From the NCBI GenBank assembly GCA_030606485.1, contig JAUWGH010000004.1, positions 30,001 to 62,000 on the forward strand: DNA of 32,000 bases, given 5' to 3'. Positions 1 to 32,000 of the stretch are shown piece by piece. Positions within the stretch are counted from its first letter, which is position 1. Every line of letters starts with the position of its first letter. Made by a program: the position numbers and the translations under genes. This stretch comes from Promethearchaeota archaeon (lineage in GTDB: Archaea; Asgardarchaeota; Lokiarchaeia; Sigyniarchaeales; SOKP01). The notes under the pieces are model-generated. The model ran no database searches. It had not been told where the DNA came from and saw only the letters and a program-made list of their open reading frames with translations.

Positions 1-370
1 CCTTCTTTTGTTTGGCTCTATAATTTTCTATTGCCTTACGTAATCCATCAGAGGCTAAGTTAGAGCAGTGCATTTTAATGGGGGGAAGACCATCTAATGA
101 ACCTGCAATATCATCTCTTGTTATTTTCATAGCCTCATCTAATGTCTTTCCTTTAGCTAACTCCGTTATCATTGAAGAAGTAGCAATGGCTGCACCACAC
201 CCAAAAGTCTGGAAGGAAATGTCATCAATCCGATCATCCTTTATTTTAATATAAATATACATTAAATCTCCACAAACTGGGTTTCCGACCTCTCCCACAG
301 CATCTGCATCCTTCATTTCTCCCATATTTCGGGGGTTTCTGAAATGATCCATTACTTTTTCTGAATACAT
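1..370 (-). CDS. iscU: Fe-S cluster scaffold IscU/NifU-type (3' end runs off the window; absent from ORF track)
   Basis: Manual translation from ATG at 370: MYSEKVMDHFRNPRNMGEM...GNPVCGDLM...FQTFGCGAAIATSSM...GLPPIKMHCSNLA; three conserved Cys, the Asp after Cys1 and the LPPIK motif are present; 45 bp downstream of iscS. Confidence 0.95.
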   Translation of the reverse strand, partial: MYSEKVMDHFRNPRNMGEMKDADAVGEVGNPVCGDLMYIYIKIKDDRIDDISFQTFGCGAAIATSSMITELAKGKTLDEAMKITRDDIAGSLDGLPPIKMHCSNLASDGLRKAIENYRAKQKK

Positions 371-415
371 TTTATTTATGCCTTATTTTTAATTTTTGAT
401 TAATATTTTTATATT

Positions 416-1654
416 TTAATGGTGGTGGTCAGTTTCGTATGTTGGATCAAACATATATTTTTTCCCCTTTTTTAAGGGGGACATCTTTCTCAATTTTTCG
501 ATAATAGGAGGGAGTTTTTCTAAAAAATAGTCAATATCTGCTTCAGTCGTATATCTTCCCATAGTAATTCTTAATGAACCATGTGCATCTTCAGGTTTTT
601 GACCGATGGCTAATAATACATGAGAAGGTTCTAAAGATTTTGAAGAACACGCCGAACCTGTTGAGGCGGCTATACCTTCCACATCCAAACTTAAAATTAT
701 AGATTCTCCTTCAATATATCTAAACCCTAAATTAACATTGTTTGGTAGACGCTTAGTATAGTGCCCATTAAGATAAACATCTTCAATATTTTCGGTAATT
801 TCCTTTATAATTTTATCTCTAAATTTTATTAATTTTTCAGATTCTTCCTTCATATTCCGTTTGCATAATTCTACTGCTTTTGCAAACCCAGCAATACCTG
901 GAACATTTTCTGTGCTTGACCTCAACCCCCTTTCATGCCCTCCGCCATGTAATAGCGGCTCTATATACTTACCCCACCCTTTTCTTACACCATGTCCCCT
1001 GATATATAATAATCCAACTCCTTTTGGTCCATATAGCTTGTGCCCCGAAGCTGAAAGCAGATCTATATTCATCTCTTCAACATCGATAGGAACTTTTCCA
1101 AAAGTTTGAACAGCGTCAGTATGAAATATAACATCGTGTTTTTTTGCGATTTCTCCAATTTCTTTTATTGGTTCGATTGTTCCTATTTCATTATTTGCAA
1201 ATATTATAGATATCAAAATTGTTTTATTGGTGATGGTCTCTTCCAATTCTTTTAAAACAATCAATCCGAATTCATCTACAGGTAAATAACTCACTTTGAA
1301 CCCTTGTTTTTCCAGATATTGACAAGTGTGTTGGACAGCATGATGTTCAATGCTTGAAGTAATTATATGATTACCACGTCCTTTATTTTTAAAAGCTACC
1401 CCTTTTATTGCTAAATTATCAGATTCGGTGCCAGATGATGTGAAAAAGATTTCATCCTTTTTAGCGTTAATCAATGAAGCCACAGTTTCTCTAGATTTTT
1501 CTAATATTTGAGCTGCATTTTGACCTATTTTATGAAAACTTGATGGATTTCCATAAGTTTCTCTATGATGTTTCTCAATTTCTTTTATAACCTCTGGATC
1601 CATGGGAGTTGTAGCAGCGTAGTCTAAATATACATTTTTCATTTCTACTTTCAC
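416..1654 (-). CDS. iscS: Cysteine desulfurase IscS/NifS (canonical, PLP Lys present); alternative start ATG 1642
   Basis: YLDYAATTP, EHHAV, HTDAVQ, SGHKLYGPKG (Schiff-base Lys), STGSACSS (catalytic Cys). Confidence 0.95.
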   Translation of the reverse strand: MKVEMKNVYLDYAATTPMDPEVIKEIEKHHRETYGNPSSFHKIGQNAAQILEKSRETVASLINAKKDEIFFTSSGTESDNLAIKGVAFKNKGRGNHIITSSIEHHAVQHTCQYLEKQGFKVSYLPVDEFGLIVLKELEETITNKTILISIIFANNEIGTIEPIKEIGEIAKKHDVIFHTDAVQTFGKVPIDVEEMNIDLLSASGHKLYGPKGVGLLYIRGHGVRKGWGKYIEPLLHGGGHERGLRSSTENVPGIAGFAKAVELCKRNMKEESEKLIKFRDKIIKEITENIEDVYLNGHYTKRLPNNVNLGFRYIEGESIILSLDVEGIAASTGSACSSKSLEPSHVLLAIGQKPEDAHGSLRITMGRYTTEADIDYFLEKLPPIIEKLRKMSPLKKGKKYMFDPTYETDHHH

Positions 1655-1791
1655 TTATGATTTAATTCCTTCTCAACAATTTAATTATTTTTCTTATATT
1701 TTAAAAAATGCCTTACTATTTGTTAGAACACGAAAAAGCAAATTACGCATTTCTTTTTAGAATTTATTAATTATCTTAAGATATATATCAA

Positions 1792-2379
1792 TTATGTCGT
1801 CTTAAAAGAATTTTCAACTTTTTTCAATAAATTTTCTATAGTTCTTCTCTCTTTTATACTAAAATTAGATTCAAAATCACTTCTTATAGAAGTGCCATAA
1901 TAGGTATTACCAAAAAAAGTATTGCATTTCTTTATTGATTCTAATAATAACTTTTCATCTCCTACATGTAAATAGATTGAAATATCATTTATTATTAAAA
2001 TATTCGTTGGTTTTTTGATATAACTTTCAAGAGCTTTTGACGTTATAAGATAATTATGATTTGCATTTCTATACAATTCCTCTCGATTCTTCGCATTCAG
2101 CCGGGGTGGAATAATTTCTCCTTGTAAATTAAAGTAATTACAGATTTTACTTTTCGCATAAAAATCTTTTATTCTACCTCCAATATTTTTTCCTTTAATC
2201 ATTATTAATTGGGGTGCAAAATCCAAAATGCTAATTTCCTTAGGAGCTATTTTTTTATCTTCTAAAAGTAATTGTATAAAATTTGCCGTGTAGAATGTCT
2301 TTTTCGTATCGACTTCGCCGTAGATTATAGTTGTATGCCCGATTAAACTCTCGAAATCTATATTATTATAAAAACTCAT
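1792..2379 (-). CDS. Hypothetical protein with degenerate P-loop-like motif
   Basis: 195-aa ORF; IIYGEVDTKKT resembles Walker A (GxxxxGKT with G->K) and ILIIND resembles Walker B; same strand as its neighbours. Confidence 0.6.
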   Translation of the reverse strand: MSFYNNIDFESLIGHTTIIYGEVDTKKTFYTANFIQLLLEDKKIAPKEISILDFAPQLIMIKGKNIGGRIKDFYAKSKICNYFNLQGEIIPPRLNAKNREELYRNANHNYLITSKALESYIKKPTNILIINDISIYLHVGDEKLLLESIKKCNTFFGNTYYGTSIRSDFESNFSIKERRTIENLLKKVENSFKTT

Positions 2380-2414
2380 TTTTCGATTAAAAAATATTTA
2401 AATTTATCTTTAAA

Positions 2415-3023
2415 TTAAAAGAAATCCTTCCAAGTTATTCCAGCTTTCTTTAAGACTTTCAGCATTAAAAATCCCAAAATAGTTCCGGGGATACAACTTA
2501 ACGCAAATAGACCCCACCAAAATAATATACCTTCAAATGTTGGGACTCCGTAAAGAGGTAGAAGAAAATCTGAAATAGTGCCACCAATAAATATTGTACC
2601 GATTGGATCCGTTAAACTGGCGTAATCAACATATTTAGGCTTTTTTTTGCGCAATACATAAGAAACTGTTCCTGTAATAAGTGCTCCGGAGATTCCACCA
2701 GGAAATGCTAATATGGATCCAATTCCTAAACTAAAACGTAAGACTGCAATAGCTAATGCAGTCGTGCATGCCAAACTTAGTCCAACCAACACACCCATCA
2801 TACCATTTATCATATGGGCATAAGGGTTAATTTTTGAACCAAAAATTTCAAAGTAAGCAAAAATATTAAGGTAGCTAAGAATTAAACCAACTCCAACAAA
2901 TACAGCAGAAGTTGCAATTCTCTTATTTTTGTTGGTTTTGAATAATTTTTTATTTTTTGGCTCATCAGTTGATTGATTAGAATTAATTTTTTCCTTAACT
3001 CCAACTATTAATTCTATGTTTAT
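2415..3023 (-). CDS. ECF transporter S component, ThiW-like; true start uncertain (frame open to 3023, first in-frame ATG at 2813)
   Basis: Hydrophobic helices, PYAHMING (cf. ThiW PxQHxIN) and SILAFPGG (cf. AFPGS); the first predicted TM helix lies upstream of the 2813 ATG. Confidence 0.7.
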   Translation of the reverse strand: MNIELIVGVKEKINSNQSTDEPKNKKLFKTNKNKRIATSAVFVGVGLILSYLNIFAYFEIFGSKINPYAHMINGMMGVLVGLSLACTTALAIAVLRFSLGIGSILAFPGGISGALITGTVSYVLRKKKPKYVDYASLTDPIGTIFIGGTISDFLLPLYGVPTFEGILFWWGLFALSCIPGTILGFLMLKVLKKAGITWKDFF

Positions 3024-3047
3024 TTACAGTTAATTTTTCAATTATAT

Positions 3048-4499
3048 TTATAATAGATAACCTTCTTTAATATCTTCAATGTTTATTCCTAGCTCTTTTA
3101 GTTTTTCTCGTATCTCATCAGAAATGTCAAATATTTTCTTTTCCCTTAATTTAACGCGAGTCTCTGCAATAATATTCAATAAAGCTTTTATTAATTTATC
3201 TTTTTCATCCATTGAGTCAATCACATATTCTGATATTCTTTGCTCTAAATTAGGGAATATTCCAAATATTTTATCAATTTTGGTCATAAATTCAAAAAAT
3301 TTATTTTTAAATTCTTGTGTAATTTTTAAATTCTTTTCTAATATCTCTCTATTAAGATCCCTTATTAACGATAACAATTCTGCAATTGCGACAGGTGTGT
3401 TAAAATCATCATCCATCGCTTCGATAATATTTGATTCAGCAACATTAATTTTTAAGAGTAAATTATCAACTTCAGAAGATATTTCTTTTATTGGAGGAAT
3501 TTGATGAATTTTCTTTATTGTATTAAGTAATTTTGAGTAATTTTTCTCAATCTGCTTCATATTCTCTAAAGAGTAATTTATGGACTTCCGGTAATGCGAA
3601 GAAATTAAAAAGAATCTAACTACCATAGGGTCAAATTCCTTTATAATTTCAGAAACTAAAAAGAAATTTCCCAAACTTCTTGACATTTTCTCATCATCGA
3701 TATTTACAAAACCATTATGTAGAAAATAATTCGCAAATGGCTTACCTGTGAATGATTCAGATTGTGCAATTTCATTCCTATGATGAGGAAATTTCAAATC
3801 TTGACCACCTCCATGAATATCAATTGTTTCCCCTAAATAATTGATTGCCATTGCTGAACATTCGATGTGCCAACCTGGCCTCCCCTTACTCCACGGGCTT
3901 TCCCAATATGGTTCTCCTTCCTTCATTTTTTTCCATAAAGCAAAATCTCTCGGGTCTAATTTGTCTTCACCATATGCAACATCTTGATCTTCTTCGATTT
4001 CTTGTTCAATTTCCTCTTCAATATCTACGTTTGAAAAAATTGTGTTGTAATTCGGAAATGAATTTACAGAAAAATATACAGAGCCATTTTTCTCATAGGC
4101 AACACCTTTTTCTATCAGACCTTGAATAAATTTTATCATAAAGTCGATAGTCTCCGTGGCTTTGGGATTTTTATAATCCTTCTCAATATTGAGAATATCC
4201 ATAATTTCCATATATTCCTTTATATATAGTTCACTGAGTGTGGTTGTATCAATACCTTTCTCATTGGCCCTGTTAATTATATTATCATCAATGTCGGTAA
4301 CGTTTTTTACGAGTTTAACATTAAAACCCTTGAATTCAAGATACCTGCGAATGATATCAAATACTACTGCTGACTTTGCGTGTCCCAAATGAGTTGACTC
4401 ATAAACCGTTGGACCGCAAACATACATAAGAACCTCTTTAGGACTTATTGATTTAAACTCTTCTTTTTGAAATGTTAAACTATTATATATTTGCAACAT
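3048..4499 (-). CDS. cysS: Cysteine--tRNA ligase (class I)
   Basis: MYVCGPTVY, HLGH (HIGH motif), GRPGWHIECSAM, DIHGGGQDLKFPHH, KMSRS (KMSKS variant), DDDFNTPVA. Confidence 0.97.
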   Translation of the reverse strand: MLQIYNSLTFQKEEFKSISPKEVLMYVCGPTVYESTHLGHAKSAVVFDIIRRYLEFKGFNVKLVKNVTDIDDNIINRANEKGIDTTTLSELYIKEYMEIMDILNIEKDYKNPKATETIDFMIKFIQGLIEKGVAYEKNGSVYFSVNSFPNYNTIFSNVDIEEEIEQEIEEDQDVAYGEDKLDPRDFALWKKMKEGEPYWESPWSKGRPGWHIECSAMAINYLGETIDIHGGGQDLKFPHHRNEIAQSESFTGKPFANYFLHNGFVNIDDEKMSRSLGNFFLVSEIIKEFDPMVVRFFLISSHYRKSINYSLENMKQIEKNYSKLLNTIKKIHQIPPIKEISSEVDNLLLKINVAESNIIEAMDDDFNTPVAIAELLSLIRDLNREILEKNLKITQEFKNKFFEFMTKIDKIFGIFPNLEQRISEYVIDSMDEKDKLIKALLNIIAETRVKLREKKIFDISDEIREKLKELGINIEDIKEGYLL

Positions 4500-4520
4500 C
4501 CTTTGAGTATTTTAATTTAT

Positions 4521-4528
4521 TTTATAAA
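4521..4528 (-). promoter_or_regulatory. Candidate TATA box for a leaderless cysS transcript
   Basis: TTTATAAA 22-29 nt upstream of the cysS ATG, preceded by an A-rich BRE-like stretch; no well-spaced SD before the ATG. Confidence 0.4.
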
Positions 4529-4545
4529 TGTTTTTAAGCAAAATA

Positions 4546-4618
4546 AGCCAGTGGTGGGACTTGAACCCACGAATAACCGCTCTGCAGGCGGTCTCCTTAG
4601 CCACTCGGATACACTGGC
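4546..4618 (-). tRNA. tRNA-Cys (GCA), intronless, CCA not encoded
   Basis: Acceptor stem GCCAGTG/CACTGGC, anticodon arm ACCGC-CTGCAGA-GCGGT, T arm GTGGG-TTCAAGT-CCCAC, discriminator U73, G37. Confidence 0.97.
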
Positions 4619-4930
4619 TTTTATTGCTGTCGAGTTATTAAAAATATGTGTATTATATCAAATAAATTTTATTCTAATATTCTTTTAAAATTATTCATTG
4701 AATTGTTCTCGCCATTTCTTGATGGATAACCTATTAATATCCTCCCGAAAAATTTTCAATATTGCATCTATTTAAGCAATTTAAACATAATTCTGTGATG
4801 AATTACAATCATTAAATACTCAATTTTGCCAAAGCAAATGAATTTAAACCTTTTGGAACTATTAATGGAAAAAAAGTAATATAAAAAGATATTCAAATAG
4901 GAAAAGAAAATAATAAAAAAATTAAAATTT

Positions 4931-6220
4931 TTATTTTTTCGTCAAATACCATAGCATTACATGGAAGCCCCAGCCTATTCCCCATCCTCCTATTGCAATA
5001 GCACTCCATAGGAAATTGGGAGAATATATTAAGTTGAGTAAGACTAGATAAATACTTGTGACAATATAAACTACTGTATGGAGAACTAATGTTTGGAGAA
5101 GGAAGCCCGTGATTGGTCTCTGGACAATGAAGAAAAAAACTCCGTGAACGGCTACACCAATAAGCCAACCCATTATTGGATGAACTATTAAAGTGGGATC
5201 TAAACCTAGACTCGTAAAATTTATCCCAATGAATATTATACCAACAATGTAGATAAATATATGAGCTATCCAAGACCATTGCCAGAATATCAATTCAACT
5301 GCTTTCGAATGTATTTCAAAATCTTCGAGTTCTTCCCTAGATATACTTTTGGCATGTTCGATTGCTTTTGGTAAGATCGAATCCCATTTATAGGTAAGAA
5401 ATGCATGTATTACAATGGCAATTGCCCACAACACGAGAGGATATGTTGCCAAGAATATTGTAATTTCCGGGAAATGCATTAAATTGTAAATAACAAGCCA
5501 GATATTGATTGCCGCATATGCAATAATATGAAATATTAACCCTAACATAACTGGCTTTTGAGTTTCCACGAAATTGAAAACATAATAACTAAGTACATGC
5601 AGACCGACGATAATTCCCCAAGTAATTGAGTTTTCAATTTGATTTTGTAAGTTGACAGGAAGTGTGATTGTGTATATTAGGATAGTAACAACAATGAATA
5701 ACGCTAAGTGAATTATTAGGAACCAGAATTGAGACAGTTTTGAATTAGCCATCCTTTTCAATCGTTTCTCCGAGTAATCATACTTTCCACGGATTTTAGT
5801 CATTTCCTTCTCAAAATAATTTTCCCATGTGAAGAAGCCGATAGTATGGAAAATAAAGGCTACACCCCATATTAGTAAAGGCCAAGTGAACCAGATTTGA
5901 ATTGGTATAGTCGAAAGATTAAGTATCATCAAATAAATGTTAACTGAAATAAAGAAAAATGCGTGATAGATATATAGAATGCCGAAGTCAGATTGTTCCT
6001 TTATTTTTGTAAGATATGCAACTTTATCATTATATAATAGATATGTTATCGCATGAAAGCCTATACCGAATCCCCAGCCGAATATGACATGCAATGGCCA
6101 GAAGTATCCTACCCCAGTGACTGCCCATATAATCGTTACTAATCCTATTACGGCTAAATATGCAAATAAATGGAGAACAAATAGGATTCTACCTGTGTTT
6201 CCTTTTATTAAACTACTCAT
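4931..6220 (-). CDS. Polytopic membrane protein made of six tandem 2TM-like repeats
   Basis: Six units of the pattern H(l)xxY/F...W(G)xxxxxH separated by short loops or basic/charged linkers; about 12 TM helices. Confidence 0.75.
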   Translation of the reverse strand: MSSLIKGNTGRILFVLHLFAYLAVIGLVTIIWAVTGVGYFWPLHVIFGWGFGIGFHAITYLLYNDKVAYLTKIKEQSDFGILYIYHAFFFISVNIYLMILNLSTIPIQIWFTWPLLIWGVAFIFHTIGFFTWENYFEKEMTKIRGKYDYSEKRLKRMANSKLSQFWFLIIHLALFIVVTILIYTITLPVNLQNQIENSITWGIIVGLHVLSYYVFNFVETQKPVMLGLIFHIIAYAAINIWLVIYNLMHFPEITIFLATYPLVLWAIAIVIHAFLTYKWDSILPKAIEHAKSISREELEDFEIHSKAVELIFWQWSWIAHIFIYIVGIIFIGINFTSLGLDPTLIVHPIMGWLIGVAVHGVFFFIVQRPITGFLLQTLVLHTVVYIVTSIYLVLLNLIYSPNFLWSAIAIGGWGIGWGFHVMLWYLTKK

Positions 6221-6438
6221 TTTTTTAATACCTTTTTTTTATTAGATTAAAAAATATTGGATATGTCGTATTTATAGATGTTATTATATAAAATTAATAG
6301 TTATTTTTTATAATATTTAATAAGAATATTGTGAGATTTTAATAATATGATAATGAAATATTGAGGGGTTTGATAGTATTATTATGTAAATATTAAGGAA
6401 TTTGATAATATTATAATAAAATTTTGAGAAGGTAATTT

Positions 6439-7497
6439 CTAAGAATCCCAAAAACCCCTTTTTTTTAGATATCTTCCCAAATAAACTAAGCTTAGCATGA
6501 CGGGAACTTCCCAGAATAACCCCATGGTCGTACCAAGTGCCGCTACCGAACCCACACCGTACATGATAATAGCTGTGGCAATAGCAATTTCAAAGTGGCT
6601 TGAAGAGCCAATAATAACTGTTATGATTGCTTCTCTATATTTCATTTTGAAGAGTTTTGTAATTAGTATGTTGTAGCCAACTACAATCACAAATCCAATT
6701 AATAATGGGATTGAAACTAATATTAACAAATCTGGATTATTAATCAATGCATTTCCATTCAATGAAAAAAGAACAACCAAAGTTGTCAATAGTGCAATAA
6801 TAGAAATTTTTCCAACAAATGGCCGATAAGTAACATTAAACCATTCTACTCCCTTGAAATTAATTAACAATCTTTTACTGACTATACCTAAGAATAATGG
6901 AATTCCGATAAAAAATAACAATGAGATTAATAAAAGTACCCAATTAATGGGAATATTTTGAATCCCTGTGAGTAGTGTAACGATGGGAACATAAAGAAAA
7001 ATTATTGTGATTGTATTCAAACTCGTATTAACCACATTTTGTTCTTGATTACCTTTTGCCATATAACCCCATACTAGAACCATTGCTGTGCAGGGCGATG
7101 AGCTAAGGAGAATAACCGCAACAATTAGCTGTTCATTACCGATTAAAAATAGATTTACCATTACTAAACCTACTATAGGAGCGATAACCCAATTGGATAA
7201 AATCGTCAATATTATTGGTTTGGGATTTTTTCTTAATTTTTTTAATTCTGATGCTTGTAGATTTAACATTGCGGGATACATCATTAAGAATAAGCAGATG
7301 CCAATTGGGATTGAAATACCCTGAATTTGCCAAGAATTAATCGCTTCACTTATTCCAGGAATAACTTGAGAAAAAATAACCCCAATGAACATGCATAAGG
7401 CAACCCAAATTGGAAGATATTTTTCGAAAAAACTGATTCCTTTAGATCCTTCTTCTATATTTTCCATATCTGAACTGTTTTCAGTTCCTATTACCAT
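6439..7497 (-). CDS. acr3: ACR3-family arsenite efflux transporter
   Basis: LFLMMYPAM, WVIAP, SPCTAMVLVW (conserved Cys), SSHFEIAIA, WEVPVM; divergent from ArsR. Confidence 0.92.
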   Translation of the reverse strand: MVIGTENSSDMENIEEGSKGISFFEKYLPIWVALCMFIGVIFSQVIPGISEAINSWQIQGISIPIGICLFLMMYPAMLNLQASELKKLRKNPKPIILTILSNWVIAPIVGLVMVNLFLIGNEQLIVAVILLSSSPCTAMVLVWGYMAKGNQEQNVVNTSLNTITIIFLYVPIVTLLTGIQNIPINWVLLLISLLFFIGIPLFLGIVSKRLLINFKGVEWFNVTYRPFVGKISIIALLTTLVVLFSLNGNALINNPDLLILVSIPLLIGFVIVVGYNILITKLFKMKYREAIITVIIGSSSHFEIAIATAIIMYGVGSVAALGTTMGLFWEVPVMLSLVYLGRYLKKRGFWDS

Positions 7498-7623
7498 GAT
7501 TCTTCAAATTGATTTATTTATTTTTTTTTGATAAGATCCTTATATCTAAAAATATGAGTTCAGATTTAAATTTGTCGATTTGAATTCAAAAAAATTATTA
7601 GTCATCATTTTAATACTATAATT

Positions 7624-7974
7624 ATGGAGTTAAAACATGAAGAAGAACTTAGGCGTTTAATCGAATGCGTTGGAATTGATAAAAATATTATTGAATATAT
7701 TGAAGAACTAAAGAAAAAAAGAGATTATATTTTATCTAGAAAAGATTTTGAAGAAAAATTATCACTTCATAACGCACTCGGACATAAAATTAGATATTTA
7801 ATTTATAATTTAATAAGACAAAAAGAAATGTGCATATGCGAGTTAAATGCGATTTTAGATTTAACTCAATCAACAATTTCCCATCATGTAAAAATTTTAG
7901 AACAAGCAGGTTTGATTATTGGGATTAAAAGCGGGAAATTTACCCATTATCAAATTAAAAAAGAAATTGATTAA
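7624..7974 (+). CDS. arsR: ArsR/SmtB-family repressor with alpha3 CxC arsenite-type site
   Basis: EMCICEL...LTQSTISHHVKILEQAGLI winged HTH; divergent from acr3. Confidence 0.9.
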   Translation: MELKHEEELRRLIECVGIDKNIIEYIEELKKKRDYILSRKDFEEKLSLHNALGHKIRYLIYNLIRQKEMCICELNAILDLTQSTISHHVKILEQAGLIIGIKSGKFTHYQIKKEID

Positions 7975-8024
7975 ATTTTTTGAACGATTTAAAAATAAAA
8001 ATTTTGATATAGGTCAATAATATA

Positions 8025-9059
8025 TTATATAAAGTTAATAAAAATAAAAAGAATAAATAGAATTGCTAAAATCATTCCATCTTTTCTTTTCAAAGATCCA
8101 GTTCTTACTTTTAAATTAAAGAAGATTATTACTACTGAAAATAAAATCCAATTCCATATTAAATTCCAGCTAAATATAATATTCCTAGCGATTATACTAC
8201 TCACGCCAAATGTAATCGTTAGATTCCAAATTAATTTACCGATCATACCCCCTAGACCAATTTCTATTATATTTTTTTTGAGAGATTTTATTATTAGAGT
8301 CAATTCTTCGACATTTGTTATAAAACCAATTATAATGAATCCAAAAAATGCCTCGGATATACCAGTAAGATGAATTAGTTCAGCAGCTGCAATGATAAGC
8401 ATTTCTCCTCCTACAAAAATCAGTGTAAAACTAAGAATAATTAAGATGAATATTTTTATTTTTGAAGTTTTTTCACTTTCATCAAAATCATCTTCATTAT
8501 CTTTTAAAAAGTCAATTTCTGCTTTTTGATCTAATATTTTTTCTTTAGAAAAATGCTTGAAGTTCCGAAATAAGTAAATAGCATATAAAAAAAGAAGGAT
8601 AATTCCCGAATTGAAAAGTCCAAAAGGAATTAGAACTCCAAATAAAATAGCAATTGAGCAAGAATAAATTAACCAAAAATAAAATTGAGAAACAATTTTT
8701 AATTTTACTTCATAATAGAGAGCAGGTATCGCGAAACATAATGTTAAAGCGATTATGGAATTTCCGATAACATTTCCTACTGCAATATAGGGAAGTCCAT
8801 TGATTGCGGCAATTATTGAAGCAATTGATTCCTCTGGATCTATACCCAATACTATTAGTCCAATTATGAACGGAGAAACTTTATAAATTAGACATAAATC
8901 TTTCAAATTATCAATAAAAACATCGGCGGAAAAAAAAATAATTAAAAATCCGATTATGAATATACTAAGCCATATTAAGATTTCCCACACAATTAAAAAA
9001 AATGAGGTAAAGATATAAATGTTACGACCTTTTGGAATAAAATCTTTTAGTTTATTCAA
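8025..9059 (-). CDS. CaCA-superfamily (YrbG/NCX-like) cation antiporter with atypical alpha repeats; start uncertain (TTG)
   Basis: Two homologous halves with GIDPEE...VGNVIGN and ITNVEE...GGMIGKLIWN at the alpha-repeat positions; about 10 TMs. Confidence 0.8.
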   Translation of the reverse strand: MNKLKDFIPKGRNIYIFTSFFLIVWEILIWLSIFIIGFLIIFFSADVFIDNLKDLCLIYKVSPFIIGLIVLGIDPEESIASIIAAINGLPYIAVGNVIGNSIIALTLCFAIPALYYEVKLKIVSQFYFWLIYSCSIAILFGVLIPFGLFNSGIILLFLYAIYLFRNFKHFSKEKILDQKAEIDFLKDNEDDFDESEKTSKIKIFILIILSFTLIFVGGEMLIIAAAELIHLTGISEAFFGFIIIGFITNVEELTLIIKSLKKNIIEIGLGGMIGKLIWNLTITFGVSSIIARNIIFSWNLIWNWILFSVVIIFFNLKVRTGSLKRKDGMILAILFILFIFINFI

Positions 9060-9160
9060 TTTTTTATTTTTCAGAACATTTTACGCAAAATATGTTATTA
9101 GAAAGAGATTTCACTCACAATTTTAATGAAGCTTAAATATTAAAAAAAAAAGAAATTTAA

Positions 9161-12100
9161 TTATTCTATAACTTCCATCTTAACTCCATGGTGTTCTGGG
9201 ATAGGTTGCGCACCACAAGAGGCTCCCATCCAACACACCAATTGATCTCCCTCTTTATGCATGGGTTTCCCACAATGCATTGGGAGTTCCATTATTTCTC
9301 CACATTCGGGACACTTCAATTTTCCCATAGTTATTTCACTATCTTTTTGTTTAATTTTTTCTTTTATAATTTTACCTTCTTCCTTTTTTATATATTTTTC
9401 TGAGTTATTTTTAAATTCAATTTCACACGATTTATTGCAGAAATAATATTTCTCCCCTTTATATTCATATTCGATTGACTCACTTGGCTTTATTTTCATA
9501 CCACAGACGGGATCAGTAACTAATTCTTTAGATTCAGGTTTTTTATACATTAATTTTGGATCCATATGCTTATAATCCGCATATTTTTCAGGATTAGTTT
9601 TAAACTCTGTCTCACAAGATGAACTGCAGAAGAAAAATTTCTCACCCTTATATTCATACTCAATTGATTGACTTGGAATTATTTCCATTCCGCAAATTGG
9701 ATCGATTGCTTTCTTTTCGATTAATAATTTTTCTTCTTGAATTTGTTGTTCAGTTCGCGGATCGAATCGTTTTAGGAATAATGCATTAGTGACGACCGAA
9801 ACCGAGCTTGACGCCATAAATACAGCGGCCATATATGGTGGTAAGAAAAATCCCGTTAATGCATAAAGTACGCCCGCAGCCATAGGGATTCCTATGATAT
9901 TATAAATAAATGCCCAAAATAAATTGGTTAGCATTTTTCTATATGTTTTTTTAGATAACCTAATTGCCGAGACAACGTTTCTTAAATCTCCTCTCATTAA
10001 AACGATATCTGCAGTCTCAATAGCTACATCAGTTCCGCTTCCTATTGCAATTCCAACATCAGCTTGTGCTAAGGCAGGAGCATCATTTATACCATCTCCA
10101 ACCATTGCAACGATGTTACTTTCATTCAATTCCTGTGTAGATTTTACGGTTTTTGCTTTCTCATTAGGCAAAACCTCTGCATATATATGGTTTTCATCAA
10201 AATCTAATTCCTTTCCTATACTTAAAGCTGTTTGCCTATTATCACCGGTAAGCATATATAGCTGGATCCCCATTTCTCTTAATTCATTAAGGGCATATGA
10301 TGCTTGATCTTTGACTTTATCTGAGATTCCAATGATACCTCTAATTTTACTATCGACACTTAGCAATATGGTAGTTATTCCACTATTTTGTAATTCCTTA
10401 AATTTGTTTTCAAATAGACCTAAACCAATTTTATTATCAAGTATTAATTTTTCATTACCAATCAAAACTTTCAAGTTATCAATTGTTGTTTCAATACCTT
10501 TTCCAGGTACTGCATTAAATTCTTTTGGTTCATTTAAGTCAATCATTTTTTGATTTGCTTCTTCAATAATTGCTTTTGCAATTGTATGTTCTGAGCCCAA
10601 TTCTGCGCTTCCTGCAAAGTGAAGTATTTCTTTTTCAGTAAATCCAACTTTTTTTAATTCCTTTTCCGTTACAATTACAGAAACCTTAGGTTTTCCAATT
10701 GTTAATGTTCCCGTTTTATCAAATATGATATTATTAACATTATTTATTGCTTCTAATGAATCACCACCTTTTACTAATATACCAATCTCTGCTCCTTTTC
10801 CAGTTCCAACCATCACTGCAGTCGGAATTGCTAAACCTAGCGCACATGGACAAGCGATAACAACAACAGAAGTGAAAACTAATAAAGACGTTTCAAGACC
10901 AAGCCCCCCAATAAAAAACCAGAAAAGAAAAGCACCAAGAGCAACAATAATTACTATCGGTACGAAATAATTGCTCACTTTATCAGCTAATTGCTGTTTT
11001 GCTGCTTTTTTACTCTGTGCCTCCTTCACAAAGTCGATAATCTGAAATAATAATGTATCTTTTCCAACCTTTTCCGTCGTCATTTTAATTAACCCAGTTT
11101 GATTAACTGTCGCTCCAATAACCTCATCTCCCAACGTCTTTTTAGCATAAACGCTTTCCCCAGTAATCATTGACTCATCAATTTTTGTTTTTCCTTCGAT
11201 GATTTTTCCATCTACCGGAATTTTCATTCCTGGTTTCACTATTAAAATATCTCCAACCTCAATTTCTTCAATTGGAATTTCTAATTCTTCACCATCCTTT
11301 AAGATTATTGCAGTTTTCGCTTGCAAACCAATTAATTTTTTTATAGCTTCAGATGCCTGACCCTTTGCTTTATGTTCAAGATATTTACCCAATAACAGAA
11401 ATGTCAAAATCATACTCATGGCTTCATAGAATGTCTTACCTGGGATAAAAAATGTGGTCAATATTGAGTATATGTAAGCCGTCCCTGTTCCCAATGAGAC
11501 CAGTACATCCATATTGGTCGATTTATTTTTAAGAGATTTATATGCCCCTATAAGGAAAAAAGATCCTCCAATCGCAAAATTAGTACTTGCTAGGAAAAAT
11601 AAAATTAGTTTAATTGTAAAAGAAGGCTCCACAAACCAACTAATTGGAGTTATAATTAACGAGAGAATAGCAGATGTAATAAATCTATTTAATCTTTTTT
11701 TCTGTTCCTTTTGCTGAACTTCAAATTCCTTGTCAATCACACCAGCGGATTTTTCTATTTTATAACCAAAATTCCTAATTGTAGATATTAATTTTGATTC
11801 ATTTATTTCAAATTCATTAAATTCAAGGAAAACTTTTTTTGCTTGATAATTCCCACGAATCTCATAAATTCCTTTTATATTTTTTGCGTTTTCTATTAAA
11901 TTATCAAAGTTTTTCTCTGAAATATCATCGGTGATTACAACATCAATTCTCGAAAGATTCGCTCGATATCCTAAATTGATTATTGCCTGGCGAAATTTAA
12001 AGAAATCAACTTTGTTTGGACTATATTCTATATTTGCTTCCTCATTAGCAAAATTTACAACAGATTTTTCAACACCATTTAGAGATCTTAATTTATTTTC

Positions 12101-12175
12101 GATTTTAAGCGCGCAATTAGCGCACGTCATTCCCCCAAGTTTAATAATAATTTTTTCTTTCGATTCAAGTTCCAT
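9161..12175 (-). CDS. copA: P1B-1 Cu(I)-exporting ATPase with N-terminal HMA, two C-terminal YHS domains and a Cys/His-rich tail
   Basis: GMTCANC, TGES, CPC, DKTGT, GDGINDAP, YN and MxxSS motifs; two DPxCGM...FCxxxC units; terminal CPEC..HC/C..C..HH domain. Confidence 0.95.
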   Translation of the reverse strand: MELESKEKIIIKLGGMTCANCALKIENKLRSLNGVEKSVVNFANEEANIEYSPNKVDFFKFRQAIINLGYRANLSRIDVVITDDISEKNFDNLIENAKNIKGIYEIRGNYQAKKVFLEFNEFEINESKLISTIRNFGYKIEKSAGVIDKEFEVQQKEQKKRLNRFITSAILSLIITPISWFVEPSFTIKLILFFLASTNFAIGGSFFLIGAYKSLKNKSTNMDVLVSLGTGTAYIYSILTTFFIPGKTFYEAMSMILTFLLLGKYLEHKAKGQASEAIKKLIGLQAKTAIILKDGEELEIPIEEIEVGDILIVKPGMKIPVDGKIIEGKTKIDESMITGESVYAKKTLGDEVIGATVNQTGLIKMTTEKVGKDTLLFQIIDFVKEAQSKKAAKQQLADKVSNYFVPIVIIVALGAFLFWFFIGGLGLETSLLVFTSVVVIACPCALGLAIPTAVMVGTGKGAEIGILVKGGDSLEAINNVNNIIFDKTGTLTIGKPKVSVIVTEKELKKVGFTEKEILHFAGSAELGSEHTIAKAIIEEANQKMIDLNEPKEFNAVPGKGIETTIDNLKVLIGNEKLILDNKIGLGLFENKFKELQNSGITTILLSVDSKIRGIIGISDKVKDQASYALNELREMGIQLYMLTGDNRQTALSIGKELDFDENHIYAEVLPNEKAKTVKSTQELNESNIVAMVGDGINDAPALAQADVGIAIGSGTDVAIETADIVLMRGDLRNVVSAIRLSKKTYRKMLTNLFWAFIYNIIGIPMAAGVLYALTGFFLPPYMAAVFMASSSVSVVTNALFLKRFDPRTEQQIQEEKLLIEKKAIDPICGMEIIPSQSIEYEYKGEKFFFCSSSCETEFKTNPEKYADYKHMDPKLMYKKPESKELVTDPVCGMKIKPSESIEYEYKGEKYYFCNKSCEIEFKNNSEKYIKKEEGKIIKEKIKQKDSEITMGKLKCPECGEIMELPMHCGKPMHKEGDQLVCWMGASCGAQPIPEHHGVKMEVIE
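9392..9703. repeat. Imperfect 123-bp direct repeat (9392-9514 and 9581-9703) encoding the two YHS domains of CopA
   Basis: Shared tracts such as ATATTTTTC...TTGCAGAA...TTATATTCATA...ACTTGG...GGATC; offset 189 bp (63 codons). Confidence 0.85.
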
Positions 12176-12395
12176 AATAATGCATCCAGAAATGCCTTAA
12201 AAGTTGTAAAATTGTTTTCAAATAAAGATTATATCTCTATCTTATATTAAAGATTGTTTAGTTAAATATAAAAAAATTTTCAGTATAAATTATTAAATTT
12301 AAAAGAAAATTCTTAACAAATATAGGTATTTTGTTAAATTTTTCTTATAAAAAGTATATAAAACTTTTTTATGGTTAGTTAAATAATTTTTATCT

Positions 12396-12689
12396 ATGAC
12401 AGAATCGAAAATTCCAATTATTATTACTAAAGAAGGTTGTCACCGGTGTGAAGAATTAGAAGCTTGGCTAAAAGAGAATAATGTTAATTATATTCACCAA
12501 GACATTGAAGATAAGGAATTTGTTCAACAATTGTTGCATGATCCAAATTTTACAGGCACTTTTTGTGATGTTGATGGCTGTATTGTAAATACTCCTGTTG
12601 TTATACACAAGGGGAAATATTGGTTCAAGGAACTGTGGGGTATCTCCGGATTACGAGAAAGAGAGGCTAAAAAACTCTTTTTAGATTAG
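12396..12689 (+). CDS. Glutaredoxin/NrdH-like protein
   Basis: TKEGCHRC (CxxC), cis-Pro motif NTPVV, 97 aa. Confidence 0.8.
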   Translation: MTESKIPIIITKEGCHRCEELEAWLKENNVNYIHQDIEDKEFVQQLLHDPNFTGTFCDVDGCIVNTPVVIHKGKYWFKELWGISGLREREAKKLFLD

Positions 12690-12703
12690 AATTTATAGAT
12701 TTT

Positions 12704-13318
12704 TTATAATTTTAAATTTTTTTCTTTTAATTTTGCCATTTTATTGACTACTTTTTTAATAGCTCTTAGGCCTTCTTCGTCTTTCTCAACACCTTTTTTT
12801 CCTAGATCTTCTGCCCATAAGCAAGCACCTAAATTTGCACCAAAAGCACCACCAGAAACCGTAATTATGCCATTTTGTGTATAAAAGTCCAAAATTGTTC
12901 TAATGGCAGGTTCTTGACCTCCATTCCTATCTCCCCCAACTGCTAATGCTATTCCAATCTTATCCCAGAAAACTTCAGACTTTTTGGCAATTAATGCTCT
13001 ACAACGGTCCATAACTGCTTTTAATTGTGCAGATAGATTCCCTTGAAATACTGGAGTTCCAAATAAAAAATATTTTGCGTTTTCTAACTTGGGATAAAGC
13101 TCCTGTAAATCGTCTTTTTGTACGCAACCCTTTTTCTCCCGAATACAATAATCGCAATGGGTACAAAAACCAATTTTCTTTCCTCTGACAGTCCAAAATT
13201 CTGTTTCGAATCCAAATTTCTCAGTGGCATAATTTAAGGCATATCTTACGGAGAATTCTGTAGCTTGATTTCTTGGGCTGCCGCATATTCCTAATAACAA
13301 GTTTTTATTTTCAACCAT
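12704..13318 (-). CDS. Iron-sulfur flavoprotein (Isf)/flavodoxin-family protein
   Basis: GSPRN FMN-binding loop, CTHCDYCIREKKGC (CX2CX2CX6C), GTPVF, GGDRNGGQE. Confidence 0.88.
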   Translation of the reverse strand: MVENKNLLLGICGSPRNQATEFSVRYALNYATEKFGFETEFWTVRGKKIGFCTHCDYCIREKKGCVQKDDLQELYPKLENAKYFLFGTPVFQGNLSAQLKAVMDRCRALIAKKSEVFWDKIGIALAVGGDRNGGQEPAIRTILDFYTQNGIITVSGGAFGANLGACLWAEDLGKKGVEKDEEGLRAIKKVVNKMAKLKEKNLKL

Positions 13319-13413
13319 AATTTATAATTTGTATTTTTTCTTTTATTTATTTTTACAACATTCTTTTTCGGTGGATTTTAAAAAAAATATTAATATCCAA
13401 GATTTAATATTTA

Positions 13414-14070
13414 ATGATGGATAAAAATAAACCGAGTTTAGCAAGGATTAGGATAAAATTTCCAGAACAATTATGGATCTCCGAAATTTCTAAAAAATAT
13501 ACCGATGTAAAAATTGACATATTAAATTTTTTGCCGTATGACTTTGAAAAATCCGTTGGAAACGCGATAATTGAAATTATTCACTATAAAATTGAACAAA
13601 TTATAGAAGAAATAAAAAATCATCCATCAATTTTCGAATTTAGTATTTTAGAGAGAGAAGAAAATAGAGTTCAATTTAATGTCAAAACAAAAGATCCCTA
13701 CTTACTGTACGGTGTTATTAAATGTGGGGTGCTTATTAATTTTCCCGTTAGAGTACGAGAGGGATATGGGGTCTGGAAGATTATATCAACCAGAAAACGA
13801 ATAGACGATCTACTTACGCTGTTTGAAGAGAAAGATATTAATTTTTCACTACTGCGAATTGGAAATTCACCTTATAATCTTGATGATGATAAGAATAAAT
13901 TAAGTTTCCAAGAATCAGAAATTCTCAATAAAGCAATTAATTTAGGATTTTTCGAAGTTCCGAGAAAAATATCCTTAGAAGAATTAGCAAACCAACTTGG
14001 AAAATCAAAATCCACACTTTCTGTTATGCTTAGAAAAATAATTAAAAAAAAGGTATTGTTTGAGGGTTAA
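13414..14070 (+). CDS. Archaeal Bat-type (HTH_10) transcriptional regulator
   Basis: C-terminal EILNKAINLGFFEVPRKISLEELANQLGKSKSTLSVMLRK is the typical HTH_10 pattern. Confidence 0.85.
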   Translation: MMDKNKPSLARIRIKFPEQLWISEISKKYTDVKIDILNFLPYDFEKSVGNAIIEIIHYKIEQIIEEIKNHPSIFEFSILEREENRVQFNVKTKDPYLLYGVIKCGVLINFPVRVREGYGVWKIISTRKRIDDLLTLFEEKDINFSLLRIGNSPYNLDDDKNKLSFQESEILNKAINLGFFEVPRKISLEELANQLGKSKSTLSVMLRKIIKKKVLFEG

Positions 14071-14903
14071 ATTTTCCCCTGTCTTAAGATATTTCCATCA
14101 CGCCCTATTATTGTTTCCTCTATGGTTATCTTCCTATTAATTTTTGCAAATATCGGATCTAAGAACAATTTGATTTTCTGGCAGCAAGGAACATCCATCA
14201 AGATAAAATTAATCTTTTCAATAGGATTTAAATCCAAAATCTGTTCGAATTTTTCTAATTCCGTTTCGCTAAAGCTTAACATTGGACATACTGTAACTAT
14301 TGGCTTACCTTTTAAGAGTTTTCTATGAAAATCCCCGAACGCGAAGGGGGCGCAGTCAGAAACAAAGAGTAATTCTTTATTGTTGAAAAATGGAGCACTT
14401 GGATTTACTAATGTTAGTTTTGTTGGCCATTGTCTCAAGGCAGAAGGAATTTCTCCAGAGACATCTGATTCTTCCCATACATTATCGTACACTATAGTAC
14501 TTGCCGAAGGGCAAGAGCATTGTTGAGTGTGAGCAGAATAGCCATGAGTTACATGAGGGGTTTCTATTAAAACCTCTTTTTTTATAATTCTTAGATATTC
14601 CTCGGTTACCTCCTCGTCGAATTCAAAAGATTCTCGTTCTTCAATCGTTAATGCGCCTTCAGGACATTCACCAATGCACGCACCAAGTCCGTCACAATAT
14701 ATTTCGCTTACTATTTTTGCTTTCCCATCAATTATTTTTAACGCACCTTCAGCACAAGCTATGACACACTGTCCGCAACCAGTACATAAATCCTCATCAA
14801 TCTTAATTATTTTTCTAGTTACTTTTTGTTTATTTTTTATTTCCGTCATGCTAATAATTAATAGAAACATGAGTGTTTTATTTTTTATTGCGAACATGTT
14901 CAT
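14067..14903 (-). CDS. Ferredoxin-domain Fe-S protein (alternative starts 14897 or 14849)
   Basis: CTGCGQCVIAC and CDGLGACIGECP, plus CSCPS, LRQWP, DC and VPCC motifs typical of a family seen in anaerobes. Confidence 0.85.
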   Translation of the reverse strand: MNMFAIKNKTLMFLLIISMTEIKNKQKVTRKIIKIDEDLCTGCGQCVIACAEGALKIIDGKAKIVSEIYCDGLGACIGECPEGALTIEERESFEFDEEVTEEYLRIIKKEVLIETPHVTHGYSAHTQQCSCPSASTIVYDNVWEESDVSGEIPSALRQWPTKLTLVNPSAPFFNNKELLFVSDCAPFAFGDFHRKLLKGKPIVTVCPMLSFSETELEKFEQILDLNPIEKINFILMDVPCCQKIKLFLDPIFAKINRKITIEETIIGRDGNILRQGKI

Positions 14904-14928
14904 TCTCCTTTACCTTATTTAAATCAAA

Positions 14929-16203
14929 ATGATATATTTCAAAATTTTAATATTTATAACAGTAATTCTAAAAAAGCAAAATATGAATATTTATAGTATG
15001 AAAGTAATTATTATCGGTAATGGAGTCGCAGGTACATTTTCTGCTCAAAATATTAGAAATATTGATAAAAGCGTAGATATTAAAATAATAACTGAAGAGA
15101 AATATCCGTATTATTCCAGACCCAAATTACCTGAATTTATCTCTGAACAAGTATCAATCAACGATATTATGGTTTTTAGAGAAGATTGGTATAGGAAGAA
15201 AAATATAAAATTAATTTTAGCAAGGAAAGTTTTAGGAATTCATCCAAGACAAAAGCACCTCCTTCTTGAAGATCAAAAAGAATTCATTCAATATGATAAG
15301 TTAATTATTGCAACTGGAAGCAAACCTAATATTCCTCCAATTAAAAACGCAGTTGAACTATTAAAAAAAGGAGTTTTTACTTTACGCAATATTGATGATG
15401 CCATAGAAATACAGAATTATATTAAAGTAAATAATACTAAGAAGGGGATCATAATTGGGGGGGGTTTATTGGGTTTAGAATTGGCAAAACAAATCAAAAA
15501 TTGCAATCTTGACACAACGATAGTTGAATTTTTTCCAAGGCTTTTACCTCGTCAATTAGACGATGAATGCGCAGAGATGTTAAAAGCTGAAATTGAAAAA
15601 ATGGGAATAAAAGTTATATTAAATGCTGCAACTGAGGAAATTTTAGGAGCTGATTCCGTTGAAGGAATAAAGATAAAGAATGGACCTGAAATTAAAGCCG
15701 ATACTGTATTAATTCAAGCAGGAATAAGACCAAGAACCGAGCTAGCAGAAAAAGCAAAAATTCATCAGAATCGAGGTATTATTGTCAATGAATTTTTACA
15801 AACAAGCGATAAAGACATTTTTGCTGTTGGTGATGTGATAGAATACAAATCTCAAACATGGGGGATAATTCCTGCCTGTATTGAGCAATCAAGAATTGTT
15901 GCAGCATCAGTTTTAAATAAAGAAGAGATTCAATATAAAGGAACTACTCCAAAAACCACTCTAAAAATTGTTGGAATTGATTTAACGTCTATAGGAATAT
16001 TTGATCCTTCACAAGAAGAGGATATTGGATGGGAGATTCTAAAAAAAGTTGATCAAGATAATTGCTGCTATCAAAAATTCGTTTTAAAGGATAATAAATT
16101 AAAAGGAGCAATTCTTTTTGGAGAAACAAAATCAATTCCATTTGTAAATAAGAATATAAACTTAAATGTTAATAAAGAAGAGATTAATAAATTATTAGAA
16201 TAA
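14929..16203 (+). CDS. FAD-dependent NAD(P)H oxidoreductase, NADH:rubredoxin oxidoreductase-like (likely start ATG 14998)
   Basis: GNGVAG, ATGS, GGGLLGLE, AVGDV; lacks the BFD/siroheme domains of NirB; a rubredoxin gene lies directly downstream. Confidence 0.85.
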   Translation: MIYFKILIFITVILKKQNMNIYSMKVIIIGNGVAGTFSAQNIRNIDKSVDIKIITEEKYPYYSRPKLPEFISEQVSINDIMVFREDWYRKKNIKLILARKVLGIHPRQKHLLLEDQKEFIQYDKLIIATGSKPNIPPIKNAVELLKKGVFTLRNIDDAIEIQNYIKVNNTKKGIIIGGGLLGLELAKQIKNCNLDTTIVEFFPRLLPRQLDDECAEMLKAEIEKMGIKVILNAATEEILGADSVEGIKIKNGPEIKADTVLIQAGIRPRTELAEKAKIHQNRGIIVNEFLQTSDKDIFAVGDVIEYKSQTWGIIPACIEQSRIVAASVLNKEEIQYKGTTPKTTLKIVGIDLTSIGIFDPSQEEDIGWEILKKVDQDNCCYQKFVLKDNKLKGAILFGETKSIPFVNKNINLNVNKEEINKLLE

Positions 16204-16334
16204 AAACCAAAATCCTTGTAAAAATAAAACAATAAATATCTATTATTTTGTTAATTTATAGTCTTAATATTTTTAATATTTAGAAATTTAAATTTCATAA
16301 AAATAAAATAGAAAATATACGAGGGGAAAAAACT

Positions 16335-16469
16335 CTGGCAAAGTATGAATGTACGGCTTGTGGCTATATTTACGACGAAGAAGCAGAAGGGACAAAATGG
16401 GAAGACCTTCCCGATGATTGGACATGCCCACTATGTGGAGTAGGAAAAGATATGTTTGAAAAACTTTAA
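16335..16469 (+). CDS. Rubredoxin, short form (44 aa), apparent CTG start; absent from ORF track
   Basis: (M)[43 protein letters not shown]; SD GAGGGG 8 nt upstream; no in-frame ATG/GTG/TTG after the TAG at 16281. Confidence 0.93.
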
Positions 16470-16668
16470 AATTAAAATTATTCCAAATTTTTTTTATTTT
16501 CTAAATTTTTTATTGTTTTTACTTATAGTAATCTTAGATATTAATTGTATTATTTATATTTGAGAAAAATTAAATTTATAATCAGTTTCTGAGTCTAATT
16601 AAATATTATTCAAAGTGAGAAATTCAAAAAAATAACTAATTGAAAAAATGGAATAAAGGTTTTAAGAT

Positions 16669-18069
16669 ATGGATTTTAATTTAACAGAGGCCCAAAAAGA
16701 ATTACAAAAAAAAACACGGGAATTTGCAATTAAGGAAATCTTGCCAGTAGCAGCTAGTTATGATGAGCATGGAAAATTCCCAATTGAAATTATTGAGAAA
16801 GCTAATAAAGCAGGTTTAGTGAATTTAGTAATTCCAAAAAAATATGGGGGACCTGGTTATGGTCTCTTAGAATCTGTTATAGTTGTTGAGGAAATTGCTG
16901 CGGCTTGTCCCGGGTTCGCAACATCCATATTCGCAAATAATTTAGGAGCAGAACCAATAATTTTAGGAGGAAATGAAGAACAGAAAGATAGAATACTAAG
17001 AGAATTAGTAAAAAAATTTACTTTAATTTCTTTTGCTACCTCTGAACCTGGAATGGGATCTGATGTTGCTGGAATTAAATGTCGAGCTCAAAAAGATGGA
17101 GAAGATTATATTTTAAATGGTACAAAGTATTGGATTACCAATGCAGGTTATGCAAAATATATTTCTCTATTTGCAACAGTGGATCCAGCAAAAAAACATA
17201 AAGGAATATGTGCTTTTATTGTACCAACTGATTTAGAGGGAGTTAAAACAGGAAATCCAATTCCTAAATTGGGGCATAGAGCATCAAATACTACTTCTGT
17301 GGTTTTAAAAAATGTAAGAATTCCAAAAGAAAATGTATTAGCTCCTCCAGGGAGAGGTTTTGTTTTAGCAATGCAAACATTTGCTCATACTCGTCCAGCT
17401 ATAGGAGGTTTTGCTACTGGTTTAGCAAGGTCCGCTATGGAATATGTGATTGATTATGCAAAAAAAAGAGAGACTTTCGGAAGGCCAATAGCAAATTATC
17501 AAGCTATTCAGTTTAAAATTGCTGAAATGTATAAAAATATTGAAGCTAGCCGATTATTAACCTATAAATCAGCATGGGAGACTGATCAAGGGTTAGATAA
17601 TACATTAAGTGCAGCATGTGCAAAAGCATTTGCCTCGGATATTGCTATGCAAGTAACTACTGAAGCTATTCAAATAATGGGGGGATACGGTTATATCAAA
17701 ACATATCCATTTGAAAAATTATTCAGAGATGCAAAACTATTTCAAATTTACGAAGGAACCTCTGAAATCCAAAGAATAATCATTTCAAGATTTGTGATGA
17801 AACAATATAAACATGTAATGCCAAATTTATTTGAACTCCCAAGAATTGAAGTAGAAAGAGAAGAAGAAGTTGAAATTCCATCAGTGTCATTATTGACTAG
17901 TGAGGAACTGGGAGGAAAATACAGATGCACAGTATGTGGATATATTTATGATCCTGTAAAAGGTGATCCAGATAGTGGAATCTCTCCTGGAACTCCATTT
18001 GAAGAAATTTCAGATGATTGGCATTGCCCCATATGTGGAGTTTCTAAAGATAAATTTGTAAAAATATAA
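16669..18069 (+). CDS. Acyl-CoA dehydrogenase fused to a C-terminal rubredoxin domain
   Basis: [44 protein letters not shown] (catalytic Glu); then [13 protein letters not shown]...[11 protein letters not shown] (17917-18069). Confidence 0.93.
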
Positions 18070-18307
18070 TTTATTCTTTTTTAAATATTAATTTTGTTTC
18101 TATTTAAATAAGAACTACTTTATTTATATTTTATTAGATTTTTTCGATTAGTAATTAAAGATTCAAACGATTTTAAAGAATATTTAATAGAAAATAAGGC
18201 TTATATTGAAATTCTCTCATTTCTACTTGTTATTAAAGCTTAATATTATGTTAAAATTTTATAAAATTTTATGATTTTACAATTAAAAAAAACAAGGAGG
18301 TAATATT

Positions 18308-18865
18308 ATGGATGTAAAAGAAGCTATAAACACAAGAAGAGCATATAGGTCTCTTGATCTTATTAAGATTACTGATGAACTTATTAAAGACCTAGCGGAA
18401 TCCGCACAAATTGCACCTTCATGCATGAATAAACAACCTTGGAAATTCATTTTTATCCGTGAAAAAGAACAATTAGAAAAAATATTTAGGACTCTCACTC
18501 CTGGAAATAAATGGGTTGAGAGAGCATCATTAATAATTGGAGTTTTTAGCAAGCCTAAAAACGATTGTATTCTTAAAGAACGATTATACTACTTATTTGA
18601 TACTGGTATGGCAACGGCTTTTATAATATTAAGAGCTACTGAATTAGGTCTTGTTGCTCATCCAATAGCTGGTTTTGATGAGGATAAAGTAAAAGAAATC
18701 TTAGGAATTCCTGATGATGTAAGGTTAATCACTTTAGTGATTATTGGCAAACATTCTAAGGAAATTAATCCTTTACTTTCAGAATTTATGAAATTGGGTG
18801 AAAAAAGCAGACCTCCAAGAATTCCATTAGAGAAATTTACTTATATCAATGAGTATAAATCTTAA
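18308..18865 (+). CDS. Nitroreductase-family flavoprotein
   Basis: RRAYR, APSCMNKQPWKF, FDTGMA...LRATELGL; strong SD AAGGAGG. Confidence 0.9.
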   Translation: MDVKEAINTRRAYRSLDLIKITDELIKDLAESAQIAPSCMNKQPWKFIFIREKEQLEKIFRTLTPGNKWVERASLIIGVFSKPKNDCILKERLYYLFDTGMATAFIILRATELGLVAHPIAGFDEDKVKEILGIPDDVRLITLVIIGKHSKEINPLLSEFMKLGEKSRPPRIPLEKFTYINEYKS

Positions 18866-18896
18866 AAGAGGATGCAATTTCATAAGAGGATAATAA

Positions 18897-21002
18897 ATGG
18901 AAAATGATGCTAATAATTTAATTAATGAGAAAAGTCCATATTTACTTCAACATGCTGAAAATCCAGTTAATTGGTATCCATGGGGAGATGAAGCATTTGA
19001 AAAGGCTCGAAAAGAAAATAAACCAATATTCTTATCAATTGGATATTCAACTTGCCATTGGTGTCATGTTATGGCACATGAGTCATTTGAAGATCCAGTA
19101 GTGGCTGAATTAATGAATGAATTATTTGTTTCAATTAAAGTGGACCGAGAAGAGCGGCCTGATATTGACAAGGTCTATATGACTGTTTGTCAAATGATGA
19201 CAGGCCAAGGGGGATGGCCTCTCACTATATTTTTAACTCCTGATAAAAAACCATTTTTTGCTGGAACATATTTTCCTAAAGAAAGGAGATTTGGTCGAAT
19301 AGGTTTAATAGAATTAATTTTAAGAATAAAAGAGCTTTGGAAAACCCAAAAAGATGATATGCTTAGAGCAGCAGATCAAATTGCTTTTTCTTTACAAAAT
19401 TTAGATTTTAAATCGCCCGGAGATAAACTTAACGAAAAAACCATTAAAAAAGCTTATAATCAATTATTGAGTCAATATGATAATAAAAATGGAGGTTTTA
19501 ATAACGCTCCCAAATTTCCTACTCCACATAATCTTCTCTTTCTTTTAAGATTTTGGAAGCGTACTGGAAATAAAGAAGCTTTAGAGATGGTTGAAAATAC
19601 CCTTCAAAAAATGAGGCTTGGTGGTATTTATGATCATATTGGATTTGGTTTTCATCGATATTCTACAGATCCAGTTTGGCTTGTACCCCATTTTGAAAAG
19701 ATGCTCTACGATCAAGCTTTATTGGCAATTGCTTATACAGAAGCTTACCAAGCAACTAAAAAAAATGAATACGCAAATACAGCTAAAGAAATTTTTACTT
19801 ATGTCTTACGTGATATGACTTCACTTGAGGGTGGATTTTATTCAGCTGAGGATGCTGATAGTGAGGGTAAAGAAGGAAAGTTTTATGTATGGACTATTGA
19901 AGAATTCCAACAAATACTTGAAAAGGAAGAAGCAGAATTAGCAAAAACAATATTTAATTTAAAAAATCAAGGAAATTATTTAGTAGAAGCAACTCAAAAG
20001 GATTCAGGTTATAATATATTATTTCTTAAATCATCATTGACCAATCTTGCCAAAGAGTTAAATATTCCCAAACAGGATTTAAGGCATCATGTAGAAAAAA
20101 TTCGTGAAAAATTATTCAAAATTAGAGAAAAACGAATCCACCCTCATAAAGATGATAAGATATTAATTGATTGGAATGGGTTAATGATTGCTGCACTTGT
20201 TAAAGCATCTCAAGCTTTTGATAAATCTTTATATTTAAATGCGGCAAAAAAAGCATTAAATTTTATTCTTTCAAATATGCGGAAACCCAATAATAGATTA
20301 TTACATCGATATAGAGAAGGAGAGGCTCAAATTGATGCTTACTTAAATGATTATATTTTCTTAATATGGGGGGTTATTGAACTATATGAAGCTACTTTTG
20401 ATACTTCTTTTCTTAAAACCGCTCTGGAATTAAATAAAGTTGTAATTGATCATTTCTGGGACGATTACATAGGTGGTTATTTTTTTACGGCCGATGATAG
20501 TGAGATTCTTCTAACTCGTCAGAAAGAGATCTACGATGGAGCAATGCCATCAGGGAATTCCGTTGCTATGTTAAATCTATTAAGATTAAGTTATTTGACA
20601 GGAAATCATGAGTTCGAAGAAAAAGCGAATATTATAAGTAAAGTTTTTGCTGAACGAGTTAATAATTCACCGATTGCGCATACTCAATTAATGGTTGCTG
20701 TTGATTTTAGCGTTGGTCCAACCTATACAATAGTAATTGTTGGTGATGCTGAAGAAATTAATACGCAAGAAATGTTAGCATATATTCATAATCAATTTCT
20801 CCCAAATATAACATTAATTCAGAGAAATATCAAACAGGATCCTCCAGAAATCGATGTATTTATAAATTATATCCATAATTACAATAAAATAGATGATAAA
20901 ACTACTGCCTATATATGTACAAATAAAACTTGTAAACCACCAATAACAGATGTCAATAAATTGTTAAAACTTATTAATCCAAGATGGAATCAAAAGTTAT
21001 GA
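18897..21002 (+). CDS. YyaL/SPATA20-like protein (thioredoxin-like domain plus alpha/alpha-barrel)
   Basis: [66 protein letters not shown]. Confidence 0.92.
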
Positions 21003-22165
21003 ATGGTATTTGGGATGTTAAATCCGATGTTGTGAGAAGAGGAGATAATAATAGAGATGTTTCGCCTTTAACTGGCAAAACAAAAAAGGATGAAAACGGT
21101 TTCACGCATTATGTATTCAGTAAAGTTTTATTTAATAATCCGTGGTATGTCATCCCTGATGATGATATTGAATTATTCAAGAAATTTTTAAATGGAGGTT
21201 CAAGGCATTATCCATCCGATGGAATTATTCCTTGTGATATAGTTGCTAGGGAAACAAAAATAATTTTAAATAAAATAGTAGAAATCGCTAATGACCCTAG
21301 CGATAAATATTATGAAGATGCGCGTAAAGCACTAGAAAATGGTAGATATGCATTAGTTAGAGGGACTTTAAAAATTTATTTAGGCAAATACACTACGAGA
21401 GATTGGAGAAGAAAAAGATTTACTGATGATATTGACTTCTGGATTTACAAAATGGATTTATATGAGTATGTGTTAAAAGAAAATGGTTGGAAAAGGATAT
21501 CAGATACAAAAGAATGGGAAAAACAAATTCAATGGGTTAATCTTATTAGAAATGAAAGGGAAACAAAAATGCTTATTGCAGCAAATGACATAAACTTATT
21601 GTTGGATTTCGGGTCAGGAGCTTATCTTGAAGGTACAAGCCTAAAGGAAATTTTTAGCAAAAAAATAAAAAGAGGTCATGATGTTGACATTAGTGATTTA
21701 ATAAATGTAGCCATGTTTAATGGATTTGATTATAAACATTGCGGAGAGAGGCTTAGAGAAAAAAAGTGGCTTAAAGCTTGGATTGCATTTGAGGAAGCCG
21801 TTAATACAAGAAATACACGAACAACTTCGAATTTGATAAGTCTTTGTCGATATTCGTTAGGAATTGCTGATCACTTAGAAAGGGTTGCAAAATCGATAAA
21901 TAAATATCATTATAAAATTTTTGATAAATCTGAATATCCAGATAACGAATTAGAGATAATATGTAGAATATCAATTCATTGGATTGAATTTCTTTCGTCT
22001 CATGGTCATGATAACACTCGGAAAATGATTCATGATTATTTAATAGAGCAAAGAGATTTTAAATTTCAACACTCAAAAAATCTTAGGACTTTTACTGAAA
22101 AAATACTAAATCTTCTTAATTCTAAATATTCATATTTGAAAATCTTTTTTGAAATTGAAAATTAA
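20984..22165 (+). CDS. Hypothetical protein, probable Pol-beta-superfamily nucleotidyltransferase fold
   Basis: 393-aa ORF overlapping yyaL by 19 nt; RGT...RFTDDIDFW and [13 protein letters not shown] resemble the two signature motifs of AbiEii-like nucleotidyltransferases. Confidence 0.6.
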
Positions 22166-22286
22166 AAGATAATATACTTACTATAGAAATAATTGATGAT
22201 TTATTTACAAGAATAGACTTAAGTCTCTCAAGAGAATTGAATTCATCTTTAGGAATTCATAAAAAAATGTAAAATAAAAAATAATT

Positions 22287-23081
22287 TTATTTATCTTCAA
22301 GTAATATTACTTTATCCACAAATAACTCGTAATTATTATCTTCATCGAAATCGTGTATGACAACCTTCTCTACATCGTCAAATCCCCTTACTTCTAGAAG
22401 CTCAGATTGGTATAAAATTTTTACATCAGATATTTTTAATTTTTCTTGTATTTCTGAATTACCAGGAGGAGATTTACTGTAAGTGATTAACACAACTCTT
22501 CCAGTGTATTTTGTTAATTCCAATGCGAGTTTTAAGGAATTGTCTCCGTTATCTACAATTAACACTCTTTCATCGTTAAATTCTGATAAATTATCTACTT
22601 TCTTATAAATACCCTTACCAAGAAACTCATTAAAACCTATGATATTTCTTTCTTCTAATTGACAAGCAGTAATTACATCAACTTCTGGGTTTGCACCGTC
22701 TCTATAATTTCGAATTGCTGCTTGAAGCGCATCAGCTGCCAAATTAGAACAATGCATTTTAATCGGAGGTAATCCCTCGAGTTCATCAGCCACATCAGAT
22801 CTTGTTATTTTATACGCTTCGCTAAGTGTTTTACCCTTTGCCATTTCAGTAATCATAGAAGAAGTCGCTACAGCAGAACCACAACCAAATGTTTTGAACT
22901 TAATATCTTCTATTATTTCCTCGCCTTTTTCGTTTTTGCCGACCTTTATATAAATCCACATAAGATCTCCGCATACTGGATTTCCAACTTTTCCCATACC
23001 ATCTGGAATTTCTATTTCTCCCATGTTTCTTGGGTTTCTAAAGTGATCTAATACTTTTTCAGAATATGCTGTTGATTTCAT
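22287..23081 (-). CDS. iscU: IscU scaffold fused to a degenerate thioredoxin-reductase NAD(P)H-binding-like domain
   Basis: N-terminal about 130 aa: CGD, GCG, LPPIKMHC. C-terminal about 130 aa aligns by eye with the TrxB middle domain (GFNEFLGKGI...VLIVDNGDNSLKLALELTKY...). Confidence 0.85.
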   Translation of the reverse strand: MKSTAYSEKVLDHFRNPRNMGEIEIPDGMGKVGNPVCGDLMWIYIKVGKNEKGEEIIEDIKFKTFGCGSAVATSSMITEMAKGKTLSEAYKITRSDVADELEGLPPIKMHCSNLAADALQAAIRNYRDGANPEVDVITACQLEERNIIGFNEFLGKGIYKKVDNLSEFNDERVLIVDNGDNSLKLALELTKYTGRVVLITYSKSPPGNSEIQEKLKISDVKILYQSELLEVRGFDDVEKVVIHDFDEDNNYELFVDKVILLEDK

Positions 23082-23082
23082 A

Positions 23083-24276
23083 TTATTCTTTTACCTCATT
23101 ATATTGTTTTAATAAATTAGGAGGAGTTAGCGGTGATAATACCCTTAATCTTTTGACTACATTAGGTAAAACCTCCATAACCTTCTCTACATCAGTTTCT
23201 TTTGTGTATCGACCCATTGAGAGAAGTAAACTACCGTGAGCTTCTTCATGTAGCAATCCCATTGCGATAAGTGTGTGGGATGGCTCTAAAGTTTTAGAAC
23301 TGCAAGCAGAACCTGTTGCTGCAGATATATTTTGATCTCTTAATAATAAGATTAATGATTCACCTTCAATATATTCAAATCTAAAATGAGCATTACTGGG
23401 AAGCCTTTTTTCTGGATGACCATTTAAATAAGATTTTGGTATTGACGATAAAATTCCCGAAATGAGCTTATCTCTAAGACGTTTTAAAAAATCTGCCTCT
23501 TGATTTATTTCTTGTTTCATAATTTCAGCTGCTTTACCAAATCCCACAATACCTTGCATATTTTCGGAGCCTGATCTCATACCTCTTTCTTGACCACCTC
23601 CTATAATAATAGGATTCACTCTCACTCCTTTTTTTAAGTATAACGCACCAACACCCCGAGGTCCATAAATATCGTTCGAAGAAAAAGTCATTAAATCTAC
23701 TGGAACTTTTTGCACATCAATAGGAATAACATTTTCAATTGCTACAGCATCTGTGTGAAACAAAATACCTTTTTCTTGTGCTATCTCGCTAATCTCCACT
23801 ATGGGTTGGAGAGATCCTACTTCATTACTAGCAGATGTAATTGAAATTAGAATTGTATTCTCTCTAATTAAACGTTTTAATTTTTCTATATTGATGACAC
23901 CAAATTTATCAACACCAACTCTTGAAACTTCAAAACCTTGTCTTTCTAAGTATTTTCCAAGATTTAATATCGAAATATGCTCAATCTCAGAAATTATAAT
24001 ATGATTTCCCTTTCTTTTTCTATTTAAAGCCGCACCAATTAGTCCTAAATTACTAGCTTCCGTTGCACTAGATGTAAATATTATACTATCTGGACTTGGA
24101 GCATTAATGAAATCAGCAATTTTTTGACGCGATTCTTTTAAGGCATTGGTAGCATCATCTCCATCAAAATGTAGAGATGCGGGATTTGCAAAAATTTTAT
24201 TATAATATGGTCTCATTGCAGATAGAACCCTTGGATCAACTGGTTTAGCTGCTTGATAATCTAAATATACACTCAT
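23083..24276 (-). CDS. iscS: IscS-like protein lacking the PLP Schiff-base lysine (HK->ND)
   Basis: YLDYQAAKP, EHISI, HTDAVA, SSNDIYGPRG, ATGSACSS (Cys kept). Confidence 0.9.
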   Translation of the reverse strand: MSVYLDYQAAKPVDPRVLSAMRPYYNKIFANPASLHFDGDDATNALKESRQKIADFINAPSPDSIIFTSSATEASNLGLIGAALNRKRKGNHIIISEIEHISILNLGKYLERQGFEVSRVGVDKFGVINIEKLKRLIRENTILISITSASNEVGSLQPIVEISEIAQEKGILFHTDAVAIENVIPIDVQKVPVDLMTFSSNDIYGPRGVGALYLKKGVRVNPIIIGGGQERGMRSGSENMQGIVGFGKAAEIMKQEINQEADFLKRLRDKLISGILSSIPKSYLNGHPEKRLPSNAHFRFEYIEGESLILLLRDQNISAATGSACSSKTLEPSHTLIAMGLLHEEAHGSLLLSMGRYTKETDVEKVMEVLPNVVKRLRVLSPLTPPNLLKQYNEVKE

Positions 24277-24336
24277 TTTATCAATTTTCCCTCCACTTTG
24301 ATTTTTGAAAATAATTTAATTTGTATTTTTTAAACG

Positions 24337-24699
24337 TTAAAACCACATAGTAGCATCTGCTTCTAAAACTAAATCGTTTAGAGTAGCAGCTCCAACAATT
24401 TTTGTTCCTGATATTAATTCAACTTTATCCAATCCTAACATTCTTTTTGAAGCTTCACAAACTAAAATCTCAACACCAGCTTCAAGAGTCTTGTCTAGCA
24501 TTTCTTTCACAGATGGGAATTCTCCTAGTTTTATTCTATTCGCTTCTCCAGGCATCAGTATTCGTAATCCTGTACCTAAATAATATACTTTTGCATCAAT
24601 ATCCATAGCCTTAGCCGTTTGAGCTAAAACTAATGGAGAATATTGTTTTTCAGGATTGTCACTGGTTTGAACATATAATATAAACTTTTTCTCACTCAT
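24337..24699 (-). CDS. DsrE/DsrF-like sulfur-carrier family protein
   Basis: 120 aa; PLVLAQTAKAMD, YYLGTG, GVEILVCEAS (conserved Cys), VGAATL; SD GGAGG. Confidence 0.85.
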   Translation of the reverse strand: MSEKKFILYVQTSDNPEKQYSPLVLAQTAKAMDIDAKVYYLGTGLRILMPGEANRIKLGEFPSVKEMLDKTLEAGVEILVCEASKRMLGLDKVELISGTKIVGAATLNDLVLEADATMWF

Positions 24700-24712
24700 T
24701 TCTTTCCCTCCA

Positions 24713-24964
24713 TTATTTTATTGGTTTTTTAAAGATAAATATTAAATCATTATCCTCCTTTCTAAAATCTAAGATCTCGGCACCAGTCCTTTTTGCCCAC
24801 CTATGCAAATCTTCATCAGCGGCAGGATCATCTGCTATAACTTTGAAACTTTGACCATCTTCAAGTTTTTCGTATAAATTTCTAACTTCAAATAAGGGTT
24901 CAGGACAATACAATCCTCTTGTATCTAATTTTTCGTCAATTTCTTTATTTTCTTCACTTTTCAT
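24713..24964 (-). CDS. tusA: TusA/SirA-family sulfur carrier
   Basis: LDTRGLYCPEP (CPxP), VIADDPAA...WAKRTG; SD AGGAG. Confidence 0.92.
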   Translation of the reverse strand: MKSEENKEIDEKLDTRGLYCPEPLFEVRNLYEKLEDGQSFKVIADDPAADEDLHRWAKRTGAEILDFRKEDNDLIFIFKKPIK

Positions 24965-25194
24965 TTTACGAGACTCCTAATGCAAATTTAAAATATTTAA
25001 ATTCCAAATTAGAAAGGATTTATTAATAAATTCTAATCCTTAAATAAAAACAAACCAGAAGAAACTTAAATATTCTCATTATTTTTTAATGAAAATATTT
25101 GTATTTTGAAATTACACAATAAATACTATAGGAATTAATTTTATAATATATAAATTTCAAGCAAAATGATGATTAAAATTCTATAATTGTTAAT

Positions 25195-25301
25195 TTATAA
25201 CTTATTAAGATAAAGTTGTTGATGATCTTTCGATTCCGCTAGAGAATAACTTCAACAAAAGCTTCTTGCAATTTTATTGAAAAACTATCAAATCTCATCA
25301 T
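25195..25301 (-). pseudogene. clpB: Probable clpB 5' remnant (frameshifted and truncated)
   Basis: MMRFDSFSIKLQEAFVE, then after a 1-nt shift YSLAESKDHQQLY, matching the ClpB N-terminus pattern MRxDxFxxKxQEA..EAxSLA...HQQ; GTGAT SD; 11 nt after the dnaJ stop. Confidence 0.65.
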
Positions 25302-25312
25302 TTTACATCACT

Positions 25313-26320
25313 TTATAATCCTAAATTTTTTAATTTTAATAATAATTCTTTCTGTTCTCCCGTTAATTTTTTGGGAACATTAATTTTTACTTTCACCAAT
25401 AAATCACCTCTTTGATCTGAATTCAATTTATAAAATCCTTGATTTTTTAATCTAAGAGTGGCATAATGTTGAGTTCTTGAAGGAATATTTACATTTAAAG
25501 TGCCCCCATCGATTTTAGGAACTTTAATTTTTCCCCCTAATGTTGCAACTGAGAAAGGTATTTCTTTTTCGATATAGAGATCATTGGTTCTTCTTTCAAA
25601 AATTGTATGATTCTCAATGTGAATTACTATATAAAGGTCGCCATTTGGACCACTATATTCTCCCAGCATACCTTTACCTTTAAGTCTTAATTTCTGATTA
25701 TCATGTACTCCTCTAGGAATTTTTATTGATAGGGTAGTTTTTTTATTAGTAGCAGGATCTATATATTGAACCTTTCTAGTACCCCCATGAAATGCTTCCA
25801 TAAAATTAATTTCCATATCATATCGCAAATCCTCACCTTCTCGAGGGATATTTGGTCTTACCCTTGTTCTTGTACTACCACTTCTTTTATTTGAAAAAAC
25901 ATCAAATATATCTCCTAAATCATTAAAGAAATCGAAATTGGATCCTGAGAATCTCCCCGAACTTCCCATATTTTTGAAAAATTCGCTAAAATCTCTAGGA
26001 TTTCCGGAGCTAGTATATACATAAGTTCCGTCAGGAGTTCTATTAAAATTTGAACGACTACTACCAGGGGTAGATTGATAATATGTTGAGCGATCACCAT
26101 CTACTACTCCAAATTTATCGTACATCTCCCTCTTTTTATCATCGTTCAAGACGCTATAAGCTTCATTAATTTCTTTAAATTTTTCTCCAGATTTTGGTTC
26201 GTCTGGATTTACATCAGGGTGATATTTTCTTGCCATTTTTCGGAAAGCACGTTTTATTTCTTCCTTAGTAGCGCTTTTATCTATTCCTAAAATTTTATAA
26301 TAATTTTTCTTTGGCAGCAT
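25313..26320 (-). CDS. dnaJ: DnaJ-family co-chaperone, type II/CbpA-like (no zinc finger)
   Basis: J domain with HPD, G/S/F-rich region, C-terminal substrate-binding domains, no CxxCxGxG repeats; SD GGGGTGA. Confidence 0.93.
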
Positions 26321-26391
26321 TTTTCACCCCAGCACAGCTCTTAATTTAAAAAAATAAAAAGTTATTTAAAAAAAAAACAAATATTTTTATT

Positions 26392-28272
26392 TTAGGCTTC
26401 TTCATAATCTGTATCTACTATATCATCTTGTCCAGAAGCTTTTCGATATTGTTCAGCTTGTTTTTCATGTTCTGGTCTATCATCTTGCGGTATTCCACAT
26501 GAACCACCAGGATAACCTTTATGAGTCTGATTTTGATCATAAATCCTCGCTGAAACTTGATGTAAAGCAGTTTGTAAATCTTCCATTGCGTTTTTAATCC
26601 TTGAAGGATCTTCTCCTTCATAAGCTCCCTTCAACACTAAAACTTTTTGTTCAATAGTTGTTTTTAAGTCCCCGATTTTATCTTCGTGTTCTTTCATAAT
26701 TTTCTCGGTTTGATATATTAGAGATTCCGCTTGGTTTTTTAAAGATATTAATTCTTTGATTTTCTTATCTTCCTCAGCATATTTCTCGGCTTCTCTGATT
26801 TTTGCATCTATTTCTGATTCAGACATCTTTGTAGAAGCAGTAATAGTAATTCCAGTTTGTTTTCCAGTACCCTTGTCTTTTGCTTTTACATTTAAAATGC
26901 CATTTTCATCGATGTCAAATGTCACCTCTATTTGTGGCACCCCTCTCGGAGCTGGTGGTATCCCAGTTAAATGAAATGTCCCTAAAGTAATATTATCAGC
27001 AGTCATTGGTCTTTCACCTTGAAGTACATGAATTTCAACTGCAGGTTGATTGTCTGACGCTGTCGAAAATACTTCAGTTTTTCTCGTAGGAATTGTCGTA
27101 TTTCTTTCAATTAATTTTGTAAATACTCCTCCCAATGTTTCGACACCCAAAGAGAGTGGCGTGACATCTAAGAGTAATAAATCCTTAACTTCACCAGATA
27201 AAATTCCACCTTGTATTGAAGCACCCAGAGCAACACATTCCATCGGATCAATACCATGTTCTGGAGGCTTTCCAAAAAGTTCTTGGAACTTTTTTTGAAC
27301 GCTAGGCATTCTTGTAGGCCCTCCTACTAACAGAATCTTATCTATACTTGAAGACTGTAAGTTTGCATCGCTTAACGCCCTTTTAATAGATATCTCTAAT
27401 TTTTTTAAAATTGGGCTAATTAAACTCTCAAGTTTGGCTCTGGTTAAGGACATATTTAAATGTTTAGGTCCATTTGCATCCGCAGTAATGTAAGGCAGAT
27501 TTATTTCAGTTGTTAGCGTCGTGGATAACTCAATTTTTCCTTTTTCTGCTGCGTCTCTAATCCTTTCCATTGCTTTAGAATCTTTTCTCACATCAATTCC
27601 TTGTTCCTTTTGAAATTCTGTAGCAATATTATCTACCAAAATTCTATCCATGTCAGTTCCTCCCAATTGAGTATCTCCAGCTGTGGAAATGACTTCAAAT
27701 ACTTTATTTTCCATTTCGAGAATAGTTACATCAAATGTACCTCCTCCTAAATCAAGAACAGCAATTTTAATACTGATATCTTCCTTATCTAAACCATAAG
27801 ATACGGCAGCAGCAGTAGGTTCGTTAATTAATCTTCTTACGTTTAATCCAGCAATTTTACCGGCGTCTTTTGTGGCTTGCCTTTGATTATCGTTAAAATA
27901 TGCAGGTACCGTAATAATAGCTTCACTTACTTCTTCTCCTAAAAAGGCACTCGCATCTTTCTTTATTTTACTTAAGATCATTGCTGAAATTTCTTGCGGA
28001 GAATAATCTTTTCCATCGATTTTAACCTTATAATTCATACCCATTTTTCGTTTAATGGCAGTTATGGTTCTATCTGGATTAGAAATAGCTTGTCTACGAG
28101 CAGGTTCTCCTACTAATCGTTGTCCATCTTTCGTGAAGGCAACTACACTAGGAAAAGCTTTACCTCCAATAGTGAGTCCTTCAGCGCTCGGAATTAATGT
28201 GGGCTTTCCCCCGATTAGTACAGCAGCTGCAGAATTTGAAGTTCCCAAGTCAATTCCAATTATTTTTCCCAT
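26392..28272 (-). CDS. dnaK: Hsp70 chaperone DnaK
   Basis: [47 protein letters not shown]. Confidence 0.98.
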
Positions 28273-28324
28273 GTTATTTTCCTCTTTTTTAGTTTTAATT
28301 TTTATAAAATCTGTTAATTTTTGT

Positions 28325-28359
28325 TTGTCAACCTATGATTGACAACCATTATTTATAAA
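28325..28359 (-). promoter_or_regulatory. dnaK promoter: TATA box (28352-28359) followed by perfect inverted repeat TTGTCAA-N7-TTGACAA (28325-28345)
   Basis: Read directly from the sequence; the repeat begins 7 nt downstream of TTTATAAA on the minus strand and spans the expected transcription start. Confidence 0.65.
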
Positions 28360-28473
28360 GTATAAGCTTACATATTTAAATGTTTGTTTAATAATAAATA
28401 AGATTGTACTTGAGTTAAACAAAAAAAAAAAACATAACAAAAGAAAAACAAATAAAATATTTAATTAAAATAA

Positions 28474-28920
28474 TTAATATTCAAGATTTACATTCACTTC
28501 AATCCCGTCCCTAACAGCTGCGGTAACAGTGCAATAAGTCTCAAACATCTTCCTACATTGATCTGCCCTCTTACGGGCTTTAGGATCGTCAATTTTAGAG
28601 ATTATATGGACATTTACTTTTTTTACCCTTAAAAGCCCTCTATTATTCCTCCCAATTACTACTTCGGCTTCTGATTTTAAATCATCAATTGAAAAATTTC
28701 TTTTTTTTAAACAAAAAATAAAACTCGCACTTAAACACCCCAAAAGAGCCATTCCTAAAAGTCTAGATGGATTTGGACCCCACATATCTGCTTCTTGTTG
28801 ATTAGTTTCGTCAATATAGCAATCTTTAAGTGTCATTTTACCCAAGTCGCATTTAAATATCATTTCTTTTTCCAATTTTAAACCTACTTTTGTTTTTATC
28901 TCTTCCGGCATTATATTCAT
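28474..28920 (-). CDS. OsmC/Ohr-family protein
   Basis: GPNPSRLL...LLGCLSASF and CRKMFETYCTVTAAV; two conserved Cys. Confidence 0.85.
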   Translation of the reverse strand: MNIMPEEIKTKVGLKLEKEMIFKCDLGKMTLKDCYIDETNQQEADMWGPNPSRLLGMALLGCLSASFIFCLKKRNFSIDDLKSEAEVVIGRNNRGLLRVKKVNVHIISKIDDPKARKRADQCRKMFETYCTVTAAVRDGIEVNVNLEY

Positions 28921-29126
28921 ACATGTTTTTTATATTTCAATTATACATTCAATTTTTATTAAATATAAGAACTAGATTTATGTTTATTAAATTATTAGTA
29001 AATATAATTGAAATTATTGTAAAAAAAATATCAGAAAGGAAATATGGACCATAAAAACCTAATATAATTGGAGAAAGAGAAAAAATAAAAAAAATAAATT
29101 AATAATAAAAAGAGGATTAAATCAGT

Positions 29127-29282
29127 ATGGAAAATAAAATTAACCCAAATGAATTGAAAAAGACTAATTTTATTTGTACGGGATGAGCAATTATTGATAC
29201 TATATCATATCCATTTAGAAAACTAAAAAATTGGAGAAACTATAAGAAAACTAAAAAACAAAATCATAATCTCAACAATTAA
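29127..29282 (+). CDS. Small ORF with in-frame TGA in CxxU context (candidate 51-aa selenoprotein, or pseudogene)
   Basis: SD AGAGGA 10 nt before the ATG; MENKINPNELKKTNFICTG-[TGA 29184-29186]-AIIDTISYPFRKLKNWRNYKKTKKQNHNLNN-TAA. Confidence 0.35.
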
Positions 29283-29375
29283 TTCGAAAAAATTAGGAAT
29301 TAGTTGTAGGTTCCGCAAGAACTTGAGAATAAAAAAGTCTTATTTATTGAATAACAGAGAATAAATAAAAATTAA

Positions 29376-29912
29376 CTATTCTTTTTCAAAAAATAATTCA
29401 AAAAATAGTTCCTTTTCTCCAACTTCGGGTGGTGATACTTTTGTATATCCTGATTTTTTAATAATATGAATCGTATTTTTATTTTGAAAATGAATGGTTC
29501 CGTAAAAACCCTTAATACCCTTTTCATTTGCAATCATAATTAAATGATGTAATAAATATTGTCCTATTCCTTTATTTCTCCACAATTTTTTCACAACGAA
29601 GGAAAATTCTGCAGTGTTAGTATTTGGATTAAGATAAAAGCCCGCTGTTCCGACCATTTCTTTATTTGAAATCTCTCCTACGAGCGCACATAGACAAAAT
29701 ATGTTATGATAATCGATATTTACCTCTTGCTGTATTACAGTATCGCAAAAATTCCTACCTACTTCACAAAACCTAAAATACATGCTTTGTTTGTCTAAGG
29801 AATAATATAGATCTTTTAATAAATGCTCATCTGTAGTTTTTAAAGGACGTATAGTAATTTTTTTATTGTCCTTTGTTAAAAAATATGTTTCATACTGCTT
29901 GGGATAATTCAT
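29376..29912 (-). CDS. GNAT N-acetyltransferase of the Pat/acyl-CoA-synthetase-acetylating type (likely start 29912; ORF track gives 29957)
   Basis: YPKQYET...ITIRPLKTTDEHLLKDLYYSLDKQSMYFRF, AEFSFVVKKLWRNKGIG (acetyl-CoA-binding motif A). Confidence 0.85.
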   Translation of the reverse strand: MNYPKQYETYFLTKDNKKITIRPLKTTDEHLLKDLYYSLDKQSMYFRFCEVGRNFCDTVIQQEVNIDYHNIFCLCALVGEISNKEMVGTAGFYLNPNTNTAEFSFVVKKLWRNKGIGQYLLHHLIMIANEKGIKGFYGTIHFQNKNTIHIIKKSGYTKVSPPEVGEKELFFELFFEKE

Positions 29913-29922
29913 GTGTAAGACC

Positions 29923-30039
29923 TTAAGATTCTGAACAACAATTTCCAATAAATGCACGTTTGTCCAGAACGATTTTTTTAATTGCCTCCTCGGCGGTGAT
30001 TTCCTTTTTTCTCCACTTCTCTAATTTTTTTTTCCACAT
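29923..30039 (-). pseudogene. 5' remnant of an acetyl-CoA hydrolase/transferase domain
   Basis: MWKKKLEKWRKKEITAEEAIKKIVLDKRAFIGNCCSES* resembles the family N-terminus (W..Y..K..TAEEA...I....RVFIG.GC.EP); ends 10 nt before the GNAT ATG. Confidence 0.65.
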
Positions 30040-30157
30040 TTTTATATTGGATATTATTCTTATTATTTTTAAATTATAAGCGAAATATTTTATTCTTTTT
30101 TTTAAAAAGTAAAAAATAGAGTCAAAATTAATTAAAAGTTAAAAAGAGTCGAATTTT

Positions 30158-32000
30158 ATGTCTAAAGAAGAAAAAATGGATTCAATTTTAAAAGAGACAC
30201 GGATTTTTAATCCAATCCCAGAATTTATGAAAACTGGACATGTTACTAGTATAGAACAATATAAAACAATGCATAAGGAGTCAATAGAAAATCCTGAAAA
30301 GTTCTGGGGTGAGGTTGCAGAAACTTTAGATTGGTTTAAGAAATGGGATAAAGTTTGGGAAAGCACCGATACATTTCCTGGTAAATGGTTTAGTGGTGGA
30401 AAACTTAATGTTAGTTATAATTGTATAGATAGACATATTAAAAATGGCAGGGGAGACCAAGTTGCAATAATTTGGGAGGGTGATGATGGAATAGAAAAAA
30501 AATTTACGTTCATGGAGCTTCTTAAGCAAGTATCCAAAGTAGCAAATGCTATGAAAGCGGCAGGATTAAAAAAAGGTGATAGAATTGCCATTTGGTTGCC
30601 AATGGTTCCTGAACTCGCTATCATTATGCTTGCATGTACTAGAATTGGAGTTATTCATTCTATTGTTTTTGGTGGATTTAGCAAAGAAGCGGTAAAAGAT
30701 AGAATAGCAGATAGCGAAGCAAAATTATTATTTACTGTCGACAAAACTAAAAGATCTGGAAAGTTATATCCAATGAAAGAAGGTGCGGCTTTAATTATTG
30801 ATCAATGCCCAACAATTGAGAAAGTAATTGTTGTTAAACGAGCTGGTGTAGAAGTTCCATGGGATGATGAAAAGGATATTTGGTATGATGATTTTATTGC
30901 AAATCAATCAGAAGAATGTCCTTGTGAAGAAATGGATTCAGAAGACCCAATGTTTATTTTATATACAAGTGGTACGACTGGAAAACCAAAAGGAGTTCTT
31001 CATACAACTGCAGGATATTTGTTATTTACTTCATACTCACACAAAATCGTGTTCAACTATAAGGAAGGTGAAGTATGGTTTTGTACAGCAGATATTGGTT
31101 GGATTACTGGGCATAGTTATATAATCTATGGCCCATTGTGTAACGGAGCAACTACCGTAATGTTCGAAGGCGTACCCACATTTCCAGATGTTGATAGGTT
31201 TTGGGCAATTATAGAGAAGTACAAAGTAAATCAATTCTACACAGCCCCAACCGCTATTCGTTCTCTAATGAGATACGGGGATAAACCTGTTCTTAAACAT
31301 AATATTAACAGCCTAAAGGTCTTAGGAACAGTTGGAGAGCCAATTAATCCAGAAGCATGGCTCTGGTATTATAGGATTATTGGAAAGGAAAGATGCCCTA
31401 TCGTTGATACATATTGGTTAACGGAGAGTGGTGGATTTTTAATAACTCCTATATCTACTGCCACTCCAATGAAGCCAGGATCCTGTACACTTCCATTTTT
31501 TGGAATTAGTCTAAAAATCGTTGATATTGAGGAAGTAGAGGTTGAGGCAAATGAAGGGGGTTATTTAGTAATCCAGCAACCTTGGCCAGGTATGTTAAGA
31601 AATGTATGGGGTGATCCGGAGCGTTTTAAATCAACCTATCTTGAGAGATTTCCAAATAAATTTTTTACTGGTGATGGAGCACGCCGAGATGAAGACGGTT
31701 ATTACTGGATTCTAGGTCGGCTCGACGATGTTATAAAGGTTAGCGGGCATCGAATTGGAACAATGGAAATTGAAAGTGCTATTGTTAGTCATCCTAAAGT
31801 TGCTGAGGCAGCAGTTGCACCAATTCCACATGAGATAAAGGGACAAGCAATTTATGCTTATGTAACTTTAATGGAAGGAATTAAAAAAACAACAAAACTT
31901 AAAAGAGACATAGTTATGCATGTTAGAACAGAAATAGGTCCCGTTTTCCAGCCAGAGGTCATTCAATTCGCTGATACACTACCAAAAACAAGAAGTGGTA
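30158..32000 (+). CDS. acs: AMP-forming acetyl-CoA synthetase (3' end runs off the window; absent from ORF track)
   Basis: Open frame from ATG 30158: FWGEVAE.LDW, NCIDRH, YTSGTTGKPKG, DIGWITGH, TVGEPINPEAW, GRLDDVIKVSGHRIG, ending at LPKTRSG. Confidence 0.96.
   Translation, partial: MSKEEKMDSILKETRIFNPIPEFMKTGHVTSIEQYKTMHKESIENPEKFWGEVAETLDWFKKWDKVWESTDTFPGKWFSGGKLNVSYNCIDRHIKNGRGDQVAIIWEGDDGIEKKFTFMELLKQVSKVANAMKAAGLKKGDRIAIWLPMVPELAIIMLACTRIGVIHSIVFGGFSKEAVKDRIADSEAKLLFTVDKTKRSGKLYPMKEGAALIIDQCPTIEKVIVVKRAGVEVPWDDEKDIWYDDFIANQSEECPCEEMDSEDPMFILYTSGTTGKPKGVLHTTAGYLLFTSYSHKIVFNYKEGEVWFCTADIGWITGHSYIIYGPLCNGATTVMFEGVPTFPDVDRFWAIIEKYKVNQFYTAPTAIRSLMRYGDKPVLKHNINSLKVLGTVGEPINPEAWLWYYRIIGKERCPIVDTYWLTESGGFLITPISTATPMKPGSCTLPFFGISLKIVDIEEVEVEANEGGYLVIQQPWPGMLRNVWGDPERFKSTYLERFPNKFFTGDGARRDEDGYYWILGRLDDVIKVSGHRIGTMEIESAIVSHPKVAEAAVAPIPHEIKGQAIYAYVTLMEGIKKTTKLKRDIVMHVRTEIGPVFQPEVIQFADTLPKTRSG

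Follow-up and report, generated by a model that had tools for sequence, protein, structure and literature searches.

An acyl-CoA dehydrogenase-rubredoxin fusion in a Lokiarchaeial Asgard genome: a candidate donor to an oxidant-scavenging chain whose adjacent flavodiiron gene has been deleted

Where do the electrons go when an acyl-CoA dehydrogenase (ACAD) carries a rubredoxin (Rd) at its own C-terminus? The question is raised by the gene P0001 (16669 to 18069, plus strand), which encodes a 466-residue protein without internal stop and lies in a 32,000-nucleotide stretch of DNA, here called the window, from a Promethearchaeota archaeon. The host genome (G000) is that of a Lokiarchaeial Asgard archaeon, 3.75 Mb in 13 contigs, and the closest proteins to P0001 all come from Asgard archaea (labelled Promethearchaeota, Lokiarchaeia and Thorarchaeota). 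Asgard archaea are the nearest relatives known for the eukaryotic host lineage, and the means by which the strict anaerobes among them withstand oxygen are under active investigation. An initial annotation of the locus had suggested that acyl-CoA oxidation might fuel oxidant removal through the tethered Rd, bypassing ETF.

The ACAD domain (residues 1-378; 16669 to 17802, plus strand) is MCAD-like and places P0001 in the ACAD superfamily, with the three-domain fold complete by Pfam and by alignment to 1ukw and MCAD. Matches to Acyl-CoA_dh_N (PF02771, residues 6-115, E 6.7e-31), Acyl-CoA_dh_M (PF02770, residues 121-216, E 5.9e-23) and Acyl-CoA_dh_1 (PF00441, residues 228-376, E 3.8e-49) were all well over the curated cut-offs. 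In comparison with the PDB, the Thermus thermophilus ACAD 1ukw matched the ACAD part over its full length at E 2.4e-118 (about 55% identity, a by-eye estimate from the alignment) and pig and human MCAD did so at about 1e-111 to 1e-109, with short-chain/butyryl-CoA dehydrogenases matching more weakly (1e-80 to 1e-88). The catalytic base Glu362, within IYEGTSEIQ, aligned to the corresponding 1ukw motif and did not vary among 46 fused homologues (alignment A3, with a mean column identity of 82%), confirming the intact ACAD with a catalytic Glu in YEG described in the initial annotation.

The Rd domain (residues 418-466) is preceded by a short conserved motif, KTSEELGGK (residues 409-417), the two together spanning 17893 to 18066 on the plus strand. 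Its match to PF00301 covers residues 417-463 (E 6.6e-23, 80.9 bits against a cut-off of 23), and the motifs CxxCG and CPxCG supply C420, C423, C453 and C456, all invariant in the 46 homologues, as are the core residues Y427, P429, G432, D435, P440, T442, K460 and F463, with F444 and W451 nearly so. The domain thus has the ligands and core of a PF00301 rubredoxin, as expected from the earlier reading of it as complete, and an Fe(Cys)4 centre is predicted. Its core shares 70-83% identity with the Rd domains found in FDP-Rd proteins of about 460 residues, FDP denoting a flavodiiron protein.

The 38-residue tether between the two folds is composite, a variable acidic spacer separating a conserved anchor from the conserved pre-Rd motif. 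The anchor (residues 379-392; 17803 to 17844, plus strand) is defined by residues invariant in the 46 homologues, namely Y380, H382, M384, P385 and N386. The acidic spacer (residues 393-408; 17845 to 17892, plus strand), delimited by column entropy and AF2 pLDDT, contains the EVEREEEVE previously remarked on; across the homologues it measures 14-22 residues, of which 5.8 are acidic and 2.7 basic on average, and its mean column entropy is 2.29 against 0.54 for the ACAD domain. An AF2 model of P0001 (pLDDT 77, pTM 0.75) folded both domains, with pLDDT of 73-91 in the ten-residue blocks covering 411-466. The model was poor at residues 340-403, with pLDDT of 35-50 in the blocks covering 341-400, and neither the tether nor any contact between Rd and ACAD was placed with confidence.

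The gene lies in a redox/stress island. Immediately upstream are genes for NADH:rubredoxin oxidoreductase (NROR; 14929 to 16203, plus strand; Pyr_redox_2, E 2e-60, and Rubredoxin_C, E 9.4e-16) and for a small free Rd of 44 residues (16335 to 16469, plus strand; PF00301 match at genome position C2:46341-46457), so that the Pfam assignments bear out the earlier placing of the fusion downstream of NROR and rubredoxin genes. NROR is syntenic in many relatives, at times fused to an Rd, and orthologues of the small Rd, 66-96% identical, stand upstream of an FDP gene in relatives. Pfam also identified, further upstream, a glutaredoxin-like gene (12396-12689, plus strand), an FMN reductase (12704-13318, minus strand), an HTH_10 regulator (13414-14070, plus strand) and a 4Fe-4S protein (14067-14903, minus strand), a set that is likewise found upstream of NROR at three loci of relatives (L050, L054 and L058). 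The island also includes YyaL/DUF255, IscU/IscS, DsrE/TusA, DnaJ/DnaK and OsmC, with genes for superoxide reductase (SOR; C2:63140-63400) and rubrerythrin (C2:63773-64171) 1.1-2.2 kb past the window end. No true rubredoxin domain other than the fused Rd and the small Rd occurs in the genome. In keeping with the initial annotation, which had seen no ETF genes nearby, ETF genes are absent from the 32-kb window; two ETF pairs are encoded elsewhere in the genome (contigs C8 and C12), and each immediately follows an ACAD paralogue of its own, the closer of which is 42% identical to P0001.

The partner that the locus might be expected to serve emerges from its relatives. A total of 400 genomes of the phylum was searched and 80 loci were fetched, with the window genes mapped by tblastn and unknown neighbours identified by Pfam. 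This supplied the domain-architecture search in archaea that had been proposed as a check on the fusion, and it recovered about 50 fused ACAD-Rd clusters in Asgard metagenomes, including orthologues 93-95% identical to P0001 in three genomes of the same genus (G145, G146 and G147). The usual gene order in relatives is NROR (sometimes fused to Rd), Rd, FDP and ACAD, and all three same-genus genomes have Rd-FDP-ACAD-Rd. The FDP is of class A, about 400 residues long, with ODP/metallo-beta-lactamase and Flavodoxin_1 domains by Pfam, and its gene immediately precedes that of the orthologous ACAD with a gap of 12-25 bp. It was found directly upstream at 12 of 26 true-Rd fusion loci, including all three of the same genus, at 25-26 of 29 sampled unfused orthologues of about 393 residues (72-77% identical), in which a free Rd gene stands upstream of the FDP, and at 11-12 of 14 Asgard loci of a third, 445-residue form (51-57% identical) described below. 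No FDP neighbour was present at nine more distant Asgard ACADs belonging to other families (56-60% identical).

The linkage to FDP is frequent and not universal. In 14 of the 26 true-Rd fusions there is no adjacent FDP, and some of these fusions have moved out of the redox island into non-redox contexts. An Rd gene or domain accompanies the ACAD even at loci where the FDP is missing (L170, L185, L064 and L032-L039), so that what stays constant is Rd with ACAD, the FDP being the most frequent partner of this core. The notion that fusion of the Rd favours loss of the FDP, to which the raw counts might point (14/26 fused against 3-4/29 unfused), has no support; when FDP losses are tallied as separate events on the tree, relatives not being independent, the numbers are similar, with at least four in fused and three in unfused lineages.

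The genome studied here is one of those in which the FDP has gone. A tblastn search with FDP did not find it in the window. Alignment with G147 by blastn showed that window positions 14964-16651 correspond to 5089-6774 of the G147 locus (L046) and 16634-18078 to 7968-9413, the two collinear blocks being 93-95% identical and broken exactly at the G147 FDP gene (L046 6785-7990, followed by the ACAD-Rd gene at 8003-9403). The deletion junction (16620 to 16657, plus strand) thus marks the loss of the FDP gene of about 1.19 kb carried by the same-genus genomes, of whose reading frame roughly 24 nt survive at the 3' end, 12 nt ahead of the ATG of the ACAD-Rd gene. A three-way alignment revealed an A/T-rich imperfect repeat (ATTCAAAAA...) at both breakpoints of the deleted block; in G147 one copy precedes the FDP start by about 35 nt and the other precedes the FDP stop by about 35 nt. 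The deletion spares both the Rd-FDP intergenic region, probably the promoter, and the ribosome-binding site of the ACAD-Rd gene. A 2.5-kb POR alpha/beta pair that follows the ACAD-Rd gene in G145-G147 is also absent, and within the genus both FDP and POR pair are deleted in this genome only; G147, unlike it, has no HTH_10 and Fer4 genes. Loss of the FDP from this position has occurred independently elsewhere, as a 23-codon FDP remnant persists in G250 and the gene is also missing in G241, G246, G251, G278 and at two unfused loci. The genome retains one FDP paralogue on contig C10 (146513-147652), 44% identical to the operon type, with G147 having the operon-type FDP only and G145 both the operon type and a paralogue.

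Three forms of the ACAD can be distinguished in these archaea. The unfused orthologues end just past MPxLGKKR, the true fusions carry an Rd of the PF00301 type, and a form of about 445 residues ends in a short rubrerythrin-type Fe(Cys)4 knuckle (PF21349), such that two types of Fe(Cys)4 domain occur at the same ACAD C-terminus. In a tree of the ACAD part, the unfused forms made one clade (support 99/100) in a polytomy with the fused lineages, and the 445-residue type was the outgroup, a topology compatible alike with a single origin of the true-Rd fusion and with a single loss of the Rd. The 445-residue family is large and extends from Asgard archaea to Thermodesulfobacteriota, Syntrophales and Spirochaetes; its members bear no annotation beyond 'acyl-CoA dehydrogenase family protein'. 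It resembles P0001 in an ACAD part that is 51-58% identical, in four invariant C-terminal Cys and in the anchor motif MPxLxxLP (VMPPLxDLP in the 445-residue form), and in Asgard genomes it mostly stands beside the same FDP orthologue as the relatives of P0001; in one genus the FDP that it follows is 71-76% identical to that of G147. It differs in its short CxxC-x12-CxxC knuckle and shorter linker, where P0001 has a full Rd. Among the matches listed, none of five bacterial loci of the 445-residue type had an FDP neighbour. A word-indexed search with the linker and Rd region returned 129 candidates, among which, within the limits that such an index may impose, the only ACAD-Rd proteins were those of Asgard archaea; neither a bacterial two-domain ACAD-Rd nor BCR was among them.

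The closest characterised system is the butyryl-CoA:oxygen oxidoreductase (BOOR) of Fusobacterium nucleatum, in which BCR (FN1424) is paired with an FDP (FN1423), as described in PMC12288474 and PMC12630350 (Bystrom & Wolthers 2024). BCR consists of an ACAD, an ETF-alpha domain and an Rd (PMC12288474; bioRxiv 10.64898/2026.07.15.738679) and forms a complex with the adjacent FDP in which butyryl-CoA is oxidised and O2 is reduced to water; BOOR is also reported from butyrogenic Firmicutes (PMC12288474; PMC12630350). This is the coupling of butyryl-CoA oxidation to O2 by ACAD, rubredoxin and flavodiiron components in anaerobic bacteria to which the initial annotation had alluded. The archaeal protein resembles BCR in the C-terminal Rd on the ACAD, in a gene that abuts that of a class-A FDP in relatives of P0001, and in the electron flow that may be proposed for it, from acyl-CoA through flavin and Rd to FDP and O2 with no separate ETF. 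It differs in that the stretch from residue 378 to residue 417 contains neither ETF_alpha (PF00766) nor another domain, that its ACAD is MCAD-like by best PDB matches, that its host is an archaeon, that the Asgard cluster has genes for NROR and a free Rd as well, and that the adjacent FDP is deleted here while present in the three same-genus genomes and most relatives. Where BCR interposes an extra FAD domain of ETF-alpha type between ACAD and Rd, transfer in P0001 would have to pass directly from FAD to Rd, as is proposed here. Since P0001 is without the ETF-alpha flavin domain that defines BCR, it is an analogue and not a member, and its architecture suggests that the fusion arose independently of the bacterial one. 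By this analogy, the module is best read as an archaeal, ETF-domain-free counterpart of bacterial BOOR.

Other known systems share parts of the arrangement. In the NROR-rubredoxin-FDP chains of Desulfovibrio, Clostridium and Moorella, as in the Asgard cluster (with FDP in relatives), NROR, small Rd and FDP are encoded together and Rd serves as a one-electron shuttle to FDP, SOR and rubrerythrin; NAD(P)H is the sole input to those chains, whereas the Asgard system would wire a second donor, the ACAD, to Rd. The corresponding gene set is present in the genome, with FDP only as the C10 paralogue. The canonical ACAD/ETF pairing (MCAD; 1ukw; the MCAD-ETF complex 1t9g/2a1t) has the same full ACAD fold with Glu in YEGT (E 1e-109 to 1e-118), to which P0001 adds the C-terminal anchor, tether and Rd, and the gene linkage in the P0001 family is with FDP, Rd and NROR, not with etfBA. 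Class B FDPs of the flavorubredoxin type likewise tether an Rd to one partner of the chain, with Rd domains 70-83% identical to that of P0001; there the Rd is on the acceptor (FDP), in P0001 on the donor (ACAD). The literature located contained no paper on a two-domain ACAD-Rd and none joining Asgard archaea or Lokiarchaea with flavodiiron, rubredoxin or ACAD, and the genome literature for Desulfobacterium, Desulfococcus and Geobacter held nothing relevant to a fusion of ACAD and rubredoxin.

Taken together, we consider it fairly probable that P0001 is the electron-input subunit of a Lokiarchaeial chain that scavenges oxidants at the expense of acyl-CoA. On the basis of architecture and gene context we propose the direction in which electrons flow, as well as the substrate, the acceptors and the independence from ETF. 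A short- or medium-chain acyl-CoA would be dehydrogenated at the FAD with Glu362 as catalytic base, and the two electrons would leave the flavin singly for the Fe(Cys)4 centre of the Rd, held near the flavin by the tether. The reduced Rd would then pass electrons to an Rd-dependent oxidant reductase, which in most relatives may be the class-A FDP encoded 12-25 bp upstream, reducing O2 to H2O, with NROR and the small free Rd providing a parallel, NADH-driven input. The acyl-CoA/enoyl-CoA couple (about -10 mV) is approximately isopotential with rubredoxins (about -60 to +30 mV), and reduction of O2 pulls the reaction from acyl-CoA to Rd. Because the dedicated FDP has been deleted in this genome, the acceptor here must be something else, and the likely candidates are the C10 FDP paralogue, the SOR or rubrerythrin of the same island, or the free Rd pool. 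That both ETF pairs of the genome have an ACAD of their own next to them favours the proposed chain, and P0001 may bypass ETF even though the genome does encode it. The suggestion of the initial annotation that acyl-CoA oxidation fuels oxidant removal via a tethered Rd gains strong indirect support from the close pairing of ACAD and FDP genes throughout the order, with BOOR as a biochemical precedent.

The same genes could be read in the opposite direction. NADH might reduce enoyl-CoA through NROR, the free or tethered Rd and the ACAD flavin, as a non-bifurcating redox valve, or the ACAD might equilibrate reversibly with the Rd pool. NROR and Rd are encoded directly upstream in this genome and many relatives, and NROR-Rd-ACAD-Rd is exactly what the FDP deletion left under purifying selection; with the defining partner of the acyl-CoA-driven chain absent, these three components would equally support NADH-driven enoyl-CoA reduction. 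The step from -320 mV to -10 mV is moreover strongly downhill. ACADs of anaerobes are often reductases, as with Bcd/Etf (PMC12288474; PMC12630350). Against such reverse flow, the characterised analogue, BOOR, runs oxidatively, the tightest and most conserved linkage is that of FDP to ACAD and not of NROR to ACAD, several FDP-ACAD loci have no NROR within the 5-8 kb covered on either side (L057 and L060), and the two ACAD-EtfBA operons already provide for enoyl-CoA reduction. On account of the FDP linkage and these two operons, reverse flow is disfavoured, and we regard it as unlikely.

More improbable still is that P0001 is an ordinary ETF-dependent ACAD of beta-oxidation or amino-acid catabolism, with the Rd an accessory that serves as structural knuckle, redox/O2 sensor or oligomerisation aid. 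The typical MCAD-like ACAD domain, the ETF encoded in the genome, the occurrence of some fusions in non-redox contexts and the unfused orthologues, whose single clade in the polytomy is compatible with loss of the Rd, are what such a role would lead one to expect. The Rd has, however, kept its four Cys and core and is close to the electron-transfer Rd of FDP-Rd proteins; a free Rd and an FDP are still encoded beside the unfused orthologues; each ETF operon has an ACAD of its own; and the two Fe(Cys)4 types at one C-terminus, together with the BOOR precedent, also argue for a role in electron transfer. It could further be supposed that the ACAD-Rd gene is a functionless remnant of the FDP loss on its way to becoming a pseudogene, in line with the deletion of both FDP and POR pair in this genome alone of the genus and with a small Rd without canonical start codon. 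The FDP-bearing G147, however, likewise has CTG where the small Rd would start with Met, the C10 FDP paralogue retained here is one that G147 lacks, and many lineages keep an ACAD-Rd with no adjacent FDP. The reading frame of P0001 is intact, and pairwise dN/dS against its kin is 0.17-0.21 over the whole gene and 0.11-0.14 in the Rd domain, no higher than among the FDP-bearing kin themselves. The ACAD-Rd gene is therefore under purifying selection despite the loss of the FDP, and decay is very improbable.

The proposed acyl-CoA-driven chain admits a broader form, which we put forward tentatively and hold to be somewhat doubtful, in which ACAD and Rd, fused or adjacent, would form an ETF-free acyl-CoA:rubredoxin oxidoreductase, supplying electrons to the entire Rd pool and so fuelling FDP, SOR and rubrerythrin without NAD(P)H. 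Such a supply, if it exists, would explain why the FDP has been lost repeatedly, the clean deletion in this genome being one instance, while the ACAD-Rd is conserved, and would amount to a coupling of acyl-CoA oxidation to O2/ROS reduction, assembled independently of BOOR, in the archaeal lineage closest to eukaryotes. If the acyl-CoA-driven chain operates, it would provide a sink for O2 and ROS, sparing NAD(P)H while enoyl-CoA is regenerated for use in fermentation, as has been proposed for BOOR. Being without the ETF-alpha flavin domain of BOOR, the Asgard form would offer a test of direct Rd reduction by an ACAD flavin, and the true-Rd, rubrerythrin-type, split and FDP-less variants constitute a natural comparative series for biochemistry. 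A further flavoprotein recurs beside these genes. A nitroreductase-family protein (18308 to 18865, plus strand; PF00881, E 1.5e-19) is encoded downstream of P0001 and is a recurrent neighbour of the ACAD-Rd gene, and in closed genomes belonging to the same taxonomic order, homologues with 46-53% identity adjoin the 445-residue ACAD-Rd-like gene.

The fused acyl-CoA dehydrogenase-rubredoxin gene (ACAD-Rd; window 16669-18069, + strand) adjoins a nitroreductase-family gene (window 18308-18865, + strand), homologues of which, with 46-53% identity, adjoin the ACAD-Rd or ACAD-Rd-like gene in closed genomes that belong to the host's order (L189-L191). The nitroreductase-family gene may be a further conserved partner of the ACAD-Rd(-like) gene. 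Distinct from the true-rubredoxin fusion is an ACAD of ~445 aa whose C-terminus is a rubrerythrin-type Fe(Cys)4 domain (PF21349). This ACAD is widespread, occurring in Asgard archaea, Thermodesulfobacteriota, Syntrophales and Spirochaetes (Asgard loci L061-L063, L147-L157 and L188-L191; bacterial loci L067-L071), and appears to be uncharacterised. Its C-terminal motif is WRCxxCG-x12-CPxC, with the four Cys invariant. The flavodiiron protein gene was linked to this ACAD in most of the Asgard loci and in none of the five bacterial loci examined.

The redox island of the host genome (G000) runs past the window end, with genes for a superoxide reductase of the desulfoferrodoxin family (contig C2:63140-63400) and a rubrerythrin (C2:63773-64171) lying 1.1-2.2 kb beyond. 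Comparison with the locus of the same-genus genome G147 (L046) placed indel regions at window 18079-18263 and 13473-14963. A 2.5-kb pair of POR alpha/beta genes (2-oxoacid:ferredoxin oxidoreductase-like) follows ACAD-Rd in G145-G147 and is absent in G000, while the HTH_10 regulator and 4Fe-4S protein of the G000 window are missing from G147. In some genera ACAD-Rd is no longer in the redox island and is preceded by tandem paralogous genes for Cys-rich proteins of 420-480 aa (L047 4702-7609, L049 5068-7884, L053 6536-7819 and L065 4665-7796), with 42-57% identity between genomes. Pfam assigned these proteins to no significant family; the one match, to a zinc ribbon at a C-terminus, fell below threshold.

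Several relatives encode an NADH:rubredoxin oxidoreductase of 450 aa with its own C-terminal rubredoxin (PF07992 + PF18267 + PF00301; L058 4788-6140 and relatives), adjoined there by a hybrid-cluster protein (prismane) gene. The small free rubredoxin gene (window 16335-16469, + strand) has CTG at the initiator position of its relatives, and comparison of start codons found this CTG common to G000 and G147, with ATG, GTG, ATA or ATT aligned in other genera, where a purine-rich, ribosome-binding-site-like stretch lies ~8 nt before each of these codons. The gene seems to have recurrent non-canonical starts.

Follow-up and report, generated by a model that had tools for sequence, protein, structure and literature searches.

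The window, that is, the whole stretch of 32,000 nucleotides of Promethearchaeota archaeon DNA analysed here, encodes two IscS/IscU pairs. In one of them IscU continues into a second domain, and the gene for this fused protein, iscU-X, stands at the end of a row of genes for TusA, a DsrE-like protein and the IscS-type partner IscS2. The features, in coordinates of the window, are as follows:

22287..23081, minus strand: iscU-X, 264 amino acids (aa), IscU plus a relic NAD(P)H-like domain; stop codon at 22287-22289 (ORF list and translation).
22698..23069, minus strand: IscU domain, residues 5-128 (Pfam NifU_N, TIGR03419, Foldseek).
22647..22697, minus strand: flexible linker, residues 129-145 (GANPEVDVITACQLEER), with the codon of Cys140 at 22662-22664 (translation checked).
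22296..22646, minus strand: relic NAD(P)H-like Rossmann domain, residues 146-262, 117 aa (phmmer, TIGR01292, Foldseek).
23083..24276, minus strand: IscS2, without the PLP lysine (SSNDIYGP) and with Cys325 kept, one nucleotide upstream of iscU-X (Pfam Aminotran_5, 1.1e-73).
24337..24699, minus strand: DsrE-like sulfur carrier (Pfam DsrE, 1.9e-15).
24713..24964, minus strand: TusA sulfurtransferase (Pfam TusA, 3.6e-20).
416..1654, minus strand: IscS1, canonical, PLP lysine present (SGHKLYGP), 48% identical to IscS2 (alignment).
2..370, minus strand: IscU1, short, single-domain, running off the window edge (own-genome search: G000:C2:29987-30370, an open frame of 134 aa).

In the product of iscU-X, a complete IscU is followed by 17 aa of linker and a C-terminal domain of 117 aa. 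The N-terminal portion matches the Pfam family PF01592 (NifU_N) at 3.5e-46, with 156.9 bits against a cutoff of 22, and TIGR03419 with 192.0 bits (curated cutoff, 187.9); it is 70% identical to 7c8m_A in Foldseek (E 2.8e-17) and 64% identical to 4eb5_C. The cluster ligands C37 and D39 (NPVCGD), C67 (FGCGSA), and H110 and C111 (MHCS) can be read in the translation and are kept in 80 orthologues, as is the LPPIK motif at residues 104-108. By these matches, this part of the protein belongs to the IscU/NifU_N Fe–S scaffold family, and it is 67% identical to IscU1, the partner of IscS1 in the genome's other IscS/IscU pair. Full-length homologues of the iscU-X product number more than 100, with identities of 69-96%. 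The linker is flexible by the AlphaFold model (pLDDT <50 for residues 132-144) and carries Cys140 in 80 of 80 sequences (79 related loci and the window). The monomer models give no sign of a fixed arrangement between the IscU and C-terminal domains (pTM 0.48 for the protein of the window and 0.63).

Over residues ~146-262, Pfam returns sub-threshold matches only: Pyr_redox has an E of 0.0055, and its 17.6 bits fall short of the gathering score, 22. The best phmmer match in the PDB is the thioredoxin reductase (TrxR)-like protein of T. thermophilus (2zbw, residues 130-247, 2.6e-7), followed by the B. subtilis FNR (3lzw), several TrxRs and AhpF. TIGR01292 (thioredoxin-disulfide reductase) matches at 4.7e-10, residues 145-258 falling on positions 115-230 of the 300 in the model, and full-length TrxR-like proteins of ~300 aa align with the domain at their own positions ~115-240. 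The AlphaFold model of the domain (pLDDT ~90) superimposes on the NADPH domain of 2zbw_B with a Foldseek E of 9e-11 and an rmsd of 1.8 A over 124 columns, and 3f8d, 3lzw, 2q7v and 4zn0 give similar matches. Sequence and predicted fold both identify the C-terminal portion as a homologue of the NAD(P)H domain found in TrxR-type flavoproteins; the original prediction that this portion tracks the NADPH domain of TrxB and adopts its Rossmann fold is thus borne out by phmmer, TIGR01292 and Foldseek. A domain-profile search of its own genome reveals no paralogue at E<=1. As for free-standing copies of the domain, most of the matches of 150-200 aa start at an internal Met of IscU (MHCSNLA...) and represent shortened gene calls or contig-edge fragments; a few (P0128, P0129, P0143 and P0148) may still be free-standing.

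The motifs that would make such a domain work have been replaced. It had been claimed that the redox CATC reads KKVD, the GGGNTA loop DNGDNS and the 2'-phosphate-binding HRR TYS, and that the FAD domain is absent, all of which holds in the alignment: CATC falls on K-KVD, the GxGxxA position reads DNGDNS and the HRR position reads TYS. There is no Cys in the whole domain, and both halves of the FAD domain are missing, the protein stopping two residues past the last strand of the domain without the C-terminal aromatic tail of the FNR group. Across 80 species, the former GxGxxA loop reads D-[TS]-G-D-x-S (D177 in 79/80, [TSN] at 178, G179 in 80/80, D180 in 76/80 and S182 in 76/80) and the HRR position T-S-[AS], where T200 takes the place of His in 80/80. 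The pair T200/S201, with which beta-2 ends, is fixed in Lokiarchaeia. An acidic hairpin, H243-D248 (H243-D-x-D-E-D), is also conserved, with E247 invariant in all lineages. The mean pairwise identity over the 80 species is 0.83 for IscU, 0.71 for the relic domain and 0.55 for the linker, values that point to purifying selection on the domain. With the FAD domain gone and these motifs replaced, the relic domain has most likely lost the ability to bind flavin and NAD(P)H, and by its sequence it cannot on its own be an oxidoreductase.

A match at E<=1e-8 is present in 316 of 400 Asgard genomes. The strong matches (E<=1e-40), in frames of ~265-290 aa, are concentrated in the family f1 (124/134 at 1e-8), its sister families and the family f31, and the weaker ones examined lie in TrxR-like frames of ~300-340 aa. 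The fusion of IscU with the relic domain is carried by most Lokiarchaeia, by a second Asgard family (f31) and by one contig (L111) that is probably bacterial, to judge by the Pfam content of its neighbouring genes. The possibility that the fusion is a chimera unique to this assembly was excluded, with one open frame spanning both domains in 79 of 80 related, species-level loci and in two closed single-contig genomes. Full-text searches of the literature found no description of an IscU carrying this domain, and the arrangement appears to be new.

The origin of the domain is illuminated by Jordarchaeia, in which a 448-aa protein (P0247) combines IscU with a complete TrxR-like flavoprotein in a TusA-IscS2(SSND) context. 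Pfam Pyr_redox_2 is covered in full (1-291/291), and the predicted structure aligns with entire TrxRs at TM values of up to 0.88. Because both FAD-domain halves (GGGPAG, AAGD) and the GxGxxA loop (GNGDQA) are kept, P0247 is probably a working flavoprotein. Among the clusters listed, 11 are fused proteins of 447-453 aa; the NCBI name attached to the identical oxidoreductase part of P0247 is Ca. Freyarchaeum deiterrae, and its relatives are named Jordarchaeaceae. Free-standing Asgard relatives carry GGGD[ST]A, HR[RK] and a ...PYW tail.

In the phylogenetic tree, the relic domain, the NAD domain of P0247 and P0173 form a clade (97/93 support) inside the Cys-less, FNR-like group (99/96). Moreover, the relic domain and P0247 have the signatures RSD-x-K-[IL]L, VEKV and HD-x-x-ED-E-x-[FY]-x-L-x-VD in common. 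This position, sister to the NAD domain of an IscU-fused flavoprotein within the Cys-less branch, makes the domain of the window most likely a remnant left by loss of the FAD domain, and the missing CxxC is for the same reason probably ancestral. The losses that occurred in the lineage of the window would then be those of the FAD domain and the nucleotide motifs. The original prediction had taken the domain for a catalytically stripped TrxB; the tree does not agree with this ancestry, and a degenerated true TrxB was rejected as the ancestor. What the locus offers is a case of an inserted Rossmann domain that has outlived the catalytic domain hosting it.

The partner encoded next to iscU-X has lost its own catalytic residue. 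Alignment of IscS2 with IscS1 reveals the replacement of the PLP lysine by Asp, while the GSAC Cys loop is kept. The best PDB match of IscS2 is A. fulgidus IscS2 (4eb5_A, 2.9e-135), with an identical SSNDIYGP motif, and by sequence it is orthologous to this inactive protein. SSNDI is found in 68 of 68 IscS genes of the module. The order TusA-(DsrE)-IscS2-IscU-X is repeated in all 80 related loci, with TusA in every locus that extends far enough and DsrE in about half of them; TusA also lies upstream of IscS2 in the loci L096-L099, L107, L109 and L111. Two other neighbours were considered. Membership of DnaK/DnaJ is not supported, their adjacency being confined to the window and the two nearest relatives, and a 794-aa persulfide-reductase-like protein (Pyr_redox_2, TusA and two rhodanese domains), present in 45 of 57 loci, is absent from this genome and cannot be an obligate partner.

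Complex prediction was performed with the isolated relic domain and the IscS2 dimer, without the IscU domain and with our own alignments. An ipSAE of 0.62 was obtained (0.61-0.63 between runs), with 0.00 for the best control; this mark is reached by 58 of 80 solved complexes and by 2 of 110 mismatched pairs. The runs have at least 91% of their contacts in common, with a partner pLDDT of at least 86. No solved complex of this type is known to us, and the result is thus unlikely to echo a structure already familiar to the predictor. The predicted contacts involve residues 170, 172, 195, 197, 221, 223, 234, 235, 238 and 251-255 of the relic domain and residues 121, 124, 132, 135-136, 337-340 and 342-343 of IscS2. 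They include 6 of the 12 invariant columns fixed before the run (R172, R195, K221, E238, Y251 and L253; hypergeometric p = 4e-4). The relic domain is therefore predicted to dock on IscS2, the only partner with computational support.

At the position of the IscS2 contact residue L342, all domain-bearing lineages, including the Jordarchaeial and the probably bacterial ones, have Leu or Ile, and Lys, Pro or Arg is found in A. fulgidus IscS2, another lysine-less IscS with a short IscU and the lysine-type IscS, a covariation drawn from related lineages that does not count as independent evidence. Residues 337-343 of IscS2 align with residues 340-346 of E. coli IscS, where the R340E change weakens binding of CyaY, IscX, ThiI and TusA but not of IscU, while D346R has no effect on any partner (PMC2854127). 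The predicted patch includes the position of E. coli R340, which belongs to the frataxin (CyaY)/IscX/ThiI footprint, a surface separate from the one that IscU occupies. Neither the acidic hairpin 243-248 nor the D-x-G-D-x-S loop lies in the reported interface, in which unlisted residues count as uncertain, and the expectation that the hairpin would contact IscS2 was not confirmed; the conservation of both could point to a ligand or a second partner.

Taken together, we give about an even chance to the proposal that IscU-X is a scaffold with a domain left over from a fused, Cys-less, FNR-like flavoprotein, now acting as a non-catalytic clamp or regulator on an IscS2 that is presumably dead as a desulfurase. 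In this proposal, a Cys-less flavoprotein of the TrxR type (FNR-like) would have become fused to IscU; the line leading to the window would later have lost the FAD domain, both halves included, and had its dinucleotide and 2'-phosphate motifs replaced. The remainder would be a protein–protein module, tethered to IscU by the flexible 17-residue linker, that docks on the lysine-less IscS2 over the surface ~121-136 and 337-343, just after the Cys loop. It would provide a second anchor for IscU, so that IscS2 and IscU stay joined in a constitutive assembly scaffold with Cys325 of IscS2 as a possible cluster ligand, and it might also fill or regulate the accessory-protein site of IscS2. Sulfur could be supplied by the co-encoded TusA/DsrE carriers or as sulfide. 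Both the clamp or regulator role and the sulfur route are readings that we infer.

A broader and more tentative proposal, which we hold to be rather less probable than not, is that Asgard archaea and at least one bacterial lineage possess a distinct Fe–S assembly unit made of TusA/DsrE, a dead IscS and IscU-X. The scaffold would have had its own flavoprotein electron donor, intact in Jordarchaeia and reduced in most lineages to a tethered module on the frataxin/IscX/ferredoxin site, and a swinging Cys, in the linker or, in lineages that have it there, in a C-terminal tail, would handle sulfur or the cluster. If true, this would add a new type of accessory factor, built into the IscS/IscU machinery itself, and a route to learning how lysine-less IscS systems obtain sulfur and electrons.

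Other roles for the domain have to be weighed against docking as a clamp. That the ancestral fusion joined IscU to a complete flavoprotein implies an original purpose of supplying the scaffold with electrons, and the relic domain might keep a reduced version of this role by docking free ferredoxin or another donor near the IscU assembly site, a diffusible partner having replaced the FAD domain. Its predicted position on IscS2 overlaps the CyaY/IscX footprint, and ferredoxin is reported to compete with CyaY for a groove near the IscS active site (PMC3750173); the conserved hairpin and loop would also fit. However, no ferredoxin gene was found as a conserved neighbour, and an acidic domain would be a poor match for typically acidic ferredoxins, which leaves this role unlikely.

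The domain could instead bind a small ligand (a nucleotide, or a metal, for example Fe2+) at the remodelled site or the acidic hairpin, and serve as a sensor or a frataxin-like iron donor. The former GxGxxA loop is fixed rather than drifting in Lokiarchaeia, as are T200/S201, and the hairpin with its invariant E247 is acidic. Nevertheless, the loop reads RYNGDES, LYTSEET, VEHGERS or IYKDNKS in more distant relic lineages, where D-x-G-D is not kept, and the change of the first Gly to Asp and the loss of both Arg of HRR speak against NAD(P)H binding. We regard a ligand-binding role as quite improbable.

The original prediction proposed a docking module, and non-catalytic docking remains the best reading; its choice of partner is not supported. 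The domain was thought to be a landing pad for thioredoxin-fold proteins or a separate reductase, for persulfide reduction on IscU/IscS2 or cluster hand-off; such a pad would mimic the way in which the NADPH domain of TrxR is presented to thioredoxin. The relic domain is indeed homologous to the part of E. coli TrxR with which thioredoxin makes contact in their complex (PDB 1F6M, an entry found among the structure matches listed), and the gene of a thioredoxin-like protein, YyaL, lies 1.3 kb from iscU-X in the window. This adjacency, however, is shared by the two nearest relatives only; across 80 species, iscU-X has no conserved neighbour with a thioredoxin fold, and neither Trx nor Grx is among the conserved neighbours in 57 loci. 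The invariant residues fall instead on the predicted IscS2 interface, and placement in the Cys-less branch means that there is no sign of a past CxxC of the kind that engages thioredoxin. A thioredoxin pad is, consequently, very doubtful.

The dimer of TrxR-type proteins is made by their FAD domains, not by their NADPH domains, and the invariant surface of the relic domain is already explained by the predicted IscS2 contact. It is for these reasons least probable that the domain is a homo-oligomerisation module pairing two IscU, for instance so that two [2Fe-2S] clusters can be reductively joined to give one [4Fe-4S] cluster, even if removal of the FAD domain must have exposed former interdomain surfaces and IscU dimerisation is reported to be part of cluster synthesis in other systems (PMC8617193).

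The preferred reading, a tethered module on IscS2, touches on the open question of how the minimal archaeal IscS/IscU system (MIS) works, above all with an IscS unable to make persulfide. MIS is considered the least studied Fe–S system in recent reviews (PMC13066941, PMC8918507). In Lokiarchaeia, in f31 and on the probably bacterial contig, the fusion is a mark of the lysine-less IscS2/IscU pair; Jordarchaeia have its complete-flavoprotein form. Among known archaea, the Asgard group stands closest to eukaryotes. A series emerges from a free FNR-like flavoprotein, through IscU with a complete flavoprotein, to IscU with the NAD-like domain alone; it offers cloneable proteins and point mutants with which to address the entry of electrons and sulfur and the purpose of a dead desulfurase. 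The present analysis adds the Jordarchaeial complete-flavoprotein fusion, its sister relation to the relic domain and the controlled docking prediction on IscS2.

Among known systems, the A. fulgidus IscS2-IscU pair (PDB 4eb5/4eb7/4hvk; MIS-type MisS/MisU) has the same SSNDIYGP, with Asp for the PLP lysine and the Cys loop kept; the two genes are adjacent in both organisms, and the IscU domains are 64% identical. Devoid of desulfurase activity, the A. fulgidus IscS contributes one Cys ligand to the [2Fe-2S] cluster on IscU (PMC8918507). Inactivity and Cys ligation are established for the A. fulgidus proteins only, and IscS2 of the window is likened to them. The solved A. fulgidus IscU chain (138 residues) aligns only with the IscU part of the fusion and therefore has no counterpart of the extra domain; A. 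fulgidus IscS has Lys at the position of Leu342 in fusion-bearing lineages. The module described here, in contrast to the A. fulgidus pair, always co-encodes TusA and often DsrE.

Jordarchaeial P0247 shares the IscU domain and the TusA-IscS2(SSND) context with the window, its NAD domain is sister to the relic domain, and the residues predicted to touch IscS2 are kept or conservatively replaced; it lacks the linker Cys, whereas the window protein has Cys140. The TrxR-type FNRs (2zbw; B. subtilis YumC, 3lzw; B. cereus FNR2, 6gas) share NADPH-domain sequence and predicted fold with the relic domain and have no CxxC. Both they and the low-Mr thioredoxin reductases possess the FAD domain, GxGxxA and HRR, unlike the relic domain.

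NifU adds two domains to an IscU-type one, a ferredoxin-like [2Fe-2S] domain in the middle and Nfu at the C terminus. In three-domain NifU or NifU-like MisU, an IscU-type N-terminal domain is likewise extended for cluster assembly; however, the iscU-X product has no Pfam match to Fer2-like or Nfu domains, and TIGR02000 covers its positions 4-123 only. Finally, frataxin (CyaY) and IscX share with the predicted docking patch the position of E. coli IscS R340. They are unrelated to the relic domain in sequence and fold, and the relic domain, unlike them, is covalently tethered to IscU. Its partner IscS2 is presumably catalytically dead, so that regulation of a desulfurase would not be its purpose. 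The series of fusions bears, in this respect, on whether an unrelated tethered domain can serve the frataxin/IscX site of IscS-type proteins.

The iscU-X gene belongs to a group of four closely spaced genes in an AT-rich window (about 30% GC), and its product is divided into an IscU domain, a linker and a C-terminal domain, as follows:

24713-24964, minus strand: TusA, first of the four genes
24337-24699, minus strand: DsrE-like protein, same group
23083-24276, minus strand: IscS-like protein (IscS2), same group
22287-23081, minus strand: iscU-X, 264-aa ORF, one nucleotide beyond IscS2
Residues 5-128 of iscU-X: IscU domain (Pfam NifU_N, 3.5e-46; TIGR03419 above cutoff)
Residues 129-145 of iscU-X: linker, low confidence in the AlphaFold model
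Residues 146-262 of iscU-X: C-terminal alpha/beta domain, confidently predicted

The IscU domain is complete, with the LPPIK motif and every ligand residue present. The C-terminal part had been noticed to resemble the NADPH domain of TrxB, and three independent lines of comparison bear this resemblance out. The Pfam match is sub-threshold only (Pyr_redox, E 0.0055); phmmer against PDB sequences placed the Thermus TrxR-like protein 2zbw first (its residues 130-247, 2.6e-7), followed by B. subtilis FNR 3lzw, several TrxRs and AhpF, the region matched always being the NADPH domain. Positions 115-230 of the NCBIfam thioredoxin-reductase model cover residues 145-258 of iscU-X (4.7e-10), and the AlphaFold model of the domain superposes on the 2zbw NADPH domain at 1.8 Å (Foldseek E 9e-11). 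The losses described in the original prediction were also recovered: the redox CATC aligns with (K)KVD, the GGGxxA loop with DNGDNS and HRR with TYS. The FAD domain is missing, with the ends of the C-terminal domain coinciding exactly, in alignment and model, with the two crossover strands that would run into it.

The iscU-X fusion is not an artefact, and the suspicion of a chimera limited to one assembly can be set aside. More than 100 full-length homologues (69-96% identity) come from sources named Lokiarchaeota or Promethearchaeota, and the fusion is present in two closed single-contig genomes (4.36 and 6.04 Mb) of the same order as the window. A search with one genome per species found a relative in 289 genomes, the best 80 of which are all Asgard MAGs. 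The domain profile was matched at E ≤ 1e-8 in 316 of 400 genomes of the phylum, and in 124 of the 134 genomes of the window's own family. The strong ones among them (E ≤ 1e-40; frames about 265-290 aa long) fall mostly in this family, in the other families of its order and class and in f31, a second Asgard family carrying the fusion; the weaker profile matches examined are ordinary TrxR-like frames of about 300-340 aa. The same TusA-DsrE-IscS2(SSND)-IscU-X module is found on a 126-kb metagenome contig with 67% GC (L111:8174-10828). Its neighbours there belong to bacterial-type Pfam families (alpha-2-macroglobulin, NlpC/P60 with a PcsB coiled coil, and MetK) and therefore the module has probably crossed domains, passing as a unit between Asgard archaea and bacteria.

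A domain-profile search across other Asgard families revealed a 448-aa open frame, in a closed 3.6-Mb Asgard genome, in which IscU is joined by a linker to a complete TrxR-like flavoprotein. Its FAD domain carries GGGPAG and AAGD, its NAD loop is GNGDQA, and YYYV and YKEK occupy the CxxC and HRR positions. Pfam Pyr_redox_2 spans the oxidoreductase part end to end, the model matches whole TrxR structures with a TM of up to 0.88, and the gene context is TusA-IscS2(SSND). Eleven fused clusters of this full form (447-453 aa) were listed and bear the source name Jordarchaeaceae; the oxidoreductase part also occurs, identical, in a record from Ca. Freyarchaeum, in which a 326-aa oxidoreductase is all that NCBI annotates. 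The Jordarchaeial 448-aa frame (L089:730-2076 / L096:10010-11356) starts with TTG. In a third variant, P0173 (L100:2-1172), IscU and the TrxR-like protein occupy separate ORFs, the latter with a degenerate NAD loop, and the two are out of frame where they overlap, at an A-rich run; either a sequencing frameshift or a genuine split could explain this.

A maximum-likelihood tree of NAD domains was built from 19 relic domains, six full fusions, P0173 and TrxR-like proteins. The relic domains and the full fusions each form one clade (100/99 in both cases), and together with P0173 they form a clade with a support of 97/93, nested in a 99/96 clade of Cys-less TrxR-like proteins. The free-standing Asgard members of the latter resemble TrxR-type FNRs in their GGGD[ST]A, HR[RK] and PYW tail. 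The TrxR-type NAD domain is an insertion within the FAD domain. For this reason, the simplest history would be a single fusion of IscU with a whole flavoprotein, followed by the deletion of both FAD halves, and it is this direction that we infer.

The gene context is conserved. Among the best 80 related loci, iscU-X directly follows an IscS-like gene in all 80; TusA lies upstream wherever the contig extends far enough, and DsrE is found in about half of the loci. In IscS2, Asp replaces the PLP lysine (SSNDIYGP), and the SSND motif is present in 68 of 68 module copies; the other IscS-like protein of the window, IscS1 (416-1654), is canonical (SGHKLYGP). The closest solved relative of IscS2 is A. 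fulgidus IscS2 (2.9e-135), with which it shares an identical motif. The A. fulgidus protein lacks desulfurase activity and is regarded as a scaffold partner, one Cys of which would ligate the IscU-bound cluster (PMC8918507). A second, canonical pair, IscS1 and a short IscU, lies 21 kb away (2-1654, minus strand). The short IscU adjoins IscS1 (it shares 67% identity with the scaffold domain of iscU-X), and thus the fused IscU is the dedicated partner of the desulfurase-dead IscS2. Two further IscU-like genes are located elsewhere in the genome (L003 and L004).

Other genes were noted in the window and in related loci. On the strand of the module, DnaJ and DnaK (25313-28272, minus strand) immediately precede TusA, with a gap of 348 nt, and beyond the window only its two closest relatives (L005 and L006) show this adjacency; the LPPIK retained by the IscU of iscU-X is a chaperone-type motif. 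Most related Lokiarchaeia (45 of 57 loci) have a gene for a 794-aa protein (representative L052:7718-10099, plus strand), oriented like iscU-X and starting some 1.3 kb downstream of it. With Pyr_redox_2, Pyr_redox_dim, a TusA domain and two rhodanese domains, it looks like a CoA-disulfide or persulfide reductase. The window's genome lacks it, the only match there being NROR-like (29% identical). An HdrD-like CCG/4Fe-4S protein occurs in 23 of the related loci, with rubrerythrin and desulfoferrodoxin genes further on. The window itself encodes an NROR-type rubredoxin reductase (14929-16203, plus strand; Pyr_redox_2 and Rubredoxin_C), adjoined by an acyl-CoA dehydrogenase that ends in a rubredoxin domain (16669-18069, plus strand), and a 1004-aa P-type ATPase with an N-terminal HMA domain and two C-terminal YHS domains (9161-12175, minus strand). 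A 393-aa ORF (20984-22165, plus strand) with no Pfam match overlaps the end of a YyaL-like (DUF255 thioredoxin-like) gene; the two are kept together in L005 and L006 only.

The relic domain is under constraint: over 80 species it retains a mean pairwise identity of 0.71, compared with 0.83 for IscU and 0.55 for the linker. Residues R172, A186, T193, R195, V196, K221, G233, E238, E247, Y251, L253 and D256 are invariant in all lineages; E247 lies in a conserved acidic hairpin of the domain. K221, E238 and the 247-256 stretch are common to relics and full fusions, but not to free TrxR-like proteins. Linker Cys140 (22662-22664) is present in 80 of 80 sequences of the Loki-type set, and several lineages without it carry a Cys in a short C-terminal tail (...PPVCENV, ...NQCADD, ...VSCADE; for example, L097:8463-9413 and L098:8591-9457). 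Either position would place a thiol in the same region, because the domain begins and ends with neighbouring strands.

Complex prediction with an IscS2 dimer (residues 1-385, 28-orthologue alignment) and the isolated relic domain gave a score of 0.62 (runs 0.61-0.63) versus 0.00 for the best control. In calibration, 58 of 80 solved complexes scored this high, as did 2 of 110 mismatched pairs; this yardstick holds only roughly here, given custom alignments and three chains. At least 91% of contacts recur between runs, with a partner pLDDT of at least 86, and the model supports, as a prediction, binding of the relic domain to IscS2. No structure of an IscS in complex with a TrxR NADPH domain is known to us, so the predictor is unlikely to have reproduced a memorised complex. 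The predicted contacts on the relic domain (170, 172, 195, 197, 221, 223, 234, 235, 238 and 251-255) take in six of the twelve invariant columns, which were listed before the run (hypergeometric p = 4e-4). On IscS2 they involve residues 121, 124, 132, 135-136, 337-340 and 342-343. All domain-bearing lineages, the Jordarchaeial, f31 and probably bacterial ones included, have Leu or Ile at position 342. A. fulgidus IscS2 has Lys there, and another lysine-less IscS, which is paired with a short IscU, has Pro; among lysine-type IscS proteins the residue is Lys, Arg or Pro. Since the domain-bearing lineages are related, this pattern is supportive rather than independent. Residues 337-343 align with E. 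coli IscS 340-346, where R340E weakens the binding of CyaY, IscX, ThiI and partly TusA, leaving IscU unaffected, and where the CyaY/IscX footprint is separate from that of IscU (PMC2854127).

The relic domain may thus be a tethered accessory module, a second hold for IscU on the dead IscS2, placed at the IscS surface used elsewhere by frataxin/IscX-type partners. It would stabilise or regulate a constitutive IscS2-IscU scaffold, supplied by TusA/DsrE or sulfide. In an ancestor with the whole flavoprotein attached, this contact would have brought a flavin beside the assembly site. Docking of thioredoxin-fold partners, the role originally predicted, is less probable, as there is neither an ancestral CxxC nor a conserved neighbour gene for it. 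Docking of ferredoxin also ranks lower, as does residual ligand or iron binding. The former nucleotide loop is fixed in Lokiarchaeia (D-[TS]-G-D-x-S) and variable in remoter lineages, so a universal ligand site there is unlikely. Self-association of the relic domain is likewise rated below IscS2 docking.

Full-text literature searches found no published description of an IscU with a TrxR-type NAD(P)H-like domain. The present analysis contributes the whole flavoprotein fusion of Jordarchaeia and the tree by which the domain is read as a relic, together with the constant association with TusA, the docking site predicted on IscS2, whose contacts match invariant residues, and the Cys that shifts between linker and tail. 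The architecture bears on Fe-S biogenesis and on Asgard biology. The scaffold types distinguished in reviews are single-domain IscU-like and three-domain NifU-like proteins only (PMC13066941).

Follow-up and report, generated by a model that had tools for sequence, protein, structure and literature searches.

A conserved archaeal gene cassette places TusA- and DsrE-family sulfur carriers next to a lysine-less IscS–IscU pair

The closest described counterpart of the genes reported here is the IscS2–IscU pair of Archaeoglobus fulgidus, which reportedly belongs to the MIS (MisS/MisU) class of Garcia et al. This pair has been a puzzle since 2012–2015, for it is a crystallised assembly complex with an inactive IscS and no known access to sulfur. 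IscS2 displays no cysteine desulfurase activity, the (IscS–IscU)2 complex holds a [2Fe-2S] cluster, and the source of its sulfur is an acknowledged open question, for which the authors proposed sulfide (PMC8918507). A 2026 review lists no carrier for MIS and no known electron donor (PMC13066941). In the paper on isc1 of Methanosarcina acetivorans, the neighbouring genes were not recognised as sulfur carriers and isc1 was left uncharacterised. TusA and DsrE3 proteins, for their part, swap persulfide sulfur in vitro, and DsrE3 proteins characterised elsewhere form homotrimers (PMC11094781).

The locus described here is part of a window of 32,000 nucleotides (contig JAUWGH010000004.1 of a Promethearchaeota archaeon, positions 30,001 to 62,000). 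It consists of four tandem ORFs on the minus strand, which encode, in this order, TusA, a DsrE3-like carrier, an Asp-type IscS and an IscU fused to a degenerate NADPH domain of the thioredoxin reductase type. The gaps between the ORFs are 13, 60 and 1 bp long, so that iscU starts 1 bp past the iscS stop. A GGAG, GGAGG or GAGGT is found 5–12 nt 5' of every ATG in the cassette, and T-runs follow its final stop codon. The ORF coordinates and the sequence thus bear out an earlier note on this DNA, which had described four co-oriented genes with these gaps, each preceded by a Shine–Dalgarno motif. The features are as follows.

24965..25312, minus strand: AT-rich spacer of 348 bp 5' of tusA, read from the sequence; presumed (putative) promoter region
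25001-24994, minus strand: TATA-like TTTAAATA within the spacer 5' of tusA
24977-24974, minus strand: GGAG before tusA, within the spacer 5' of tusA
24713..24964, minus strand: tusA-like sulfur carrier, 83 aa (Pfam TusA, E 3.6e-20)
24905-24907, minus strand: Cys20 codon of TusA (sulfur-binding; CPEP sequence motif)
24337..24699, minus strand: DsrE3-like sulfur carrier, 120 aa (Pfam DsrE, E 1.9e-15)
24457-24459, minus strand: Cys81 codon of DsrE, its single Cys (VCEAS sequence motif)
23083..24276, minus strand: lysine-less IscS (MisS, A. fulgidus IscS2 type), 397 aa (Pfam Aminotran_5, E 1e-73)
23671-23673, minus strand: Asp202 codon of IscS, at the PLP-lysine position (SSNDIYGP motif)
23302-23304, minus strand: Cys325 codon of IscS, mobile loop (GSAC sequence motif)
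22287..23081, minus strand: IscU-fusion ORF, 264 aa (Pfam NifU_N and a weak Pyr_redox match)
22698..23081, minus strand: IscU scaffold domain, residues 1-128 (Pfam NifU_N, E 3.5e-46)
22659..22697, minus strand: flexible linker of the IscU fusion, residues ~129-141 (low pLDDT)
22662-22664, minus strand: Cys140 codon, extra linker Cys of the IscU fusion (sequence)
22287..22658, minus strand: relic NADPH-binding domain, residues 142-264 and stop codon (NCBIfam TRX_reduct; fold match)

The sulfur-handling cysteines that the same note had assigned to the four proteins are all in place (TusA C20, DsrE C81, IscS C325 and IscU C37/C67/C111). None of hscB, hscA, fdx, iscA or iscR is found within the cassette by ORF and Pfam analysis, which sets it apart from a bacterial ISC operon. 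DnaK–DnaJ were rejected as stand-ins for HscA/HscB: related loci do not have dnaK–dnaJ 5' of the cassette.

The TusA protein scores 72 bits against the Pfam family (PF01206, cut-off 28.6), carries the CPxP cysteine and matches E. coli TusA (3lvj_C) at E 2e-7. Its C20, P21 and P23 are invariant in an alignment of 23 cassette TusAs. With 50.3 bits against a cut-off of 78, it falls below the NCBIfam equivalog NF001423 and, judged by these profiles, is a TusA-family protein rather than the E. coli equivalog. The DsrE protein scores 57.5 bits against a Pfam cut-off of 22.7, and its best solved relative is Sulfolobus solfataricus DsrE3A (PDB id: 3MC3), with the Cys aligned; Cys81 is present in 80 of 80 relatives. 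Across several Asgard classes the protein retains 78% identity or more, and the nearest bacterial relative (44% identity) is placed after TusA in an sHdr–LbpA cluster. The NCBIfam DsrE2 equivalog is matched at 37.8 bits, below its cut-off of 210. Judged by its nearest relatives, the protein is nearest to the DsrE3 type. One DsrE cluster with 42% identity, P0406, stands alone among unrelated genes.

The IscS matches PDB 4eb5_A over residues 3–383 (E 3e-135), and its SSNDIYGP motif (residues 199–206) is the one found in wild-type A. fulgidus IscS2, whose D199K mutant, 4r5f, reads SSNK. Lys-type IscS enzymes carry S[GA]HK.YGP at this place, and the two types split on one branch of the tree (SH-aLRT 99). 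In the alignment, only three columns, all in the cofactor pocket, discriminate between them (A179, N201 and D202), and part of the invariance of N201 and D202 among the scanned loci is a product of the search pattern, which demanded both. C325, H100 and D176 are invariant, with Cys325 found in Lys-type and Lys-less enzymes alike. The loss of the lysine is a remodelling and not a decay. By homology to the assayed A. fulgidus protein, the window IscS would be desulfurase-dead.

The IscU domain retains all cluster residues (C37, D39, C67, H110 and C111) and the LPPIK motif, which are invariant in the alignment. It scores 192 bits against NCBIfam NifU_clost (cut-off 187.9), and its model compares with 4eb5_C at a Z-score of 23.4. 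The linker (pLDDT of 31 at residues 130–144 of the predicted structure) carries a Cys. Such a linker Cys is shared by 28 of 30 distinct short fusions, with no further Cys in the domain that follows. This C-terminal domain matches NCBIfam TRX_reduct at profile positions 115–230 only (E 5e-10), and the fold of its model matches 3lzw (Z 18.2, rmsd 2.1 over 122 residues) and 3f8d (Z 17.9). When aligned with full-length fusions, both halves of the FAD domain are missing from the window protein. Because its glycine motif is degenerate (DNGDNS where GGGDSA is expected) and CxxC is absent from the C-terminal domain, the fusion protein is not filed as a reductase. What had earlier been labelled TrxB' is in fact the NADPH-binding part of a TrxR-like ferredoxin-NADP reductase, devoid of the FAD domain, the CxxC and the glycine motif. 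Methanosarcinales have IscU joined to an entire Pyr_redox_2 flavoprotein, and the Loki domain aligns with these full-length fusions; it is therefore most readily seen as a relic of a probable electron-donor module. The domain and the linker Cys140 are conserved in the window organism, and nucleotide binding has probably been lost.

A genome-wide scan for the Asp-type motif gave matches in at least 120 species. Those listed come from Bathyarchaeia (49), Asgard archaea (28), bacteria (12), relatives of methanogens, ANME and Archaeoglobi (10), Thermoplasmatota (5), Hadarchaeota (4) and other or unlabelled archaea (12). Ninety of the loci among the matches listed were assessable, with at least 900 bp upstream: TusA and/or DsrE are found directly upstream of IscS in 79 (TusA in 76, DsrE in 41), bearing in mind that related genomes in these counts are non-independent samples. 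IscU follows downstream in 85 of 98 loci among the matches listed. The 11 of these 90 loci that have neither carrier show that the IscS–IscU pair can exist without carriers nearby. The control consisted of 47 Lys-type IscS loci, 24 from Asgard, Bathyarchaeia, one Methanosarcinales and one Actinomycetota genome and 23 from the window's family, which was searched by Pfam because the pattern SGHK.YGPKG misses the S[AS]HK forms common there. Carriers lie upstream on the same strand in one of the 47 (L182, DsrE–TusA) and in none of the 23 family loci. Three genomes (the window's own genome G000, one of Methanosarcinales and one of Actinomycetota) hold both IscS types, with carriers only at the Asp-type locus. 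The strict co-occurrence of tusA/dsrE with Asp-type IscS, named as a check in the earlier note, is thus matched as a strong preference (79/90 vs 1/47) but not as a rule, given the 11 loci without carriers and the one Lys-type locus with both.

The order tusA–dsrE–iscS(D)–iscU recurs in Loki contigs with unrelated flanks and in seven family-level Asgard groups, so that the four genes do form a conserved unit, as had been proposed. The same order with differing flanks in so many genomes is, as a matter of sequence comparison, far beyond chance. A Geoglobus genome (Archaeoglobi) carries ThiI–TusA–IscS(D)–IscU and a Methanosarcinales genome carries two TusA–DsrE–IscS(D)–IscU::flavoprotein cassettes; these two metagenome-assembled genomes were used in place of those of A. 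fulgidus and M. acetivorans. Roughly half of the cassettes have no DsrE, and in these TusA abuts IscS directly. TusA is thus the core partner of Asp-type IscS, with DsrE optional, and the once proposed flow order TusA to DsrE to IscS finds no support. Because TusA abuts IscS where DsrE is missing, it would also be the likelier direct partner of IscS/IscU.

We lean, with modest confidence, towards reading the operon as an Archaeoglobus-type (MIS-class) Fe-S assembly pair that has sulfur-delivery proteins of its own. How its parts would bind, and from where and in which direction the sulfur would flow, we infer as follows. IscS most likely takes no sulfur from cysteine because Asp202 cannot form the PLP-lysine aldimine. 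It keeps the mobile-loop Cys325 and would form a complex with IscU of the kind solved for A. fulgidus. Sulfur probably arrives as protein-bound sulfane sulfur on Cys20 of TusA, the likelier direct donor to Cys325 of IscS and/or to the cysteines of IscU. The DsrE3-like protein, with its Cys81, is probably an optional further carrier by which TusA is loaded or buffered, as would fit the characterised TusA/DsrE3 cascades. Polysulfide or persulfide from ambient sulfide, or the genome's Lys-type IscS, could each be the ultimate source. The organism is found in cold-seep and marine-sediment metagenomes, in agreement with the sulfidic habitat supposed earlier. The C-terminal domain of IscU would be the remnant of a fused ferredoxin-NADP-reductase-like flavoprotein that is still complete in Methanosarcinales and that probably supplied the electrons for the reduction of S0 to S2-. 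A complex prediction for two IscS(D) and one TusA (alignments A2, A1) gave a score of 0.01 and was counted neither for nor against binding. Two cold-seep metatranscriptomes contain no match to the cassette; a salt-marsh metatranscriptome (X20) has short contigs 95–99% alike on iscU and iscS, too weak a signal for transcription or co-transcription. Dataset X19 is probably DNA rather than RNA.

A wider reading is tentative and, in our estimate, somewhat doubtful: lysine-less IscS–IscU with TusA, with or without DsrE3, may be a distinct and widespread Fe-S route of anaerobes that draws sulfane sulfur from environmental sulfide or polysulfide instead of cysteine, and in which the flavoprotein fused to IscU (a relic in Loki) supplies or supplied electrons. 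With equal reserve, such a route could be taken to span Asgard archaea, Bathyarchaeia, Hadarchaeota, Thermoplasmatota, methanogen/ANME lineages, Archaeoglobi and some bacteria.

Cysteine might still be the source if Lys-type IscS persulfidates TusA, which, with DsrE, would then ferry sulfur to the Asp-type pair as a second-tier, cysteine-dependent line. Such a supply is possible because Lys-type IscS co-exists in the window genome and in at least 22 of the 30 other family genomes searched. A normal pair, Lys-type IscS (SGHKLYGP) and IscU, is even located in the same window (2..1654), 21 kb from the cassette, and cysteine independence is for this reason unproven. The closest characterised TusA is that of E. 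coli, an IscS binder (3lvj), and a Thermoplasmata genome with the cassette holds a SufS-like enzyme. We nevertheless consider this line unlikely, though it keeps a real chance: Lys-type IscS is never near carriers in the window's family (0/23), no canonical desulfurase was found in the Geoglobus genome (a possibly incomplete MAG, in which the Asp-type enzyme is the best Aminotran_5 match and the others are weak), and the A. fulgidus authors proposed sulfide (PMC8918507). It is also conceivable that the cassette is a hub rather than an Fe-S factory, in which IscS(D)–IscU gathers sulfur from sulfide or a labile cluster and passes it outwards through TusA/DsrE to tRNA thiolation, thiamine, molybdopterin or Cys-tRNA. 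E. coli runs in this direction, from IscS to TusA and on to the DsrE-like TusBCD, and the Geoglobus cassette follows a SepCysS-like gene, a DUF169 gene and ThiI. Moreover, lone copies of the same DsrE subfamily in Asgard archaea adjoin ThiI-like tRNA thiolases (PP-loop enzymes) and not Fe-S genes, so the carriers are not specific to Fe-S assembly. However, we know of no means by which a lysine-less IscS could make persulfide itself, a dedicated scaffold (IscU with its full set of ligands) is present at 85 of the 98 loci among the matches listed, and the fusion of IscU to a reductase module suits cluster synthesis. Outward flow therefore seems quite improbable.

A role in the response to sulfane-sulfur stress, be it trapping or detoxification of persulfide and polysulfide or cluster repair as opposed to routine assembly, is very unlikely. 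It would suit a sulfidic habitat, and the cassette is followed, in at least seven distinct Loki/Hermod loci, by a gene for a fusion of a CoA-disulfide-reductase-like protein with rhodanese–TusA–rhodanese (~790 aa), with rubrerythrin and desulfoferrodoxin genes close by in some. The window genome, however, lacks this fusion (only three small TusA genes were found there), most other lineages lack the neighbour, and the IscS–IscU core assembles clusters in the solved homologue. Selenium had been offered earlier as an alternative cargo, carried by a YedF-like TusA and DsrE, with the IscS homologue acting on selenocysteine or selenide species. TusA has a weak, sub-threshold match to NCBIfam YedF (33.6 bits, cut-off 110) and the genome uses selenocysteine (SelD with an in-frame TGA). 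But the obvious selenium set is a separate DsrE–TusA pair directly before this selD (G000:C1:18720-20202), whose presence weakens the proposal and makes such a role for the cassette highly improbable; a lysine-less enzyme could not serve as a PLP-dependent selenocysteine lyase, and the cassette goes with the Fe-S scaffold IscU.

The carrier-fed Fe-S assembly that we prefer bears on the puzzle of the A. fulgidus pair. The linkage across many anaerobic archaea and some bacteria suggests where "dead" IscS–IscU pairs obtain their sulfur; the TusA/DsrE link and, in some lineages, the fused flavoprotein name candidates for the missing carrier and electron donor of MIS. Should the wider reading be true, three gaps would be filled: sulfur source, intermediate carrier and electron donor. 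Because the cassette is found in Asgard archaea and in numerous uncultured lineages from sediments, it is relevant to the making of Fe-S proteins where conditions are sulfidic and cysteine is scarce, as well as to the early history of Fe-S biogenesis. The link also renders the question of the sulfur source directly testable, e.g. in M. acetivorans, which is genetically tractable, or in isc/suf bypass strains of E. coli. As to the candidate "new system" of the earlier note, the Asp-type IscS–IscU core is already known (A. fulgidus IscS2 type, PMC8918507), but no paper linking TusA/DsrE to lysine-less IscS or MIS was found in the literature searched, outside of which lie many subscription papers, e.g. 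Garcia et al. 2022.

Of the described systems, A. fulgidus IscS2–IscU (PDB ids: 4EB5, 4EB7 and 4HVK; D199K, 4R5F) shares with the window the IscS subfamily, the IscU type, the iscS–iscU order and the loop Cys, in the crystal a ligand of the nascent [2Fe-2S] cluster. It was published as a two-component pair with sulfide as the guessed source, whereas in the window TusA and DsrE stand ahead of the pair, whose IscU carries a reductase-derived domain. In Geoglobus, a relative of A. fulgidus, TusA is directly upstream of IscS(D). M. acetivorans isc1 resembles the window in its IscS1 (MA0808), devoid of the catalytic lysine, and in its oversized IscU1 (MA0807, 24.2 kDa), the window IscU being enlarged by fusion. 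The IscS–TusA–TusBCD relay of E. coli (tRNA 2-thiouridine) employs the same three families, whose single cysteines pass on persulfide sulfur, but its source is an active Lys-type IscS and its flow is outward to tRNA; in the window IscS is lysine-less, inward flow would be likelier, and IscU is a fixed fourth partner. The sHdr–LbpA cascade of Hyphomicrobium denitrificans and Metallosphaera cuprina has the DsrE3 type with a single conserved Cys in common with the window DsrE. Its acceptor is a heterodisulfide-reductase-like oxidising complex of energy metabolism, while the window has IscS(D)–IscU and no hdr or lbpA genes. SUF (SufS–SufE or SufS–SufU) likewise has a dedicated carrier between source and scaffold, but SufE and SufU are unrelated to TusA/DsrE and the source is an active desulfurase. 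Finally, NifU is a scaffold fused to a redox module, as is the full-length IscU of Methanosarcinales; in NifU this module is a [2Fe-2S] ferredoxin-like domain, whereas in the Methanosarcinales protein it is a TrxR-like flavoprotein.

The cassette is a row of four co-oriented genes, assigned to their families with Pfam and NCBIfam:

24964..24713, minus strand, TusA gene (83 aa)
24699..24337, minus strand, DsrE-family gene (120 aa)
24276..23083, minus strand, IscS/NifS-type class-V aminotransferase gene (397 aa)
23081..22287, minus strand, IscU gene with a C-terminal extension (264 aa)

The row is as the earlier note described it: the intergenic gaps are 13, 60 and 1 bp, a GGAG-type motif precedes every start, and all the cysteines it listed are found (TusA C20, DsrE C81, IscS C325 and IscU C37, C67 and C111). 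An AT-rich spacer of 348 bp lies 5' of the cassette, and T-runs follow the last stop. Directly upstream on the same strand are dnaK and dnaJ (25313..28272, minus strand), an adjacency that is not conserved among related loci; DnaJ matches only the Pfam J domain and C-terminal domain, and the zinc finger gave no match at E <= 0.01. Two genes converge on the cassette (18897..22165, plus strand): one encodes a 701-aa protein with a DUF255 thioredoxin domain, the other a product of 393 aa without a family match. A pair much like it, with products of 703 aa (matching those same Pfam families) and 388 aa (no matches), adjoins the cassette at one other locus, L009, and is absent beside it elsewhere. 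At 16669..18069 (plus strand), an acyl-CoA dehydrogenase of 466 aa carries a rubredoxin domain at its C-terminus; its neighbour is a rubredoxin-reductase-like flavoprotein (14929..16203).

By sequence, the cassette's IscS belongs to the A. fulgidus IscS2 type: its match to chain A of PDB entry 4EB5 has an E of 3e-135 and an identical SSNDIYGP motif. The IscU domain has matches in chain C of that entry and in Methanothrix IscU; entry 4R5F is the D199K mutant of the A. fulgidus IscS2 protein. A. fulgidus IscS2 has no desulfurase activity and gives its loop cysteine to a [2Fe-2S] cluster (PMC8918507). M. acetivorans IscS1 likewise lacks the lysine. In an unrooted tree of 142 IscS sequences, from which classical bacterial IscS and NifS were left out, a single branch (SH-aLRT 99) splits lysine-type from lysine-less proteins. 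Just three alignment columns tell the two classes apart: Ala179 in place of Gln, Asn201 in place of His, and Asp202 in place of Lys. Of these, N201 and D202, and not A179, were demanded by the search pattern of the scan described below. We take these columns to be the PLP contacts Q183, H205 and K206 of the E. coli enzyme. Neither class varies at the other pocket residues (T72, H100, D176 and S199) or at Cys325. On these alignments, the loss of the lysine is a remodelling and not a decay.

Species genomes were scanned with a DNA pattern coding SSND[ILVFM]YGP[KR]G[VI]GA, which matched at least 120 species.

Species matched in the Asp-type motif scan
Bathyarchaeia: at least 49
Loki: at least 19
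Other Asgard: at least 9
Bacteria: at least 12
Methanosarcinales, Methanocellales, ANME, Geoglobus and similar: at least 10
Thermoplasmatota: at least 5
Hadarchaeota: at least 4
Other or unlabelled archaea: at least 12

Among the matches listed, 90 Asp-type loci have at least 900 bp upstream; a same-strand TusA lies upstream in 76 of them, DsrE in 41, both together in 38 and at least one carrier in 79 (88%). IscU lies downstream in 85 of 98 Asp-type loci among the same matches. Lysine-type IscS loci served as controls in two sets, 24 of them from Asgard, Bathyarchaeia, one Methanosarcinales genome and one Actinomycetota genome, and 23 from the window's own family; same-strand DsrE-TusA lies upstream in 1 of these 47. 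The exception, L182 (G191:C35:13450-16478), carries a long-branch lysine-type IscS (SGHKVYGP) that is preceded by DsrE and TusA and followed by IscU; at another control locus, L164, there are a TusA in divergent orientation and DsrEFH-like genes. A Fisher test of 79/90 (among the matches listed) versus 1/47 gives p ~1e-24, a value that overstates significance, since related genomes do not count as independent samples. More telling are the comparisons inside single genomes: both IscS types coexist in the window's genome, in a Methanosarcinales genome and in an Actinomycetota genome, and the carriers are found at the Asp-type gene only. Strict co-occurrence of tusA/dsrE with Asp-type IscS, as raised in the earlier note, is borne out as a strong association, but not as an absolute rule.

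The order tusA-dsrE-iscS(D)-iscU-fusion is kept in Loki contigs with differing flanks. Among regions surrounding DsrE orthologues in 20 Asgard genomes, seven family-level groups have the cassette, and its IscU is fused in some loci and plain in others. One 1.4-Mb Asgard genome carries a cassette with Ser at the lysine position of IscS (SANSIYGP) and a plain IscU (L031, G001:C1:1171900-1184265). Complete cassettes with a short IscU fusion also occur in bacteria, at L187, L051 (Actinomycetota) and L080 (Deltaproteobacteria). The DsrE and IscS encoded there closely resemble their Asgard counterparts, with 58% identity for IscS, which suggests that the cassette was horizontally transferred as a whole. 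In a Geoglobus genome, the closest relative of A. fulgidus among the genomes examined, locus L183 (G154:C61:11500-19500) contains, in a row, genes for a SepCysS-like protein (SepSecS family), DUF169, ThiI, TusA, Asp-type IscS and IscU (153 aa), so that three sulfur-consuming pathways are grouped about one TusA.

Of the two carriers, TusA is the core partner in the cassette and DsrE an optional one. At many loci in Loki and Bathyarchaeia, TusA directly adjoins IscS, leaving no space for DsrE, and at a few DsrE is downstream of IscU instead. To judge from its alignments, the window DsrE resembles DsrE3 proteins: the closest solved structure is 3MC3, in which the cysteine aligns, and its nearest bacterial relative (44% identity) follows TusA in an sHdr-LbpA cluster. 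The subfamily is small, with 219 clusters at E <= 1e-3 of 1.84 billion representatives. TusA and DsrE3 proteins exchange persulfide in vitro and are shown sulfur transferases (PMC11094781). Lone Asgard copies of this DsrE adjoin ThiI-like PP-loop enzymes, and this DsrE is therefore not confined to Fe-S assembly. At two such loci, L016 and L030, the neighbour is a PP-loop ATPase with ThiI and NFACT-R_2 RNA-binding domains; L016 also has DsrEFH-like genes, a second TusA-like gene, and ThiF/MoeB-like and CysK-like genes, all read from translations only. The relay from TusA through DsrE to IscS proposed in the earlier note finds no support in the optional presence of DsrE, in TusA abutting IscS or in the lone DsrE copies. 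A better fit is an arrangement in which DsrE would feed or buffer TusA, and TusA would dock on IscS/IscU.

The C-terminal stretch of the cassette's IscU matches positions 115-230 of a thioredoxin-reductase profile (Pfam/NCBIfam). Fusions of IscU to a complete TrxR-like flavoprotein (441-444 aa) occur in Methanosarcinales and an unlabelled archaeon (L184:1173-2498, minus strand; L185:372-1703, minus strand; L102; L057). Pfam Pyr_redox_2 covers the entire length of this flavoprotein, which keeps the FAD glycine motif and has no CxxC; in another archaeon (L127) the corresponding flavoprotein is a separate gene 3' of iscU. The forms of about 264 aa in Loki, Hod, Hermod, Thor-like genomes, Actinomycetota and Deltaproteobacteria retain the NADPH domain only, with the glycine motif degenerated to D[ST]GD.S. 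In the structure model of the cassette's IscU fusion, two confidently predicted domains flank a disordered linker (pLDDT 31, residues 130-144), and the C-domain matches B. subtilis ferredoxin-NADP reductase with a Z of 18.2. Of 30 distinct short fusions, 28 have one cysteine in the linker. The C-terminal domain is well conserved and therefore still under selection. We infer that an electron-donor module, once built in, shrank to a docking or regulatory domain, with a mobile fourth cysteine kept.

The window's genome (3.75 Mb, 13 contigs), which publicly available protein names assign to Lokiarchaeia/Promethearchaeota, also has a lysine-type pair 21 kb from the cassette:

416..1654, minus strand, lysine-type IscS (412 aa; SGHKLYGP, GSACS)
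2..370, minus strand, plain IscU following it, ORF open at the window edge

Close to this pair (2..1654) there is no TusA or DsrE; CysRS (3048..4499) and tRNA-Cys (4545..4619) are nearby. The genome also has SufB-like genes, at C2:27457 and C4:163792. The window stretch itself occurs in cold-seep, marine-sediment and subsurface metagenomes of several studies; signs that it is transcribed are too slight to build on.

The carriers may well hand sulfane sulfur on to IscS-IscU, a scaffold with probably no desulfurase activity of its own. The lysine-type pair could instead make the genome's active IscS the source of the sulfur, which we consider unlikely. Less likely again is an outward flow into thiolation pathways, with which ThiI beside TusA-IscS(D)-IscU in Geoglobus and the lone Asgard DsrE copies beside ThiI-like enzymes would agree. 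Several Loki and Hermod genomes have, after the cassette, a gene for a protein of about 790 aa that combines a CoA-disulfide-reductase-like part with rhodanese-TusA-rhodanese (L010:7123-9507; L013:7050-9422; L018:8658-11048; also L044, L071, L108 and L157), and its product resembles NAD(P)H persulfide/polysulfide reductases. These neighbours speak for a function in sulfane-sulfur stress, but the gene is not in the window's genome, and we regard that function as improbable for the cassette. The selenium handling that the earlier note offered as an alternative is the least probable of these. At G000:C1:18720-20202 in the same genome, a second DsrE-TusA pair is immediately followed by a SelD gene whose single in-frame TGA probably encodes selenocysteine, and these carriers look dedicated to selenium and distinct from the window's pair; a third TusA and two DsrE-like genes (G000:C5:249289-251324) are possibly a TusBCD/DsrEFH-like set. 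With these other sets in the genome, a selenium role of the window's pair is unlikely.

Sulfane-sulfur delivery by TusA and DsrE to this scaffold would draw on four protein families that are already familiar, and the IscS-IscU core is of a known kind. A literature search of incomplete coverage found no paper tying TusA or DsrE to lysine-less IscS. The sulfur supply of the A. fulgidus complex was called open by its authors, who guessed sulfide (PMC8918507), and a 2026 review gives the MIS class no carrier protein and an unknown electron donor (PMC13066941). It is this acknowledged gap that the combination of the four families addresses.

Follow-up and report, generated by a model that had tools for sequence, protein, structure and literature searches.

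The best described relative of the protein considered here is an IscS of Archaeoglobus fulgidus, which carries Asp199, has PMP bound and is inactive as a desulfurase (PMC8918507). The D199K variant is likewise devoid of desulfurase activity, the crystals contained PMP or PLP, and the role of the protein is probably just to supply the [2Fe-2S] cluster with a Cys ligand (PMC8918507). In this 2022 review the sulfur source of the A. fulgidus IscS-IscU cluster is stated to be an open question, and sulfide is suggested with reference to Pagnier 2015 (PMC8918507). A second lysine-less protein has been described for M. acetivorans. Its IscS1 is accompanied by a 24.2-kDa partner IscU1 and by four genes of unknown function, the genome encodes the canonical pairs IscS2/U2 and IscS3/U3 in addition, and IscS1 gave inclusion bodies (PMC7585200). 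For this species, it has thus already been published that a single genome can contain both IscS types, the lysine-less one next to a long IscU (PMC7585200).

The window, i.e., the whole stretch of 32,000 nt of DNA that was analysed, has a G+C content of 31% and belongs to a 3.75-Mb Asgard genome of 13 contigs that is rated 100% complete. The assignment to the Asgard archaea agrees with the annotation of close homologues as Promethearchaeota/Lokiarchaeota. The stretch was found in cold-seep and marine-sediment metagenomes of several studies. The preliminary description of this DNA had reported a second IscS without the PLP lysine and a canonical IscS 21 kb away, and the distance was determined to be 21.4 kb. 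The lysine-less copy, named IscS-D, is encoded by the third of four closely spaced genes on the minus strand with the order tusA-dsrE-iscS-iscU and intergenic gaps of 13, 60, and 1 bp. The canonical copy is named IscS-K. The following features were annotated:

24965..25312, no strand assigned: AT-rich spacer of 348 bp upstream of tusA, read from the sequence as the presumed promoter region of the four-gene operon.
24713..24964, minus strand: TusA-family sulfur carrier of 83 aa with a CPxP motif (Pfam TusA 3.6e-20; NCBIfam TusA 1.5e-13), the gene ending 13 bp upstream of dsrE.
24337..24699, minus strand: DsrE-family sulfur-carrier-like protein of 120 aa with one conserved Cys in VCEAS (Pfam DsrE 1.9e-15; PDB 3mc3 2e-11), the gene ending 60 bp upstream of iscS-D.
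23083..24276, minus strand: IscS-D of 397 aa, the IscS paralogue without the PLP lysine, which is of the A. fulgidus IscS2 type (Pfam Aminotran_5 1e-73; PDB 4EB5/4HVK E 3e-135; D-type clade SH-aLRT 99).
22287..23081, minus strand: IscU-long of 264 aa, starting 1 bp past the iscS-D stop codon (NifU_N 3.5e-46).
416..1654, minus strand: IscS-K, canonical IscS/NifS-type cysteine desulfurase of 412 aa, with the Lys206 codon at 1037-1039 (Pfam 1e-88; NCBIfam FeS_nifS 548.7 bits).
2..370, minus strand: IscU-K, short canonical IscU, starting 46 bp downstream of iscS-K (NifU_N 3e-49); the frame is cut by the window edge and has 134 aa in the genome.

The genes tusA and dsrE are each preceded by a GGAG-type ribosome-binding site, and C20, P21 and P23 of TusA were invariant in 19 sequences. 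The whole genome contains three tusA genes. In the preliminary description, the entry on the second IscS is silent on the tusA and dsrE genes directly upstream. A tie to HscA/HscB-like chaperones via the DnaK-DnaJ genes directly upstream was also considered and judged to be coincidental; the adjacency is confined to the genus, and a CitMHS transporter gene lies in between. In a salt-marsh metatranscriptome iscU-long and iscS-D were covered by two contigs of just 151 and 269 nt with 96-98.5% similarity, which stem from one of four RNA-labelled runs, may represent DNA carry-over, carry no expression level and were not counted as transcription. Two of the other three RNA-labelled runs were without any match to the locus, and one was probably DNA.

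IscS-D and IscS-K share 48% sequence identity in an alignment of 389 residues (E 2e-134). The respective motifs are FSSNDIYGPRG, HTDAVA and GSAC in IscS-D, and ASGHKLYGPKG, HTDAVQ and GSAC in IscS-K. The missing PLP lysine, the exchange of DAVQ for DAVA and the retained Cys of GSAC had been noticed before, and all three were verified at the codon level. Two further losses in IscS-D had been overlooked, i.e., the replacement of His205 by Asn and that of the substrate Arg (R362 in IscS-K) by Leu. The codons of IscS-D at these sites are:

23671..23676, minus strand: Asn201-Asp202 at the His-Lys site of the PLP Schiff base, with Asp202 at 23671-23673 and Asn201 at 23674-23676.
23740..23742, minus strand: Ala179 at the Gln site of HTDAVQ, assigned from the alignment of D-type and K-type sequences.
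23224..23226, minus strand: Leu351 at the site of the substrate-carboxylate Arg (R362 of the canonical IscS of the window), assigned from the alignment.
23302..23304, minus strand: Cys325 of the GSAC loop, which is kept, assigned from the alignment.

In the following, the Lys, His, Gln and Arg sites are given in IscS-K numbering, which we take to be identical to E. coli IscS numbering up to Lys206. The Gln of HTDAVQ contacts O3' of PLP in canonical IscS, as in E. coli IscS. Residues were counted in an alignment of 312 IscS-like sequences, including 57 of the D-type and 221 of the K-type, the latter being defined by the Lys. At the Lys206 site Asp was present in all 57 D-type sequences and Lys, by definition, in all 221 K-type sequences. 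The His205 site is occupied by Asn in 56 of the 57 D-type and by His in 199 of the 221 K-type sequences, and the Gln183 site by Ala (56/57) versus Gln (210/221). The Arg362 site, which binds the substrate carboxylate, contains Arg in 215/221 K-type sequences and in 0/57 D-type sequences, which have Leu, Gln, Glu or Val instead. The loop residue Cys325 is a Cys in 56 of 57 D-type sequences, and the sole exception is a gap. In addition, Asp or Glu was found at the Lys site in all 120 closest database homologues of IscS-D. Together with the Asp in 57/57 aligned D-type sequences, this indicates that the substitution in IscS-D is not due to chance.

The Aminotran_5 match spans residues 3-366 of the 397 residues of IscS-D, and the alignment with 4EB5 spans residues 3-383. 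The scores of IscS-D are below the NCBIfam cut-offs (FeS_nifS 459 versus 530.75; IscS 392 versus 643), and with D, N, A and L at the Lys, His, Gln and Arg sites it falls outside the canonical IscS/NifS proteins. IscS-K lies above the FeS_nifS cut-off (548.7 versus 530.75 bits), and all four catalytic sites (Lys, His, Gln, Arg) are present. IscS-D retains the fold, a dimer-type architecture, the residues of the cofactor pocket and Cys325 of the mobile loop, while the four residues for cysteine desulfuration are gone. This pattern would suit a non-covalent holding of PLP or PMP, without an internal aldimine or an external aldimine with cysteine. Because four residues are lost, we infer that IscS-D does not desulfurate cysteine, and a persulfide would not be made from cysteine by this protein.

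The top PDB matches of IscS-D were A. fulgidus IscS2 (4EB5, 4EB7 and 4HVK, E 3e-135), in which SSNDIYGP is identical, and the next match was the D199K variant 4R5F. The genomic IscS of A. fulgidus aligned with residues 1-382 of 4EB5 (838.7 bits), and the identity of IscS-D to the two A. fulgidus copies is 54-56%. A tree of 162 IscS sequences (quick build, LG+G4) revealed a common ancestor of all 52 D-type genes, among them the two of A. fulgidus, with an SH-aLRT support of 99; further members of the clade are 5 Asgard sequences of the K-type and a single N-S variant. IscS-D is an orthologue of the A. fulgidus IscS2-type "dead" IscS. The phylogeny that the preliminary description had proposed thus places IscS-D inside the A. 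fulgidus D-type clade. Its account of the A. fulgidus protein (Asp199, no desulfurase activity, a Cys that ligates the [2Fe-2S] cluster of the complex with IscU) is in agreement with the reviews PMC8918507 and PMC13066941, and 4EB5 was the top match.

The similarity extends to the gene neighborhood. The AF0186-region locus of A. fulgidus has the order tusA-dsrE-iscS-iscU. The AF0564 locus, which encodes the crystallised IscS, has the order dsrE(shortened)-iscS-iscU, and it looks like a segmental duplicate of the AF0186-region locus, with an identical IscU. The A. fulgidus proteins and IscS-D thus have in common the clade, SSNDIYGP, the changes from Gln to Ala and from Arg to Leu, the loop Cys, an IscU gene directly downstream and dsrE (tusA-dsrE in the AF0186 region) directly upstream. 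There are also differences. A. fulgidus IscU has 156 aa, whereas the IscU of the window bears a relic thioredoxin reductase (TrxR) domain of 130 aa, and both IscS copies of A. fulgidus are of the D-type, whereas the genome of the window has one of each type. No other full-length class-V desulfurase was found in the A. fulgidus genome, so that a D-type unit can work without a canonical desulfurase. M. acetivorans IscS1/IscU1 (MA0808/MA0807) resembles the window in that a lysine-less IscS and a long IscU are present beside canonical IscS/IscU pairs. Related Halobacteriota loci have the order tusA-dsrE-iscS-iscU, two of them with a separate TrxR-like gene.

Two further systems were compared. The first is the relay of E. 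coli, in which TusA receives sulfur from an active IscS and passes it on to TusBCD for tRNA thiolation. As in the window, the IscS, TusA and DsrE families occur together in this relay (TusBCD being DsrEFH-like), and the TusA has the Cys of CPxP. However, E. coli IscS generates the persulfide, and IscS-D presumably cannot, so that a flow toward IscS/IscU or another source would be needed. The sulfur of E. coli IscS is accepted by homologues of TusA and DsrE (PMC13066941). The second system is MIS (MisS/MisU), a minimal archaeal Fe-S system of Garcia et al. (2022), which is compared here according to its descriptions in PMC13066941 and PMC12192291. Like the window, MIS is described as a two-gene unit with an IscS-like and an IscU-like protein; it is devoid of chaperones, ferredoxin and carriers. 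In contrast to the window, in which IscS-D lacks the desulfurase residues and tusA and dsrE belong to the unit, MIS is described with an active cysteine desulfurase.

With a probability of roughly 0.6, IscU has in IscS-D a partner without catalytic activity, in which Cys325 would serve as sulfur entry and as fourth cluster ligand and would be fed by sulfane sulfur bound to TusA or DsrE, while IscS-K would serve the cysteine route. In this mechanism IscS-D would bind IscU-long as in the A. fulgidus crystal complex, and Cys325 would be the fourth ligand of the nascent [2Fe-2S] cluster. Sulfane sulfur on a Cys of TusA and/or the DsrE-like protein would be handed to Cys325 or to IscU. In relatives, the reducing step might be carried out by a TrxR-type flavoprotein or by a CoADR-rhodanese-TusA flavoprotein encoded alongside; the window has just the relic domain on IscU. 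The IscS-K/IscU-K pair would represent the ordinary cysteine-dependent route, so that with both units the cell could build Fe-S clusters from either sulfur source. The predicted complex of IscS-D and TusA had a score of 0.01, which was obtained without controls and counts neither for nor against binding. The assumed direction of sulfur flow reverses the textbook E. coli relay, which was counted against this mechanism. In the accessible literature on archaeal and methanogen IscS/IscU together with TusA/DsrE, as well as on AF0564 and MA0808, a description of the tusA-dsrE link was not found, nor was an experiment on IscS-D or on any TusA/DsrE neighbor of a lysine-less IscS.

A search for related loci with the IscS-D protein alone yielded 9 loci. 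The linkage was quantified with three samples, namely 80 IscS loci drawn arbitrarily across all prokaryotes, 30 Halobacteriota loci and 40 regions of Asgard genomes, and the K-type controls came from the arbitrary draw. A same-strand tusA and/or dsrE gene within 1.5 kb was found at 63 of 73 lysine-less IscS genes and at 1 of 89 canonical genes. The linkage spans Asgard archaea, Archaeoglobi and other Halobacteriota, Bathyarchaeia, Thermoplasmata, Actinomycetota, Nitrospirota, Chloroflexota and others, and the two A. fulgidus loci are among the linked ones. The exceptions, i.e., 10/73 lysine-less genes without carriers nearby and one canonical Asgard IscS with carriers, were counted against the preferred mechanism. 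These counts are per gene and phylogenetically non-independent, with about five changes between K and non-K on the tree, which correspond to a D clade that is mainly archaeal, a clade of bacteria with Q/T/S, a Thermoplasmata/Asgard group with HT, HV or HR, and singletons. An independent-pairs test of lysine loss against tusA/dsrE comprised only 4-5 pairs, too few for significance, and was not significant. Like the window, the bacterial lysine-less clade (Nitrospirota, Chloroflexota, Desulfobacterota and others) has lost the Lys, the Gln (replaced by Ala) and the Arg, has kept the Cys, and has IscU and tusA/dsrE adjacent. It differs in that it is a separate clade (support 99) with Q/T/S/V/L instead of D at the Lys site and mostly a short IscU. 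The survival of the gene order across very distant phyla argues for a functional tie; the direction of the sulfur flow is not given by it.

A further link concerns flavoproteins. IscU-long consists of an IscU domain, in which the three Cys, the Asp and LPPIK are all intact, and a C-terminal relic of the NAD(P)H domain of thioredoxin reductase (about 22287-22700), of which region 148-261 is TrxR/FNR-like (PDB 2zbw 1e-6; NCBIfam TRX_reduct 4.7e-10). TrxR-like sequence, be it a fused relic, a full fusion or a separate gene with CATC, was found beside 24 of 52 D-type genes versus 1 of 89 K-type genes. Another Asgard family has a full-length IscU-TrxR fusion of 448 aa, the TrxR-type flavoprotein of two Halobacteriota loci is a separate gene with an intact CATC motif, and a CoADR-rhodanese-TusA protein of 662-798 aa adjoins the cassette in four Asgard loci.

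These two linkages bear on the possibility that the role of IscS-D is purely structural, with a Cys ligand provided to its partner IscU, that clusters are made with free sulfide, and that TusA and DsrE are involved in the buffering or detoxification of reactive sulfur or in regulation. This has been published as a hypothesis for A. fulgidus (PMC8918507, citing Pagnier 2015), the SMS system can take sulfide directly (PMC12192291), and the organism comes from a cold seep. Free sulfide might suffice in a sulfidic sediment, which was counted against carrier-bound sulfur as the source, and the 10/73 lysine-less loci without carriers nearby are also in line with a sulfide-only scaffold. However, it would leave unexplained why tusA/dsrE are linked to lysine-less IscS over distant phyla and almost never to canonical IscS, and why persulfide-type flavoprotein reductases join the cassette. 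A sulfide-only scaffold is regarded as unlikely.

The distribution of both IscS types was analyzed in the family of the organism. In 23 of 26 genomes, including that of the window, a match with 67-93% identity and a second match with 46-51% identity were present, and in the regions that were fetched from family genomes the first match contained SSND and the second HK. The census of genomes with both types that had been proposed in the preliminary description thus yielded 23/26. Its statement that each IscS has its own IscU held true for this genus (the window, G040 and G129), but not for six genomes of sister genera of the family, in which the canonical IscS stands alone. Nine of the Asgard families in the samples contained D-type genes. 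At least four of these nine have the K-type as well, and in several Asgard families the D-type was the sole type. A division of labor between cysteine-derived and external sulfur is a plausible proposal, and the tusA-dsrE genes upstream and the cold-seep origin fit to it. The two systems could also operate in series, from IscS-K via TusA to IscS-D, and not in parallel; yet A. fulgidus runs the D-type without a canonical desulfurase.

The coexistence of both types would also be in accord with a role that is not primarily in Fe-S cluster synthesis, but in sulfur trafficking for tRNA thiolation, molybdopterin or thiamine. IscS-D would then be an adaptor that takes sulfur, possibly from IscS-K, to TusA/DsrE, and IscU would be a sensor or regulator. 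The three tusA genes of the genome and the acceptance of IscS sulfur by TusA and DsrE homologues in E. coli (PMC13066941) are in favor of such a role. However, the D-type is the sole type in A. fulgidus and in a number of Asgard families, where an upstream loader from cysteine would be missing. Furthermore, IscU adjoins 47/52 D-type genes, with intact cluster ligands, and is thus the most constant partner, and the cassette contains no genes for tRNA or Moco thiolation. Taken together, a trafficking role appears quite improbable.

It was also considered whether IscS-D is still an enzyme, which would use non-covalent PLP or PMP for another reaction, e.g., with another sulfur or selenium donor or as a transaminase-like half-reaction, or would be a slow desulfurase with another base. 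The residues Thr72, His100, Asp176 and Ser199 of the cofactor pocket are near invariant in the D-type alignment, and the A. fulgidus crystals contained PMP or PLP (PMC8918507). However, the D-type has lost the Lys of the Schiff base together with the His, the Gln and the Arg for the substrate, and both A. fulgidus IscS and its D199K variant are inactive as desulfurases (PMC8918507), which makes a remaining enzymatic activity very unlikely.

Selection on both genes was characterized by dN/dS values. Within the genus they were 0.31 for iscS-D and 0.16 for iscS-K, and across the family, where dS is saturated, they were 0.06-0.11 and 0.09-0.17, respectively. The iscS-D gene is maintained under purifying selection; relaxed selection with a dN/dS near 1, which the preliminary description had considered, was not observed at values of 0.31 to 0.06. 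The within-genus value of iscS-D is twice that of iscS-K, which was counted against the carrier-fed mechanism. It is the one indication for a decaying duplicate, i.e., a pseudo-enzyme heading for loss, an explanation that is contradicted by the data, namely the intact frame, the dN/dS far below 1, an identity of 67-78% across the family that is the same as that of IscS-K, the fixation of the same four substitutions across archaeal phyla and the conserved synteny.

A more general view can be put forward tentatively, with somewhat less than an even chance of being correct. Lysine-less IscS, IscU, TusA and the DsrE-like protein, often together with a persulfide-type flavoprotein reductase, may constitute a distinct and widespread cysteine-independent Fe-S pathway of anaerobes, in which carrier-bound sulfane sulfur would replace PLP chemistry. 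In this Asgard lineage it would run parallel to the cysteine-dependent IscS, and the sulfur source would be chosen by the habitat.

The gain from the window itself is modest, because proteins of this kind had already been published, as had their occurrence beside a canonical IscS in one genome. An Asgard member is added to the A. fulgidus-type dead IscS proteins, and in this family dead and live paralogues are kept together in 23/26 genomes. With tusA and dsrE directly upstream, as at the A. fulgidus loci, the open question of the sulfur source becomes directly testable, i.e., as a loading of Cys325 or IscU by a TusA/DsrE persulfide. The value of the finding is therefore the testability of the sulfur source of A. 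fulgidus IscS, and not the locus as such.

Five Lys-bearing IscS sequences were placed within the clade that contains all genes of the D-type, i.e., of the IscS variant with Asp at the PLP-lysine site (support 99). Their hosts belong to the Asgard families f21, f15, f9, f8 and f20 (loci L159, L160, L162, L163 and L164, respectively), and in each protein the lysine was retained, while the Gln of the DAVQ motif was replaced by A, S or D. These five Gln-less Asgard proteins may be intermediates toward the D-type, or its stem.

Altered lysine sites were found in second IscS paralogues of the Asgard family f7:

L139:2923-4218, minus strand, Lys replaced by Val or Arg
L142:2926-4215, minus strand, Lys replaced by Val or Arg

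A D-type copy was present besides the paralogue in these genomes. The paralogues had retained both the His before the Lys site and the Gln of DAVQ, and each was adjoined by a short IscU. Since the second copy carries Val or Arg at this site, the Schiff-base lysine may be missing from both IscS copies. In G012 and G023, genomes of family f13, a second full-length class-V aminotransferase (G012:C1:1442981-1444090 and G023:C1:1403913-1405022) with a strong match to PF00266 (390-400 bits) was encoded; its distance to the D-type iscS was about 600 bp.

The two D-type loci of A. fulgidus (L132:6143-8362 and L133:6045-7954) look like a segmental duplication. Their IscU proteins were identical, and their DsrE-like proteins differed only slightly. 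The dsrE frame of the AF0564 locus was shortened to 94 aa, and no tusA adjoined it.

Several flavoprotein genes were found in or beside the cassette:

L169:5203-7188, L171:5137-7188, L173:1-2037 and L022:9251-11647, CoADR/persulfide-reductase-like protein
L143:4903-6249, plus strand, full-length IscU-TrxR fusion of 448 aa, Asgard family f19
L120:74-718 and L126:3446-4090, separate TrxR-like gene in two Halobacteriota cassettes

The CoADR-like proteins (662-798 aa) comprised Pyr_redox_2, dimerisation, rhodanese and TusA domains; in sister genera the gene was located 1-2 kb from iscS-D, past iscU-long, and it was absent from the window. The CATC and GxGxxA motifs were intact in the separate TrxR-like genes, which, like the f19 fusion, appear to represent earlier stages of the domain that is a relic on the window's IscU.

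Upstream of tusA, the three closest relatives (L013-L015:2664-3995) harbored, between dnaJ and tusA, an oppositely oriented gene for a 443-aa CitMHS-family transporter. At its place the window contained just a 348-bp spacer, which adjoined the chaperone genes:

24965-25312, spacer
25313-28272, minus strand, dnaK, then dnaJ

The DnaJ had a J domain and a C-terminal domain but lacked the zinc-finger region. No grpE adjoined dnaK-dnaJ, and the next gene upstream was OsmC-like.

The canonical iscU-K/iscS-K pair had the following neighbors:

G000:C2:27457-28113, SufB/D-like gene (PF01458, 73.8 bits), roughly 2 kb outside the window's left end, just past the pair
1792-2379, minus strand, 195-aa ORF flanked by iscS-K and a ThiW-like gene

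A second, more strongly matching SufB/D-like gene was present on contig C4 of the same genome. The ORF had no match in Pfam or NCBIfam; both relatives in the genus (L166, L167) conserve it at the equivalent position.

The D-type cassette tusA-dsrE-iscS-iscU-long also occurred in Actinomycetes MAGs (L024:5347-7155, L025:2042-3834 and L027), with about 60% identity to the Asgard cassette. Its tree partner was a Thorarchaeota sequence, and this grouping suggests that the D-type cassette moved between the domains.
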